Of a stretch of DNA of 64,000 nucleotides, positions 1 through 64,000 are shown piece by piece (position 1 is the stretch's first letter; every line of letters begins with the position of its first letter). The translations under genes and the position numbers were made by a program. The notes under the pieces are model-generated. The model was not told the DNA's origin. It saw nothing but the letters and a program-made list of their open reading frames with translations, and made no database searches. Source of the stretch: an uncultured Acidobacteriota bacterium (GTDB taxonomy: Bacteria > Actinomycetota > Acidimicrobiia > Spongiisociales > ZC4RG35); the NCBI GenBank assembly GCA_963828465.1, contig CAWHEU010000022.1, positions 384,001 through 448,000 of the forward strand, in the 5' to 3' direction.

Positions 1-1
1 G

Positions 2-268
2 GGTGAGGGTGGGGCTACGACAACCGTTGATGTCGGGGCCGGTGGTCTGACCACGACGCCAGATGGCGAGGGTGGGGCCGAGGGCGGGGGCACCCTGGAT
101 CCAAGCCAAGAGACCAGCACCACGGGGGACGAAGTCGCAGGTGGCTCCGACGAAACCCTTCCCCGTACCGGCACCGGGCAGGTGTCGCTCAGTGGTCTGG
201 CCGGGCTGTCGTTGGCGGCCGGAGCCATTCTCTTGCTGCTGCTCCGACGACGATCTCGAGAGGACTGA
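2..268 (+). CDS. C-terminal part of an LPXTG cell-wall-anchored (sortase substrate) protein; 5' truncated by the window edge
   Basis: Frame starting at base 2 reads ...GGSDETLPRTGTGQVSLSGLAGLSLAAGAILLLLLRRRSRED*: LPRTG, then a hydrophobic helix, then a basic tail. Not in the ORF track because it has no start. Confidence 0.85.
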   Translation, partial: GEGGATTTVDVGAGGLTTTPDGEGGAEGGGTLDPSQETSTTGDEVAGGSDETLPRTGTGQVSLSGLAGLSLAAGAILLLLLRRRSRED

Positions 269-277
269 TCCGGCTAG

Positions 278-803
278 TCAGCCCGCTAGGAGCTCCAGAT
301 AGAGCTTCAGGTCCTTTCGCCCGAAGCACACGAAGAGGACCTTGTCGACCGCGCCGGGCTGTGGCGTGACCCAATCACTGACGGCGGCAACGGCCGTGTG
401 GGCCGCCAGCGGCTTGGGAAACAGGTAGACACCGGTGGAGATGCTCGGGAAGGCGACGCTTTTTGCGTCCACGTCTCTGGCCAGGTCGAGGCTGCTTCGA
501 TAGCACGAGGCCAACAACTCGACCGCCTCGTCCTCGGTGACGGTGCCCCAGATCGGGCCCACGGTGTGCACCACATGGCGGGCCGGCAGGTCGCCTGCGG
601 TGGTGATCACTGCCTGTCCGGTGGGCAGCTGACCCATGCTGGGCCACGATCTGCTTGCACTCGGCGAGGATGGTGGGCCCCCCGGCACGATGAATGGCGC
701 CGTCGACCCCGCCGCCACCCATCAACGACGAGTTGGCCGCATTGACGATTACGTCGGCGTCGACAGTGGTGATATCGCCCTGGATGGCCTCGAGTCGGGT
801 CAC
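278..803 (-). CDS. Macro-domain protein (O-acetyl-ADP-ribose deacetylase, YmdB/MacroD type), with an apparent frameshift near 630
   Basis: [30 protein letters not shown] in one frame; [35 protein letters not shown] in another. Removing one G from catGGGtcag (minus strand) joins them. Confidence 0.85.
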
Positions 804-847
804 GAACCGACTGTGGAGAGGGATCCTCCTCATTCAGGACGAGAAGC

Positions 848-1351
848 TCAGGCGACTGCGCTGGGTGTGTGGAGCCGGATCACTGAGCCGAGCAGGGCGG
901 ATTCCTCGGTGCGGGAGAATGCCCGACGGCGCACGGCCTCGGCTACGGCGTCCCGGCGCGGGTTGGGACCGCGTCCGAAAGCGTGCAAGGCGGCCTCGGT
1001 GCTCATGACTGCGGCCCGGAATGGATCGGGGAGCACCGCATTCAAGGCGACCAGCCATACCGACCTGGTGACTCTCGAGGCGGCCTCGAGACCGGTCATG
1101 AGGGCTCGCTCGATCGAGGCCAGCTCGTTCTCTCGACCCGCCGCGACCAGAGTCAACGCCTGATGCAGGAGGCGCTGAATCAGTTCCCGGGCCGGCTCGG
1201 TGAGGTCGGGGAGGTGATAACGAAACACGATCGAAGCACAGTCGATGGCGTAGAGCCGGGCGTACGGCTCGTCCCAGTCTCCGAGGCGGTAGCGCTCGAC
1301 CTCGAGAAGTGCGGAAATGCTGTCGAGGCCGTCATACCGGCTCGACATCAT
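848..1351 (-). CDS. Hypothetical helical protein; start uncertain, ORF open up to 1489
   Basis: Long ORF with protein-like composition, co-oriented with the macro-domain gene; no family recognised. Confidence 0.55.
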   Translation of the reverse strand: MMSSRYDGLDSISALLEVERYRLGDWDEPYARLYAIDCASIVFRYHLPDLTEPARELIQRLLHQALTLVAAGRENELASIERALMTGLEAASRVTRSVWLVALNAVLPDPFRAAVMSTEAALHAFGRGPNPRRDAVAEAVRRRAFSRTEESALLGSVIRLHTPSAVA

Positions 1352-1561
1352 CCCGCCCGCTTCCACGTGGTTTGGTGCCACCATCACCGTTGTCCTTGCC
1401 CTTTCCTGGAAACCCATTTGCCTGTCCTGTGGATAATCCACAATTTCCGACGATTTGGGCATGGGCCGCATGGCCCATTCTTTCCACAACCATCTGAACT
1501 AGTCCCCTGGACCCAGAGACATGCCGGGATTGCGGCGACCCTCGGCTAGATTGCCCCGCTT

Positions 1562-1683
1562 ACCGCCGAACCTGGCATGTGCCGGGTGGGGGGAACCAAC
1601 CCCATCGGGGGCGAATCCCGGCATCGAGGGCCGGGTAGGGCGAACTTCCAGCCCGAGCCCGTCAGCTAACTCCCAAGGCGACA
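1562..1683 (+). ncRNA. c-di-AMP (ydaO/yuaA) riboswitch
   Basis: Contains the hallmark blocks GCCGAA..GGGGGAACC..GGGGCGAATC..TAGGGCGAACTTC..CCCGAGCCCGTCAGCTAACTCCC..GGCG and lies directly upstream of a cation antiporter, a typical regulon member. Confidence 0.88.
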
Positions 1684-1707
1684 GAGGAAGAAAAAGAGGC
1701 ACCGACT

Positions 1708-3822
1708 TTGGAGACGTTCAGCGCCGCCTCCCACGGTGAGGTCTTGCAACTCGTGATACAGATCGCGGTGTTGCTCGCCGCCGCCCGCTTCCTCGGTGGG
1801 TTGGCACAGAGGATGGGTCAGCCGGCGGTGGTCGGCGAGATCCTGGCCGGAGTGATCTTGGGCCCATCGATCCTGTCCGGACTGGTGCCGTGGATCGGGG
1901 AGTGGATCCTGCCCCAGACGGAGGCCCAGGGTTACATGCTCGAGGTCGTGGCCTTGATCGGGGTCATGCTGTTACTGGTCATAACTGGTTTCGAGACCGA
2001 CTTGGCGCTCATCCGGCGTCGCTTTGGAGTAGCTCTCGGAGTCGCGGTGGGCGGTCTCGTAGTCCCCTTCGTCACGGGTTTGGCCCTGGGATTTGCACTG
2101 CCAGAGAGCCTTCTCGTCGACCCATCGGATCGAACGGTTTTCGCCCTCTTCGTGGCCACCGCCCTTTCCATCTCGGCGATCCCGGTGCTGGCCAAGATCC
2201 TGATGGACCTCGACCTCATGCGGCGGGAGTTCGGTCAAACGGTCCTCGCCGCCGGAATGATCGATGACATCACAGGCTGGACGATGCTGGGGGTGGTCAC
2301 CGCCCTGGCCAGCGCCGAGGCCATCACCGCCGGTTCGGTAGTGCTGACCTTCGCCATGGTGGCCATATTCATCCTGATGACGATGACAGTCGGGCGATTT
2401 GTCGTCGAGAGAGGACTGGGCCTGATTCAGGACCGATTCCGGGGTCGGGACGCCATCCTGACTTTGGTGGTCGTGCTCGCATTTGCCTGGGGTGCCTTCA
2501 GCCAGGCGCTCCGGCTCGAGCCGGTGATTGGAGCGTTTGCCATCGGCATCCTTTTCGGTCGTCTGCCGCGACTTCCCACGGACGTCGTCCACAAGCTGGA
2601 GAGCATGGCCTTAGCCGTCTTTGCTCCGATCTTCTTCGCGGTGGCGGGCCTCAAGGTGGACATCCGCGCCATCCTCCAGCCCGACCTCATCTTTGTTGCC
2701 GCGCTGGTGATCCTGATCGCCACCTTCGGCAAGGTCGCCGGCGCTTACGTGGGGGCCAGATATCTCTCGGGCCAGGACCACTGGTCTGCACTGGCCTATG
2801 GCGCCGGTCTCAACGCACGTGGGGCCGTCGAGATCATCATCGCCACCATCGGGCTCTCGCTGGGGATCCTGACGACCGAGATGTTCTCCATCATCGTGCT
2901 CATGGCTGTGGTGACGTCCATCGCGGCGCCCGCCGGACTTCGGTATTGCCTGGCGCGGGTCCAGCCTGGCGATGAGGAGGAGTTGAGATTGGCCCGTGAG
3001 GAGGTGCTGAAAGGCAGTTTCCTCGCCGGGTTGAAACGGGTCCTGGTGCCGGTCAGGCCTCGGATAGGTCAAGTGGGCACGCAGACGATCCAGGCGGTGC
3101 TGGTGGCCCGCCTCGGTGAGGCCAGCGACATCTCGACCACGCTTCTGGCCGTTGCCGGGGATCAGGACCGCGTTCTCGCCGGCGCCTATGTCAACTCGCT
3201 CCGCGCCGTCTTCAGGGATCGGGGGACCACGACACGGATCGTTTCCAGCCAGGATCCGGTGGAGGCGATCCTGCACGAGGCTGAAGCCGACTATGACCTG
3301 CTGGTCATCGGCACGCCCACGATGAGTGGCTCAGGCCAAGGAGTGTTCGGGCCGGTCATCGACGATCTCATCAAGCTCTCCCGCACCCCGACCCTGGTGG
3401 TGAGAGGAGAGAACGTCCCCGAAGACTGGGCTCCCAGCCGGATTCTGGTCCCGGCTAGTTCCAGCACGAGCTCCCGAAACGCTGCGGACCTCGCCTTCGC
3501 CATCGCCGGGGCGGACGCAGTGGTGACCGGGGTGCATGTGGTGACGCCGTCTCGGCTCTCGGGAATGCGGCCCAACGTCGCGCTCGACGTGACAGCCGAA
3601 TTCGAGATCCTCGCCACACGGATGGGCCAGCATGTCGAGACCGAGGTTCGCGAGGCGGATGACATCGAAACAGGGATCCTCGAAGCCTTGACTGAATTCG
3701 ATGCCGACCTGCTGGTCCTGGGCACCAATGTCCGTGCCGGCACCACGCACCTGCACCTCGGCCCGCGTGTCGAGTATCTGACCCGGCTGGCGCCCTGCCC
3801 TGTCGTGATCTTGAACAGCTAG
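1708..3822 (+). CDS. CPA2-family cation:proton (probably K+) antiporter with two C-terminal universal-stress-protein domains
   Basis: GQPAVVGEILAGVILGPS, many TM helices, GLNARGAVEIIIA; C-terminal RVLVPV..DLLVIG..PTLVV and RILVPA..DLLVLG..APCPVVI USP repeats. TTG start. Confidence 0.9.
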   Translation: METFSAASHGEVLQLVIQIAVLLAAARFLGGLAQRMGQPAVVGEILAGVILGPSILSGLVPWIGEWILPQTEAQGYMLEVVALIGVMLLLVITGFETDLALIRRRFGVALGVAVGGLVVPFVTGLALGFALPESLLVDPSDRTVFALFVATALSISAIPVLAKILMDLDLMRREFGQTVLAAGMIDDITGWTMLGVVTALASAEAITAGSVVLTFAMVAIFILMTMTVGRFVVERGLGLIQDRFRGRDAILTLVVVLAFAWGAFSQALRLEPVIGAFAIGILFGRLPRLPTDVVHKLESMALAVFAPIFFAVAGLKVDIRAILQPDLIFVAALVILIATFGKVAGAYVGARYLSGQDHWSALAYGAGLNARGAVEIIIATIGLSLGILTTEMFSIIVLMAVVTSIAAPAGLRYCLARVQPGDEEELRLAREEVLKGSFLAGLKRVLVPVRPRIGQVGTQTIQAVLVARLGEASDISTTLLAVAGDQDRVLAGAYVNSLRAVFRDRGTTTRIVSSQDPVEAILHEAEADYDLLVIGTPTMSGSGQGVFGPVIDDLIKLSRTPTLVVRGENVPEDWAPSRILVPASSSTSSRNAADLAFAIAGADAVVTGVHVVTPSRLSGMRPNVALDVTAEFEILATRMGQHVETEVREADDIETGILEALTEFDADLLVLGTNVRAGTTHLHLGPRVEYLTRLAPCPVVILNS

Positions 3823-3897
3823 GCGCAGCCCGTCATCGACGGTGGTCCCCAGCCAATTGGGACGCGCACGACCGCATGTGACATCTCTCTGTCCCGA

Positions 3898-4899
3898 TTA
3901 CGCAGGGCTGATCGCGAGGTCCCCGGCGCGAAGCCAGCAGGCAGCCTGGTGATGGGGGCCCTGGGGGGAATCCATCAACATGGGATCCTCGACATCGCAG
4001 AGGGATTGTCGGGCGATGGGACAACGAGGGTGGAAATGACATCCGCGGGGTGGGTTGAGTGGCGAAGGGATCTCGCCTTGCAGGATCCTGCGGTTCCGAG
4101 GCCGGTCGGGGTCAGCGATCGGGATCGCGGAGAGAAGAGCCTCGGTATAGGGGTGGAGCGGGTTTCGATACAGGGTGTCCCGATCGGTCAACTCCACGAC
4201 ACGGCCGAGGTACATGACCGCGACCCGATCCGAGATGTGCTCGACGACAGCGAGATTGTGGGCGACGAAGAGAAGGGTGAGGGCGAGCTCTTCCTGGAGC
4301 TCGGTGAGCAGATTGAGGACCTGGGCCTGCACCGAGACGTCCAGGGCAGAAACCGGCTCGTCCGCCACGACCAGGTCCGGTTTCAGGATGAGGGCGCGAG
4401 CGATGCCGATTCGCTGCCGTTGGCCACCGGAGAACTCGTGGGGGTAGCGGCTGGCATGGGACGCTCGGAGGCCGACGAGTTCCAGCATCTCTTTGACCCG
4501 CTCCTGCTGCTCATCCTTGGTTCCGATGCCATGGAGACGCAGGCCCTCGGCGATGGCCGGCCCGACCTGTGACCTGGGATCGAGCGAGCCATAAGGGTCC
4601 TGGAAGATGATCTGGACGCGTCGTCGGAAAGGCTTGAGGTCGTTGCCCGAGAGATGGGTGATGTCCTCACCGTCGAATTGGATCGTCCCGGACGTCGGCT
4701 CCATCAGCCGGGTCAGCATCCGGCCAAGGGTGGTCTTGCCACAGCCTGACTCGCCGACGAGGCCCAGAGTCTCCCCTTTGAAGATGTCGATAGAGACGCC
4801 GGCCACGGCCCGGACCGAGGCCACCTGACGTTGCAGGATGCCCCCACGGACGGGGAACTCCTTGACCAGGTCGCGGATCTCGACCAGCGTCTCAGTCAT
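3898..4899 (-). CDS. Dipeptide/oligopeptide ABC transporter ATP-binding subunit (DppF/OppF type)
   Basis: GESGCGKT Walker [19 protein letters not shown]-terminal oligo-HPY ([16 protein letters not shown]). Confidence 0.92.
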
Positions 4900-5962
4900 C
4901 GGGGTCCTCGACCTTCTCCGGCCCGTAGTACAGCCAACAACGAACCTTGTGCCCCTCCTCTACTTCCCGCAGGTCGGGCTCGATCTCGGTACAGATCTGC
5001 AACGCATTCTCGACTCGCGGGATGCACCTCGGAGCGAAGCGGCAGCCCTTGGGGAGGTCGATCATCGAGGGCACTACCCCGGGGATCACATCGAGCTGGT
5101 CCCGGAGCGATCCCAGCACCGGGATGGATCCGATCAGCCCCTTGGTATATGGGTGCAGCGGGTTCCTGAAGATCGAGCGGACATCGGTCTCCTCGACGAT
5201 CTCGCCGGCGTACATGACCGATACCCGGTCGGCCATCTCGGCGACGATTCCGAGATCGTGGGTGATGAGGATGACTGAAGTGTTGGAAGTCTTCTGGAGG
5301 TCCCGGATGAGGTCGAGGATCTGGGCCTGGATGGTTACGTCCAGTGCAGTCGTCGGCTCGTCAGCGATCAACAACTCTGGCTCGCAGGCCAGGGCCATGG
5401 CGATCATGATCCGTTGCGCCATCCCTCCGGACAGCTCGTGCGGGTATGCCTCCGCCCGGCGCTTCGGATCGGGGATCCCGACCTTGGTCAGCATCTCGAT
5501 GACCTTCTCCTCCTCGACTTCGGCGCTCCAGTCACGGTGGAGCTCGAAGACCTCCTTGATCTGCGCACCCGCCCGGTAGACCGGGTTGAGAGCAGAGGTC
5601 GGTTGCTGGAAGATCATCGACATGTGCTCGCCGCGCAGGGCTCGGACCTCGTCGGCCTTCATCCTGGCGATGTCCTTGCCGCCGAAGAGGATCTCTCCGG
5701 CAACCACCTTCCCGGGGTGCGGGATCAGGCCCATGATCGAGAGCGAGGTCACCGACTTCCCGCATCCCGACTCTCCGACCAGGCCCAGGACCTCTCCGCG
5801 CTTGACATGGAAGTCGGCGCCGTCGACGGCTTTGACCACACCCTGCCTCGTGTCGAAATGGGTCTTGAGCCCTCGTACCTCGAGGAGAACTTCGCCTGCA
5901 GGCACCGGCAAGGGTGCGTCTGTATCTATGGCGCTCTCCGGGAGGGGTCGGGCCGCACTCAC
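4892..5962 (-). CDS. Dipeptide/oligopeptide ABC transporter ATP-binding subunit (DppD/OppD type)
   Basis: [33 protein letters not shown]. Confidence 0.92.
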
Positions 5963-6890
5963 TTGTTGAGAGTGGGATCGAGAGCATCGCGAAGGCCGTC
6001 ACCCATCAGGTTGAAGCCAAGGACAGTGATCATGATTGCGAGCCCGGGGAAGATCATGAGATGGGGGGCGGTGAAGATCCTGTCGCGTTCCTCGGCGAGC
6101 ATCGAGCCCCATTCGGGAGTCGGGGGGACGGCACCGAGCCCGAGGAACCCCAGGGCAGCTGCCTCCAGGATCACGGTGGCGATGCCCAGCGTGCCGAGGA
6201 CGACTAGCGGAGTCAGGGCATTGGGGACGACCCGGGTGACGAGAACCTTCCATCGGGATGCGCCCAGGGCCCGGGAGGCCGACACGTAGTCGACCTCCTT
6301 GATCGAGAGCACCGATGCCCTCATCACCCGTGCGTACTGGGGAATGGTGACGATGGCGATGGCGAGCAGCGTGTTGCGGAGGCCAGGACCGAGAACGAAG
6401 ACGATGGCGATGGCCAGGATCAGGGACGGGAAACCGAGCACCACGTCCATGATCCGCATCATCACGTTGTCGCTCCACCCTCCTGCATATCCGGCGATCG
6501 CACCGATCACGGTCCCGATGACGATCGTGATGAGGACGGTCGTGAAACCGAGGGGAAGGCTCACCCTGGCCGCATAGATGACCCTGCTGAAGAAGTCCCT
6601 GACATTTCCGTCCAGCCCGAATATGTGCTGGGTCCCCTCGCACCCGAAGGCGTTGATGCAAGGGGGCAACCACCTCTCCGCTCCGGGCTGCCCGATGAAG
6701 TTCTCGTAGGGGTCGTAGGGGGCGATGAGCGGGGCGAATAAGCGACCAGGATCATGAAGCAGACCAGGATCAACCCCACGATCCCGACCTTCCGCTGAAA
6801 GAAGCGCCGTAGGACAATCCGCCACATCGAGCCCGGCTGCTCGAGCAGAGCCTCAGGGTCGGGCACGGTGATATCGGGCCGTAGCGTCAT
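5959..6890 (-). CDS. Peptide ABC permease (DppC/OppC type), with an apparent frameshift near 6740
   Basis: N-terminus (RRFFQRKVGIVGL) in ORF 6561-6890; remainder (FAPLIAPYDP..RDFFSRVIY..TPEWGSML..GDGLRDALDP) in ORF 5959-6825. Confidence 0.85.
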
Positions 6891-7966
6891 TCCAGCCTCA
6901 CTCTCGGGTCCAGATAGCCATAGGAGACGTCAACCAACAAGTTCACGACCACATAGGTGGTGGCGATGATCAGGGTGAAACCCTGGATGATGGGGAAGTC
7001 CCTGGCGGTGATCGCCTCGAAAAGGGCTGTGCCCACTCCGGCCAGCCCAAATACCGTCTCGGTGAGCACGGCGCCGCCGAGCAGCAGCCCCAGCTGGAGC
7101 CCGATGATGGTCACGACCGGGAGCATCGCATTGCGGAGGGCGTGCCTTCTCACAACCTTTCGCTCGATCGCTCCCTTGGCCCGGGCGGTGCGGATGTAAT
7201 CGCGGCCCAGTACGTCGAGGAGCGATGACCGGGTCATCCGGGCGATGATGGCCATGGGAATCGTTGCCAGTGTGATGGCGGGGAGGATGAGGTGCTTGAA
7301 CCCGTCCCAGAACACCGCCCATTGGGCGCTGATCAGGGCGTTGGTCACCGTCATGTAGGAGACGAACTCGGCGGCGGTCGCCACGAATCCCTCCTCGGCG
7401 ATCTCCCAGCCCCACACCTCGTAGAACGGGAGTCCGCGGTTTCCCGGGCTGAGCGACCCGCTGGGCGGCAAGGCGAAGATCGTGCCCGACAGGACGACGG
7501 CGAACAGATAGGCGAGCAACAAACCAAGCCAGAAGATGGGCATGGAGACGCCGACATTGGCGAAGGCCATCGCCGCCACGTCGACGCCCGAGTTGTGTCG
7601 CCGTGCTGCGGCGATTCCGAGCGGGATTCCGACGATGATCGCCACACTCAGTGCGGCGATGGTGAGCTCGAGCGTCACCGGAAGCCGCTCGATGATTATC
7701 TGGGTGACCGGCCGGGAGAAGCGGATCGACTCTCCGAGGTCACCGCTGATCACGTTCCCGAAGTAGATGCCGAGTTGGACGATGATCGGCTCGTTGAGGC
7801 CGTTTGCCTCATTGAATCGCTCACAGGCCTCGGCCGTCGCCCTCTCGCCAAGGATGGCGGTGCACGGTTCTCCAGGGAGCAGCCGGACCAGCAGGAACAC
7901 GAGGAGCAGGACCCCGATCAGGACGGGTATCGCGACCAGGATGCGGCGCAGGATGTATCCGATCAT
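6887..7966 (-). CDS. Peptide ABC permease (DppB/OppB type)
   Basis: YILRRIL..GDLGES..DYIRTARAKG..RDFPIIQG..LDPRVR. Confidence 0.92.
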   Translation of the reverse strand: MIGYILRRILVAIPVLIGVLLLVFLLVRLLPGEPCTAILGERATAEACERFNEANGLNEPIIVQLGIYFGNVISGDLGESIRFSRPVTQIIIERLPVTLELTIAALSVAIIVGIPLGIAAARRHNSGVDVAAMAFANVGVSMPIFWLGLLLAYLFAVVLSGTIFALPPSGSLSPGNRGLPFYEVWGWEIAEEGFVATAAEFVSYMTVTNALISAQWAVFWDGFKHLILPAITLATIPMAIIARMTRSSLLDVLGRDYIRTARAKGAIERKVVRRHALRNAMLPVVTIIGLQLGLLLGGAVLTETVFGLAGVGTALFEAITARDFPIIQGFTLIIATTYVVVNLLVDVSYGYLDPRVRLE

Positions 7967-7987
7967 TTCCTCTGTCCGGAGCGTAGA

Positions 7988-8019
7988 ACGGGGGGAGGCG
8001 CTGGTGCGCCTCCCCCCGT
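7988..8019 (-). terminator. GC-rich stem-loop between the substrate-binding gene and the first permease (mRNA stabiliser or partial terminator)
   Basis: acggggggaggcgc-tggt-gcgcctccccccgt is a perfect inverted repeat. Confidence 0.6.
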
Positions 8020-8042
8020 CATCAGTCAGAGTGATCAGAGCG

Positions 8043-9768
8043 TCATCCAGCCGCTGTCGTCGTGGGCGGCGGGTTGATCAGGCCACCCCAGAGGGCAGCC
8101 GGGTATTCGAACACTCCGGTGTTGCCGGTGTGCAGCGGGTTTGCTCCATCGAGCAAGGCGGACCATGAGGCGACCACGTCGTTGGCATCGAACGGAGAGC
8201 CGTCATGGAAGGTGACACCTTCGCGCAATGCGCAGGTCCACACCACGCCCTCGGCGTCCGGCACACACTCGGTGGCCAGCTTCGGCACGGCCTGTCCTTC
8301 GAGGTCGTATCCGTACAAGCGCTTCCTGGGTCTGCTGACACGCCGACAGTGATTCACCGTCGGTCTCATCGGGGCAGTAGAGCGAGATCGGCTCGGCGTT
8401 CTGGACGAACACCAGATCGGTGTCGCCCGGATTCATCAGAGCGAACTGTGGCGCACCGAATGGCGGTGTCACCGCTCCCTCCAGAGTGGCGAGCCCGGCA
8501 TTGGCCGCGGCTCCCCAAGCGATCGGAACCATCGGCACATCCTCGACGAGCAGATCGTTGATCTGCGCGTAGATGGGCTGCGCCGCCGCCGGGTCGACCG
8601 TCCCCGATCCCTCGATCACTGCGGCCGTGATGTCCGGGTTCATCACACCGAACTGGACGTTGATGCCACCGAAGTGATAGTCGAGGAAGTTCGTCACGTG
8701 CGGGTAGTCGGCGCCCCAGCCCAGCAGGTGGATGCCCTCCACCTGGCCGGCGGCCGTCGCCTCGATGAACGCGCCTGACTCCATGACCTCGACCGTGGCC
8801 TCGATCCCCAGATTCTCGGACAACTGGGCCCGGATGTCCTCGGCCACCGCCGTCGGCTCCGGGAGATAGACCCGGAACACGTCGCGGAGCGTGATCGTGG
8901 TCTCGAACCCATCGGGGAATCCGGCCTCTGCGAGCAGCGCCCGTGCCGCTTCGGGATCGAAGTCGGGGAACGGTGCGCCTTCACAGCCGTTCTCCAGGAT
9001 GCAAGGCGTGAAGTGGGTGGCCACTGCCGACCCTTCCGGGTAGAAGGTGTCGATGATCCTCTGCCGGTCGATGCCCAGCGCGATCGCCTGCCGCACCAGC
9101 GGGTTGTCGAACGGAGGGAACTGATTGTTGAACCCCGCGTAGAACACGTTCGGGTTGTTGTCGACGAGCAACTGCAGATTGGCATCACCCTCGATGCCGG
9201 CGTAGTCGCTGGCCGCAAGGTTGGTGATGAAGTCTGCATTGCCCGAGGTCAACTCGGTGATCCGCCCGGTGCTGTCCTCACGCCAGCGGAAGACCAGGGT
9301 GTCGAACGCCGGAGCCTCGCCCCAATAGTCGGGGTTCGCCTCGAAGACGATCTCGGAGCCACGTGCCCAGCCCCCTTCGGGGAGCATGAACGGACCCGTG
9401 CCTACCGGATTCTCCAGCGGGGAGCCGCCGGTCGCCTCGAGGTGCTCGGATGGCTGGATGGAGAACGGGACGAACGCAATCTTCACCAGGAATGCCGGGT
9501 CGGCCGCGCACAGGGTGAAGACGACCTCGCTCGGCGAGGTGGCTTCGATCTTGTTGATCTTGCCCCCGTAATCACAACCCCCCGAGTCGAGGGTGAGCAA
9601 TTCCGACGGCGCCTCGGTAGTGGCGACCGATGTGGTCGTCTCCCCGGCTGCCGTCGTCGTTGCCGCTTCCCCCCCGGTGGTTGTCGTCTCGTCGCCACCC
9701 TCGCTGGCACAAGCGCCGGCGATGAGGGCGAGTACTGCGACGAGCGCCAACCAGCGCATTCGTTTCAT
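8043..9768 (-). CDS. Family-5 peptide-binding lipoprotein (DppA-like), circularly permuted, with an apparent frameshift near 8320
   Basis: Lipobox LIAGAC, Thr-rich linker, PVGTGPF, VRQAIALGIDR, DPEAARALLAEAG. The LAT..WTCALREGVTFHDG..DVVAS block, normally N-terminal, is at the C-terminus (ORF 8043-8369). Confidence 0.85.
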
Positions 9769-9900
9769 ACTTTCTTCCTCCCTTGTTGGGTTAGGTCGCG
9801 GCGAAGGCAGGCCAACCCCGCGACTTCGCCCACGCTACCGGTTTCGATCGGACCGCGCGGCAAGTCTCGGCTACCTGCCAGGCGCTAATTACCCTTGACC

Positions 9901-12328
9901 ATGATGTCGTATGACCACCAGGCGATCGAAGCGAAATGGCAGGACCGATGGGAGTCGGAGGGCGTGTTTCACACCACCGAAGACTCGACCAGGCCCAAGT
10001 TCTACAACGTGGCCATGTATCCCTATCCGTCGGGGGAGCTGCACATCGGCCACGTCCGCAACTACACCTACATCGACCTGATCACCCGCTACAAGATGAT
10101 GCAGGGCTTCAACGTCTTGAGCCCTATGGGGTGGGACAGTTTCGGGCTCCCGGCCGAGAATCTGGCGATCGAAACCGGCATTCATCCGAGGGTCAGCGTC
10201 GAGGCTCAAATCACCCGAATGAAGGAGCATTTCCGGAAGCTGGGGGCCGCATTCGACTGGAGCCGGGAAGTGGCGAGCCACGACCCTGCCTACTACCGAT
10301 GGGACCAGTGGCTGTTCCTCGAGCTCTACGACCGTGGTCTCGCCTACAAAGCGACCGCGCCCGTCAACTGGTGCCCCAAGGATCAGACCGTGCTCGCCAA
10401 CGAGCAGGTAGTGGATGGCGCCTGTGAGAGATGCGGGACGCTGGTCGAGAAGCGAAACCTCGCCCAATGGTTCTTCAAGATCACCGATTACGCCGATCGA
10501 CTCCTCGATGACCTGGATCATCTCGACGACTGGCCGGACCGGGTCCGCACGATGCAGCGGAACTGGATCGGCCGGTCCGAGGGCGCCCGGTTCAAGATTC
10601 CGATCGACGGCATCGATGCCTCGTTCGATGTGTTCACCACCCGGCCCGACACGATCTTCGGGATGACATTCTGCGTCCTCGCTCCCGAGCACCCACTTGT
10701 CGAGGAGTTGATCTCGGGCACCGACGTCGAGGCCGAGGCCAGGGAGTACATAGCTCGGGCGGCCCGTGAGTCGGAGATCGAGCGTCTCGCCGAGGGCGAG
10801 AAGACAGGGGTATTCACCGGTCGGTTCGCCATCAACCCGGTGGACGGGAAGCCGGTTCCGGTCTACATCGCCGACTATGTGCTGATGGGCTACGGCACCG
10901 GGGCGATCATGGCCGTCCCGGGTCAGGATCAGCGTGACTGGGATTTTGCCGTCAGGTATGGCCTCGACATCGTTCGCACGGTCGACCCGGGCCCTGAATG
11001 GGAGGGCGAGGCCTTCCTCGGGGACGGGCGGACGATCAATTCCGAGTTCCTGGACGGTCTCGACCGGGCCGGGGCAAAGGAGCGGATCATCACCTGGCTC
11101 GAGGAGCAGGGCATCGGCGAGGGGACGATCCAATACCGGCTCCGTGACTGGCTGATCTCAAGACAGCGTTACTGGGGATGTCCGATTCCGATGGTCGAAT
11201 GCCCCGAATGTGGGCTGGTCCCAGTTCCACGAGATCAGCTTCCGGTGACCCTGCCCGAGGTCGAGGACTATGCCCCGAAGGGACGCTCACCTCTGGCGGC
11301 CGTCGAGGATTGGGTGGCCACGACGTGTGCCCAGTGTGGGGGACCGGCCAGCCGGGAGACCGACACCATGGACACCTTCGTCGACTCGTCCTGGTACTAC
11401 TTCAGGTACACCGACCCCCACAACGTGGAGGCCATCTTCGACCGGGCCAAGGCCGAGTACTGGATGCCACTCGATCAGTACATCGGTGGGGTCGAGCACG
11501 CGATCCTCCACCTTCTCTACGCCAGGTTCATCACCAAGTTCCTCAATGACATCGGGCTGAGCCCGGTCACCGAGCCCTTCAGGCGGATGTTCACCCAGGG
11601 GATGCTCGTGAAGGACGGGGCAAAGATGTCCAAATCCAAGGGCAATGTCGTTCCACCAGACCGCTATTACCAGGAGTACGGCGCCGATGCCCTGCGCTTG
11701 TTCGAGCTGTTCGTGGGGCCGCCGACCGACGACGCCGTATGGAATGACAGCGGTGTTCCCGGCACGAAGCGGTTCCTCGACCGGGTTTGGAAGATGGGCA
11801 CCGCCGATCATCCCTTCGTGGACCGCGGCAGCGAACGATGACGATGCCGTGCTGATGGCGGAGACGCATCGCGCATTGAAGCGGGTCACCGAGGACATCA
11901 ACCGATTCCACTTCAACACCACGGTCTCCTCGCTGATGTCCCTGGCCAACGTGTTCCAGGAGTACCTGGGCCGCTCGCCGGTCGAGAAGACCTTCGACGA
12001 GGCTTACCGGATCATGGTCCTGATGCTGGCGCCCGCCGCACCCCATGTCGCCCACGAGTTGTGGGAGATGAGGGGGATGGGATCGATGCTGGCGGAGGAA
12101 CCCTGGCCCGGGTGGGACGAGTCGCTCGTGGCGGAGTCGACCGTGACCATGGTGGTCCAGGTCAACGGGAAGGTGCGCGACAGGGTCGATGTGCCGGCTG
12201 ACATCACCGCCGAGGAGGCGGAGCGGGTGGCGCTCGACCTCGACAAGGTCCAGGGTTGGATCGACGGCGCCGTGGTGCGCAAAGTCATCGCCCGTCCACC
12301 GAGCGTCATCAACTTCGTCGTGGGGTGA
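9901..12328 (+). CDS. leuS: Leucine--tRNA ligase, with an apparent frameshift near 11828
   Basis: MYPYPSGELHIGH, TTRPDT, GTGAIMAVP, KMSKSKGN; the C-terminal domain (FHFNTTVS..VVQVNGKVR) continues in ORF 11645-12328. Confidence 0.95.
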
Positions 12329-12717
12329 ACGCCGGCCAGATGCTGCGTGCTGGTGGGATCGACTTCCTTCGAGTGCGTGTGCTCATTGATCCCGTCGACC
12401 CGGAATCGGTCCGGGTCCGATCCGCCCCCGGGTTTATGCGCCGTCTCTGGGGCCGTGACATCCGCGCAATGACTTTGGGGAAGACCATCTTCCTCGACCC
12501 GGCTTTGATCACCGCCGTCCAGCAGAGGCCGGGCTTACTCCTCGTCCACGAGTTGGTCCACGTGCGTCAGTGGGGTGAGCTGGGGGTGATCCGGTTCCTC
12601 TGGCGGTATGTGACCGGGTATCTCGGCGGGCGTTGGAAGGGTCTCAGCCACCGCGCCGCTTACCTGGCGATCCCTCTCGAGGTGGAGGCGCGGGTGACCG
12701 CGCGTCTCCTCGAATGA
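12325..12717 (+). CDS. DUF4157-like HExxH putative metallopeptidase
   Basis: AMTLGKTIF..LLVHELVHVRQW..Y..IPLEVEAR; GTG start overlaps the leuS stop. Confidence 0.7.
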   Translation: MNAGQMLRAGGIDFLRVRVLIDPVDPESVRVRSAPGFMRRLWGRDIRAMTLGKTIFLDPALITAVQQRPGLLLVHELVHVRQWGELGVIRFLWRYVTGYLGGRWKGLSHRAAYLAIPLEVEARVTARLLE

Positions 12718-12726
12718 CGCCACTGC

Positions 12727-13536
12727 CTATTCGACTACCACTCCATCCAGATCCGGCTCGGGCGGATAAGTCGGATTCATCTGCTCCAGCGCTTTGATCA
12801 AAATGCTCGCCACGGCCAGGTCGCGGTACCACTTACGATCTGCAGGCACCACGTACCACGGCGCATGCTCGCTCGAAGTGCGGCTGAGAGCCTCCTCGTA
12901 GGCGAGGGAGAAGTCTTCCCACAATTTGCGGTCCTCGAGGTCGCCGACGTTGAACTTCCAACGCTTGTCCGGTTCCTTTAGACGGGCCTCGAGACGCTCC
13001 TTCTGCTCCTCTTTCGAGATGTGGAGGAACAGCTTGACCACGGTCGTCCCTTCATCGACCAGCAGCCGTTCGAATTCGACGATGTGGGCGTAGCGCTGAC
13101 GCCAGCGTTGCTCCGGGACCAGGCCCTTCACCCGCACTATCAGGACGTCCTCGTAGTGGGAGCGGTTGAAAATGGCTATCCCGCCGTTCTCCGGGGTTCG
13201 TTGATGGATGCGCCAGAGATAGTCGTGGGCTAACTCCCACTCATTAGGAACGCCGAATCCCCAGACCCGGACCCCCTGTGGGTTGACCCCCTTGAACACG
13301 CTGCGGATGGTCCCGTCCTTTCCGCCAGTGTCCATTGCCTGAAGGACGATCAGCAGTTTTTGCTTCGACTCGGCCCAGAGACGCGTCTGCAGCTCAGCCA
13401 GTGTCGAGTTCAACGGCTTCAGCGCCTCCTTGCCCTCGGACTTCCCTCCGTCGAAGCCTTCCGTGGAACGGGGGTCCCGGGCGGCGAGGTTGGCCTCGTT
13501 GCCGGGGGGGACCAAATAGGGGGCGATGTCGAGCAC
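12727..13536 (-). CDS. Polyphosphate kinase 2 family phosphotransferase
   Basis: LQAMDTGGKDGTI, FNRSHYEDVL, PWYVVPADRKWYR; start chosen at GTG 13536. Confidence 0.9.
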   Translation of the reverse strand: MLDIAPYLVPPGNEANLAARDPRSTEGFDGGKSEGKEALKPLNSTLAELQTRLWAESKQKLLIVLQAMDTGGKDGTIRSVFKGVNPQGVRVWGFGVPNEWELAHDYLWRIHQRTPENGGIAIFNRSHYEDVLIVRVKGLVPEQRWRQRYAHIVEFERLLVDEGTTVVKLFLHISKEEQKERLEARLKEPDKRWKFNVGDLEDRKLWEDFSLAYEEALSRTSSEHAPWYVVPADRKWYRDLAVASILIKALEQMNPTYPPEPDLDGVVVE

Positions 13537-13625
13537 GAGGCCGACCCTACCGAACGACCTTCTTCCCTCATCGGCAGCCGATTGGTATCTACGAAGTGAG
13601 TGGAGCGCGGTCGGTGGGGGTCGCA

Positions 13626-14180
13626 ATGGGTCGAACACAGACGCTGGCGCTGGGCTTGATCCTCGCCGCCATCCTCGTCGGAGCGGGGCTTGGAGTCACA
13701 GGAGACACGGCTCCGGTCGAAACGGCGCCAGTGACGGTGGAAACTGCGTCGACGCGTGATCCTGTCTTTCCGGTGTACGTGTCCGGTTGGGTGACGGCTC
13801 CGGGTGTAGTCGAGATGTCCGATGGAGCGATCGTGGCCGACGCAGTCGCCGCGGCCGGCGGCGCCCTGGAGGGGGCATTGCTCGACGCGATCAATCTGGC
13901 CAGGCCCCTGGTCGAAGGAGACCACGTGCAGATCCCGGGGCCCGGCGACTCATTGGCCGCCAGCGGTGGCGGGGAGAGGGATGACGGTCTGATCTCTCTC
14001 AACCAGGCGGATGCGTCGGCATTGGAAGAACTCCCCGGCGTCGGCCCCGTCCTGGCCGATCGGATCGTGGCCCATCGCGAGGCCAATGGGCCATTCGAGA
14101 CGGTTGAGGACCTCCTGGAAGTGCCGGGTATCGGCGAGGCCAAGTTGGCTGCGATGAGAGACTCGATCGCCGTGCCTTGA
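13626..14180 (+). CDS. comEA: Competence DNA-binding protein ComEA
   Basis: TM helix, SLBB domain (VYVSGWVTAPGV..INLARPLVEG) and HhH (ISLNQADASALEELPGVGP..VPGIGEAK). Confidence 0.9.
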   Translation: MGRTQTLALGLILAAILVGAGLGVTGDTAPVETAPVTVETASTRDPVFPVYVSGWVTAPGVVEMSDGAIVADAVAAAGGALEGALLDAINLARPLVEGDHVQIPGPGDSLAASGGGERDDGLISLNQADASALEELPGVGPVLADRIVAHREANGPFETVEDLLEVPGIGEAKLAAMRDSIAVP

Positions 14181-16252
14181 CCATCGACCATCCAGCGCTC
14201 CCCCCGGTTGTCTCCCGACCCTGGATCGGTGCCGCGGTGGCAGCGATGCTCGCGGCATGGGCCGGGCGCTCTCCTGGCTGGGGTCTCGTTCTGGCCTCGG
14301 TCCCTGTCCTTTGGATGTCGGCGAAGGGCCGGATCGGGGCTGCCCTGATCGTGGCTGTTGTCGCACTCCACTCTTCGATCGCCAATGCATCTCTCGAGCC
14401 GTTGCCCAGGGGCCGCCTCGAAACCGAGGGGGTGATGGCCGGCGATGTCATCGACGGCCGATATGGGCCATACGCCCTGGTCGATGTCGTTTCTGGCCCG
14501 ATCCTGGCCGACCTTCCGCCGAGCGCAGAAGCGTCACTCGGTGACGTCGTCCGGATCGAGGGAAGCGTCGTCGGTGAGGCAGGGGAGCTCGGGGGCCGGC
14601 TCTATCTCGGAACGGTCGACGTCGACGAGTTCGAGGTTGTTTCCGGTGCCAGGTCGCCGTTGATCGCACTGGGGAACGCGATGCGTAACCGGGTCATCGA
14701 GCGTCTCAGGCCGCTCGAGGGTGGCCGTGGCCTTCTCGCCGGATTCATGGTGGGCGACACCAGCGGGGTGGATGAGGTCGACCAGGCGGCGATGAGGAGG
14801 GCGGGTCTCTCGCATTTCACGGCTGTGAGCGGTTCGAACGTCGCGATCTTCCTGGGTCTCCTCTACGTGGCGGTAGGCCCGATCGGAATCGGGCCGAAGC
14901 GGAGGGCGGTTCTAGGCCTCCTCGGTCTGCCGGTGTTCGCAGCAGCCACACGATTCGAGCCCTCCGTCCTGCGTGCCTCCGCGATGGCCGGCTTGATTCT
15001 CGCCGGTCGTCTGATCGGGGTCGCGATGGAGACCTGGCAGGTTCTGTCCGCCGCCGTGATCGCGCTGGTGATCATCGACCCGGGTCTGGTGGCCAGCGCC
15101 GGGTTTCAGCTCTCGGTTGCAGCCACGGTTGGGGTGATCGTCGGCGCCAGATGGCCGTCCTCCGGCGGCAAGGTGATGCGGGCCCTGGCTGTGAGCATCG
15201 GTGCGCAGGTGGCAGTCGCCCCGCTGCTCATCCTTCACTTCGGCGTCGTACCCCTCCTCTCTCCCCTCGCCAACCTCCTGGCGGCGCCGCTGGTCGCTGG
15301 TTCCACCGTTCTGGGTGTGCTTGGAGTCGTCGGGCCGACCCTCCTGTCCGATCTGGGTGCGGGCCTGGCGGACGTCGTCCTTTGGATAGCTCGAACGGCA
15401 GCAGCATGGCCTCAGGTCGGCTGGTTGGGGATGGGGATCATGCTCGTGGCGGGGTTGATTCATCTGTTTCGACCGGGGCTCAGGGGTGTCGTGGCCCTAT
15501 TGGGAGCGGGCGTAGTCGCCTTTCTGATGCTGGCCCCAGCCCGCTCACTACCCGAGCATGGTGCGGTGGTCCTCGATGTGGGCCAGGGTGACGCGGTGCT
15601 GCTGTCGGGCGGTCCTGGGAATCTCGCTCTTGTCGACGGCGGTCCCGATCCGGTCACTCTGATCGAGAACATGGACGAGTACCGGGTGAAGGCGCTGGAT
15701 CTCGTGGTCCTGACCCACGCCCACGCCGATCACGCTCTCGGTCTCACAGCTCTGGCGGGGAGGATCTCGATCGGGGAGGTTTGGGCCCGGGTCCACCCCC
15801 ATGAGACGGCAGCCTCGACTGACCTCTTCAGACTCCTCTCGGGAGCCGGTATCCAGGTCGTGGAGCCGTCGATGGGTGAGGAGTACCGCCTCGGGGCGCT
15901 GACCCTCGCTGTGGACGGCCCATCCCGTCAATACGCCTCATCGAACGACCAGTCGATCGTCCTCACCGTGAGAGGTCCCAGGAGAACCATGCTGCTGGCG
16001 GGCGACATCGAGACCTACGCCCAGGCCGAGTTGGCGCATCTGAGGGCGGATGTGCTGAAGGTGCCCCATCATGGTGCCGGTACTTCAGACGCTCGCTGGC
16101 TGGAACACGTGGGTGCCGACCTGGCTGTGATCTCAGTTGGCGCTAACGATTTCGGGCATCCCGTCGACTGGGTCATCTCAACACTCGAGAAGAGCGGCGC
16201 CACTGTCTTGCGCACGGATCTGGTCGGAGACGTCCTCGTTCCTCTCGGCTGA
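14177..16252 (+). CDS. comEC: Competence channel ComEC/Rec2
   Basis: GLSHFTAVSGSNV, PSVLRA, GFQLS; metallo-beta-lactamase domain LDVGQGDA, THAHADH, KVPHHG. Confidence 0.92.
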   Translation: MTIDHPALPPVVSRPWIGAAVAAMLAAWAGRSPGWGLVLASVPVLWMSAKGRIGAALIVAVVALHSSIANASLEPLPRGRLETEGVMAGDVIDGRYGPYALVDVVSGPILADLPPSAEASLGDVVRIEGSVVGEAGELGGRLYLGTVDVDEFEVVSGARSPLIALGNAMRNRVIERLRPLEGGRGLLAGFMVGDTSGVDEVDQAAMRRAGLSHFTAVSGSNVAIFLGLLYVAVGPIGIGPKRRAVLGLLGLPVFAAATRFEPSVLRASAMAGLILAGRLIGVAMETWQVLSAAVIALVIIDPGLVASAGFQLSVAATVGVIVGARWPSSGGKVMRALAVSIGAQVAVAPLLILHFGVVPLLSPLANLLAAPLVAGSTVLGVLGVVGPTLLSDLGAGLADVVLWIARTAAAWPQVGWLGMGIMLVAGLIHLFRPGLRGVVALLGAGVVAFLMLAPARSLPEHGAVVLDVGQGDAVLLSGGPGNLALVDGGPDPVTLIENMDEYRVKALDLVVLTHAHADHALGLTALAGRISIGEVWARVHPHETAASTDLFRLLSGAGIQVVEPSMGEEYRLGALTLAVDGPSRQYASSNDQSIVLTVRGPRRTMLLAGDIETYAQAELAHLRADVLKVPHHGAGTSDARWLEHVGADLAVISVGANDFGHPVDWVISTLEKSGATVLRTDLVGDVLVPLG

Positions 16253-16270
16253 AGCTGGGAGACTGGGTCG

Positions 16271-17065
16271 GTGCTGGATCTAGGTGTGACGCAACTTCCC
16301 CTGGGAGAAATCACATATGTGATGGGAGTCATCAACGTCTCCCCGGATTCCAAGAACGTCCACACCGTCGTCGGTTCCGTTGACGAGGCGTTGCTCTTGG
16401 CCGACCGTTATCGGTCCTGGGGGGCCACGATGATCGACCTCGGTGGGCAATCGTCACACTTCGACAACCTGACAATCGAGGCGACGGACGAGATCGCAAG
16501 AGTGGTCCCGGTCATCGAGGCCCTGGTCGCCGAGGGGCATCTGGTCGGAATCGATACCTGGAAGCCGGATGTGGCCTCCGCAGCCGTCGACGCCGGGGCG
16601 GTCATCATCAACGACACCGGTGGTCTGGCCGACCCGGAGATGCGCCAGGCCGTCGCCCAGGCCGGGGTCGCGGCCATCGCCGTATATGTGGAAGGGGACA
16701 ACCCGCACAATGTCGGAGAGATCGAGATCACGGAGGACAAGGCCGACCAGACGGCGAATGCCTTTGGCGTTCTGCTCTCTGAGCTGGCAGAGGTCGGCAT
16801 CGAGAACGTGATCCTCGATCCGGGAATCGCCCTCAACTATCGAGGCGACTACGAGGCGTATACCCGGATGCAACTCCGGGTCATCGCCGATTCCGGGCGG
16901 TTGCGGGATCTCGGCAAGCCGGTCCTGATCCCGATCCCGCGGAAGCGAGATTTCCATCGCGTGGTGGCCTACATCTCACTCGCATTGGAGCACAAGGCGG
17001 ACATCATCCGGGTCCACGACGTGGCCGTCGCTTGCGACCTGGCCAAGCTCTTCGGGCGTGCCTGA
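16271..17065 (+). CDS. Dihydropteroate-synthase-like pterin-binding protein (divergent)
   Basis: MGVINVSPDS, IDLGG, IDTWK..VA, IINDTGG, ILDPGI, IIRVHDV. Confidence 0.8.
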   Translation: MLDLGVTQLPLGEITYVMGVINVSPDSKNVHTVVGSVDEALLLADRYRSWGATMIDLGGQSSHFDNLTIEATDEIARVVPVIEALVAEGHLVGIDTWKPDVASAAVDAGAVIINDTGGLADPEMRQAVAQAGVAAIAVYVEGDNPHNVGEIEITEDKADQTANAFGVLLSELAEVGIENVILDPGIALNYRGDYEAYTRMQLRVIADSGRLRDLGKPVLIPIPRKRDFHRVVAYISLALEHKADIIRVHDVAVACDLAKLFGRA

Positions 17066-17103
17066 CCAACGAATCGGTCGGTGGTTCTGATTACCGTCAA
17101 GCC

Positions 17104-18087
17104 ATGGCGTTGCTGCTGATCTCGGCGCAGTCGAATGCAGGGCCCGGAGAGCGTGAGCAGATGCTCGATGGAGCGGCACAGCATTTCGCACGAGCCGGGC
17201 TGGAGCGGGGCCAGGTGGTCAGGGTCGACGTGCCGGGTCGCGGGGCAGGGGAGGAGGGTGACGGTGCCCTCCGCACCGAGTTGGAGCCGGTCATCCCGTT
17301 GCTGCAATCCGGTTCGCTCTTCGGAGAGGGTCAAGGCTTGCAGCTCGTAGACGCCCAGAATCTTCAAGCCTCGGAGGGCGCCGTATTGGAGGAGTTGATC
17401 GAGACGGCCGACCTCGCCACGATCGAAGTGGTGATCCTGGCTACCGGAGCCCTGCCCAGGTCATTGTCCGCCCTCGTCAAGAGGCTGGGCAGCTCCCAGT
17501 CGGTGCGAAAAATGTGGGAGAGGCAGGCCATGCAATGGCTCGAAGCCGAAGTCCGCGATCGTGGCCTCACCCTCGAGAAGGGCGCCGAGAAGGCCCTTCT
17601 CCAGAAATTTGGTTCCGATACGGCAGCCATGGGACAGGCGCTCGATCAGCTCGAGCAGACCAGCGGGAAGATCACCAAGGATGTCGTGCTCGACCGGTTC
17701 AAGAACCGTCCCGACGAGCCGACCTTCCTGATCACAGATGCGATGTCGAGAGGCGACGTTGGGGAGGCGCTGCGACGTCTCTCGGATTTCCTCGTCCACG
17801 GGCATCCGCTGGTGTTTCTGGCGGCTGTCGAGTCGGATCTGAAGAAGCGAGCGCTTGCGGCGGCGGCGCCGGATGAGCCGACGTTCCGCCAATGGCTCGG
17901 CGCCACAGCCGCCGATCGGGGGCCGGCACGGTTCTGGTCACAGCGGGGACGGGTCAGGGAGTCGTCGTTGCGACGAGCTCAAGAGGCCTTGGTGCGGGCG
18001 GACCGGGTGATCAAGTCACAACCGGAAGAGGTGCATCGGGTGACTCTGGAGCGGCTGACGGTTGCCTTCTGCCGCTGGTATGGGTGA
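17104..18087 (+). CDS. holA: DNA polymerase III delta subunit
   Basis: Canonical comEC-holA-rpsT position; SLFG motif, FLITDA, ADRVIK..LERL. Confidence 0.8.
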   Translation: MALLLISAQSNAGPGEREQMLDGAAQHFARAGLERGQVVRVDVPGRGAGEEGDGALRTELEPVIPLLQSGSLFGEGQGLQLVDAQNLQASEGAVLEELIETADLATIEVVILATGALPRSLSALVKRLGSSQSVRKMWERQAMQWLEAEVRDRGLTLEKGAEKALLQKFGSDTAAMGQALDQLEQTSGKITKDVVLDRFKNRPDEPTFLITDAMSRGDVGEALRRLSDFLVHGHPLVFLAAVESDLKKRALAAAAPDEPTFRQWLGATAADRGPARFWSQRGRVRESSLRRAQEALVRADRVIKSQPEEVHRVTLERLTVAFCRWYG

Positions 18088-18109
18088 ACGCTCCTGCCGG
18101 GGCGTTCAC
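18084..18109. terminator. Hairpin between convergent holA and rpsT
   Basis: gtgaacgctcc-tgcc-ggggcgttcac inverted repeat. Confidence 0.5.
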
Positions 18110-18119
18110 GTACTAGAAA

Positions 18120-18377
18120 CTAGGCGCTAGTAGTGACTCGCTTGGCGAGTCGTGACTTCTTGCGGGCGGCGGCCTTCTTGTGGAGGACGCCCTTCGAGAC
18201 CGCCGTGTCGATCTTCGCCTGCGCCTCGCGGAGCAACTCGTCGGTTGGCTCGCCTGCGGCGGCAGCTGTCTCCACTTTCTTGACACTCGTCTTCAGGTTG
18301 GAGTTGATCGATTTGTTGCGCATACGCCGGATCTCGTTCTGGCGGTTCCGCTTGATCTGTGACTTGATGTTGGCCAT
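18120..18377 (-). CDS. rpsT: 30S ribosomal protein S20
   Basis: [31 protein letters not shown]. Confidence 0.97.
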
Positions 18378-18495
18378 GTTGAAAAAGGTCTCGATTGGTC
18401 GGGAATCGGCACTCATGGGTCGGGTCTGTGCGCCGGAAACTGCAGAGTAGCAGCCCCATATTCCAAGGTACAATGCCGCCTCCTCCCGGTTTCCC

Positions 18496-20304
18496 GTGAC
18501 CAATCAATCGCGCATACGCAACTTCTCGATAATCGCCCACATCGACCATGGGAAGTCGACCCTGGCCGATCGCCTCCTGGAGTTGACCGGCGCGGTCAGC
18601 GAGCGTGACATGCGTGAGCAGATCCTCGACACGATGGACCTGGAGCGGGAGCGCGGGATCACTATCAAGGCACAGACCGTCCGGCTCTCCTATCGGGCCG
18701 CCGACGGTCATGAATACGAGCTGAACCTCATCGACACGCCGGGGCATGTCGACTTCTCCTACGAGGTGTCCCGCTCGCTTGCTGCATGCGAAGGCGCCTT
18801 GCTGCTGGTGGATGCCGCCCAGGGCGTCCAGGCGCAGACTCTGGCCAATGCCTACCTCGCTGTCGACGCCGGGCTCGAGGTGATACCGGCCATCAACAAG
18901 ATCGATCTGATCGCCGCAGACCCCGACCGCGTCGCCGGCGAGATCACCAACGTGATCGGCGGATCCTCCGACGACATCGTGCGAATCTCGGCCAAGACCG
19001 GAGAAGGCGTGACCGGGCTACTCGAGCGTCTCGTCGAGCAGGTGCCACCACCGGCGGGCGATCCCGATGCCCCTCTGCGCGCCCTCGTCTTCGACTCTTA
19101 CTACGACGCGTACAGGGGAGTGGTCTGTTACGTCCGTGTCGTCGACGGCCGGCTCCGTTCCGGATTCCGGCTGAAGTTCATCGCCACTGGAGAGACACAC
19201 GACGCAGCGGAAGTAGGCGTCCTCACGCCCTCGGCGAAACCGGTCAGCGCCCTCGAAGCGGGAGAGGTTGGCTATCTGATAACCGGGGTCAAGGAGATCG
19301 ACCGGATCAAGGTCGGTGACACTCTGACCGACGCCGCAAGCCCGGCTCGTGACCCGCTGCCCGGTTACGCCGAGCCCAAACCGATGGTTTTCTCGGGTCT
19401 GTTTCCCACCGATGGCGACGACTTCGAACGGTTGCGGGAGGCGCTCGAGAAGCTCCGCCTCAACGACGGGTCATTGATGTGGGAGGCGGAGACGAGTCGC
19501 GCCCTGGGATTCGGGTTCCGGGTCGGCTTCCTCGGCCTGCTCCACATGGAGATCGTGAGGGAGCGCTTGGAGCGCGAGTACGACCTGGACCTGGTCGCCA
19601 CGGCGCCTTCGGTCGCCTATCGAGTGACCCTCCCTGACGGCAGCATTCGAGAGATCAAGTCGCCCCAAGATCTGCCTGACCCCGGGGGCCGGGTCGGCGT
19701 CTCCGAGCCGTACGTTCGGGCGATGATCCTCACCCCGACCGAGTACGTCGGCCCGATCATGGAGCTGGTCACGACGAAACGGGGCGAGATGGGCAACATG
19801 AGCTATCTGAGCCCGGAGCGGGTCGAGCTCGACTACCAGATTCCCCTGGCCGAGATCGTGTTCGACTTCTTCGACCTCCTCAAGTCGAGGACGAAGGGCT
19901 ATGCCTCGCTCGACTATGAGCCGGCCGACTACCGGACGGCTGACCTGGTCAAGGTCGACATCCTGCTCAATGGCCAGCCGGTGGATGCGTTCTCCGCCGT
20001 TCTCCATCGTGACAAAGCCTCCGACTACGGGAAGACGATGACCGGGCGTCTTCGCAGTCTGATCCCGCGCCAGATGTTCGATGTGCCGATACAGGCGGCG
20101 ATCGGGGGCAAGATCATCAGTCGGGAGACGGTGAAGGCGAAACGCAAGGACGTGATCGCCAAGTGCTACGGCGGTGATGTCACACGCAAGAAGAAGCTTC
20201 TCAGCAAGCAGAAGGAAGGCAAGAAGCGAATGAAGATGGTGGGCTCGGTGGAGGTCCCCCAGGAGGCGTTTGTGGCCGCACTCCGGGTCGACGACGACTC
20301 ATGA
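18496..20304 (+). CDS. lepA: Elongation factor 4
   Basis: [42 protein letters not shown]. Confidence 0.97.
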
Positions 20305-21476
20305 ACAGCACAGACGTCGACATCCACGCCTCGAAAGCCGCTGCTTACGTCCACATCCCGTTCTGCTCCGCCGTCTGCCCATACTGCGACTTCGCCGTGG
20401 TGGCTGGGGCGGATGACCGAATCGAGCGTTACATCGATGCCGTCGTCGCCGAGATCCGCATGGCGGGGCCCTGGCAGGAGCTCGAGGCGGTGTACTTCGG
20501 TGGGGGCACCCCAAGCCATGTCAGTCCGCATTTCCTGGGACTGGTTCTCGACGCCCTTCAGGCCTGTCATGGCATCGCAGAAGATGCCGAAGTATCACTG
20601 GAGGCCAACCCCGAGGACTTCAGTGAGCAAAGGGCTGACGCCCTGCTCACCGCCGGATTCAACCGGGTGTCATTCGGGGCTCAGAGTTTCGATGACGGAG
20701 TGCTGGCCAGGTTGGGCCGGCGTCATCGAGCCGAGGACATCGAGGGCTCAGTCGACAACGCACGTCGGGCGGGCTTTGGCAACATCTCGCTCGACCTGAT
20801 CTTCGGCACACCGGAGGAGACTGAACGGTCGTGGGAGGATTCACTGCAACGAGCGGTCGACCTCCGGCCGGACCATGTCTCCTGCTACGCGCTGACCGTC
20901 GAGCCGGGCACTCCGCTTCATCGTGAGGTGAAGGCCGGGGCCGATGCGCCGGATCCCGACGTCCAAGCTGATCGCTACGAGCTTGCCGAGCGACTCCTTC
21001 CCATCGCAGGGCTCGAAAGGTACGAGGTGTCCAACTGGTCCCGAGCCGGCCAGGAATGCAAGTACAACCTCGTCGTTTGGGCCCAGGGCGAGTACGAGGC
21101 CTACGGCAACGGGGCCCACCGCTTCCTGAACGGGGTGCGAAGTCACAACGTGCGCCGGCTCGACGCATACGTGGATCGTGTCGAGGGCGGAATGAGGCCC
21201 ATTGCCGGCGCCGACCCGATCGAGGGTTGGGATGTCGAGATCGACCGCCTCTTCGTTGGTTTGCGCCGATCGGCAGGCGTGGGTACCGGCCCCGGCGTGG
21301 AGTCGCTGCTTCAGACCAGCGGTGGGCAGATGCTGCTCAGAGAAGGGATCATCGAGGTCGCCAAGGGCAGACTCATGGTCCGGCGACCGTTGCTCACCGA
21401 CGAGGTGCACCGCCAAGTGCTCGATCTGGACCCACCGCAGGGGTGGGTGGAGTCGACCAACACGGATAACCTCTGA
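20301..21476 (+). CDS. hemW: Radical SAM heme chaperone HemW
   Basis: [30 protein letters not shown]; lies between lepA and hrcA. Confidence 0.9.
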
Positions 21477-21482
21477 TGCAAC

Positions 21483-22484
21483 ATGCTTGAAGATCGTCGG
21501 TCCGAGATCCTTCGCGCCCTGGTTGAGGAGCACATTCGTTCGGGGGAGCCGGTGAGTTCCCGTGCCATCGTGGACCGCGCCCATCTGCCGGTCTCCAGTG
21601 CGACCGTGAGGAACGACTTGGCCGCCCTCGAGGCGGAGGGCTTCGTCATCCAGCCCCACACGTCGGCCGGCAGGGTCCCTACCGCCGCCGCTTATCGGTA
21701 TTACGTCGACCATCTCGGCCCGGGGAGGCTTCGCTCGACGGCGCAGGCCAAGATCAACTCCTTCTTCGGCGAGGTTCATCTCGAGCTCTCCAAGCTGCTC
21801 AAGGAGACTTCCGATCTCCTTGCCGAGGTGACAGATTTGCCTGCTGTCGTCGTGGCCCCGGCCCTCCGTGGGGACCGGGTGCGTGATCTGCACAGCGTTC
21901 AGGTCACGGCCGATCAGATGCTGCTGATCGTCGTCACAGACGGGGGCCGTGTGCTCCAGCAGAGGGCCAGGGTCCGGGTCCCGATCACCGCGACCGAGTT
22001 GGAAGAGGCCCACCGAGTGGTCAGTGCTGCCGTCGTCGGGTCGGACCTCGGGGCCACCCCGATGATCAGCGAAGAGGTGCTCGGAGGACTCGACGAGCGA
22101 ACACGTGAGGCGGTCCTGACCATGAACGACGGATTGCATCTGGCCGCGGCCGCAGGCACGGAGATCTTCATCGGAGGGACTCAGCGGCTCACCTCGGTGT
22201 GGGAGGACCTCAGCGCCGTGCAGCGAATCCTGGAAGTGCTTGCCCGTGAGGCCGAGGTCATGAAGATCCTTGCGGTGGCCTCGGGGACATCGATTCAGAT
22301 TGGTGCCGAGTTGCATTTGCAAGATGTCGACCTTGCCGTCGTCTCCAAGACCTACGAGGCGGGGGCCAGCGGCGGGTCGGTTGGCGTCATCGGGCCGATG
22401 CGGATGAACTACAAGCGGGCCATCTCGGCGGTCGAGGAGGTCTCCCGCGAGTTGGAGGACCGGATCAGCTCCGAAAAAGACTGA
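21483..22484 (+). CDS. hrcA: Heat-inducible transcription repressor HrcA
   Basis: EPVSS..SSATVRNDLAALE..QPHTSAGRVPT..GVIGPMRMNY. Confidence 0.95.
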   Translation: MLEDRRSEILRALVEEHIRSGEPVSSRAIVDRAHLPVSSATVRNDLAALEAEGFVIQPHTSAGRVPTAAAYRYYVDHLGPGRLRSTAQAKINSFFGEVHLELSKLLKETSDLLAEVTDLPAVVVAPALRGDRVRDLHSVQVTADQMLLIVVTDGGRVLQQRARVRVPITATELEEAHRVVSAAVVGSDLGATPMISEEVLGGLDERTREAVLTMNDGLHLAAAAGTEIFIGGTQRLTSVWEDLSAVQRILEVLAREAEVMKILAVASGTSIQIGAELHLQDVDLAVVSKTYEAGASGGSVGVIGPMRMNYKRAISAVEEVSRELEDRISSEKD

Positions 22485-22487
22485 CCG

Positions 22488-23564
22488 ATGGCCAAGAACT
22501 ATTACGACATCCTGGGGGTCGGTAGGGACGCCACCAGTGAAGAGATCAAGAAGGCCTTTCGGCTGATCGCGCGCGCCACCCATCCCGATGCCAATCCGGG
22601 CGATCCGGTGGCGGAGGCTCGGTTTCGTGATGCAGCCGAGGCCTATGAGGTCCTGTCCGATCCGGATCGGCGACGCCGATACGACAGGGGAGACACGATC
22701 GATCTCTCAGATCTGTTCGCCGGCTTTGGCGGATTCGACGATCTTCTGCGTTCGGTGTTCGGCGACAGCTCGATGTTTGGTGGTGGGGCCCGGAGTCGTC
22801 CGACCCGGGGTGGCGACGTCCTGGTTCGGACGGAAGTCGATCTGATCGATGCCGCCTTCGGCACCGATGTCGAGGTCACCTTCGCGACCATGGACACGTG
22901 CCAGGTCTGTTCCGGCACCGGAGCCGAGGAGGGTCATGGTCAGACCACCTGTCCTGAGTGCGGCGGCGCAGGCTCGGTGCGGATGGCGCGACGATCCCTC
23001 TTCGGCACGATGATGACCGTTGTCACGTGCCCGAGCTGTCGTGGCGAGGGCGTGCTGGTGACCAGCCCGTGTTCGGCTTGCTCAGGGATCGGCGCCGTGG
23101 ATGGCGAGCGAACGATGACCGTCGAAGTTCCCGCGGGCGTGTCCTCCGGGACGCGCTTACGCATCTCGGGTCGTGGTCAGTCGGGAGGACGTTACGGGCC
23201 GCCCGGCGACCTCTACGTCGAGATCCTGGTTGCCCCCGACACCCGGTTCGAGCGTCACGACTCCGATCTCGTCCATCGTGTGTCGGTCGGCATCGCCGAG
23301 GCGTCGCTCGGGACCAGGATCGCCATCCCTTTGATCGAGGGCGGCGAGAGCGATCTCGACATCCCGGCCGGCACCCAACCCGAGACCGTGTTCCGGATGC
23401 CAGGCATGGGCGTCACGCATCTCGGCCGGCGGACGAGGGGCGACCTCCATGTAGTCGTCTCCGTCGCAGTTCCGCGCGACCTCACCAGTGACGAGGAGGA
23501 AGCCCTCCGGCGATGGGCCGAGTTGCGGGGTGAGAGGACGGACCGGCCCGCCTCGGCCGGCTGA
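22488..23564 (+). CDS. dnaJ: Chaperone DnaJ
   Basis: J domain with HPD; four CxxCxGxG zinc-finger repeats. Confidence 0.95.
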   Translation: MAKNYYDILGVGRDATSEEIKKAFRLIARATHPDANPGDPVAEARFRDAAEAYEVLSDPDRRRRYDRGDTIDLSDLFAGFGGFDDLLRSVFGDSSMFGGGARSRPTRGGDVLVRTEVDLIDAAFGTDVEVTFATMDTCQVCSGTGAEEGHGQTTCPECGGAGSVRMARRSLFGTMMTVVTCPSCRGEGVLVTSPCSACSGIGAVDGERTMTVEVPAGVSSGTRLRISGRGQSGGRYGPPGDLYVEILVAPDTRFERHDSDLVHRVSVGIAEASLGTRIAIPLIEGGESDLDIPAGTQPETVFRMPGMGVTHLGRRTRGDLHVVVSVAVPRDLTSDEEEALRRWAELRGERTDRPASAG

Positions 23565-23576
23565 TCCAGTAAGCCG

Positions 23577-24208
23577 ATGGGCCACGTGCCGCATCTTCTG
23601 GTTCCGGGTCCCTGGACCGGGGACCTTCTGAAGCTGTCGGTGGAGCAAAGACGCCATCTCGAGAAGGTCCTCCGCGTTGGAGACGGAGAGCCGGTGTCTT
23701 ACACCGACGGCGAAGGGCGGGCCGGCGACGGGCAGCTTCTGAGCGGTGGGGTGGTGAGGGGGCAGGAGATCTTGGTCCCTGCCCCATCTGACCTGATTGT
23801 GATTGCCGCCCCGCCAGACAATCGGGATCGAGCCCGATTCCTGGTCGAGAAGCTCGCCGAGATGGGTGTAGCCGAATTGCTCTTCGTCGACACCAGGCAC
23901 GGGCACGGCCGACCGCCAAATGCAACGAAGCTTCGATCGTGGTCGGTGTCAGGCCTGGAGCAGTCTCGAGGTGCATGGTTGATGAGGACTTCGGACACTC
24001 TGGTCGCCCTCGCCGCGATCGATCGACCCTTCGTGGTGTGCGATCGGGGCGGAGGACGGGAGACTCCCCCCGCGGGACAGTGGTCATCGGGCCCGAGGGC
24101 GGATGGGCATCGGGTGAGATCCCGGAGGATGTGATCCGCTGGGATCTAGGCGATACGGTGCTCCGGGTGGAGACTGCCGCTCTCGTGGCCGCAGCGCGCC
24201 TCCTATGA
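23577..24208 (+). CDS. rsmE: 16S rRNA m3U1498 methyltransferase RsmE, with an apparent frameshift at or near the C run at about 24066-24071
   Basis: HLEKVLRV..EKLAEMGV..EQSR in one frame; VVIGPEGGW..LGDTVLRVETAA in another. Confidence 0.88.
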
Positions 24209-24263
24209 ATCCTGGCGCGGAACATGTAGCATCTCGCCACGGGCTTACGGGAGGAGACCCTTG

Positions 24264-24674
24264 GTGGACAGGTTCAGTGCTTCGCTTGGCTTGCGCCTGC
24301 GCGCAGCACGTCGTCAGCGGGGTTGGTCGCTGGGGGAGCTCGAGTCATATACAGGCGGTGAGTTCAAGGCGTCCGTCGTCGGCGCATATGAGCGTGGAGA
24401 GCGCGCGCTGAGTGTTCAACGACTGGTCCGCCTGGCGGAGATCTATGCGGTCCCACCCTCCGATCTCTTACCCCTCGGTTCTCAGGAGCGAGGTGTTTTG
24501 ATCGATCTGGATGTGGCCGCCGAGGGCAAGGATGGCGATCTCATCGACCGATATCTCGCTGCAATCCATTTTCTGCGCCGTGAGGGCAGGCCCGATGAGG
24601 TCCGCGACTCCGACAAGGCGGTGATCGCCTCATTGCTCGATTCGACGGTGGAAGTCGCCTCCGGGCCTGACTGA
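24264..24674 (+). CDS. BldD-like XRE helix-turn-helix regulator
   Basis: LGLRLRAARRQRGWSL..FKASVVGAYERGERALSVQRLVRLAEIYAVP closely follows the Streptomyces BldD DNA-binding domain as recalled (WKAVVVGSYERGDRAVTVQRLAELADFYGVP). Confidence 0.82.
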   Translation: MDRFSASLGLRLRAARRQRGWSLGELESYTGGEFKASVVGAYERGERALSVQRLVRLAEIYAVPPSDLLPLGSQERGVLIDLDVAAEGKDGDLIDRYLAAIHFLRREGRPDEVRDSDKAVIASLLDSTVEVASGPD

Positions 24675-24741
24675 ATTCTCCGAATCAGCATGGGGCGGCC
24701 TCTACAATGGTCGCGACGCCACAGAGAGGGCGTCGTCTTCT

Positions 24742-25722
24742 GTGCCCACTGAGCAACCCACCGAATCTATCGACTCGCGTTTACGCGTCCCCAGCCATCA
24801 TTTGATGCTGGATCTCTTGGGCGAGGCCGACAGACACCTGCGTCAGGTCGAAGCCCATTTCCCGGACGTGCGATTCATCGCGCGCGGAGACGAGGTGGCT
24901 TTCAAGGGGCCCGATACCGAAGTCGAGCGAGCCCGAACTGTGCTCGAAGAGTTGCTCATCCTCGTCCAGGAGGGCCATGCCCTCGACTCGGCCCGGGTCG
25001 ACGAAGTCGTGAAGATGGTCATCGAGGACGTGCCCAGCCCATCGGGCGTGCTCTCCGATGGGATCCCGGTGGGGCGCGGGCGGATGATCCGCCCCAAGAC
25101 CCATGGCCAGCAGAAGTACATGGAAGCCATCAGGGAGAACACTCTGACCTTTGGCATCGGGCCTGCCGGCACCGGGAAGACTTATCTGGCCATGGCCGCA
25201 GCGGTGGACAGCTTGGTCAGCGGGTCGGTGCGTCGAATCATCCTCACCCGCCCCGCCGTCGAGGCGGGGGAGAGGCTCGGATTCCTGCCGGGGGATCTCG
25301 CCGCCAAGGTCGATCCTTACCTGCGACCCCTTTACGACGCCTTGTGGGACATGCTCGGCCCCGAGGAGACCGGAGCGCTGGTCGAGAAGGGAACTATCGA
25401 GATAGCCCCGCTCGCTTATATGAGAGGAAGGACTCTCAACGACGCCTGTGTCATCCTCGACGAAGCTCAGAACACGACGCCGGAGCAGATGAAGATGTTC
25501 CTGACCCGGCTCGGGTTCAACTCCAAGATGATCATCACAGGTGACATGACCCAGACCGATCTCCCGGACAACCGGCGGTCGGGTCTCATGGTCGTCCGCG
25601 AGATTTTGAGCGATATTCCCGGTGTCTCCTTCGTGGAGCTCACTGCCCGCGACGTTGTGCGGCATCGCATCGTCGCCTCGATCGTCGAGGCGTATGCCAG
25701 GTTCGAGAGCAAGGTCAAGTGA
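24742..25722 (+). CDS. phoH: PhoH-family ATPase
   Basis: GPAGTGKTYLA, RPAVEAGERLGFLPG, YMRGRTLN, DEAQN. Confidence 0.93.
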   Translation: MPTEQPTESIDSRLRVPSHHLMLDLLGEADRHLRQVEAHFPDVRFIARGDEVAFKGPDTEVERARTVLEELLILVQEGHALDSARVDEVVKMVIEDVPSPSGVLSDGIPVGRGRMIRPKTHGQQKYMEAIRENTLTFGIGPAGTGKTYLAMAAAVDSLVSGSVRRIILTRPAVEAGERLGFLPGDLAAKVDPYLRPLYDALWDMLGPEETGALVEKGTIEIAPLAYMRGRTLNDACVILDEAQNTTPEQMKMFLTRLGFNSKMIITGDMTQTDLPDNRRSGLMVVREILSDIPGVSFVELTARDVVRHRIVASIVEAYARFESKVK

Positions 25723-28232
25723 TGCCGCGGCCGACACTGGTCCGCCTCGCAACCTTCGTCGCCACAGTTGTGGCGGCGTGGGGCGTGTTGTCCCTAGGAG
25801 GGGGGTCGGCTGACCCCGAGTTGACGGTGGGCGAATTGGCCCCTCGTGAGTATCGGGCCCAGATTCCGGGGACGGTGACCGACGAGGCCGAGACCGAAGC
25901 GCTGAGACAGGAAGCCAGGGAATCCGTCCCGCCGATCGAGCAGATCAACGAGCAAATCGAGAGCACGGTGAATACGAATGTGACGGGCGTGTTCGACGAC
26001 GTGCAGGCACTGGCGATCGGTGAGCCCTTGGATCCCCCGGCACCACAGGCCACGGAGGCCCCTCCCACGACGGTGGCCGAGGAGACGACCGAGACCACCG
26101 ACGTACCCGAGCCCGCCGTCCTGACCGGCACCGTGTTCCTCGACGTGGAATCCGATGGCGAGTTCGACCCGGAGGCGGAAGGGGCACGAGTCGACGCCGG
26201 GGTCGAGCGGATCGCAGTGACTATCCAGGCGGGCGAGCAGACGTTCGAGGTGATGACCGATGCAAACGGTGTCTGGTCGGCCGAGGTGCCCGCAGGTGCC
26301 GCCCTGGTGCGCATGGACCCCGCGGATGCCCAGATACCGGAGGGCTACGTCGTGGGCAGTCCCAACTACCAGCAGTTGGTGGAGTGCGATTCCGCCGACA
26401 CGTGCACGGCCGAGGTGATCCCGTTGCAAGTGAACCTCCGCCCGATCGATGAGGTGATCGCTCGAGTGACGGCGTCCCACACCGTCGCCAGCGATGCGGT
26501 CTCGACACTTGCACTCGCCGCCAGCGATGACGTCATCAGGGCGGCGCTGGGTGAGGACCCCCACTTCCCATTGATCCGACAGGCGGCGGTGGATCGGCTC
26601 TTCCAGGAGTTCGGCCTCAGGATCACGCCCGACCAACTTCAGACTGCACAGCAACGCCTCCGCTCCAACCCACCCCAGGTGGTCTATCTGGACACCAGTC
26701 CTCCGGGCCCAGACGCCGCAGCAAGTGAAGCTGCAGGTGAGATCGTGGCGACGTTCCTCCAGGCCAACTATCTGGTCGACGAGGCGGCAACCGAAGAGGC
26801 GAGGGACGAGGCTGCGGAAGCAGTAGAAGACGTGCAGGCCGACTACGCCTTTGACCAGTTGATAGTCGCCCCGGGAGTTCCGGTCACCCAGCTCCAGATC
26901 GACGCGATAGCTGCCACGACGTCCTCCGCATCACAGGCGGAGGCGGACGGTGGCCTGCTCGCCGTTCTCGGTGTGCTGGTTGGGCTTCTTGGCCTCTATC
27001 TCTCGCGATTCCGGGCCGAGTTCTGGGCCCGACCCCGGATGATTGCTCTCCTCGGCATTCTCATCGTCCTTGCCGCTGGTGCAGTCAAGGCGACGGTCAT
27101 CTTCCAGCCTCAATCGAGCTGGTACGTCCTCCCGGCAGTGGCATTCGGATTCATGACAGCCGTTCTCTTCGACTCGCGCATCGCCGTGCTCATGGCATTG
27201 GCGGTTGGCGTCATCGCCGCGGTTGGGACCCAGGACACCGGGGTCGCGGTTTATGCCACCCTCGCCACCCTTGCCCCGATCCCGTTCGTGAGCTCGGTGA
27301 CGAGCCGCGGCGGCTTCCGGACCGCGGTCGTCTTCTCTGCCTTGACCGCCGCTGTCGTCGCCGGAGCCACGGCGTCTTTCTTCCACGTCGGCCCCAATGA
27401 CATCGTGTGGGAGGTGGTCGGCATTTCCATGGCTTGGGCATTCGGCATCTCGGCGGTCGCCGCGCTCGTGGGTCTGGCCGGCTTGCAGTTCTTCGAGTCG
27501 GCTTTTGACATCACCACCAGTCTCAGCCTCCTCGATCTGACCGATCGCAACCACGAGGCACTCCAGTTGCTCCAGGAAAAAGCCTTCGGGACTTTCAACC
27601 ACTCCCTGATGGTGGGGACTCTTGCCCACGCCGCCGCCCGTGCCATCGGGGCCAACGCCCTTCTGGCTCGAGCAATGGCCTACTACCACGACCTGGGCAA
27701 GACGGAACACCCGACGATGTTCATCGAGAACCAGTTCGGGATCCAGAACCCTCACGATTTCATGACGCCGCTCGAATCCGCCGAGGTCATCCGCAGGCAC
27801 GTGAGCGACGGGATCGTGCTGGCCCGGCAATTCAAGATCCCATCGGACGTTGCCACGGGAATCGTCAGCCACCATGGCGATGGGATCATGCGCTTCTTCT
27901 ATGAGAAGGCCAGGTCGCAGAACGGCGATCACGTGGATCCCAACGATTTCCGCCACATCGGGCACAAGCCGAGAACGGCCGAGACGGCGATCGTGATGCT
28001 GTCCGACTCTCTGGAAGCGGCCTGCCGGGCCAACTTCCAAACCGAGGAGCCAACGCCCGAAGCCATAGAGAAAGTCGTGGACAGAGTCATCGATGAGAAG
28101 CTGAACGACGGCCAGCTCTCCGAGTCGCCGCTGACACTCGCCGAGATGACCTCGATCCGCTCGGCTTTCCTCGACTCGCTGGTCGGTCATTACCATCAGC
28201 GGATCGCGTATCCCAACTTCCCCGGAACCTGA
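25719..28232 (+). CDS. 7TM-HD membrane phosphohydrolase (PgpH-like c-di-AMP phosphodiesterase)
   Basis: N-terminal TM, large extracellular region, several TM helices, then GTFNHSL..YYHDLGK..FIENQ..HHG..MLSDSLEAA; sits between phoH and ybeY like Bacillus pgpH. Confidence 0.85.
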   Translation: MMPRPTLVRLATFVATVVAAWGVLSLGGGSADPELTVGELAPREYRAQIPGTVTDEAETEALRQEARESVPPIEQINEQIESTVNTNVTGVFDDVQALAIGEPLDPPAPQATEAPPTTVAEETTETTDVPEPAVLTGTVFLDVESDGEFDPEAEGARVDAGVERIAVTIQAGEQTFEVMTDANGVWSAEVPAGAALVRMDPADAQIPEGYVVGSPNYQQLVECDSADTCTAEVIPLQVNLRPIDEVIARVTASHTVASDAVSTLALAASDDVIRAALGEDPHFPLIRQAAVDRLFQEFGLRITPDQLQTAQQRLRSNPPQVVYLDTSPPGPDAAASEAAGEIVATFLQANYLVDEAATEEARDEAAEAVEDVQADYAFDQLIVAPGVPVTQLQIDAIAATTSSASQAEADGGLLAVLGVLVGLLGLYLSRFRAEFWARPRMIALLGILIVLAAGAVKATVIFQPQSSWYVLPAVAFGFMTAVLFDSRIAVLMALAVGVIAAVGTQDTGVAVYATLATLAPIPFVSSVTSRGGFRTAVVFSALTAAVVAGATASFFHVGPNDIVWEVVGISMAWAFGISAVAALVGLAGLQFFESAFDITTSLSLLDLTDRNHEALQLLQEKAFGTFNHSLMVGTLAHAAARAIGANALLARAMAYYHDLGKTEHPTMFIENQFGIQNPHDFMTPLESAEVIRRHVSDGIVLARQFKIPSDVATGIVSHHGDGIMRFFYEKARSQNGDHVDPNDFRHIGHKPRTAETAIVMLSDSLEAACRANFQTEEPTPEAIEKVVDRVIDEKLNDGQLSESPLTLAEMTSIRSAFLDSLVGHYHQRIAYPNFPGT

Positions 28233-28269
28233 TGGACGACCCTCCGAGTCGAAAACCCGGCGCCGGCCA

Positions 28270-28734
28270 GTGAGCGTCTTCCTGGCCGACGAACAAGGTG
28301 AGCCGGTCGATCTCCTCCAGTTGCGTCATCTGGCTGAGGTGGTGCTCACCGAGGAGGGATACCCGGACGAGACCGAGGTGACCGTGCTCCTCGTCAGCGA
28401 CGACGAGATGGCCTCTTACAACGAGCGCTTCCTCGATCGATCAGGCCCTACCGATGTCCTCGCCTTCCCGGTCGAGGAGTTGACACCGGGCTTCGTGCCC
28501 GACCAACACCCCGCCGGACCTCCGCTCGTCATCGGCGATGTCATCGTCGCCCCGGCCTATGTCAGCCGCCAGGCGGCCGAGACCGAGATCGGTTTCGACG
28601 ACGAGATGGCCCTCATGGTCGTCCATGGCATCCTGCATCTGCTGGGGTATGACCACATCGACGACACCGACGCCGAGCGGATGGAGCGTCGGGAAGCCGA
28701 GTTGTTGTCGATGGTTGGTGTGGTGCGAAGATGA
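28270..28734 (+). CDS. ybeY: rRNA maturation endoribonuclease YbeY
   Basis: PTDVLAFP, HGILHLLGYDH. Confidence 0.95.
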   Translation: MSVFLADEQGEPVDLLQLRHLAEVVLTEEGYPDETEVTVLLVSDDEMASYNERFLDRSGPTDVLAFPVEELTPGFVPDQHPAGPPLVIGDVIVAPAYVSRQAAETEIGFDDEMALMVVHGILHLLGYDHIDDTDAERMERREAELLSMVGVVRR

Positions 28735-29918
28735 ATGTGGCGATCATCATCGTGGCCGTTGCCGCCCTGGCTCTCGCGGCGTGGTTGCGTGCCGCCGGAT
28801 CGGCAATCACCCGAGTTCCCCGAGCGGACGCGCTGCGAGACGAAGCCGATGGCGTGCGCGGTGCCGGAATCGTGGCCGAGTTACTCGAGGAACGTGAGGC
28901 GATAACCCCGGCCGTGGCCATGGTCGGCTCGGCCTTGCTGGTAGTGGCCGCAGTGGCGGGGACTGCTCTGGTTACTGCTGAGCAGACGCTCGGCACCGCC
29001 ATCGCCTACGCCGCCATCGTCTTCCTGGTTGTGTTTCTCCTCGGCGACCTGGCCCCACGCCAGCTGGGAAGGCGCAGACCGCGCTCGATCGCATACAGGT
29101 CAGCGAGGTTGCTCGCCGTCGCGGTCAGCCTCGGTGGATGGGCATCCGATCTGATCACTGAATCGAATGGTGATGACGAAGGTGAGATCGAGCCGGAGCC
29201 AGAAACCGTCACCGAGCAGGAGCGCGAGATGATCGACTCCGTGCTCGAGTTCGGAGACACGGTTGTCCGTGAGGTGATGACCCCACGGCCGGACATGGTG
29301 ACGGTGCCTGTGACGGCTTCTGTGGATGATCTGATCTCGGTCACCACCGACGAGGGCTTCTCCAGGATCCCGGTGACCAGCAACGGCGACGTCGTGGGCA
29401 TGGTGATGGTCAAGGACCTGTTGCCTCTTCTGGGGGAGGGCCGACGTCCCGCCTCCGTTGCGGAGGTGATGAGGCCCGTCGAGTTCGTCCCGGAGACCAA
29501 GCTCGCCTCTGCGCTGCTGGGTGAGATGCAGGCCAATCACCGGCACCAGATGATCGTCGTGGACGAGTATGGGGAGGTGGCCGGCCTGGTCACCATCGAG
29601 GACTTGCTCGAGGAGCTGGTGGGAGAAATTGCCGACGAAACGGACGAAGAGGAGATATTCATCTCCGCACGTCGTGACGGTGGTTGGGACGTCGACGGTC
29701 GATTACCCGTCGATGATCTGGCTCGTCTCGCCGGTGTGGACCTGCCCGATGAGGATTGGGACACCGTCGCCGGCTTGGTCATGGGTCTCGCCGAGCGTGT
29801 TCCGGACGAGGGTGAGCAATTTTCACATGGTCCGCTCACGCTTACCGTCACCCGGATGCAGGGAAGGCGAGTGGCGGATGTCTCCGTGTCCGTATCGGAG
29901 GCTGTGGACGCCGAATGA
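28731..29918 (+). CDS. CNNM/DUF21-CBS-CorC (hemolysin-family) Mg2+/Co2+ transport protein
   Basis: N-terminal TMs, VREVMTPRPDM, FSRIPV, VVDEYG..GLVTIEDLLEELVGEI, CorC_HlyC tail. Confidence 0.9.
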   Translation: MNVAIIIVAVAALALAAWLRAAGSAITRVPRADALRDEADGVRGAGIVAELLEEREAITPAVAMVGSALLVVAAVAGTALVTAEQTLGTAIAYAAIVFLVVFLLGDLAPRQLGRRRPRSIAYRSARLLAVAVSLGGWASDLITESNGDDEGEIEPEPETVTEQEREMIDSVLEFGDTVVREVMTPRPDMVTVPVTASVDDLISVTTDEGFSRIPVTSNGDVVGMVMVKDLLPLLGEGRRPASVAEVMRPVEFVPETKLASALLGEMQANHRHQMIVVDEYGEVAGLVTIEDLLEELVGEIADETDEEEIFISARRDGGWDVDGRLPVDDLARLAGVDLPDEDWDTVAGLVMGLAERVPDEGEQFSHGPLTLTVTRMQGRRVADVSVSVSEAVDAE

Positions 29919-30802
29919 GGTCAGGGTTCGTGCCCGTCGTGGGACGCCCCAACGTCGGGAAGTCGACGCTGGTGAACGCGATGGTGGGGTCGAAGGTGGC
30001 CATCACCTCTTCACGACCCCAGACCACCCGCAACGCGATCCGCGGCATCGTGAACGGCCCCGGTGACGATCCCGAGTATCAGATCGTCCTTGTCGACACC
30101 CCCGGGCTGCACAAGCCACGCAACGAGCTGGGGACCAGGTTGAACTCGCTGGTCTACGGCACGCTTGCCGAAGCCGACGTCGTGGTGTTCCTCGTCGATG
30201 CGACCCAGGCGATCGGGCCGGGCGACCGGCTGATCGCCGAACGTCTCGGCGAGGCGGAGGCCGAAGTGCTCGTGGTCGTGAGCAAGCTCGACATCAGCCG
30301 CCGAGGCCAGGTCGTGGAGCAGTTGACCAAGGCCGGAGAGTGGGATTTCGCCTCCTATGTGCCGGTTTCGGCCCTCGACGGGTCCGGTGTCCCCGAGCTC
30401 GTGACCGAAGTCGTCTCCCGGCTGCCAGAGGGACCGGTCTACTACCCGCCGGGGATCACAACCGACCAGCCCGAAGACCTGGTGATTGGCGAGATGGTCC
30501 GCGAGAAGTTCCTCGACCGGCTTCGTGAGGAGCTGCCGCACTCACTGGTGGTGGTGGTCGAGGACCTCGAGCAACGCGACGACGGGCTCATCGACATCGC
30601 CGCCGACGTCATCGTCGAACGCAAGAGCCAAAAGGGGATAGTGATCGGGAAGGGTGGCTCGCTTCTCAAGGAGGCTGGTACCGCGGCACGACACGACCTC
30701 GAGGCCTTGCTGGGGAACCGGGTGAATCTCAGACTTCAGGTCAAGGTCGAACCCGACTGGCAACGAAAGCCCCAGCTCCTCGACCGCCTGGGTTTCGACT
30801 GA
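29915..30802 (+). CDS. era: GTPase Era
   Basis: GRPNVGKSTL, PQTTR, DTPG, KH domain QKGIVIGKGG. Confidence 0.95.
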   Translation: MRSGFVPVVGRPNVGKSTLVNAMVGSKVAITSSRPQTTRNAIRGIVNGPGDDPEYQIVLVDTPGLHKPRNELGTRLNSLVYGTLAEADVVVFLVDATQAIGPGDRLIAERLGEAEAEVLVVVSKLDISRRGQVVEQLTKAGEWDFASYVPVSALDGSGVPELVTEVVSRLPEGPVYYPPGITTDQPEDLVIGEMVREKFLDRLREELPHSLVVVVEDLEQRDDGLIDIAADVIVERKSQKGIVIGKGGSLLKEAGTAARHDLEALLGNRVNLRLQVKVEPDWQRKPQLLDRLGFD

Positions 30803-30811
30803 TCGGTCCGG

Positions 30812-31090
30812 TCAGAGGAGCCCGTCGCAGAGGTCGGCGAGGTTCAGGTCTTTGGCGGTGACCCCGCCCTCGGAGTGAGTGGACAGAGTCAGGGTGACCT
30901 TGTTCCAGCGAATGTCGATGTCGGGATGGTGGTCGGCCTTCTCGGCGGCCAGGGCGACCCGTGTCACCAGGCCCATCGACTCGTTGAAGTCGGCCAACTC
31001 ATAGGTGCGCGCGATGCCGTCGTCGACCTTGGCCCAGCCGGGGTGGGAATCGACAAAAGCCTCGATCTCGCTGTCGGAAACGATTGCCAT
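30812..31090 (-). CDS. Pterin-4-alpha-carbinolamine dehydratase
   Basis: AEKADHHPDI..LSTHSEGGVT.KD. Confidence 0.9.
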   Translation of the reverse strand: MAIVSDSEIEAFVDSHPGWAKVDDGIARTYELADFNESMGLVTRVALAAEKADHHPDIDIRWNKVTLTLSTHSEGGVTAKDLNLADLCDGLL

Positions 31091-31151
31091 ACCTGGAACC
31101 TACAACCTAAGACCTATAACGGGCTCTCAGGCTTTTAGCCTGAGGGCACCA

Positions 31152-31868
31152 ATGGCCCTCCGTCACGATCAAGGAATCGTCCTCCGCAGCTACCCGTTCG
31201 GGGAAGCAGATCGGGTCGTGGTGCTGCTCAGTCCCAACAGCGGCAAGATCCGGACGGTGGCCAAAGGGATCCGCAGGACGAAGAGCCGGTTCGGTGGTCG
31301 CCTCGAGCCCTTCACCCACGTAGATCTGGTTCTCTATGAGGGCCGAAACCTCGACACCATCACTCAGGTGGCGGTGATCGAGCCCTTCCCCCGACTGCGG
31401 GCGAGCCTCGATGCGGTGGTGGCTGCGGGCACCATGGTCGAGGCGGCCGATGCGGTGGCCCAGGAAGAGGAATCCTCGACGCGGCTGTTCCTCCTGCTCC
31501 ATCGGGGTCTTCGGGCTCTCGAGGCCGGTCAGATAGGCGCGGACCTCATCACCAGCTATCTGTTGAAGCTGGCCGATGTGGTGGGGGTGGCGCCTTCGCT
31601 TCTCGTCTGTGCATCCTGTGGCCGGGCCGACGACCTGCATGGCTTCTCCTTCGGCGGTGGCGGTGCCATCTGTGACCTGTGCCGGACCGAGGGCGCCGTG
31701 CGCCTCCGCGACGGAGTGACCGTCTACCTCGCCGCCCTGGCCCAGGCCGAGTTCGGTGAGATGCCGGAGACAGATGTGAGCCTCGCCGGTGAGGCGATGG
31801 GCATCGCTCGCCGCTTCGTCGAGTACCACCTCGATCGCAAGCTCATCTCACTGGCGGTGATGGAGTGA
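31152..31868 (+). CDS. recO: DNA repair protein RecO
   Basis: GIVLRSYPFGEADR, AKGIRRTKSRFGGRLEPF, CxxC..CxxC zinc site. Confidence 0.93.
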   Translation: MALRHDQGIVLRSYPFGEADRVVVLLSPNSGKIRTVAKGIRRTKSRFGGRLEPFTHVDLVLYEGRNLDTITQVAVIEPFPRLRASLDAVVAAGTMVEAADAVAQEEESSTRLFLLLHRGLRALEAGQIGADLITSYLLKLADVVGVAPSLLVCASCGRADDLHGFSFGGGGAICDLCRTEGAVRLRDGVTVYLAALAQAEFGEMPETDVSLAGEAMGIARRFVEYHLDRKLISLAVME

Positions 31869-32620
31869 CCCTGGATGTCTCCGGGGTCGACCCCGAGCGC
31901 ATCCCGAGGCATGTCGGGCTGATCCTCGACGGGAATGGACGATGGGCCAATGCGCGTGGCCTGCCCCGGACTGCGGGGCATGCGGCCGGTGAGGCGGCTT
32001 TGTTCGACACGGTCGAAGGAGCCTTGGAGATCGGCATCGAATGGCTGACCGCCTTCACGTTCTCCACCGAGAACTGGTCGCGTTCTGACGAGGAGGTCGA
32101 GTTCCTCATGTGGTTCAACGAGGATCTCCTCACCCGTCGCCGCGACGATCTCCACGCGCAAGGAGTGAGGATGCTCTTTGCCGGCGACATGGACGACCCC
32201 AGAATCCCGGACCGGAATCGCAAACACATGGCCGAGGCAGCCCGGATGACGGCGGGCAACACCAGTCTCCACCTGGTATTCGCCTTCAACTATGGGAGCC
32301 GCCGTGAGATCGTCGACGCCACGAGGGCTCTCGCCTCCAGGGTGGCCTCAGGGGCTCTGGCAGTCGACGAGATAGACGAGACGCTGCTGGCGGGCTCGCT
32401 CTACGTGCCAGAAATGCCTGATGTCGACCTGATCATTCGATCGTCGGGGGAGCATCGGCTCTCCAACTTCCTCCTTTGGCAGTCGGCTTACGCCGAGTTC
32501 TACTTCCCGGGCATCCTCTGGCCAGACTTCGATCGACATGCCTTGCTGGACGCCGTGATCGATTACCAGGGCCGGGAGCGTCGCTTCGGCGCCGCCGAAG
32601 ACTTGTCCCGGATTGACTAA
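31865..32620 (+). CDS. uppS: cis-Prenyltransferase (polyprenyl diphosphate synthase)
   Basis: PRHVGLILDGNGRWA, FSTENW, RSSGEHRLSNFLLWQ. Confidence 0.93.
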   Translation: MTLDVSGVDPERIPRHVGLILDGNGRWANARGLPRTAGHAAGEAALFDTVEGALEIGIEWLTAFTFSTENWSRSDEEVEFLMWFNEDLLTRRRDDLHAQGVRMLFAGDMDDPRIPDRNRKHMAEAARMTAGNTSLHLVFAFNYGSRREIVDATRALASRVASGALAVDEIDETLLAGSLYVPEMPDVDLIIRSSGEHRLSNFLLWQSAYAEFYFPGILWPDFDRHALLDAVIDYQGRERRFGAAEDLSRID

Positions 32621-32652
32621 GCGCCCGGATCGGGCCACCGTTTCACCTCCGC

Positions 32653-33960
32653 ATGACGCAACCGACCCTCGAGACCATCTCCAACCTCGCCAAGAAGAGA
32701 GGCTTCGTCTTTCAGGCCTCCGAGATCTATGGCGGGATTCGCTCTGCCTATGACTACGGGCCGCTCGGCGTGGAGTTGCTGAAAAACGTCAAAGACGAGT
32801 GGTGGCGGGACATGGTCCAGCTTCGGGACGACGTGGTTGGAATTGATTCGGCCATCCTCCAGGCCCGCCAGGTGTGGCAAGCGTCGGGGCACGAGGAGGT
32901 CTTCACCGATCCCTTGGTCGAGTGCCGCAACTGCAACGCACGGCACCGGCTCGACAAGCTCGACGACCCGAACACCTGCCCGACATGTGGGAAGTCAGGG
33001 ACGTTCACCGAGCCGAAGCCATTTCACCTCATGTTCCGCACACACATGGGCCCCGTAGATTCGGATGAGAACCTGATCTATCTCCGGCCGGAGACCGCGC
33101 AGGGGATCTTCACCAACTTCGAGAACATCCGCCGCACGAATCGTCTCAAACTCCCGTTCGGGATTGCCCAGGTGGGCAAGTCGTTCCGTAACGAGATCAC
33201 TCCGGGACAGTTCGTGTTCCGCACCCGAGAGTTCGAGCAGATGGAGATGGAGTATTTCGTCAGGCCCGAGGAGGTGGACGAATGGTTCGCCTACTGGCAG
33301 GAGCGACGCTTCGCCTGGTATCTCGGACTCGGCATGACCGAGTCCAATCTCCGCATCCGGCCCCATGACGAGGATGAGCTGAGTCACTATTCGGCCGCGA
33401 CCGTCGACGTCGAGTACAGATTTCCCTGGGACTGGGACGAACTGGAGGGGATCGCAAATCGCACCGACTTCGATCTGAAACAGCACTCGGAGCACTCCGG
33501 TGAGGACCTTCGCTACTTCGACTCTGAGACAAACGAGCGATTCTTCCCTTACGCGATCGAGCCGGCGGCCGGGGCCACCAGGACAACGTTCGCCTTCCTC
33601 ATCGACGCCTATGACGAGGAGAAGGTGAACGACGAGACGAGGACCGTTCTCCGCCTCCATCCCCGTCTGGCTCCATACAAGGTGGCCATCCTCCCGTTGT
33701 CCAAGAAGGAAGATCTGATCGAGCCTGCCGAGCGCATCGCCGCAGAGCTTCGGCAACGGTGGATGGTCGAGATGGACGTGACCCAGTCGATCGGGCGGCG
33801 CTACCGGCGACAGGACGAGATCGGCACCCCGTATGCCGTCACCGTGGACTTCGAGACCTTGGAAGATCAGGCGGTGACTGTCAGGGACCGGGACTCGATG
33901 AAACAGGACCGGGTCTCGATGGACCGTCTTGTGGATTACCTCGCCGAGCGTCTCGACTGA
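32653..33960 (+). CDS. glyQS: Glycine--tRNA ligase (homodimeric type)
   Basis: YLRPETAQGIF, FRNEITP..FRTREFEQME, IGRRYRRQDEIGTP. Confidence 0.95.
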   Translation: MTQPTLETISNLAKKRGFVFQASEIYGGIRSAYDYGPLGVELLKNVKDEWWRDMVQLRDDVVGIDSAILQARQVWQASGHEEVFTDPLVECRNCNARHRLDKLDDPNTCPTCGKSGTFTEPKPFHLMFRTHMGPVDSDENLIYLRPETAQGIFTNFENIRRTNRLKLPFGIAQVGKSFRNEITPGQFVFRTREFEQMEMEYFVRPEEVDEWFAYWQERRFAWYLGLGMTESNLRIRPHDEDELSHYSAATVDVEYRFPWDWDELEGIANRTDFDLKQHSEHSGEDLRYFDSETNERFFPYAIEPAAGATRTTFAFLIDAYDEEKVNDETRTVLRLHPRLAPYKVAILPLSKKEDLIEPAERIAAELRQRWMVEMDVTQSIGRRYRRQDEIGTPYAVTVDFETLEDQAVTVRDRDSMKQDRVSMDRLVDYLAERLD

Positions 33961-34034
33961 CTCCATCGCCGTCTGTAGAGAGTTCGTCCCCGCATCGTGA
34001 AGGAACGCCCGGTCGTACTTATGATCGGTCGGCC

Positions 34035-35771
34035 ATGGCAGAGCGAGGTGACATCGATCGGGTTCGGGAGTCCACCGACCTCGTCGACCTGATCTCCGAG
34101 GTCACCAAGGTCAAGCGCTCGGGCCGGAGCTTCATGGCGGTCTGCCCCTTCCACGAGGAGAAGACCCCTTCCATGTCGGTAGACCGTGCTCGGGGGCTCT
34201 ACCACTGCTTCGGGTGCGGCAAGGGAGGCGATGTCTTCAGCTTCGTGCAGGAGACCCAGGGTGTCGACTTCGCCGATGCCCTCGAGCTGCTCGCCAGGCG
34301 GGCAGGGATCACGCTGGTCCGGGACCCTGCCGACGCCCGGCAGAGGGGGCGTCGGGGGGAGGCAGTCGAGGCGCTGAAGAGGGCGATCGACGTCTATCAC
34401 GACCGATTGAAGAAGGCACCGGAGGCGGGGGCGGCCCGGGCCTATCTTCGCCAGCGTGGTTACGACGTCGGGATCATCGACGAATGGAAGCTCGGGTTCG
34501 CCGCAACCGACTGGGACACATTGACCAAGGAGCTCAAGGCGGGCGGGCTCGATGACCGGGTACTCGTCGATGCCGGTCTATCCCGTCGGGGCCGGCATGG
34601 CCTGTTCGATGTCTTCAGGGGCAGGCTCATGTTCCCCATCCACGACCTCCGTGGTGACGCCGTCGGGTTCGGTGGCCGGAAGATCGACGAGATCGATCGC
34701 AATGCCACGAACAATCCGGACGCGAAATACGTGAACTCGGCCGATTCGGTGGTCTATCACAAGGCTCAGGTCCTGTTCGGGCTGGATCGGGCCCGTCGAG
34801 AGATATCCGACGACCACCCGGCGGTGATCGTCGAGGGGTATACCGACGTGATCGCCATGCATCAGGCCGGGGTCAAGACTGCCGTTGCAACCTGTGGCAC
34901 CGCCCTCGGAGACGGTCACTTCGATCTCCTGCGGCGGTTCAGCGAGAAGGTGGTACTCGCATTCGACTCAGACGAAGCTGGGTCCAAAGCCGCGCTCAGG
35001 GGCGACGAGCTGGAGTCGCCATTTCGCCTCGATCTCGACTTGCGAGTGGCGGTGATGCCCGACGGGCTCGACCCGGCTGATCTGGTGCAGCAGGACCGAA
35101 AAGAGGAGCTGTTCTCGGCGGTAAACGGGGCGAGACCGCTCCTGGAGCGAAGGATCGAGCACGAGGTGAGCCGTCACGATCTGTCCGGACCCGAAGGCAG
35201 AGCGCGTGCCCTTCATGCCGCTGCCGCCCAGGTGCGCCGGGTCAACGATGGGATCGCCCGTCGTGAGTACGCACGGTATGTCGCCCGGCTGGTCGGCGTC
35301 GAGCTCGAGGCGGCTCAAGCTGCGATAGACGGCGACCGGGGCAGGCGCGGCCGCGCCGAGCCCGGAGTCGAGCGGCCGCTGGACCGGATCGAGTTAGAGC
35401 TCATGCGAGTGTTGATCGCGGACCCCTCATCGGTGGAAGGTGTGGTTGCCGAAGACTTCACGGATCAGCGGCTGAGGCAGGCGTTCTCCGCCCTCGATCT
35501 GTCGGCGGTGGTACCGGGTGAGCCGGTCGACATCTCGGAGGCCGGCGAGGAGGAGACGCGATCGTTGCTGCGCTCATTGGCCATGGACGACCGCCCGCTG
35601 TCGTCAGGTCCTGAGATTCTGTCTCGGGTGAAGGAGCGGAGGCTGGACGCCGAGATCGAGGATCTGCAGCGGATATTGGCTGGAATGGAGCCCGGAACCG
35701 ATGCTCATTCCGACAACCTCCGCCGCTTGATAGCTTTACAGCAGGAGAAGCGATCCTCCACCCGGATGTGA
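34035..35771 (+). CDS. dnaG: DNA primase
   Basis: [14 protein letters not shown] zinc finger, KYVNS, VEGYTD, FDSDEAG (TOPRIM). Confidence 0.95.
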
Positions 35772-36895
35772 ACGAAGAACTCAGCAAGGTCGTCGCCGCC
35801 CTGGTCAAGAGGGGCAAGCATCGTGGCTTTCTCACGATGGCAGAAGTCCAGCAAGAGCTGGAGGATGCCGAGGCGTCCGGAGAGGCATTCGAGGAAGTCG
35901 CTGACGCCCTCCGCTCCCAGGGAATCAAGCTCACGGAGGAGGGGCCGGGAGTCACAGAGGAGTTCGTCGAGGTCGGCCAGATTTCGGTCTCGGACCCGGT
36001 GCGCCTCTATCTCAACGAGATCGGTAGGTATCCCCTTCTCACCAGCCAGCAGGAAGTGGAGCTGGCGATGCACATGGAGGCGGGACATCGGGCGCAGGCC
36101 CGCCTCGACGAGGAGGGGCTGATCGATGAGGACCGGGCTGTCCTCGGGCATGAGATAGACATCGGCGACGCAGCCCAGAAGCAGCTCGTTCAGTCCAATC
36201 TTCGCCTGGTCGTGGCATTGGCCCGACGCTACGTCGGGCGCGGGATGGCCTTGCTCGACCTGATCCAGGAGGGCAACGTCGGTCTGATGCGTGCCGTGGA
36301 GCGGTTCGACTATCGAAGGGGCTTCAAGTTCTCCACCTACGCCACCTGGTGGATCCGTCAGGCGATCTCCAGGGCAATCGCCGATCAGGGCCGGACAATC
36401 CGTATGCCGATCCACGTCCTCGATTCGGTCAACAAGCTGACCCGGGCTCAGCGGGAGATGACCCAGACGATGGGACGTAAACCCACTCTCGACGAGCTGG
36501 CCTTTGAGCTCGACATCGAACCCGCTCGGGTCGCGGAGCTGCAGCGAATCGCCCAGGATACGGTCTCCCTGGAGACGCCGGTTGGCGAGGACGACGACGG
36601 CACTCTCGGTGACCTCGTCGAAGATCTCGAGTCAGATCGCCCAGCGGATGTCGCCACCTTCTCGTCTTTGCAGGATCAACTGGCCATGGCCCTGGAGGGT
36701 CTGAACGAGCGGGAGCGTGAGGTCTTGATCATGCGGTTCGGCCTGGCCGATGGGCGGATGCGCACCCTCGAGGAGGTCGGGTCCCATTTCAAGGTGACCC
36801 GTGAGCGGATCCGACAGCTGGAGACCAAGGCATTGGCCAAGCTCCGGCACCCCGACAAGTCACAGAAGCTGGAGGGGTTCCTGGAGAACTCCTGA
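35768..36895 (+). CDS. rpoD: Primary (group 1) sigma-70 factor
   Basis: Region 1.1, [43 protein letters not shown]. Confidence 0.92.
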
Positions 36896-36936
36896 TCGGC
36901 CGGGCACGTGGGTGCCCGTCGTGGCAATATCGGGCC

Positions 36937-37182
36937 ATGAGATTTAGATCCGGACTCGTGGTCGGCGCAGCCTTCGGGTATGTCTTGGGAACCCGTGCTG
37001 GGCGGCAGCGGTACGACCAGATCAAGCACTGGGCCGGTGAGGCGAGGAAACACCCTGCGGTGGCCCAACTGGCGAACCAGACCGTAGGCGCGGTCGATGC
37101 GGGACGCTATGTCGCCGCCACCGGGCTCACGTCGGTAGCCAAGGGGCTTCGCACGGTCGACACTCACTCAAGCTCTGAGTAG
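36937..37182 (+). CDS. Small actinobacterial membrane-anchored protein (YtxH-like N-terminus)
   Basis: GLVVGAAFGYVLGTRAGRQRYDQI pattern. Confidence 0.65.
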   Translation: MRFRSGLVVGAAFGYVLGTRAGRQRYDQIKHWAGEARKHPAVAQLANQTVGAVDAGRYVAATGLTSVAKGLRTVDTHSSSE

Positions 37183-37225
37183 ACAGAAGCCGACTGGTAC
37201 CCTGACCCCTGCCAGTCGGCAACCT

Positions 37226-37298
37226 TCCGCGGTAGCTCAATTGGTAGAGCAGTGGACTGTTAATCCATTGGTTGTAGGTTCGAGTCCTACCCGCGGAG
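37226..37298 (+). tRNA. tRNA-Asn(GTT); CCA not encoded
   Basis: TCCGCGG acceptor pairs with CCGCGGA; D arm tagctcaattggtagagc; anticodon loop ctGTTaa; T arm gtaggTTCGAGTcctac. Confidence 0.97.
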
Positions 37299-37538
37299 CA
37301 GCGACACCGACAATCCCTGGTTATACAAGGTGATTTCGGTAATCCCGCCTCCTTCCATGTTGCCCCACGTCGGAAAACTGGGCTGGGGGGCCCATTCCTG
37401 AGACCGCAAGCCGGGCTCGCCGTGGACAGGAAATTCAAAGAACTGGTCGTACGCGACCTCTGGCGATAGCTTTCATCGGTTAGCAACATTGGAAGGCTTG
37501 CCCTGGTTCAAGATCGGACCGTCGTCGAAGGATTCACC

Positions 37539-37970
37539 GTGTTCGTTCTCGGCAACGAACGGCGGCTCCGCCACGCTCTGAGCGCAACCCTGGGGTTGGA
37601 GACCGGCCGTGAAGCGGCAGCCGAAGCCCTGGCTTATGGCTGGGAGCATTGGGAACGGATCAGGGAAATGGAGAATTCGATCGGTTACCTCTATGTGGTG
37701 GGGCGAGACCGGGGGCGGAAGATGAGCCGCAACCGCCGAGTCGTCTTCCCGGATGTCATCGAGGATCGCACCCCGTGGGTGGAACCGGGACTGCCCCGAG
37801 CCTTGGCCGCCCTACCTGAGAGGGAGCGAGTGGTGGTTCTTCTGGTTCATGCTTATGGATGGGCGATGAGTGAGGTGGCCGAACTGCTCGAAGTCACCAA
37901 GAGCACGGTGCAGACCCACTCTGAAAGAGGCGTCAGGAAGCTCCGTCGCAAGTTAGGGGTGAGCCTGTGA
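37539..37970 (+). CDS. Small ECF-type sigma-70 factor (copy 1); true start probably about 40 nt upstream
   Basis: GREAAAEALAYGWEHWERI..GYLY (region 2); ALAALPERERVVVLL..EVAELLEVTKSTVQTHSERG (region 4.2). The frame stays open upstream (LVQDRTVVEGFT). Confidence 0.85.
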   Translation: MFVLGNERRLRHALSATLGLETGREAAAEALAYGWEHWERIREMENSIGYLYVVGRDRGRKMSRNRRVVFPDVIEDRTPWVEPGLPRALAALPERERVVVLLVHAYGWAMSEVAELLEVTKSTVQTHSERGVRKLRRKLGVSL

Positions 37971-39115
37971 GCCGAGACATTCTGAGTCAGATCCGGGATT
38001 ACGGGTCGCAGATCGACGACGGCCAAGCCCCACTCACTGTGTCTGAAGTCATCGACCGGGCGAGTGTGGTGCAGACCATCCCTCAGGACCCGCGTGGCAT
38101 CCACCCCCGACGAACGAGACGTGGACTCAAAGCGTTCGCCTTTGCAGCCGGCCTCGTCGTCATGGTGGCGCTCACCATCGTCCTCGGCGCCACCCGCACA
38201 GATGTTCCGCCTGCGGTCACCACAATCCCTACGCCGACGACAACGCCGGTCATACCACCGACCACGGTCTCCGCGCCGGAGCCCGACCCGACGCCTTTGG
38301 TCAAGTGGCCCCAGTCGAGTCTGGAGGAGGTGCGGGAGGCACAGGAGCTCGCCGATGCTGGAGACCCCAACTACACGTGGCAGCTCGAACCGAACATGGC
38401 ATCGATCTTGATGGGCACGGAGCAGGTCGATACTCCCGAGATCCTCGCCCGATTGCTCCGGGAGGAGCTCGGTTGGGAGGAATTCGCCCTGGTCGCGATA
38501 CCAGGTAACGCCGCCGAGTCCGGGGGCATCCGGGCGGAGGGGCTCCAGTTCATCCGGTGTGAGCCGGGGAAGAGCAATCCCATCTGGCCGGATGATCCCC
38601 GGTTCGGCGGATGCGCACCAACCATCGACGACTTCCACTACGAGAGGGTGGAGATCTACGTGGCGCAGCCCGGCAAGCGGGGCCCGGAAGGGATCTGGGT
38701 GGCTTCCATGTGGGGGGAGGTCGATCCATTCGAGCAGGTCGCCCCACTCACCGACGCCGAGATCGCGGCGATCATGGAGCCCTTCCTCCAGGCAAGGATC
38801 GCCGGTGAGGGAGCCGAGCAGTATCTGGGCGATCTAAGCGCCGGGGACTGGCTAAGCAGCGGGTGGTTGGCGCCCGGGTTCCTGTATGCCACCAGCACCG
38901 GTGCCCCCTATGAGCGAGCCGAGTTCGAGGTCGTCAATGGGGGGGAATGGCCGGGTGGCTCGATGACCGTAAAGGTTCGGCTGTTCGCCGACGGGGGCCA
39001 GACCGTGGTGGAGCAGACCTTCTCGTTGTGGCGGGACGTGGCGGGCCGCTGGCCGCTCTATCACCACCAGGATGACCAGAGCACCGAGAACGGGCAGCCC
39101 CTGCCCAAGACCTGA
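37967..39115 (+). CDS. Single-pass membrane protein, putative anti-sigma/sensor 1
   Basis: Overlaps the sigma stop (GTGA); short cytoplasmic N-terminus, basic patch, TM helix, Thr/Pro linker, extracytoplasmic domain paralogous to 40291-41946. Confidence 0.75.
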   Translation: MSRDILSQIRDYGSQIDDGQAPLTVSEVIDRASVVQTIPQDPRGIHPRRTRRGLKAFAFAAGLVVMVALTIVLGATRTDVPPAVTTIPTPTTTPVIPPTTVSAPEPDPTPLVKWPQSSLEEVREAQELADAGDPNYTWQLEPNMASILMGTEQVDTPEILARLLREELGWEEFALVAIPGNAAESGGIRAEGLQFIRCEPGKSNPIWPDDPRFGGCAPTIDDFHYERVEIYVAQPGKRGPEGIWVASMWGEVDPFEQVAPLTDAEIAAIMEPFLQARIAGEGAEQYLGDLSAGDWLSSGWLAPGFLYATSTGAPYERAEFEVVNGGEWPGGSMTVKVRLFADGGQTVVEQTFSLWRDVAGRWPLYHHQDDQSTENGQPLPKT

Positions 39116-39196
39116 GGGACGGCGATGGGATCGATGGAAGGGGCCGGGATCAGGTCAGGATCGCGTCTTGGGTTTGGCCCTGGTGGTCGCGCTGAT

Positions 39197-39375
39197 GCAC
39201 TTCGCGTGTAGCCATTTGTGTAGCCGTACGTAGCAGGACAGGACAACACCAGACAACACGACTGGTGGAAATTCCCAGACAGGACAGCACCAAACATCAC
39301 GCACTAGGACTGGACGGACGGGGTGGGCGGGACTGTTAATCCATTGGTTGTAGGTTCGAGTCCTACCCGCGGAGC
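39197..39375 (+). repeat. att-like repeat copy A: 133-bp arm region plus 46-bp tRNA-Asn 3' end
   Basis: Core identical to 37254-37299; arm aligns without gaps to 45802-45934 with 14 mismatches by hand count. Confidence 0.92.
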
Positions 39376-39818
39376 CCAAATTCTTCCGCTCATTGTTGGC
39401 ATTCTTGGTTGTGGCCAGGGGCGAACAAGTGTTCACGTGTAGCCATTCTGTAGAGCAGAGGGGACCGAACCCACGAGGTGTGGTTCGCCACCGACTACTG
39501 CCGAACCCGACGAATCGACGCCATGACCGTCGCTGAGCCTGTCCAGGACTACCTGACCCGGGTGGGCGATGAGCGGCAACCGCCGACTCTGCCGTAACCC
39601 CAACCACCGGCCCAAGAGCCCGATACCCCGCCCGCGGATCCCGTCTGGCGCTATGGAGATTTTGCGAAATACGGGCCCCTGGAGTTTGGCCCGAAGACAG
39701 CCACATCTCCCTACCCGCCAGCGGGTCGGAGTTCCAGCTGCGATGAGGCTCAGGGCAGAAGCGTCGATTCAAAATGCTTGTGGTGTAAACCTCTCAGTCG
39801 GTGTCTTATGACAGTGAC

Positions 39819-40301
39819 ATGGTGAGGCCTGCTCTTTCCGAGGTGGTTGTCGGCCCAGGCTTTGTTGCGTTCGTCCGAGAGGTCGAACCCAAGCTCCGCC
39901 GAGCGCTTGTCGCCGGTTTTGGCATCGACATTGGGCGGGAGGCCACCGCTGAGGCGCTGGCTTATGGGTGGGAGCACTGGGAGAGGGTGCGTCATCTGGA
40001 GAATCCGGCTGGCTACCTGTATCGGGTCGGTCAGAGCTGGGCGAGACGGCGACCACTGCGTCGTGTCCTGTTTCCGGACTCGCCTGCCAGTAATGAGCCA
40101 TGGTTCGAGCCTGGTTTGGGCCCGGCATTGCGGGCCCTGAGTGCGAGGCAGCGACAAGCGGTGATCCTGGTCCACGCGATGGGTCTGAGCCAGGCGGAGA
40201 CCGCCGCGATGCTCGGACTGAAGCCGACTTCTGTTCAGAACCACCTGCAGCGGGGCCTCTCGCGGCTTCGTATAGCCCTGGGGGTTGACGATGAGACTTG
40301 A
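39819..40301 (+). CDS. Small ECF-type sigma-70 factor (copy 2)
   Basis: EPKLRRALVAGFG..GREATAEALAYGWEHWERV..NPAGYLYRVG..ALRALSARQRQAVILVH..SVQNHLQRGL. Confidence 0.88.
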   Translation: MVRPALSEVVVGPGFVAFVREVEPKLRRALVAGFGIDIGREATAEALAYGWEHWERVRHLENPAGYLYRVGQSWARRRPLRRVLFPDSPASNEPWFEPGLGPALRALSARQRQAVILVHAMGLSQAETAAMLGLKPTSVQNHLQRGLSRLRIALGVDDET

Positions 40302-41946
40302 AACACGACTCCTCGACTACGTCGATGAGATGGCACCGCCGGTCACCACCGAGGAGGCGATTGCTCGAAGTGAGTCGCCGAACCGTTTATGGGTGCGCGT
40401 GGCTTCCGCTACCAAGACCGAGGAGTCAGCGAAGACCCAGACCCCTGGCCCGAGGCGAGGCCTTGTCTGGGCGGTAGTGGTATTCGTGGTCATCCTCGCC
40501 GTGGGCGGGTTGTATTCCGCCTTCAGTGGCGATGACAGCCAGGTGGTCGATCAAACCACCGTCCCCACCCCGACCACGGTCCCCACAAGCGTATTGGACT
40601 CCATGTGGCCGCAGTCGAGTCTGGAGGAGGTGGAGGAGGCCCAAGAGCTCGCCGACGCTGGCGATCCCGATTTCACTTGGCAGCTCGATGCGACGCTGGC
40701 CGCCGGTGGCGATCCATGGGGAGCGGAGATATTCGCCCGGTTTATCGAAGATGAACTCGGCTGGGAGGCCTGGGAGGCCGCTGCTTTCGATGGATGGTTG
40801 GGCGGTGATGGGGGAGGCTACGAGCAGGTCCTCTTCATCCGTTGCGCGCCCGGCGAGACCAACCCATTGAGCCCGGTGTACTCGGAGGCGCCACCCGAGA
40901 TCGGCCAGTGTGCGCCGACGATCGACGAGCTCAGCTACGAGACGGTGGGTATCAGTGTGTCCCAGCCCGGCCTTCGGGGTCGTTCGGGCCTTTGGGTGGT
41001 GACTGGGTGGGAGACTCTCCAGCCCAAGTCCCCTGAGGCTCTCTGGGAACTCCTCACCCCAGACCTCTTGGCCGGGAGGCAGGTCGAGCAGGTCGTCCCG
41101 CCATCCGACACTGAATTAGCCGCTCTCCTGGACGGGTTCCTACAAGCCCGGGTGGACGGTGCAGGGGCCGAGCAGTATCTGCTCCACGAGCCAGAGGAGT
41201 GGATCTTTGAGGATGTGCCGCTCCTGTACGCCACGACCAGCGGCGCACCCTTTGAGCGCTTCGAGATCTTTCGGGTAAATGGCCCGCGCTGGCCGACCGG
41301 AAGGATTCTGGTCAGGGTACGGCTGTTCGCCGAGGGTGGGACCGTGGTCGAGCAGTTGTTCCATGTGGTCCGCAGTGATGGACACCTCGGCCTCGTGTAC
41401 GGATACTTCGACGACGTACTCCAGAGCACCGAAAACGGGCAGTCCGTGAACATCATCCTCGATGGCGAGGTGACCTTCGCCACGGCCCCCCCATGGAGAA
41501 GGTCAGTGATTGACCCTTCCGACGCTTCCGACACTTACATGAGATTTCAGGCGGGGAGAGAGGAATTCGTCGCGATCGGGACGGATCCCCCACCGGCCGC
41601 GGGGGACTGTGAGAACCCCTTGGCTCCTGCAGATGCCGAGGCGCTGGCTCGGAGCATCATGGCCAACCCCGACTTCGAGACCAACGGGACCGTCCCGGTG
41701 CGCATCGCGGGTCTCGACGGGCTGCAGATGGATGTGGGCATTAACCGCAACGTGCACTCCTGCTGGTTTCGGGGGTTCGGACCAGATCAACTCGCTCAGT
41801 GGCGGACGCGCCTGTACATGCTCGACTACCCCGGCGATTCGGCGCAGATCCTGATCATCGCGGTCATCGCCCCGGCGATCGACTTGGAGCGCGTGATCGA
41901 GGAGGCGACACCCATCGTGGAGTCCCTCGAGATCAATGCCCCCTGA
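40291..41946 (+). CDS. Single-pass membrane protein, putative anti-sigma/sensor 2 (partner-1 domain plus an extra C-terminal domain)
   Basis: Overlaps the sigma; shares WPQSSLEEV.EAQELADAGDP, FIRC.PG, CAPTID, FLQAR..G.GAEQYL and QSTENGQ with partner 1. Confidence 0.75.
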   Translation: MRLETRLLDYVDEMAPPVTTEEAIARSESPNRLWVRVASATKTEESAKTQTPGPRRGLVWAVVVFVVILAVGGLYSAFSGDDSQVVDQTTVPTPTTVPTSVLDSMWPQSSLEEVEEAQELADAGDPDFTWQLDATLAAGGDPWGAEIFARFIEDELGWEAWEAAAFDGWLGGDGGGYEQVLFIRCAPGETNPLSPVYSEAPPEIGQCAPTIDELSYETVGISVSQPGLRGRSGLWVVTGWETLQPKSPEALWELLTPDLLAGRQVEQVVPPSDTELAALLDGFLQARVDGAGAEQYLLHEPEEWIFEDVPLLYATTSGAPFERFEIFRVNGPRWPTGRILVRVRLFAEGGTVVEQLFHVVRSDGHLGLVYGYFDDVLQSTENGQSVNIILDGEVTFATAPPWRRSVIDPSDASDTYMRFQAGREEFVAIGTDPPPAAGDCENPLAPADAEALARSIMANPDFETNGTVPVRIAGLDGLQMDVGINRNVHSCWFRGFGPDQLAQWRTRLYMLDYPGDSAQILIIAVIAPAIDLERVIEEATPIVESLEINAP

Positions 41947-41967
41947 AGACGACGGAATGGAGAGGAC

Positions 41968-43209
41968 ATGAAGACACGGGCTGAATGGATTCTCGTTGTA
42001 GGGCTGATGCTTGGGCTCGTCGCCTGTGGATCTGATGCGAGCCCGGTATCAACCCGCTCCACGACAACGACCCCAAACACGTCATCGACATCGGGCCCAA
42101 CCACATCATCGACGACGGTCCCAACCACGGTTCCGACGACGCAGACATCGACTGTGCCGATTGAGCCTTTCCCAACTGCGGCGTTTGCAGCGATCAGCGA
42201 TGACCCCGTCGCAGAGGATGTTGCAGCGAAGTTCCTGGCGGCTCTGGATGGCATGGCCCCGGAAGGGGGGATCGCAGCCACCGTGATGACGCCCGAGGGA
42301 ACCTGGAGTGGGGCGGCGGGCACCGCCGACGGCGTGCACGATCTCGAGATCGACAGCCAGTTCGGCATCGCGAGCGGCACAAAGCCGATCATCGCGGCCC
42401 AGGTCATGCTGCTCGTGGAGGCGGGGGAGGTCTTGCTCGACGCACCCGCCACCGACTACCTCCCTGCCGATTTCACCTTCGACACCAACGGAGCAACGAT
42501 CCGCCAGCTCCTGAGTCATCGCTCCGGAATCCCGGACTGGTACGACGCGGAGAGCTTCGCGGTGGACAGGAGTCGGGTCTGGGAGCTCGACGAGATCCTC
42601 GCGCTTGTTCCGGCGGCTCGCCGTCCCGTCGGCTCCTTTGAATACGCCGACACCAACTACAACCTGCTCGGGCTCGTCATCGAGCACGTTCGCCAGCGAC
42701 CGCTAACCGACGTCCTGCGCGATGTAGTCCTTCGTGTCGAAGGGACGGAGCGGCTCATCTACCAGCCCGACGAGGCACCAACCGACCCGATGGCCATGCC
42801 GCGGGGCGAGTCGCGCGACGCGCTCAAGCAGGGCGGCGGCTACCTGCCATCTATCTCGGATACGATCGACGGAGCTGCGGGCGCCATGGCGTCAGATTCG
42901 ATCTCGCTCGCACGCTGGTGGCGGGCGTTCTGCGCCGGTGACATCGTTTCGGAAGCCTCGCTGACCGAGATGGCGGCGTTCTACGACAACGTCGCGTCCG
43001 AGTTGCCGGTCGATTATGGGCTCGGGCTGTTCAATCCCGCGGAGCTAGCGTCCGTCAAGGCCGTGGGGCACCTCGGTGCGAATTTCGGCTACAAGTCGTC
43101 GGCCGGGTGCCTGACCGAGGACCCCCTGATCTTCGTCGTGCTGACAAATCAGGACCTCAACAGCTTCGCTCTAGCCACTCCGCTGCTCATGGCGGCGCGC
43201 TCGGAGTGA
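41968..43209 (+). CDS. Serine beta-lactamase-like / D-alanyl carboxypeptidase (S12) family lipoprotein
   Basis: RBS ggagagg, lipobox GLVAC, Thr-rich linker, FGIASGTK (SxxK), TIRQLLSHRSG, FEYADTNY, GHLG. Confidence 0.85.
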   Translation: MKTRAEWILVVGLMLGLVACGSDASPVSTRSTTTTPNTSSTSGPTTSSTTVPTTVPTTQTSTVPIEPFPTAAFAAISDDPVAEDVAAKFLAALDGMAPEGGIAATVMTPEGTWSGAAGTADGVHDLEIDSQFGIASGTKPIIAAQVMLLVEAGEVLLDAPATDYLPADFTFDTNGATIRQLLSHRSGIPDWYDAESFAVDRSRVWELDEILALVPAARRPVGSFEYADTNYNLLGLVIEHVRQRPLTDVLRDVVLRVEGTERLIYQPDEAPTDPMAMPRGESRDALKQGGGYLPSISDTIDGAAGAMASDSISLARWWRAFCAGDIVSEASLTEMAAFYDNVASELPVDYGLGLFNPAELASVKAVGHLGANFGYKSSAGCLTEDPLIFVVLTNQDLNSFALATPLLMAARSE

Positions 43210-43367
43210 CCTGTAAACGACGTCCGCGAGCCATCATCCGCCGCGTGACTGTCCGATCCCGCCTCGACTCGGCGAGCGGGAACGCTGGTCGAAAAATGAC
43301 ACAACACCGATGGACAAGTCTCATCACGGTTTCCACCAAAACGACACATTGCGGGCCCGCCAATCGT

Positions 43368-43550
43368 TCAGTTGATGGAGCGTCGGGCGTCGGCGAGGAG
43401 ACGCCGGTAGACGACGTCGGAGATGCGCCGTTTCAGCGCCCGGATCGCTTCTTTGCTGGTCTTTCCCTCGGCGAGCTTCTTTGGTGGTAGTCCCGGCCTT
43501 CGCCGGGGTAGCGGAGCTGGGTGACTGCGGCGATGTGGTGGGCGTGATCG
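43368..43550 (-). pseudogene. IS110-family transposase C-terminal relic
   Basis: Two joined frames give HAHHIAAVTQLR..GEGRDY / KKLAEGKTSKEAIRALKRRISDVVYRRL, matching the C-terminus typical of actinobacterial IS110 transposases. Confidence 0.75.
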
Positions 43551-43684
43551 ATGCAAACAGTCTGGGATTCTGACTTCGGAGCCACTTTTCGCCTCCTGGG
43601 CGGAGGTCTCGGCGATGTCTGATTAGAAAAATCGTTGTAGCGCGATTCGTGTCTTCTGGCCTTTACTTGTCTAAAGGAGCAGAT

Positions 43685-44149
43685 GTGGTGCTTGCCCGAC
43701 ATCTCGACGAATCGTTCACGGCCTTCGTGAAAGAGACCGAACCTCGGCTGCGGCTTGCGTTGGTAGCAGCATTTGGCCAGGACCGGGGCCTTGACGCCAC
43801 CGCGGATGCTTTGGCTTACGCCTTCGAGAACTGGGATCGGATTGAGAGCATGGAGAACCCTGCTGGGTATCTCTATCGGGTCGGGAGAAGTCGCGCTCGC
43901 TTCGCGGGTATCCGCCCCAGGTTTGCCCCGGTGCCCGTTGAGGACGCTCCGAATGTGGAGCCGGGTCTGCCCTCCGCACTGCGAAGACTGTCGGAAAAGC
44001 AGCGGGTCGCAGTGGTCATGGTTCACGCCTATGGGTGGTCCCGTGAGGAGACGGCTTTGTTGATGGGCTTGACGATGTCCACTGTGGACACCCATCTGCA
44101 GCGCGGCTTGTCCAAATTACGAAATGTGTTGGGGGTGACCCATGCCTGA
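43685..44149 (+). CDS. Small ECF-type sigma-70 factor (copy 3)
   Basis: RBS aaggag; EPRLRLALVAAFG..GLDATADALAYAFENWDRI..NPAGYLYRVG..LSEKQRVAVVMVH..TVDTHLQRGL. Confidence 0.88.
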   Translation: MVLARHLDESFTAFVKETEPRLRLALVAAFGQDRGLDATADALAYAFENWDRIESMENPAGYLYRVGRSRARFAGIRPRFAPVPVEDAPNVEPGLPSALRRLSEKQRVAVVMVHAYGWSREETALLMGLTMSTVDTHLQRGLSKLRNVLGVTHA

Positions 44150-45671
44150 TCTGAACACTCAGCTCCGTGAATATTTCGATGCCACCGCTCCGCCCTTGGA
44201 GGTCGAGGAGGTCGTCGGTGACGAGGTCTTGGTTCCTGGCGGGAGAAAGACGCGATCGAGGAGATGGACTGCCCCGGGCTGGGCATACGGGCTGGCAACC
44301 ATGGTGGTGGTCCTGGTGCTCATTTTGGGACTCGCCCTGCTGCTACCGGGCGGGAATAACGACGTGGTCGAGCCGACCCCGACAACGGTGGTTCCGGAGC
44401 CCGAGACCATGTCCGATTTCGAAGTGATCGAAGCTGGCGTGGCTGCCCTCTACTCCGGGGACGCCGAGCGGGCTGTCGAACTATTCGGGATCGAAGATTC
44501 CCCGGTTTGGAGATGGCAGGGCGGTGGTGATGACGAAGCTCAGATACGCGACGACGATCTGATACGCCAGGAGGCGGCCTATCAGGCGGCCATCGGCGGA
44601 CGGCTGACCCTCAATTGCACTGAACTGGTGAACACGCCCGGGATGTTCACCTGCAATGTGCCGTACCACAACGCTCTTACGGATGCAGTGGGCTACATCG
44701 ACTCCCCAGGGGACCAGATTGATGTCGTGGTCCAAGAAGGCGTGATCACCCAGTTTGCTCTTCCGAACGCCCTCGTCCAAGGGTTCGCCCACACGTTTCC
44801 TGAGCACAATTTCCTCCTGCGGACGGTGGTGTCCTTCCTCAGAGAGGAAGTCGAGGGCTCTGAAGGCTGCTGGGATTTTCCAACGGACTTCTTGCCGACC
44901 GTTATACGGACTCCCGACTGCGCCAACCTGATCATGGACAATCTCGACGACTGGGCCGCCTGGTACGAGGTGAACGAGCCGACGCCGACAACCCTGGTGA
45001 ACGAGCCGACGCCGACAACCCTGGTGAACGAGCCGACGCCGACCACGGTCCTAACAACCGTGCCCACCCCGACCACGGTCCTAACAACCGCCCCCGAAGT
45101 TGAGGCAACGTCCTCGGAAATATCGATTGCGCTCGCGTTCTTTGACGCCCGCAATGCCTACGACGTGGAGGCCGCCACAGCATTGTTCAACCCCGACGCC
45201 CACATTTACGGAGGGGACTTCATCACCGGCGTCGATATGTACCCGGCCCTCTTCGACTGGCTGCGCGCCACTGGCTGGCAGTGGATGGTTGGTGAGTGCT
45301 CTATGAAATCAGGGGACGCCAACACGGAGTGCGCCTATCACGTTGAGAACGCATGGAGTCGCGCCATTGGTATTCCGCCTGTGCCGGGTGTCATCGCCTT
45401 CGAGATCTGGGAAGGGGGGATGAGGTGGGTGCCTGATTTCGAGGTCGATCAGACCGATTTCAGTATCATGGGACGCGCCTCTGAACATCCTCAGTTCAAA
45501 AACGGTGAACTGGTCGAGGTGTGGGGGACGGTCACCGACTGGATCAGAGAAAATCACCCCACCGACGTGGAAGCGATGATCAGCCCGGACGGCTCTGCCC
45601 CAATTTTCGACGCCCGATCCATCGATCTATGGCGGATGTACACCCAAGAGTTCGTTGAGGCAGTCGGGTAG
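44142..45671 (+). CDS. Single-pass membrane protein, putative anti-sigma/sensor 3 (two extracytoplasmic domains joined by a repeat linker)
   Basis: Overlaps the sigma; LNTQLREYFDATAPPL N-terminus, TM helix; extracytoplasmic part unrelated to partners 1 and 2. Confidence 0.75.
   Translation: MPDLNTQLREYFDATAPPLEVEEVVGDEVLVPGGRKTRSRRWTAPGWAYGLATMVVVLVLILGLALLLPGGNNDVVEPTPTTVVPEPETMSDFEVIEAGVAALYSGDAERAVELFGIEDSPVWRWQGGGDDEAQIRDDDLIRQEAAYQAAIGGRLTLNCTELVNTPGMFTCNVPYHNALTDAVGYIDSPGDQIDVVVQEGVITQFALPNALVQGFAHTFPEHNFLLRTVVSFLREEVEGSEGCWDFPTDFLPTVIRTPDCANLIMDNLDDWAAWYEVNEPTPTTLVNEPTPTTLVNEPTPTTVLTTVPTPTTVLTTAPEVEATSSEISIALAFFDARNAYDVEAATALFNPDAHIYGGDFITGVDMYPALFDWLRATGWQWMVGECSMKSGDANTECAYHVENAWSRAIGIPPVPGVIAFEIWEGGMRWVPDFEVDQTDFSIMGRASEHPQFKNGELVEVWGTVTDWIRENHPTDVEAMISPDGSAPIFDARSIDLWRMYTQEFVEAVG
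44969..45090 (+). repeat. In-frame tandem repeats (about 3 x 27 bp, then about 2 x 30 bp) encoding a Pro/Thr linker
   Basis: ggtgaacgagccgacgccgacaaccct at 44969, 44996 and (partial) 45023; ccgaccacggtcctaacaaccg at 45039 and 45069. Confidence 0.9.
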
Positions 45672-45801
45672 TCATCCTCGACCCTGACTCACCGAAGGAT
45701 ATTGGGCTAAGAACGCCAGGTCAGAGCACCTCTCTCCATCTCGATTGGTAAGAACGTGTCAAGCACAGTGGCCCTCGTGGGGGCAGAGGCGCTATCTGTC
45801 C

Positions 45802-45980
45802 GCACTTCGTGTGTAGCCATTTGTGTAGCCGTACGTACCCGGACAGGACAACACCAGACAACACGACAGATCGAAATTCGTAGACAGGACAGCACCAAAC
45901 AACACGTACCGGGACTGGACAGACGAGGTGGGCGGGACTGTTAATCCATTGGTTGTAGGTTCGAGTCCTACCCGCGGAGC
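45802..45980 (+). repeat. att-like repeat copy B (probable terminal attR): 133-bp arm region plus 46-bp tRNA-Asn 3' end
   Basis: Same core and arm as 39197-39375; followed by a hairpin at 45983-46004. Confidence 0.92.
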
Positions 45981-46028
45981 CGGGATGCGCGACCTGGTGC
46001 ATCCAAGAGGCCTCCCGCTAGACCGGGG

Positions 46029-46283
46029 GTGAACATGACAGAGACATTGGAACATAGAGACAAGGTCCAGCGCAGTTTGGAGGACATCCATAGGTCGCTG
46101 GTGGCGGTATCGATGAAGCTGGCACAGCTTCAACTCGATGATGAAATCGACACCGAGCTGGGTAACGCCCTGGAGGAACAAATGACGGCCCTGGCACCGC
46201 TCACAGACCGCCTCGAGAGTCTCGAATCCGAATTTCAGATGGAGACCAACCGCCTGACAAACGAGGGAGAACTCCAGGGTTGA
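46029..46283 (+). CDS. Small acidic helical/coiled-coil hypothetical protein
   Basis: Heptad-like pattern, plausible RBS ggggg; no family recognised. Confidence 0.55.
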   Translation: MNMTETLEHRDKVQRSLEDIHRSLVAVSMKLAQLQLDDEIDTELGNALEEQMTALAPLTDRLESLESEFQMETNRLTNEGELQG

Positions 46284-46456
46284 GGGTGTTTAGTTCGGCT
46301 CGCTCGCGGTAGTCCTTCACGCCCGACTGCATCCATCGGGCGGACACGCCCGGTCGGCCTTCCTCCACCCGCTTCGAGAGTACGCAAGAAGATTCCACGT
46401 TTCGCGTCGGCAAACAGTGGGAATAGTGAGGCGGACCCCGGATTCGAAGAGCGCTG

Positions 46457-46789
46457 ATGACCACAGTTGACGACAGATATGACCTGACCGTCATCTCGAC
46501 GACGCCGTATCACGGGACTGCAGAATTGATCGGTCGGGACGGTCGGGTTGTCGACAGGGTCGCGGCGAGTCTGTTCGCGCGTCGGCCGCCTGGGATCAGC
46601 TTGGGATCGTGGGGTGGTCAGATCCAGGCACTCGAGTTCAATGAATCCGATTGGGGCAATGCGGAAACTATCCGTCTGAGCAACGGGGTGGAAGCCAGGA
46701 TAGTTCTCGAGCGAGAGACGAATCACCCGACCGATGTGGGCCTACACCGCACCGGAACACTCGTCGGTTTGGGGTCCCCGCCTTTCTAA
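46457..46789 (+). CDS. Hypothetical protein, possibly DUF4873-like
   Basis: YHGTAEL..DG near the N-terminus, SWGG, and C-terminal GLGSPPF resemble DUF4873 as recalled; not verified. Confidence 0.5.
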   Translation: MTTVDDRYDLTVISTTPYHGTAELIGRDGRVVDRVAASLFARRPPGISLGSWGGQIQALEFNESDWGNAETIRLSNGVEARIVLERETNHPTDVGLHRTGTLVGLGSPPF

Positions 46790-46989
46790 GGCCGTCGATT
46801 CCCGGCGATTCGGCTTCTTCTGCACGCGCGGGGCAACGGGTCGCGAAAATCGACGTTGTCCGACGACTCAATTTCGACCGCCAACGCGACGATGACTCCT
46901 TTTAGAGGTGGGGGTTTGGGCATTTCAGACGGCGTTGGCGTCTGCTCGGTTCACCCTCCCGAATGATCTTCGGTAAAGAGGTTGGATCG

Positions 46990-47184
46990 ATGACCCTGAT
47001 GCACATGGCCCTGGGAGCCTTGACTTCCATCTTCGGAGCGCACCTGTCATGGGCCGTGACCGACCTGATAATCAAGCGAAAGCGTGAAGGGCGCAGCGTC
47101 GTCCTGCCGACCCTCCTCTCCGTGGCCGGCGTGATCGTGATCGTGGTGACCTGCGGCGTCGTCCTGTCGTCCACCCCCGTCTGA
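46990..47184 (+). CDS. Small two-TM membrane protein
   Basis: RBS gagg; two hydrophobic stretches flanking KRKREGR. Confidence 0.5.
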   Translation: MTLMHMALGALTSIFGAHLSWAVTDLIIKRKREGRSVVLPTLLSVAGVIVIVVTCGVVLSSTPV

Positions 47185-47216
47185 ATCAAGTCGCGAAAAT
47201 TACCCCCGGTTCTGGT

Positions 47217-47305
47217 TTGACCGCTCGATCAGGTTGGGTATAGTTCCGATCTGAAGCCCCGACGGGTCGAAACTTCGGTTACGACTTGTTGGGGCTTCTT
47301 AAATT
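47217..47305 (+). repeat. Promoter-plus-hairpin unit, copy 1 (candidate small RNA or attenuator)
   Basis: TTGACC-16 nt-TATAGT, then the aagccccgacgggtcgaaac-TTCG-gttacgacttgttggggctt hairpin and cttaaatt. Confidence 0.7.
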
Positions 47306-47720
47306 GCGGACACCGATCTGATGGATGCCGGTGAGGGTGGCCGCAATCTCCGACGCCGATAGAGGGCTCGTCGCATGGTGCGCCGACTTCGAACTCTGCG
47401 CCTCGATTCCCTGAAGCCGGGATCGATGACCCAGCGATCGAGGCCACCAGAAGGACCAGGCATCTCGAACTCAAATTACGAGCCGCTGGTAAACCGACTC
47501 CCTCGTCTGGGTAACGCGCCCATGAAATGAATGTGAAGCTCGGGTGCGCCCAGGACGCTCCGGGGTCCTTCGAGCGTGGTGTGGACCCCGGTCGCGTCCT
47601 GTCTCAGCAAGGCGGGAGGAGTTGCCTTGGATCAGGAGGGTGGTCCGACGACATGACAGCGAGGTTTCCGCCTGCCAGCAAACACGTGAAGATCGCCCGC
47701 AAAATCATCTCAATCCCGGT

Positions 47721-47810
47721 TTGACGCCCTGATGAGTTTGGGTAAAGTTCCGACCTGAAGCCCCGACGGGTCGAAACTTCGGTTGCGACTTGTTGGGGCT
47801 TCTTATTTGT
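47721..47810 (+). repeat. Promoter-plus-hairpin unit, copy 2
   Basis: TTGACG-16 nt-TAAAGT, then the same hairpin with one substitution and cttatttgt. Confidence 0.7.
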
Positions 47811-48065
47811 CTGCCCACACTCAAGTTCGAGATGTAGTCCTGCCGATATGGGGACATGTTGGAGTGGACGGGGGACCGGAGAGGGCCCCTCCAACATGTC
47901 GCCCTCCGGGTGCCACCATCGCCCGGGGGGTCGGCACGTCCGACCCGAGGCTCGATGAAGTCCAGCTAGGACCCGATTACCTGCCATCCTGTCCCCTTCA
48001 CGGCCTGGTGTAGGGGCAGATTGCTGTCTCGCCACCACCACAGTCAGGTCGACGAGAACTCGAGC

Positions 48066-49235
48066 ATGCCCCCAAGCCACCCAGCGAACAAGAATCGCCC
48101 CAGGTCGATGCGTCCCTTTGTCGTGGTCGCGACGTTGTCCGCAGTGCTGACTGCGAGCCTGTCTACTGGTACAGCCCTGGGAATATCTCGCGCAGAGGTC
48201 GACGAGGCCTGTGCCGACTCCCAGGAGGCATACGACATCTATCGCGGGGCCCGTTCCGACTTCGAGGTGGCGGCGGTCGCACTCGATGAGGCGAACGCCG
48301 AACTCGACGATGCGGAGTACCAGGAACAGCGGATCCGCAACGCCTTTGAGGCACGCCAGGAAGAGAAGGTGGAGTTGTCGACCCGAGTCGAGTCTCAAGC
48401 AGTCGAGCTCTACATGCAGGCCGCCTCCGGACCGTCGATGGGGATGGTCAGCCTTTCTTCACCCAGCGAAGCGCTGACCGCCTACGAGTTCCTTCGTGCG
48501 AATGCAGACCAGAGCATGCAATCTGTGAATGATCTTGCCGCCGTTTCCTCTGAGCTGGATCGATTGGGAGTGACCCTCGAAGCGGCTGTCGCAGACCTGA
48601 CCACCGCCCGCGATGTGCAGCAAGAGCAAACGGCGGACCAAGAGGCTGCGATGACGTCGGCGCTCGGAGCGTATGACGATCTGAGCGATCGATGCAGGGA
48701 ACTGCAGGCCGCATACGAGGCCGAACAGGCCCGTCTGCGCGCAGAGGCGGAAGAGAGAGCTCGTCAGCGTGCGGCGGCGGCGTCCAGTGCGGGATCAGGT
48801 GGTTCCGGAGGTGGTTCCACCGGTCCGATCATCGGCGGCATCATCTGCCCGTTCAGCCCGGGTCGGACGCATTTCAGCAACTCTTGGGGCGCCTCGCGAT
48901 CGGGTGGGAGGTCTCACAAGGGGACCGACATGATGGCTCCCCATGGCGAGCCCATATACGCCGTTGCCAGTGGCAGCATCAGCACGGGGAGCAGTGGCTT
49001 GGGGGGCATGACGATCTGGCTCTCCACCTCCATCGGGGCTTTCTACTACGCCCACCTCAGCGGGTTCGCGGTCGGGGACGGTGCCCGGGTCAGTCAGGGT
49101 GACTTGATCGCGTACAACGGAAGTACGGGGAACGCCTCCGCTAGCGCCCCCCACCTCCATTTCGAGATCCACCCTGGTGGACGAGGCTCCAGCGCCGTCA
49201 ATCCGTACAACGCGGTGGCCTCGGTCTGCTTCTGA
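48066..49235 (+). CDS. Secreted coiled-coil M23-family peptidoglycan endopeptidase
   Basis: Signal peptide, long coiled coil, [24 protein letters not shown]. Confidence 0.9.
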
Positions 49236-49250
49236 CCCGGCCTCGGCGTT

Positions 49251-49439
49251 CTATTTCCTCCGCGCTCCTCGCCAAAGCAACGTGCCACCGGCCAGGACGG
49301 CGACCGCACCCAGCACCACCCACAGCGGGTCGCCGGTCATGAAACTCTGCGGGGCGAACTCGATGTCGAGACCCTGCAAGATCCAGATGACACCGATGAT
49401 GCCGAGAATGATCCCGAGCGCCTTGCTCAAGTCCCGCAT
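49251..49439 (-). CDS. Small two-TM membrane protein
   Basis: GVIWILQGL..SFMTG..W pattern, common in small actinobacterial membrane proteins. Confidence 0.7.
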   Translation of the reverse strand: MRDLSKALGIILGIIGVIWILQGLDIEFAPQSFMTGDPLWVVLGAVAVLAGGTLLWRGARRK

Positions 49440-49455
49440 CGCTCGAACATAGCTC

Positions 49456-49485
49456 TTGACTCCGACACCTGCGCCAGCTGATAAT
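49456..49485 (+). promoter_or_regulatory. Sigma-70-type promoter for the aromatic leader and fusion gene
   Basis: TTGACT-18 nt-GATAAT, ending 9 nt before the leader ATG. Confidence 0.6.
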
Positions 49486-49494
49486 CTTGCTCAC

Positions 49495-49569
49495 ATGAAG
49501 ACGGACCCGGCTTCGATCACGAGCGCCACGCCTCGGCGTTTCTTCGGGTTCGTCTATTTCGGCGCCTAG
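49495..49569 (+). CDS. Phe/Tyr-rich leader peptide (MKTDPASITSATPRRFFGFVYFGA)
   Basis: Four Phe and one Tyr in seven codons, directly upstream of the Phe-biosynthesis fusion; 10-bp complementarity to that gene's RBS region. Confidence 0.78.
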   Translation: MKTDPASITSATPRRFFGFVYFGA

Positions 49570-49638
49570 CGCCGACTCACCCCACCCCCGCGTTACTCCG
49601 TCCCTATCCACTCTTCAACCGCGCCGAGGCGAACACTC

Positions 49639-51672
49639 ATGAATGACAAATCAGACTCAAACCCAGGTGACATAGAACAGATCCGTGACGACATAGACCG
49701 GATCGACGCGGACATCCTCAAGCTCCTCGCGGAGCGGAAGGCGCACAGCCTTCGCATCGCCAAAGAGAAGGGGATCCACGACCGACCCTCCCGGGACCAG
49801 TCGAGAGAAGAGGGCCTCATCTCCGACCGCATCGCGGCCGGGATGGAGCACGATCTCGACTCGGGTCTGGTGAATCGTGTCTGGAGGGAGATCGTCAACG
49901 ATTCGGTGCGGATCCAACAGGAGTATCTCGGCCGCGCCGAGCGGCCCCGCCAGACGATGACCGTGGCCATTCAGGGCATCGAGGGCTCGTACAGCCAGCT
50001 CGCCTCCCAGCAGTTCTTCGACCACAAGGGGATGTCGGTCAACTACCTGCGTGCCCCGACATTCGCCGCGGCCATAGCGGCCGTGCAACGACAGGATGCC
50101 GACGTGGCGGTTCTCCCCATCGAGAACACCACCTCAGGTGCCATCTCGGAGGTCTACGACCTGCTGTTGGAGAGCAGGCTCGATTTCGTCGGTGACGTCC
50201 GTTTCCGAATTCGCCACTGCCTCCTCGGCATCGAAGGCGCCTCGATCTCCGAGTTGCGTCGGATCTACTGCCATCCCCAAGCGGTGGCCCAGTGCTCAGA
50301 GTTCTTGGCCCAGCTCGACCATTGCGAGATCGTCTACTTCTCTGACACCGCCCTCTCCGGGCAGAAGATCCGCGAGTTGGGAGATCCGACGATCGCCGCG
50401 ATCGCCAGCGAGGAAGCAGCGCGTCTTTTCGGCCTCGATGTGTTGAAGACGGGCATCGCCAACAGGGACGAGAACTTCACGCGGTTCGTGGTGGTCGCTG
50501 CTGAGCCGGCGGACGTGCCCGAGGGGGTCGCGGCGAAGACATCGATCGTGATGGCGGTAGGCAACCATCCCGGAGCTCTCATGGAAGCTCTGGCCGTGTT
50601 CCACGACGCCGACATCAACCTCGTCATGCTCGAGTCCCGGCCGATTCCCAACAACCCGCGGGAGGAGCTGTTCTACCTCGACTTCGATGGCAAAATCTCG
50701 GAGCCTGCCGTGCAGGCGGTCCTGGAAACACTCATGCGCCAGGTCCGGTTCCTGAGGGTGCTCGGCAGCTATCCGTCGAGTGACCTCCGGCCTAAGCCCA
50801 TCGAGCGCAAGATGACGAAGGTGAAGCCTAAGGGTCGATCGGCCCTCACCGACCTGTCGCCGACTGCTGCCAGCCCCAAGGGCTACAAGCTGGGGAGCCG
50901 GGGTCACAAGGAGCAGAACACCGTCGTCGAGGTCGCCGGAGTGAAGATCGGGGGAGATGACCTCGTGGTGATCGCCGGGCCCTGCGCCGTCGAGTCCTGG
51001 GATCAGGTGATGACCGCGGCCAAGGCAGTGAAGGAGAGCGGCGGCTCCATCCTTCGTGGGGGATGCTTCAAGCCTCGGACGTCGCCGTACTCGTTCCAGG
51101 GCCTGGCCTACGAGGGTCTCGAGATGCTGGTCGAGGCCGGCAAGGCCTACGGGCTTCCCGTGGTCACCGAGGTGGTCTCACCGGAGGACGTGGAAGGTGT
51201 GGCACGGAAGGCAGACATCCTCCAGATCGGCACCAGAAACATGCAGAACTTCTCCCTGTTGTCGGCGGCGGGTCGAGCTCATCGCCCCGTGATGCTGAAA
51301 CGGGGGATGAGCTCTTCTCTCGACGAGCTGTTGCAGGCGGCCGAATACATCCTGTCCGAGGGGAACCAGCAGGTGTTCCTCTGCGAGAGGGGCATCCGGA
51401 CCTTTGAAACGTCGACCCGGAACACCCTCGACCTGAGCGCCGTGCCGGTACTCCGGCAGCGGACGCATCTACCGATCATCGTCGATCCGTCGCATGCGGC
51501 GGGGGATCGTGACCTCGTGGCGCCCTTGGCGCTTGCGGCTCAGGCGATTGGCGCCCACGGGATCATGGTGGAGATCCACCCCGACCCGGACAATGCCCTC
51601 AGCGACGGCCCGCAATCGCTTCGATTGGATCAGTTCCAGGACCTGATGCTGGCGCTGGGCTTCGGAGGCTAG
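49639..51672 (+). CDS. Trifunctional chorismate mutase - prephenate dehydratase(ACT) - DAHP synthase (type I-beta)
   Basis: [19 protein letters not shown] (AroQ); [34 protein letters not shown] (PDT/ACT); [34 protein letters not shown] (DAHPS). Confidence 0.92.
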
Positions 51673-51676
51673 AAAC

Positions 51677-52291
51677 TCAAGAGGAGACGTCGACCGTTGT
51701 GGGCAGCCACGCTGGTCGCGCCTCCTCGTGGGAGGCGATCAGGTCGTCGTGGCTCATCGTGACTCCGATCCCATCGAGCCCGGTCAGAAGTCGCTCCTTG
51801 GCGGTCGGGTTGAATTCGAAGTGCTCTTCGAGTCCGTCGGCTGTCACGGTTTGGCTCTCCAGATCGATGCTGACCTCTGCAGTTGGGTCAGAAGCCATCT
51901 CGATCAGGCGGGTGACCGCATCCTGGGGCAACTCGACGACCACGAGACCGACATAACTCGAGTTGTTGCGAAAGATGTCGGCTGCCGAGGCGGTGATGAC
52001 CGCCTCGAAGCCCCATTGTTGGATTGCCCACGGGGCGTGCTCACGTGATGAGCCGCACCCGAAGTTCGGTCCTGTGACCAGCACGCGGGCTCCACGGCGG
52101 GCGGGATCGTTGAGGACGAAGTCGGAGCTCGGCGTGCCGTCGTCGGTGTGGGCCCAGTTGTAGAAGAGGAACTCCCCATAGCCATCCCGTTCGATCCGCT
52201 TCAGGAACTGCTGGGGGATGATCTGATCTGTGTCCACGTCGCCGCGGTCGAGGGGCAGCATCGTGCCGGTGATCGTGGTGACCGGCTTCAC
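51677..52291 (-). CDS. leuD: 3-isopropylmalate dehydratase small subunit
   Basis: [28 protein letters not shown]. Confidence 0.95.
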
Positions 52292-53694
52292 GAGTCCTCC
52301 CATTCCCTGACATCGACGAAATGGCCCGCTACAGCAGCCGCAGCCGCCATTGCGGGGCTGACGAGATGAGTCCGGGCCCCACGGCCCTGACGCCCTTCGT
52401 AGTTCCGATTGGAGGTCGAGGCGCATCGCTCCCCGGCCGGGATGACATCGGGGTTCATCGCCAGGCAGCTCGAGCAGCCGGCGTCCCTCCATGAGAACCC
52501 GGCCGCCTCGAAGACCTCGTGGAGACCCTCGGACTCGGCTTGGGCTTTGACCTGCATCGATCCCGGAACAACCACGGCGCTCACGCGTGAGTCGACTCTG
52601 CGGCCCTCGACAACCTTGGCAGCGGCGCGGAGGTCTTCGATCCTCCCGTTCGTGCAAGAGCCAAGGAATACGTGGTCGACCGCGATGTCGAGGATGGGCG
52701 TCCCCGGTCTCAGGGCCATGTACTCGAGGGCGCGAACGGCAGCGTCCCTCTGCAGGGGGTCGTCGTAGGAGTCCGGGGACGGAACCGACCCGGTGACCGG
52801 GACAGTCTGGGCCGGGTTGACCCCCCAACTGACGTGAGGGACAAGACGGGAAGCATCGAGGACCGCCACCTTGTCGAAGACTGCATCCGGATCGGTGACC
52901 AGGCTCTCCCAGGCCGACACCGCCTCGTCCCACTGGGCGCCCTTCGGCGCGAAGGGTCGACCCTCGATGTACCGGATCGTGGTCTCGTCGGGGGCGATCA
53001 TCCCGGCCCGGGCTCCACCCTCGATCGACATGTTGCAGATAGTCATTCTCTGCTCCATGGACAGGTCGTGTATCGCCTTGCCCCGGTACTCGATGACATG
53101 TCGGGTTCCCCCGGACACGCCGATCTGGGCGATGATCCCCAGGATCAAGTCCTTGGCGGCGACGCCCCAGGGCAGGTCGCCCTCGACCTCGACCGCCATC
53201 GACTGCGGTTTGGCCTGCCAGATCGTCTGGGTGGCGAGGACGTGCTCGACCTCTGTGGTGCCGATCCCGAAAGCGAGGGCGCCGAAAGCTCCATGGGTCG
53301 AGGTGTGGCTGTCACCACACACGACGAGCAGCCCGGGTTGGGTCAGACCCTGCTCGGGACCGACGACATGGACGATTCCCTGTCGCGGGTCGTCGAGGCC
53401 GAACATCGTGATGCCGTGGTCCTTGCAGTTCTGGACGAGAGCATCGATCTGCCGCTTGGAGAGGGGGTCGCGAATCCCGAGGGAGCGACCGGTGGTGGGG
53501 ATGCCATGGTCAACCGTGGCCACCGTCAGGTCGGGTCGTCTCACGGTCCTTCCCGACTGGTTGAGACCGGCGAATGCTTGTGGGGAGGTGACCTCGTGGA
53601 CGAGATGCAGATCGACGTAGAGCAGTGTCGGATCTGCGTCGATCACTATGTGGTCGTCCCACACCTTCTGAAAAAGCGTGCGCGGCGCGGTCAT
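52288..53694 (-). CDS. leuC: 3-isopropylmalate dehydratase large subunit
   Basis: [41 protein letters not shown]. Confidence 0.96.
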
Positions 53695-54770
53695 GCCGGG
53701 GTCCCGGCCTTCTCGGGCTCGGCGACGAGCGAGGCGACCCGGTCGCCGACCTCGGAGGTGCTGATTCCCATCTCACCGGCGCGAAGGGAGGGAAGGGAGC
53801 CGGCCACCTCACCGACTGCGTTCTCGACGGCGTCGGCCGCCGCGCCCTCGCCGAGGATCCGAAGCATCATCCCTGCGGCTCCAATGGCGGCGAGCGGGTT
53901 GATCAGCCCTGTTCCCTCGAACCCAGGGGCGGTGCCGCCGATCGGCTCGAACATGGAGACACCGTTGGGGTTGATGTTGGCCCCGGAAGCGATGCCGAGA
54001 CCGCCCTGGATGGCGGCTGCCAGGTCGGTGATGATGTCGCCGAACATGTTGTCGGTCACGATGACGTCGAATCGGCCGGGGTCCTCGACCATCCAAAGAC
54101 ACGCCGCATCGACGTGTGCGTAGGACGTCTCGACATGCGGATACTCGGCGCCCACCTCATGGAACACTCTCGACCACAGATCCCATGCATAGGTGAGGAC
54201 ATTGGTCTTCCCACAGAGGGTGATGTGTCGCCTGGGCCGACTCCCGGCGAGGTCGAACGCGTATCGGATGCAGCGCTCGACGGCGAACCGGCTGTTGACC
54301 GACTGCTGCACAGCCACTTCGAATGGGGAGCCTTTGGCGGTGAACTCACCCTGGCCGGCATAGAGACCCTCGCTGTTCTCCCTGACCACCACGAAATCGA
54401 CGTCCTCAGGCCGGACGTCGCGGAATGGGCCTTTGACTCCTGGATGGAGCTTCACGGGACGCAGGTTGATGAACTGGTCGAGCTCCCGACGCATCCTCAG
54501 CAGGATGTCCTGCTCGAGGACACCGGGCGGCACCTGTGGATGGCCGACGGCGCCGAAGAGAATGGCGTCGGCGCCGCCCAGGGCCTGGAGGTCCGCCCCG
54601 GTGAGGGTTTCATTCGTCCTCAAGTAGCGCTCGCCACCGAGGTCGAGGTCGTTGTATTCGGTCTCGAAGCCGTGGACTTCAGCAGCGACGTCTAGGACCT
54701 TCACCGCCTCGCCGACTACCTCGGGGCCGGTCCCGTCGCCGGGGACTCTCGCTATGGAATAGCTGCTCAT
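53691..54770 (-). CDS. leuB: 3-isopropylmalate dehydrogenase
   Basis: [34 protein letters not shown]; position within the leu operon. Confidence 0.92.
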
Positions 54771-55963
54771 TCGAACGAGGCCGTGACCCCGTCCAGTACC
54801 TCGATCCCGGCGACGACCTCCTCGACGATGGCCCGGATCTGATCCGGGGTCACCTCGCCGGAGCGGTCGGCCACCTCCTTCATCCGGGTGAAGGAGGTCT
54901 CGAAGACGGCGTCGCTGACCTCGATGCCGGCCTGATCCAACGCGTGCCTGAAGGCGGCGCGGCCGGAGTGCTTGCCGATCACGATCACGGAACTGCCCAT
55001 GCCTACTGCCACCGGGTCCATTATCTCGTATGTGGTGCGCTCCCTGAGCACGCCGTGCTGATGGATCCCCGACTCGTGGGCGAAGGCATTGCGCCCGACC
55101 ACGGCCTTGTTGAACTGGATGGGGTAGCCCGTCTGCTCCGAGACCAGTCTCGATGTCTCGTAGATCTCCTCTGTGGTGACTCCGACTCCGACGCCGTACG
55201 CGTCGGCACGTACGCGCAACGCCATGACCACCTCCTCTATCGAGGTGTTGCCGGCCCGTTCGCCTATCCCGTTGATGGCGCCCTCCACCTGTCGCGCCCC
55301 GGCCTCCACGGCGGCGAGGGAGTTGGCTACGGCCAGGCCGAGGTCGTTGTGGCAATGGGTCGATACGACCACGTCCTCGCGACCCGCCTTGACCTCCTCG
55401 ACGATGCGTCGGATCAGGATGCCGTAGTCGTTCGGGGTCGCGTAACCCACCGTGTCGGGGATGTTCACGGTGGTGGCACCCGCTTCGACGGCCGCCTGGC
55501 AGACGGCTACGACGAATGAGGGATCAGATCGGGTCGCATCCTCCGGCGAATACTCGACGTTCTCGGTGTAATCGCGGGCGCGCGCCACATTGGCCTTGAC
55601 CGTCGCGAGCACCTCTTCCTCGTTCATGCGGAGCTTGTGCTGCATGTGGATGGGTGAGGTGGCCAGGAACACGTGGATCCGGGGGTCGGCAGCGTCACGA
55701 ATCGCCTCCCAGGCACGGTCCACGTCCTCGGCCTGGGCACGAGCCAGGGCGGCGATGGTTGGGCCTTGCACTTCCTGGGCGATCCGGGTCACGGCCCGGA
55801 AGTCCCCGGGCGAAGAGATGGGAAACCCGGCCTCGATGATGTCGACCCCGAGACGCGCCAGCTGGGTGGCGATCGCAACCTTCTGGTCGGGGTCGAGGGC
55901 GATACCGGGCGCCTGTTCGCCGTCTCTGAGTGTGCTGTCGAAAATCCTTACTCGGTCTTCCAT
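54767..55963 (-). CDS. leuA: 2-isopropylmalate synthase, short form lacking the C-terminal regulatory domain
   Basis: FDSTLRDGEQAPG, HCHNDLG, GIGERAGN, HESGIHQHG, GKHSGR; ends at 398 aa. Confidence 0.92.
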   Translation of the reverse strand: MEDRVRIFDSTLRDGEQAPGIALDPDQKVAIATQLARLGVDIIEAGFPISSPGDFRAVTRIAQEVQGPTIAALARAQAEDVDRAWEAIRDAADPRIHVFLATSPIHMQHKLRMNEEEVLATVKANVARARDYTENVEYSPEDATRSDPSFVVAVCQAAVEAGATTVNIPDTVGYATPNDYGILIRRIVEEVKAGREDVVVSTHCHNDLGLAVANSLAAVEAGARQVEGAINGIGERAGNTSIEEVVMALRVRADAYGVGVGVTTEEIYETSRLVSEQTGYPIQFNKAVVGRNAFAHESGIHQHGVLRERTTYEIMDPVAVGMGSSVIVIGKHSGRAAFRHALDQAGIEVSDAVFETSFTRMKEVADRSGEVTPDQIRAIVEEVVAGIEVLDGVTASFE

Positions 55964-56023
55964 TGTGTCTCCTGAATCTCGTGGTCTCGTCGGGGCGCCG
56001 GTCTGCCCGGTGGGGCGTTCCGG

Positions 56024-56092
56024 CTAGATAAGAGCGAGGCCGAGAAGGCTCAGGGGAGCCAGGAGACGAAGGGAAAGGGCGGCGCGGGTCAT
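56024..56092 (-). CDS. Leu-rich leader peptide of leuA (MTRAALSLRLLAPLSLLGLALI); LEU-element-like
   Basis: Nine Leu in 22 aa; ATG overlaps the ilvN stop; internal GTCTCCTG is complementary to the leuA RBS region CAGGAGAC. Confidence 0.8.
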   Translation of the reverse strand: MTRAALSLRLLAPLSLLGLALI

Positions 56093-56598
56093 CTTCCCAC
56101 TCCTGCCGTCACCGGGGCCGGGCTGAGCTCCGACTCCCGTTTCATCGCGATGCGGCCCGACTTGACCAGGTCGATGACGCCGTAGGGGCCGAGATGCTCG
56201 AGGAAGGTTCTGAGGTGTTGGGGCGTACCCGCCACCTCGAAGGTCATCGCCGAAGAGCTGATATCGATGACCCTGGCGTCGAACAACGAGGCCGTGTCGC
56301 GGACTTCGCCCCTCGTCGCTGGCTGGGCGCTGATCCGGACGATCATCACTTCTCGTTCGAGTGCCTCTGCCGGCTCCATCTCCTGGACCTTGATCACGTT
56401 TACCAGCTTGTTGAGCTGCTTCTTCAGCTGCTCGAGCTCTGGTGCATCGACGACGAGCGTGATTCGGGATCGCCCATCCTGATGGGTCGGCCCCACCGCC
56501 AGTGAATGGATGTTGAAGGCGCGGTTGGCGAACATTGCCGAAATCCGGGCCAGTACCCCGGGCTTGTCCTCGACGAGCACTGTGAGGGTGTGCTGCAT
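56089..56598 (-). CDS. ilvN: Acetolactate synthase small (regulatory) subunit
   Basis: LVEDKPGVLARI..FNIHSLAVG..KQLNKLVNVIKV. Confidence 0.95.
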   Translation of the reverse strand: MQHTLTVLVEDKPGVLARISAMFANRAFNIHSLAVGPTHQDGRSRITLVVDAPELEQLKKQLNKLVNVIKVQEMEPAEALEREVMIVRISAQPATRGEVRDTASLFDARVIDISSSAMTFEVAGTPQHLRTFLEHLGPYGVIDLVKSGRIAMKRESELSPAPVTAGVGR

Positions 56599-58319
56599 CA
56601 GAGCTCGTCTCGTCGCATTACGACACGGTCGTTCGAGCCGCCGGCGGGGACCATCGGGAAGCACATCTCCTCGCCGTCGACCACGACTTCGAGGACCACG
56701 GGGCGGTCGTTGACGGACAAAACCTTCTCGATCGCATTGTCGATCTCAGCCGGATGGTCGACCCTGAGGCCGACACAACCCATCGCCTCTGCCAGCTTGG
56801 GGTAATCGGGATAGGTGAACCCGAGGTCGACGGCCGAGAGGCGGCCGCCATAGAAGAGGTTCTGCCACTGCTTCACCATCCCGTAACCGCCGTTGTTGAA
56901 GACGATGATCTTGACCGGGATCTCCTCGGTAGTGGCGGTGATCAGCTCCTGGCAGGTCATCTGGAAGCAGCCGTCGCCGTCGAGGGCGATGACCAGGTCG
57001 TCTGGTCGGGCCGCCTTGGCACCAACCGCTGCCGGAACTGCGAATCCCATCGTCCCCAGACCGCCTGAATTGACCCAGGATCTCGGCTCACGGAAGCCCC
57101 AGAACTGGGAGGCCCACATCTGGTGCTGGCCGACCCCGGCGGCGACCACGGCATCTCCACCGGTGATCGAGTAGAGCCTCTCGATGAAATGCTGGACCTT
57201 GATCGGCCCATCCGGGTCCTGCTCATAGGCGAGCGGGTACTGCTCCTTCCACCTGCCGAGCTGGGCGAACCAATCATCCCGGGCCGGGGAATCGGCCACA
57301 TCGCGTCGAGCGCGGAGACCAATCAGCAGATCGTTCAGGACCGAACGGGCGTCGCCGACGATGGGGACGTCGGCTGCCCGCACTTTGCCGATCTCGGCGG
57401 GATCCACGTCGACATGAATGATCTTGGCATCGGGGGCGAAGGCGTTCGGGTCGCCGGTGACCCGGTCGTCGAATCTCGCACCGAGGCTCACCAGGACGTC
57501 GGATTTCTGAATGGCGGTGGTGGCGGTGTAGAGCCCGTGCATGCCCGGCATCCCCAGGGCGAGTGGATGGTCGTCGGGGAAGGCGCCACGGGCCATCAGG
57601 GTCGTGACGACGGGGGCGTTGACGGCCTCGGCGAAGGCGAGCAGCTCGGGGGCGGCCCCGGCCTTGATCACCCCACCGCCGACGTAGAGCACCGGTCGCT
57701 CCGCCTTTTCGATCATGTCGAGAGCGGCCCGGATCTGCATCGGGTGCCCCGAGACGGTCGGCTTGTAGCCGGGGAGATTGTTCAGATGTGGTTCCCGCCA
57801 GGTGGTGACCTGGTTGAGGACGTCCTTGGGGATGTCGACGAGGACCGGCCCTGGCCGTCCGGTGGAGGCGAGGTGGAAGGCCTCGTGGATCAGGTTCGGG
57901 ATGTCGTCGGCATCGGTCGCCATGTATGAGTGTTTGGTGCAATGCATGGCGAGTCCGGTGGTGTAGGCCTCCTGGAAGGCGTCGCTCCCGATCGCCGATG
58001 TGGGTACTTGCCCGGTGATGGCGACGATCGGTGTCGAATCCATCAGGGCGTTCTGCAATGGAGTGATCAGATTGGTCGCTCCGGGCCCGGAGGTAGCCAT
58101 CACCACGCCCACCAGTCCAGTGGCCTGGGCAAAGCCCTCGGCCATGTGCCCGGCGCCCTGCTCGTGCCGGGCCAGCACATGCCTTATTGGACTGTCAAGG
58201 AGGGGGTCGTAGGCGGGGAGAATGGCACCTCCGGGCACGCCGAAAATGATCTCGACCCCTTCGTACTCCAAGCTACGAAGGAGTGAGTGTGATCCGGTGA
58301 AGTTGGTTGGTTCTGTCAT
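56598..58319 (-). CDS. ilvB: Acetolactate synthase large subunit
   Basis: FGVPGGAILP, RHEQGAGHMA, GVGQHQMW, DGDGCFQM..NN ThDP motif. Confidence 0.95.
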   Translation of the reverse strand: MTEPTNFTGSHSLLRSLEYEGVEIIFGVPGGAILPAYDPLLDSPIRHVLARHEQGAGHMAEGFAQATGLVGVVMATSGPGATNLITPLQNALMDSTPIVAITGQVPTSAIGSDAFQEAYTTGLAMHCTKHSYMATDADDIPNLIHEAFHLASTGRPGPVLVDIPKDVLNQVTTWREPHLNNLPGYKPTVSGHPMQIRAALDMIEKAERPVLYVGGGVIKAGAAPELLAFAEAVNAPVVTTLMARGAFPDDHPLALGMPGMHGLYTATTAIQKSDVLVSLGARFDDRVTGDPNAFAPDAKIIHVDVDPAEIGKVRAADVPIVGDARSVLNDLLIGLRARRDVADSPARDDWFAQLGRWKEQYPLAYEQDPDGPIKVQHFIERLYSITGGDAVVAAGVGQHQMWASQFWGFREPRSWVNSGGLGTMGFAVPAAVGAKAARPDDLVIALDGDGCFQMTCQELITATTEEIPVKIIVFNNGGYGMVKQWQNLFYGGRLSAVDLGFTYPDYPKLAEAMGCVGLRVDHPAEIDNAIEKVLSVNDRPVVLEVVVDGEEMCFPMVPAGGSNDRVVMRRDEL

Positions 58320-58331
58320 GGTGTCGGGTAA

Positions 58332-58357
58332 CAAAAAACCCTCCGGGGTGGAGGGTT
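58332..58357 (-). terminator. Intrinsic terminator of the ilvB attenuator
   Basis: Minus strand AACCCTCC-acccc-GGAGGGTT followed by a T run, just before the ilvB start. Confidence 0.82.
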
Positions 58358-58384
58358 GAGCGCACGCAGGTCTGTTTGCGCGCG

Positions 58385-58432
58385 CTACACGATAAGAAGG
58401 AGTACGTCGGCGGCGGCAAACAACTGTCTCAC
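58385..58432 (-). CDS. ilvB leader peptide (MRQLFAAADVLLLIV)
   Basis: GTG start; ends in six consecutive Val/Leu/Ile codons; followed by a hairpin and the terminator; TTGACA upstream at 58468-58473. Confidence 0.8.
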   Translation of the reverse strand: MRQLFAAADVLLLIV

Positions 58433-58527
58433 GTGTGGATTCCAAGTAAACAACCTGCCCGTACGCATGTCAAGAACATCGGGCGTTCCCTGCCCTCCCT
58501 GAACCTTTCTGGCGGCAAAATGGGGGC

Positions 58528-59403
58528 ATGCGTGAGTACGGGGCGGTGGAGATTGGGGGAACCAGGACGTCGTGCGCCGCTGGCTCGTCACCGGATGACA
58601 TGTCGAAGAAAGTCACCTTTCCCACGACCGAGCCGGCGGAGACCCTTGGGAGGGTGGTCGAGTTCCTGCGGGAGCTGGCACCCGAAGCGATCGGGATCGC
58701 TGCATTCGGGCCGCTGGGCCTTGTCGGCGGTCGTATCGGGGTAACACCCAAGGAGGGCTGGTCGGGGACAGACCTTGTCGGTCCGGTGAGGAATGCGATC
58801 GATGTCCCGATCGGCCTGGACACCGATGTCAACGGCGCAGCGCTCGGCGAGGGCCGGTGGGGCGCCGCCCGGGGGTTAGCCACTTTTGTCTATGTCACCG
58901 TCGGCACCGGGATCGGCGGCGGTGCTCTGGTCGATGGTGAGCCGATCCACGGGCTGGGGCATCCCGAGATGGGCCACATCTCGGTGCGACGTCAGCCAGA
59001 CGATGACTATCCCGGCATCTGCCGCCTCCATGGGGATTGTCTCGAAGGACTGGCCAGCGGACCGGCGATCGAGGGGCGGTCGGGGATCCGGGGAGAAGCT
59101 CTATCGGGATCCGATCTGGCGACGGCCGTCGAGATCGAGGCCTTCTATCTCGCCCAGATGGTCCGGAACCTGGTGTACATCCTGGCTCCGGAACGAGTGA
59201 TAGTGGGCGGGGGAGTTTCACATCTCCCCGGCCTGATCGACCGGGTCAACGAGAGTTTGATCGACGAGTTGTCCGGCTACCCGGGGCTCGCCGAGCACGA
59301 ATCAGGGTTCGTAGTTCCGCCCGGGCTGGGCGACATGTCCGGTTTGGCCGGAGCATTGGTCCTCGCCGCGCGAGCCTTCGATCGGGCTATGTCGTCCGAG
59401 TGA
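58528..59403 (+). CDS. ROK-family sugar kinase (fructokinase-like)
   Basis: EIGGT, DTDVNGAALGE, TVGTGIGGG, HPEMGH, C..HGDCLEG.ASG. Confidence 0.9.
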   Translation: MREYGAVEIGGTRTSCAAGSSPDDMSKKVTFPTTEPAETLGRVVEFLRELAPEAIGIAAFGPLGLVGGRIGVTPKEGWSGTDLVGPVRNAIDVPIGLDTDVNGAALGEGRWGAARGLATFVYVTVGTGIGGGALVDGEPIHGLGHPEMGHISVRRQPDDDYPGICRLHGDCLEGLASGPAIEGRSGIRGEALSGSDLATAVEIEAFYLAQMVRNLVYILAPERVIVGGGVSHLPGLIDRVNESLIDELSGYPGLAEHESGFVVPPGLGDMSGLAGALVLAARAFDRAMSSE

Positions 59404-60406
59404 CTTTGTGCAGGCCCCGGGGTTGCTCGGGGTCGAGATCCTTTGCCAGCGTGAGGTGGTAGGCGAACAGCTGGCCCAATACGACTGCGGGGATCGGGGA
59501 CAGCCATTCTTCGATCCCGGTTTCGAGCTCGAGGGCACCGGGTGCAATCTCTGCCAATCTGGTGTCGTTCCCGATCGCGACCAATGACGCTCCGGCCTTC
59601 TTGCATCGCCGCAGAACGTCGATCACATCGTCGATCGCCGGGCCACTAGCCGCGACGGCGAGCACCGGATAACCGGGCTCGAGGACAGCGATCGGACCAT
59701 GGAGGAAATCGGCGGTAGAGAAGGGCTGGGCCACTACCTGGGTGAGCTCCTGGAGTTTGAGCGCCCACTCGAAAGCGGTGGCTTGGTTGAAGCCGCGGCC
59801 CAGCACGGCGCAATACTCCATCCCGGCGTGCGCCGTCGCTGTCTCCGCTGTCCGACTCTCCTGGCGCAGGGCGTGTTCGACCAGGGAAGGAAGCCCTTCG
59901 AGAGTCCCGCTCGCCCCGGACATGGCTTCCGATATCAATGCCACCACCGTCAGCTGGGCGGTGTAGGTCTTCGTGGCGGCCACCGCCCGTTCCTCGCCCG
60001 CATCGAGGTCGATGACGACATCGGCCGTCTCGGCAAGGGGGGAGTCGGGCTCGTTGGTGATGGCGACGGTGGGCCGACCCTGCACGCGGCCCTCCTCGAG
60101 GACCGAGACGATGTCGGGCGACTCACCGCTCTGCGAGATTCCGACCACTAACGCCCCTTCGAGGCGAGGAGGGCGGTCGTAGACCGAGAAGAGGGAGGGT
60201 GTCGTGAGGCCCACCGACAGCCCGTTGCGTGTGCCCCAAACGTATTGGGCATACCGACCGGCGTTGTCTGAGGTCCCACGTGCTGCGATCACGGCGTGGG
60301 TACAGCCCGAAGCGAGCCCGGCCACCCGCTGGGCCGGCTGGGCGTTGACCGTGGTGGTCCGGGCAATGACCTCCGGCTGCTCCCGGATCTCCTCGAGAAG
60401 TCCCAT
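59387..60406 (-). CDS. Double-SIS-domain sugar-phosphate isomerase/deaminase (GlmS C-terminal-like, probably GlcN-6-P deaminase)
   Basis: EIREQP, ARGTS, ISQSGES, AATKTY, LKLQE, PRGLHKVTRT; no glutaminase domain. Confidence 0.88.
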   Translation of the reverse strand: MGLLEEIREQPEVIARTTTVNAQPAQRVAGLASGCTHAVIAARGTSDNAGRYAQYVWGTRNGLSVGLTTPSLFSVYDRPPRLEGALVVGISQSGESPDIVSVLEEGRVQGRPTVAITNEPDSPLAETADVVIDLDAGEERAVAATKTYTAQLTVVALISEAMSGASGTLEGLPSLVEHALRQESRTAETATAHAGMEYCAVLGRGFNQATAFEWALKLQELTQVVAQPFSTADFLHGPIAVLEPGYPVLAVAASGPAIDDVIDVLRRCKKAGASLVAIGNDTRLAEIAPGALELETGIEEWLSPIPAVVLGQLFAYHLTLAKDLDPEQPRGLHKVTRTT

Positions 60407-61311
60407 CAGCGCCCACTCTCCTGTCCCAGGAGGCGGGCCGGGTTTGTCGAGGCGCAGGCTCGGGCCTGAGCCTCGGTGGCATTGGTCCAGTCATGGAGAT
60501 TGGCAACAGCCTGGTCCATGGTCAGAGTGCTGCCGGCGAGGATGGCGCGTCCGATCCGAGGGCCCTCAGGACCCACGAACACCTCCCGGTCGCCGAGGAT
60601 GTAGATCCCCTCACCAAGCCCGGTCGCCTGCATCGCGTCGGTCACCAGGATGAACCGCTCCGGCCCTAGGAGTTCCCAGGCGAGCCGAACCGAAGCCGGA
60701 ACGGCGTGGATCCCGTCGACGATCACCCCGCAAGGACGGTCGGAGAGGATCGCAGCGCCGACCAGACCGGGGGAGCGGTGGTGAAACGGGCTCATTTGGT
60801 TGAAGAGATGGGTCACGCTGGACCAGGGACCCTCGAGAGCCGCCGCCGCCGTTTCGAAGTCGGCGCCGCTGTGCCCTGCCGAGACCAGCACGCCGGAATC
60901 GGAGAGAATCGCAGCCGTTTCGAAGGCATGGTCCAATTCCGGGGCGAGCGTCACCATCTTCACCGCACCCGACTCAGCCCATCGTCGGGCCACGCCCGGG
61001 TCGGGAGGTCTGAGGTGATCGGGGTTGTGTGCACCCTTCCACTCCTGGGAGATCCACGGTCCCTCGATGTGAAGTCCCACTGCATCGGCGCCGTCATAGC
61101 CCCGAGGAGGGCCGGCCCGGATGACTTCGATGGCGGCATCGACGAATTCGTACGGCGCGGACACGATGGTGGGGAGGAATGCTCTGACACCCGTCTCGGG
61201 AAGATGACGTCCGACTTCCCAGATACTGGACGGGTCGGCGGTGAAGTCGTGACCCCAGCCACCGTTGATCTGTATGTCGATCAACCCGATGGCGCCGTCA
61301 GGTTCGTTCAT
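60406..61311 (-). CDS. nagA: N-acetylglucosamine-6-phosphate deacetylase (short N-terminus)
   Basis: GLIDIQING, GLHIEGP..KGAH, TLAPE, GHS, THLFNQM, DGIH, VTDAM, LAGS. Confidence 0.9.
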   Translation of the reverse strand: MNEPDGAIGLIDIQINGGWGHDFTADPSSIWEVGRHLPETGVRAFLPTIVSAPYEFVDAAIEVIRAGPPRGYDGADAVGLHIEGPWISQEWKGAHNPDHLRPPDPGVARRWAESGAVKMVTLAPELDHAFETAAILSDSGVLVSAGHSGADFETAAAALEGPWSSVTHLFNQMSPFHHRSPGLVGAAILSDRPCGVIVDGIHAVPASVRLAWELLGPERFILVTDAMQATGLGEGIYILGDREVFVGPEGPRIGRAILAGSTLTMDQAVANLHDWTNATEAQARACASTNPARLLGQESGR

Positions 61312-62879
61312 GTCTCGATCCCGTGCCCACGCGGGTAGAGCCCGGGGATAGCTGCGGGTAGATGGCCCTCGAAGGAAATGTCCCCGAACAGGGCTGACGT
61401 CAGGGCGTCGAGCGATGGCCGGTGTGAGCTGTACGTGCACACATGGGTCTTAGAGCCCGGGTAGGCGGCCAGGTCGAACGGGGTTCGCAAGGCGACGGTG
61501 ATCAGCGGTTTCCCCAATTCGAGCAGGGCTTTGGCCAGATCGACCTGTCCCGGTGTCGCCGTGACGGTCCCGAGGATGATCAAGTCATGGTCCTCCGCCT
61601 TCTCGACTACAGCCGAGATATCGCTTCGCTCCGGACGGTGGGGGTAGACAACCTCAGTCACCTCGGAGTGCCTGGAGCGCAGAGCCGTTGCCAGTCGTGG
61701 GGGATAGAAGGCGGTGGTGTCTGCCGGGGTGACGTTGACCGGCTCCGGTTCCAGAGCGAGGATCCGCAGGCCGGGTTCAGATTGCAGCGGGATCAGGGAA
61801 TCGTCGTTGCGGACGAGAGTGATCGATTCCTCGGCTAGACGTTTGGCGAGACGGAGGTGATCAGGCGAGCCCACTATGTCCGGACGCATCTCAGAGGCGC
61901 GCAGGGAGCTGCGCAGACGCTCTACCCGGGCGATCGCGGACTTCAGCGTGTCGTCGGCGATAAGTCCCCGGGAGTGACCTCTTTCCACCGCCATCCGCAC
62001 TCGCTCCTGCAGCCCAGGGTCGGGCATGCAGAGGAGGAGATCGGTCCCCGCCCGCATCATGGCGATGATCTCGACTACCTGAGCCGGGCCCTGGTCGAGC
62101 GCGCCCATGTCGAGGGCATCTGAGATCACCAGACCGTCGAACCCGAGGTCCGACCTCACGAAGCCATTGATCCCTGCCTCCGAGGCACAGAAAGAGACAT
62201 CGGGGCTGCCGGTGAGGGCAGGTACCACCTGATGGGCCACCATCAACAACTCGGCCCCTGCCGCGATCCCCATCTGGAAGGGACGCAATTCGACCTGCTC
62301 CAGCCGGTCCCGGTCGAGGTCCAACCGGGGGAGCTCATAGTGGGGGTCGACGGCGGCCTCTCCGCTGCCCGGGAAATGCTTGAGGGTGGCGTGCACCCCG
62401 GTGCTGATGAACCCGGTAACCATGGCACCGGTGAGGCGGGCCACCTGCTCGGGTTCGTCGCCGAACGATCGAATCCCGAGTGACGGGTTGTCAGCCCGCG
62501 AGGCGACATCGGCAACAGGCGCGTAGTTGACGTTGATGCCCAACGCGGCCAGCTCACCCCCCATTGCGACGGCCACCTGAGAGGCCAGGTCGACATCGCC
62601 CGTTGCCCCGATCGCCATGTTCCCGGCGAATTCGGTGGACCCGGGGAGCCCGATCAGCTGGCCTCCTTCCTGATCGATTGCGATCAACAGCGGAAGTGGG
62701 GACGAGTTGGCCTCCTGCAGGGCCGACGTGAGCTCGGCCACCTGGCCCGGGGAGGTCATGTTCCATTCCCGGAACAGACTGACGCCGGCAGGGGGAGACT
62801 CTTCGAGGCGCTTCCGCAGCCAGTCGGGGACCTCGGTCCCCTCGAACGCCAGCATCAGATGGGGGTCGGCGGCGCTCAT
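61308..62879 (-). CDS. GH3 beta-N-acetylhexosaminidase (NagZ-like, with C-terminal domain)
   Basis: IDQEGG, APVADV, IRSFG, KHFPGSG..DPH, ISDALDM. Confidence 0.88.
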   Translation of the reverse strand: MSAADPHLMLAFEGTEVPDWLRKRLEESPPAGVSLFREWNMTSPGQVAELTSALQEANSSPLPLLIAIDQEGGQLIGLPGSTEFAGNMAIGATGDVDLASQVAVAMGGELAALGINVNYAPVADVASRADNPSLGIRSFGDEPEQVARLTGAMVTGFISTGVHATLKHFPGSGEAAVDPHYELPRLDLDRDRLEQVELRPFQMGIAAGAELLMVAHQVVPALTGSPDVSFCASEAGINGFVRSDLGFDGLVISDALDMGALDQGPAQVVEIIAMMRAGTDLLLCMPDPGLQERVRMAVERGHSRGLIADDTLKSAIARVERLRSSLRASEMRPDIVGSPDHLRLAKRLAEESITLVRNDDSLIPLQSEPGLRILALEPEPVNVTPADTTAFYPPRLATALRSRHSEVTEVVYPHRPERSDISAVVEKAEDHDLIILGTVTATPGQVDLAKALLELGKPLITVALRTPFDLAAYPGSKTHVCTYSSHRPSLDALTSALFGDISFEGHLPAAIPGLYPRGHGIET

Positions 62880-62897
62880 CTCGACCGGGCCGGGGCC

Positions 62898-63821
62898 TCA
62901 GCCCTTGACAGAGCCGGCGAGGAGGCCGCGAACGAAGAACCGCTGCAGAGTGATGAACACGATCAAGGGAATGACCATGGAGACGAAGGCCCCCGCGGTG
63001 AGCAGATGCCACGCCGCGCCCCGGCTCCCCACCAGTTGGGCCAGACTCACTGTCACTACCGCGACATCAGGGTTGGTGCCGAGGAAGACCAGCGACACCA
63101 GCAAGTCATTCCACACCCAGAGGAACTGGAAGATGGCGAAGGACGCCAGCGCCGGGTAGGAGAGCGGGATCACCAGCTTCGTGAAAGTGGTGAACGGAGT
63201 CGCTCCGTCGATGTAAGCCGACTCGAAGATGTCTTTGGGTAGCTGGGAGATGTAGTTGTAGAGCAGATAGATGGCCAGCGGAAGCCCGAAACCGGCGTGC
63301 GCGAGCCAGACGCCGACGAAGGTCCCGGTTAGGTCGTAGTCGCCGTACAGCCTGAGTAAGGGGACCAGCGACATCTGGAGCGGGATGACCAAGAGTCCCA
63401 CCACAACAGCGAAGAGGAAGCTACGGCCGCGGAACCGGGTCCAGGCAAAGGCGTAGGCAGCGAATGCGGCCAGGGTGATCGGGATCACCGTGGCCGGGAT
63501 GGTGACTATGAGACTGTTGACGAACGCCTCGAACATGTCCTCAGAGGTGAGCACCCTCTGGTAGTTGGCCAGGGTGTACTGGGTGAAGTCGAAGGGGTGC
63601 GTGAACACTGTCCACCAGCCACTGGTGGCCACCTCCGCCTCAGGCCGAAATGAGCTGATGAACACTCCAGCGGTGGGGACGGTCCATGCGATCCCGATGA
63701 TCAGGACCAAGACCTTCGCCAGCCACCCGCTCGACTGCCCGCGTTGTGGGGCGGTCGCAGTAGCCGTTGCGACGGCGTCACCGCTCAGAGGTGGCAAGCC
63801 TTCAACAGTCTCTGCGGTCAT
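62898..63821 (-). CDS. Carbohydrate ABC transporter permease
   Basis: FVNSL, AAYAFAW, ESAYIDGA (EAA loop), FLWVWNDLL, QRFFVRGL. Confidence 0.92.
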   Translation of the reverse strand: MTAETVEGLPPLSGDAVATATATAPQRGQSSGWLAKVLVLIIGIAWTVPTAGVFISSFRPEAEVATSGWWTVFTHPFDFTQYTLANYQRVLTSEDMFEAFVNSLIVTIPATVIPITLAAFAAYAFAWTRFRGRSFLFAVVVGLLVIPLQMSLVPLLRLYGDYDLTGTFVGVWLAHAGFGLPLAIYLLYNYISQLPKDIFESAYIDGATPFTTFTKLVIPLSYPALASFAIFQFLWVWNDLLVSLVFLGTNPDVAVVTVSLAQLVGSRGAAWHLLTAGAFVSMVIPLIVFITLQRFFVRGLLAGSVKG

Positions 63822-64000
63822 GCCCCGATCCCTTGTCTACGGAGATTTCGCACGTTGACCACCATGATCGGGATCACGGCCACCAACAGGATCACGGCGA
63901 GTGCGGTGGCGAAGCCGAAATTCCGGAATCGGAACATCTCGTTGAACATTCGATTGGCGATCACATCGGTCTCGAAGTTCCCGTTGGTGGTCACGTAGAC
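63818..64000 (-). CDS. Carbohydrate ABC permease, C-terminal part (window edge)
   Basis: Reads VYVTTNGNFETDVIANRMFNEMF..FGFATALAVILLVAVIPIM..*; stop overlaps the next start. Confidence 0.8.
   Translation of the reverse strand, partial: VYVTTNGNFETDVIANRMFNEMFRFRNFGFATALAVILLVAVIPIMVVNVRNLRRQGIGA

What the first reader, a model, noticed from the sequence alone, without database searches (positions are those of the whole stretch)
37226..46004. tRNA-Asn-anchored tandem cassette array with no integrase, carrying ECF sigma/sensor modules
Seen: the 46-bp 3' end of tRNA-Asn occurs three times (37254, 39330, 45935). The two downstream copies are each preceded by the same 133-bp non-coding arm (ungapped, 14 mismatches). 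The enclosed units (about 2.1 and 6.6 kb) contain no integrase, relaxase or phage gene. They carry three paralogous sigma + membrane-partner pairs, a serine-hydrolase lipoprotein and an IS110 relic. Known: tyrosine integrases target tRNA 3' ends, and tandem integration leaves attP-like junctions. Inference: these are non-autonomous mini-elements mobilised in trans that stack signal-transduction cassettes at one locus, functionally like an integron for sensing modules. This is my best candidate for an undescribed system here.
Basis: partly seen in the sequence, partly recalled or inferred. Interest (0 to 1): 0.85.

Follow-up and report, generated by a model that had tools for sequence, protein, structure and literature searches.

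The report
Integrase-less gene cassettes stacked at tRNA-Asn
Two small gene units with no integrase of their own sit in tandem behind the only tRNA-Asn gene, each ending in the same attachment-site arm, and related soil bacteria carry different units of this family at the same spot.

Summary
tRNA-Asn (37226-37299) is followed by two exact copies of its last 46 bp (39330-39375, 45935-45980). Each copy is preceded by the same 133-bp arm with 14 mismatches. The enclosed units (2,076 and 6,605 bp) hold three SigE-like sigma/membrane-partner pairs and a beta-lactamase-fold lipoprotein. They hold no recombinase, and the "IS110 relic" was not found.

Twelve of 31 genomes of the genus carry the same arm, and one genome has an empty site. 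The 26 complete units with this arm are 0.9-6.6 kb, have diverse cargo, and none has a tyrosine-recombinase-like frame. The arm looks like a lambda-type attP: paired TGTAGCC sites at its outer edge, two 27-nt repeats, and a TGTAGCC site 59-76 nt beyond the core in 17 of 73 sites.

Tyrosine integrases and two phage attP sites use this same tRNA core in relatives, but with other arms. This genome has only two Xer-like recombinases. It also has similar integrase-less arrays at tRNA-Arg genes.

Best reading: these are tandem, integrase-less satellite units, like cis-mobilizable elements (CIMEs), made by site-specific insertion. Any present mobility would need an integrase supplied in trans, and none was identified. 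Close precedents exist (CIMEs, Dehalococcoides ssrA islands). I rate it a new variant of a known kind, of moderate interest.

The parts
37226..37299 (+). tRNA-Asn (GTT). It is the single Asn tRNA of the assembly and the anchor (attB/attL side) of the array.
   Evidence: ARAGORN; Rfam RF00005, 75.4 bits; only Asn tRNA of 49 tRNAs.
37254..37299 (+). Core copy 1: the 46 bp from the anticodon stem to the 3' end, inside the intact tRNA.
37539..37970 (+). sig1, a SigE-like ECF-type sigma of 143 aa. It is about 20 aa shorter at the N-terminus than its paralogues, with an in-frame stop upstream.
   Evidence: Sigma70_r4_2 E 1.6e-11; TIGR02983 59 bits, below its cut-off.
37967..39115 (+). par1, a membrane partner of 382 aa: short cytoplasmic head, one TM segment, Pro/Thr linker and an outer domain of no known family.
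39197..39329 (+). Arm copy 1, read as the P arm. It has paired TGTAGCC sites, two ~27-nt GACAGGACA...CACG repeats, and GGACTGGACGGACGG.GTGGGCG next to the core.
39330..39375 (+). Core copy 2. Together with both arms it forms an attP-like junction between units 1 and 2.
39376..39460 (+). P'-side arm of unit 2, with GTGTAGCC at 39437-39444 (62 nt past the core).
   Evidence: the same site at +59 to +76 in 17 of 73 cores.
39801..40301 (+). sig2, a SigE-like sigma of 166 aa.
40285..41946 (+). par2, a membrane partner of 553 aa. It belongs to a large uncharacterised family (535 relatives found, no Pfam domain).
41968..43209 (+). Beta-lactamase-fold serine hydrolase with a lipoprotein-type signal peptide.
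   Evidence: PF00144 E 3.3e-39.
43649..44149 (+). sig3, a SigE-like sigma of 166 aa.
   Evidence: It is 92-96% nt identical to the copy in the G023, G030 and G004 arrays.
44142..45671 (+). par3, a membrane partner of 509 aa.
   Evidence: Its C-terminal part plus the arm is 96% identical to G023.
45802..45934 (+). Arm copy 2 (P arm of unit 2).
45935..45980 (+). Core copy 3, the distal end of the array (attR).

Best explanation
The region is a tandem array of two integrase-less integrative units behind the genome's only tRNA-Asn gene.

How it arose (inferred). Each unit arrived, or descends from DNA that arrived, by tyrosine-integrase recombination between the tRNA and an attP on circular DNA, with the crossover in or near the anticodon loop. 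That process rebuilds the tRNA and leaves a displaced 46-bp tRNA end at the far side of the insert. A later arrival at the intact tRNA pushes earlier units outward and leaves attP-like junctions between units.

What the arm is (inferred). The 133-bp arm is the P arm of that attP. Its paired TGTAGCC sites and two 27-nt repeats are read as binding sites for an integrase arm-binding domain and for accessory proteins. A further TGTAGCC about 60-76 nt beyond the core is read as the P' site.

What the units are. They belong to a lineage-wide family of small arm-bearing units (0.9-6.6 kb) that carry one to a few accessory genes. Here the cargo is three SigE-like sigma/partner pairs and a serine hydrolase. 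The units never carry a recombinase.

Mobility. This genome encodes no matching integrase. The units are therefore now fixed, or can move only with an integrase supplied in trans by an incoming phage or integrative element, as CIMEs and satellites do.

Shown: the repeats; the arm architecture; the absence of recombinases; presence/absence and position changes among relatives; integrases and phage attP sites that use the same tRNA core.

Inferred: that the arm binds an integrase; that insertion was site-specific for every unit; any present-day mobility.
For: - Exact 46-bp core three times and a 133-bp arm twice.
- The tRNA match starts inside the anticodon stem. Islander lists anticodon-centred attP sites as a common class (PMC4383910, passages read).
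- The same arm plus core occurs in 12 of 31 genus genomes including this one, and in one genome of a second genus. It also occurs in 15 genome-collection stretches and 17 metagenome stretches.
- In the 53 loci scanned I counted 43 sites with this arm (near-duplicate loci included).
- In 17 aligned copies the homology starts abruptly at the TGTAGCC pair, next to unrelated cargo.
- GTGTAGCC-N4-GTGTAGCC is almost confined to these arrays in the genus.
- The P' TGTAGCC lies at +59 to +76 in 17 of 73 cores, against a background of 0.018 per 120 nt.
- G019 has an empty site. A diverged form of its first 46 flank bases follows the distal core in G015 by my eye on the printed flanks (not aligned or scored). 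From base 47 on the flank recurs at 90% about 2.5 kb further out.
- The same cassette sits at different ranks. The sig3 unit is first in G004, second in G030 and third in G023.
- Cassette genes can be far closer than housekeeping genes. Against L063, sig2 is 93% and par1 90% identical, but the rpoD-like gene only 80%. Against G015, the arm is 94% identical, but rpoD-like 87% and pheA 84%.
- 0 of 26 complete units with this arm hold a tyrosine-recombinase-like frame, against 2 of 6 units with other arms. This was phmmer with 7 integrases against 1,105 six-frame ORFs.
- A Pfam census of 55 ORFs from the 22 non-redundant units lists no recombinase among the 25 families shown, of 36 matched.
- Integrases lie directly 3' of this tRNA in G009, G022, G006 and G013, and inside the unit in G025.
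- Two IMG/VR phage contigs carry the same core beside an integrase.
- The assembly has only 2 PF00589 matches, each with a counterpart in every genus genome, and 0 PF00239 matches.
Against: - No integrase that goes with this arm was found in any of the 31 genus genomes, the 15 genome-collection stretches, the 17 metagenome stretches or the viral contigs. The key actor is therefore hypothetical.
- Unit 1 has no P' TGTAGCC site. Unit 2 has no att remnant between the hydrolase and sig3, although sig3-par3 is a separate unit elsewhere. The units have been reshaped by other processes.
- L063 carries a chimaera of sig2, the front of par2 and the back of par1. Public contigs also show paralogue chimaeras. 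Homologous recombination is therefore clearly active.
- In G015, about 2.5 kb of extra DNA lies beyond the last core without its own core.
- The assembly is a metagenome bin (92% complete, 29 contigs), so a free plasmid or phage with the integrase could have been lost in binning.
- The genomes compared are relatives, so the counts are not independent.
Confidence: 0.62

Rival explanations
1. Plain decay relics. The units are what is left of ordinary integrase-bearing islands after the integrase was deleted. They are fixed now, and differences between relatives come only from RecA-type recombination between the 180-bp arm+core repeats and between paralogous cargo genes.
For: - Integrase-bearing elements at this same tRNA exist in relatives.
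- One of them (G025) has a split integrase gene (two adjacent frames).
- Chimaeric cassettes and paralogue joints show active homologous recombination.
- Unit 2 looks like two units fused without an att site.
- No integrase is present in this genome.
- The decay route is the textbook origin of CIMEs (PMC5704250).
Against: - 0 of 26 units with this arm keep even a fragment of a recombinase gene, while 2 of 6 units with other arms do.
- The arm keeps a sharp outer edge and conserved motif blocks next to unrelated cargo in 17 aligned copies.
- The arm is more conserved than housekeeping coding genes in some pairs.
- The integrase-bearing elements seen have different arms.
Confidence: 0.25
2. Host Xer recombinases, the only tyrosine recombinases in the genome, move the units, with the arm acting like the accessory sequences of plasmid cer/psi sites.
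For: - Only two recombinases are present, each with a counterpart in all 31 genus genomes.
- Islands that rely on Xer are known (PMC4383910, introduction passage).
- The one-sided long arm resembles the layout of cer; that resemblance is recalled, not tested.
Against: - The repeated core is a tRNA end whose match starts in the anticodon stem. That is the hallmark of island and phage integrases.
- Several dedicated integrases and phage attP sites use this exact core.
- No dif-like site was sought or seen.
Confidence: 0.03
3. The arm plus tRNA end is a functional small RNA or regulatory DNA element that has been copied, not a recombination site.
For: The arm is strongly conserved for non-coding DNA. 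A 28-nt piece recurs at a second locus, C26:87919-87946, in the gap after an ECF sigma gene.
Against: - The arm does not fold better than shuffled sequence on either strand (z from +0.7 to +2.6).
- Rfam finds no family other than tRNA at E <= 0.1.
- The copies always end exactly at the tRNA 3' end and bound variable DNA.
Confidence: 0.03
4. Assembly artefact: the repeats were created by misjoining.
For: The source is a metagenome-assembled genome.
Against: - The two arms differ at 14 positions.
- The same architecture appears in many independent assemblies and metagenome contigs.
- Public contigs end or branch at the core boundaries, as expected for a real repeat.
Confidence: 0.01

Closest known systems
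Cis-mobilizable elements (CIMEs) and tandem accretion at tRNA genes (ICESt1/ICESt3 of Streptococcus thermophilus; reviewed in PMC5704250, passages read)
   Same: Units flanked by att sites, without integration or transfer genes. They sit in tandem at the 3' end of a tRNA gene, with hybrid att junctions between units. Mobility is possible only with a helper's integrase.
   Different: - CIMEs are defined as decayed ICEs or IMEs. Here no remnant of integration or transfer genes was seen in 26 units.
- These units are much smaller (0.9-6.6 kb).
- They form a family that shares a long conserved arm across many species.
- No helper is known.
Dehalococcoides ssrA genomic islands (PMC3146451, passages read)
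   Same: - Multiple tandem islands behind a single-copy t(m)RNA gene, bounded by repeats of its 3' end.
- A conserved motif lies just upstream of each repeat.
- Cargo is paralogous, with regulators.
- 15 islands lack the integration module and were proposed to be cis-mobilizable.
   Different: - There 16 islands carry a serine-recombinase module, so the enzyme is known.
- The repeat is 20 bp with a 15-bp motif. Here it is 46 bp with a 133-bp arm of lambda-attP-like layout.
- Here no unit carries the enzyme.
Tycheposon-shaped islands of Prochlorococcus (bioRxiv 10.1101/2020.12.28.424599, passages read)
   Same: tRNA-anchored variable islands built by repeated integration. Newer elements push older ones outward. 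Partial tRNAs are scattered through the island, and the cargo serves niche adaptation.
   Different: Tycheposons are defined by carrying their own integrase and often replication genes. Integrase-less arm-bearing units are not described in the passages I read. The supplements were not available to me.
Integrons
   Same: A fixed chromosomal anchor collects small promoter-proximal gene units, each ending in a conserved recombination site, and the cassettes encode no recombinase.
   Different: - There is no intI next to the anchor.
- The site is not a folded attC hairpin.
- Units hold up to six genes in either orientation.
- The anchor is a tRNA gene.

Membership tests
tRNA-integrated genomic island (tyrosine-integrase type) | Intact tRNA gene plus a displaced 3' fragment of it in the same orientation, bounding the insert. 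| tested here: met
tRNA-integrated genomic island (tyrosine-integrase type) | An integrase gene inside the island. | tested here: not met
   No PF00589 or PF00239 match in the region. 0 of 26 units with this arm have a recombinase-like frame.
tRNA-integrated genomic island (tyrosine-integrase type) | Presence/absence polymorphism among relatives, with an empty site. | tested here: met
   G019 has an empty site; other genomes have 1-3 extra cores.
Cis-mobilizable element (CIME) | Retains attL and attR. | tested here: met
   Exact cores at both ends of each unit. The arm and P' site are intact at the 39197-39460 junction.
Cis-mobilizable element (CIME) | [quoted passage not shown] | tested here: inconclusive
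   Such genes are absent. There is no sign that they were ever there, as no pseudogene fragments were found.
Cis-mobilizable element (CIME) | Excises or transfers together with a helper element. | not testable with these tools
   Only assembled contigs of public runs could be laid, and they show no decisive joints.
Integron | An intI integrase gene beside the insertion point. | tested here: not met
   The flanking genes are an rpoD-like sigma, an 81-aa ORF without a recombinase domain, and an M23 peptidase.
Integron | attC sites that fold as imperfect hairpins. | tested here: not met
   Arm folding z-scores are +0.7 to +2.6 on both strands.
ECF sigma / anti-sigma pair (cargo) | Sigma regions 2 and 4 above the family cut-offs. 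| tested here: inconclusive
   Region 4 is above its cut-off. Region 2 is not detected by Pfam. The SigE-family model TIGR02983 scores 59-71 bits against a cut-off of 141.55.
ECF sigma / anti-sigma pair (cargo) | The partner carries a recognised anti-sigma domain. | tested here: not met
   No Pfam or NCBIfam family matches any of the three partners. The role is inferred from gene overlap and topology only.

The most novel reading that the evidence does not exclude
This Acidimicrobiia lineage runs a gene-capture system that works like an integron but is built from lambda-type attachment sites. Minimal cassettes consist of a ~265-bp attP plus one to a few genes and no enzyme. They are inserted, excised and exchanged at single-copy tRNA genes (Asn, Arg and others, each with its own arm family) by integrases supplied in trans from transient phages or integrative elements. 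The arrays would then be the main route by which these soil bacteria swap sensing and accessory modules.
Probability: 0.25. Interest if true: 0.8.

Novelty: new variant of a known kind. Interest (0 to 1): 0.5.

Why it matters
Island finders such as Islander accept an island, or a member of a tandem array, only if it has its own integrase (PMC4383910, passages read). Arrays like this one are therefore filtered out and under-counted.

Here a whole family of very small, enzyme-less units with a long conserved attachment arm shapes variable loci in an uncultured soil Acidimicrobiia genus. The same genome has sister arrays at tRNA-Arg genes but no island integrase at all.

If the units are still mobile in trans, they would be a compact natural "landing pad plus cassette" system. 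They would also explain how these bacteria trade sigma/sensor modules, which in this genome occur only in the array. If they are fixed, they are a clear example of how repeated integration and loss of the enzyme builds a hypervariable locus.

Tried and rejected
- IS110 relic: PF01548 and PF02371 searched over the whole assembly at E <= 1. There was no match in the finding's region.
- More decayed arm copies: nhmmer profiles of arm+core and of the arm alone found only the two known copies, other tRNAs' T-arms and the 28-nt C26 fragment.
- Structured-RNA reading of the arm: no folding signal and no Rfam family other than tRNA.
- Promoter and terminator scan of 37000-46400: counts were at shuffle level.
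- Integrase for this arm, tried six ways, all without a link to the arm:
  - PF00589 across the genus.
  - The G006 integrase across the genus. Its relatives sit beside tRNA-Thr and tRNA-Met.
  - The arm motif across the genus, the genome collection, metagenomes and viral contigs. The 2 viral hits have no tRNA core and I took them for chance.
  - A relative of the G009 integrase in viral contigs: none.
  - The integrase fragment near arms on G009:C157 is a frameshifted pseudogene. It lies next to what I took, by eye, for the end of another tRNA, and an IS30 sits in between.
  - G006 (integrase plus the beta-propeller gene) against G030 (the same gene at 99% identity, no integrase). The upstream parts share no homology, so a simple deletion series is not shown.
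- Reads: the public runs hold at most 0.34 of the sampled words and are kept only as Logan contigs. Laid on 36500-47500, they show contigs that end or branch at the cores and some paralogue chimaeras. They show no listed joint for a circle (39375 to 37300, 45980 to 39376) or for the empty site 37299/45981. One further joint was not shown. Contigs break at a 46-bp repeat, so this says nothing either way.
- Supplementary files of the papers were not consulted. Those of the tycheposon preprint may describe integrase-less remnants in more detail.

Full report
**1. The observation**

ARAGORN finds one tRNA in the window, tRNA-Asn(GTT) at 37226-37299. Rfam agrees. It is the only Asn tRNA among the 49 tRNAs of the assembly.

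Its last 46 bp recur exactly at 39330-39375 and 45935-45980. The block 39197-39376 matches 45802-45981 without gaps at 92%. The 133-nt arm alone differs at 14 positions. The units are 2,076 and 6,605 bp.

The match to the tRNA starts inside the anticodon stem. This is the common "anticodon-centred" class of island attachment sites (PMC4383910, passages read).

**2. Gene content**

- Unit 1 holds sig1 (37539-37970) and par1 (37967-39115).
- Unit 2 holds sig2 (39801-40301), par2 (40285-41946), a beta-lactamase-fold lipoprotein (41968-43209), sig3 (43649-44149) and par3 (44142-45671).

The sigmas are 51-57% identical. They hit Sigma70_r4_2, and they hit the SigE-family model below its cut-off. 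sig1 is shorter at the N-terminus, with an in-frame stop upstream.

The partners have no known domain. par2 has 535 uncharacterised relatives.

In this genome the three sigmas have no other paralogue at E <= 1e-6.

There is no IS110 signal in the region and no phage-specific hit. The assembly has two PF00589 matches, on contigs C10 and C18, each with a counterpart in every one of the 31 genus genomes. I read these as XerC/XerD, which is an inference. There is no PF00239 match.

**3. Relatives**

The order rpoD-like gene, tRNA-Asn, variable stretch, M23 peptidase, pheA-type gene is conserved.

- G019 has an empty site: one core, and about 960 bp to the peptidase gene. A diverged form of its first 46 flank bases follows the distal core in G015, by my eye on the printed flanks. 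From base 47 on, the flank recurs at 90% about 2.5 kb further out.
- The arm plus core is present in 12 of 31 genus genomes, this one included, and at 73% identity in one genome of a second genus.
- Exact-pattern scans found it in 15 stretches of the genome collection and 17 metagenome stretches.
- Over 53 loci I counted 43 sites with this arm and 32 complete units. Of these, 26 have this arm (22 after dropping three near-duplicate loci) and 6 have other arms. Units with this arm measure 905-6,605 bp, and the window's unit 2 is the largest.

The 55 ORFs of the 22 non-redundant units include:
- sigma region 4 (8 ORFs)
- guanylate cyclase (3)
- DUF4386 (3)
- single cases of aldo-keto reductase, a PEP-utilising enzyme, luciferase-like monooxygenase, a LuxR/AAA regulator, TIR_2, HNH and others

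No recombinase is among the 25 families listed, out of 36 matched. A phmmer search with seven tyrosine recombinases against all 1,105 six-frame ORFs of the 32 units hit only two units, both with other arms (G013 and G025).

**4. The arm is built like an attP arm**

In 17 aligned copies the homology begins abruptly at TGTAGCC-N5-TGTAGCC-GTACGTA. It continues through two ~27-nt repeats (GACAGGACA...CACG) and ends with GGACTGGACGGACGG.GTGGGCG at the core.

The paired motif is almost confined to these arrays in the genus. A TGTAGCC on the same strand lies 59-76 nt beyond the core in 17 of 73 cores, against a background of 0.018 per 120 nt. In the window this site is at 39437.

The junction 39197-39460 therefore has a P arm, a core and a P' site. 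The arm does not fold.

**5. Integrases do use this tRNA**

- Tyrosine integrases lie directly 3' of tRNA-Asn in G009, G022, G006 and G013, and inside the unit in G025.
- Two IMG/VR phage contigs carry the same core next to an integrase.
- All of these have other arms.
- No integrase could be tied to the arm seen in the window (see Tried and rejected).

**6. Signs of movement and of reshaping**

The sig3 unit is first in the G004 array, second in G030 and third in G023. In the window it is fused behind the hydrolase gene with no att remnant.

Cassette genes and arms can be closer than housekeeping genes:
- Against L063: sig2 93%, par1 90%, arms 88-91%, but the rpoD-like gene only 80%.
- Against G015: arm 94%, rpoD-like 87%, pheA 84%.

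L063 has a chimaeric cassette, and public contigs show paralogue chimaeras. Both site-specific and homologous recombination appear to have shaped the arrays. The first is an inference.

**7. Not only tRNA-Asn**

The same assembly has a tRNA-Arg(CCT) gene followed by four displaced ends. Three of these matched my 40-nt probe for the Arg arm, and the fourth has a variant arm by eye. Three more sites with that arm lie behind tRNA-Arg(CCG) on C26, which also has one displaced end of its own. Single displaced ends occur for tRNA-Val and tRNA-Arg(ACG).

Their cargo is of the same accessory kind. No recombinase is among the 25 families listed, out of 33 matched.

**8. Comparison and verdict**

Integrase-less units kept between att sites in tandem arrays are known as CIMEs (PMC5704250). 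An array behind ssrA, with 15 islands lacking the integration module and a conserved motif beside each repeat, is described in Dehalococcoides (PMC3146451). Tycheposon islands show the same pushing-outward logic, but with integrase-bearing elements.

Three things are unusual here:
- a whole family of very small units
- a long, sharply bounded attP-like arm
- the complete lack of any recombinase trace in 26 units and of any island integrase in the genome

My searches for an Acidimicrobiia description and for integron-like tRNA cassette arrays listed nothing that describes this. I saw only the listings.

I rate it a new variant of a known kind, interest 0.5.

Noticed in passing
G000 contigs C25:106033-115500 and C26:87900-107200 (loci L094, L095): A second, larger set of integrase-less arrays. 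tRNA-Arg(CCT) is followed by four displaced 3' ends. Three further arm-bearing Arg(CCT)-type sites lie behind tRNA-Arg(CCG) on C26, with one displaced end of that tRNA itself. Six of the seven Arg(CCT)-type sites matched my 40-nt probe for the Arg-specific arm. Cargo includes hydrolases, an MFS transporter, a histidine kinase, MarR/PadR regulators and an ECF sigma. A 28-nt piece of the Asn arm lies in the same mosaic (C26:87919-87946).
   Followed up: partly
window 47214-47301 and 47718-47805: An 88-nt repeat (90% identical, 504 nt apart) upstream of the M23 peptidase gene. It is conserved at about 82-92% in eight relatives. It has a TTGACC-16-TATAGT promoter-like start (seen by eye). This is followed by a 20-bp hairpin of -34 kcal/mol (z about -7 to -8) and a T-rich tail. 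It could be a small RNA gene or a leader. No Rfam match.
   Followed up: partly
L053 (G008:C58) 2155-2247: The tRNA-Asn end is followed after 1 nt by a second, slightly diverged 46-nt copy with no arm and no cargo. It may be a scar left by deletion of a whole unit.
   Followed up: no
L063 2481-4543; window 38258-39376 and 39743-40688: A single cassette in a distant relative is a chimaera of the window's sig2, the front of par2 and the back of par1. G030 and G004 carry a 700-aa partner that joins a par3-like front to a par2-like back. The partner genes recombine between cassettes.
   Followed up: partly
L097 and L098 (IMG/VR contigs of 36-39 kb): Two related phage contigs carry an attP with the tRNA-Asn core. 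In L098 the 380-aa tyrosine integrase ends about 390 bp from the core; in L097 the 384-aa integrase is about 920 bp away. These are likely temperate phages of this lineage that integrate at the same tRNA.
   Followed up: partly
window 45991-46288 (84-aa coiled-coil ORF at 46029-46283): The stretch just beyond the last core is shared at 92-95% with only some relatives (G012, G006, L082). In G006 it is followed by a degenerate arm+core (about 76% identical). It may be the remains of a further, older unit.
   Followed up: no
L043 (G009:C157) and L064: An IS30-family transposase gene sits next to an arm in two related genomes, with 90% protein identity between them. In G009 it is about 50 bp upstream of the arm; in L064 it is about 140 bp from an arm-type TGTAGCC pair.
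   Followed up: no
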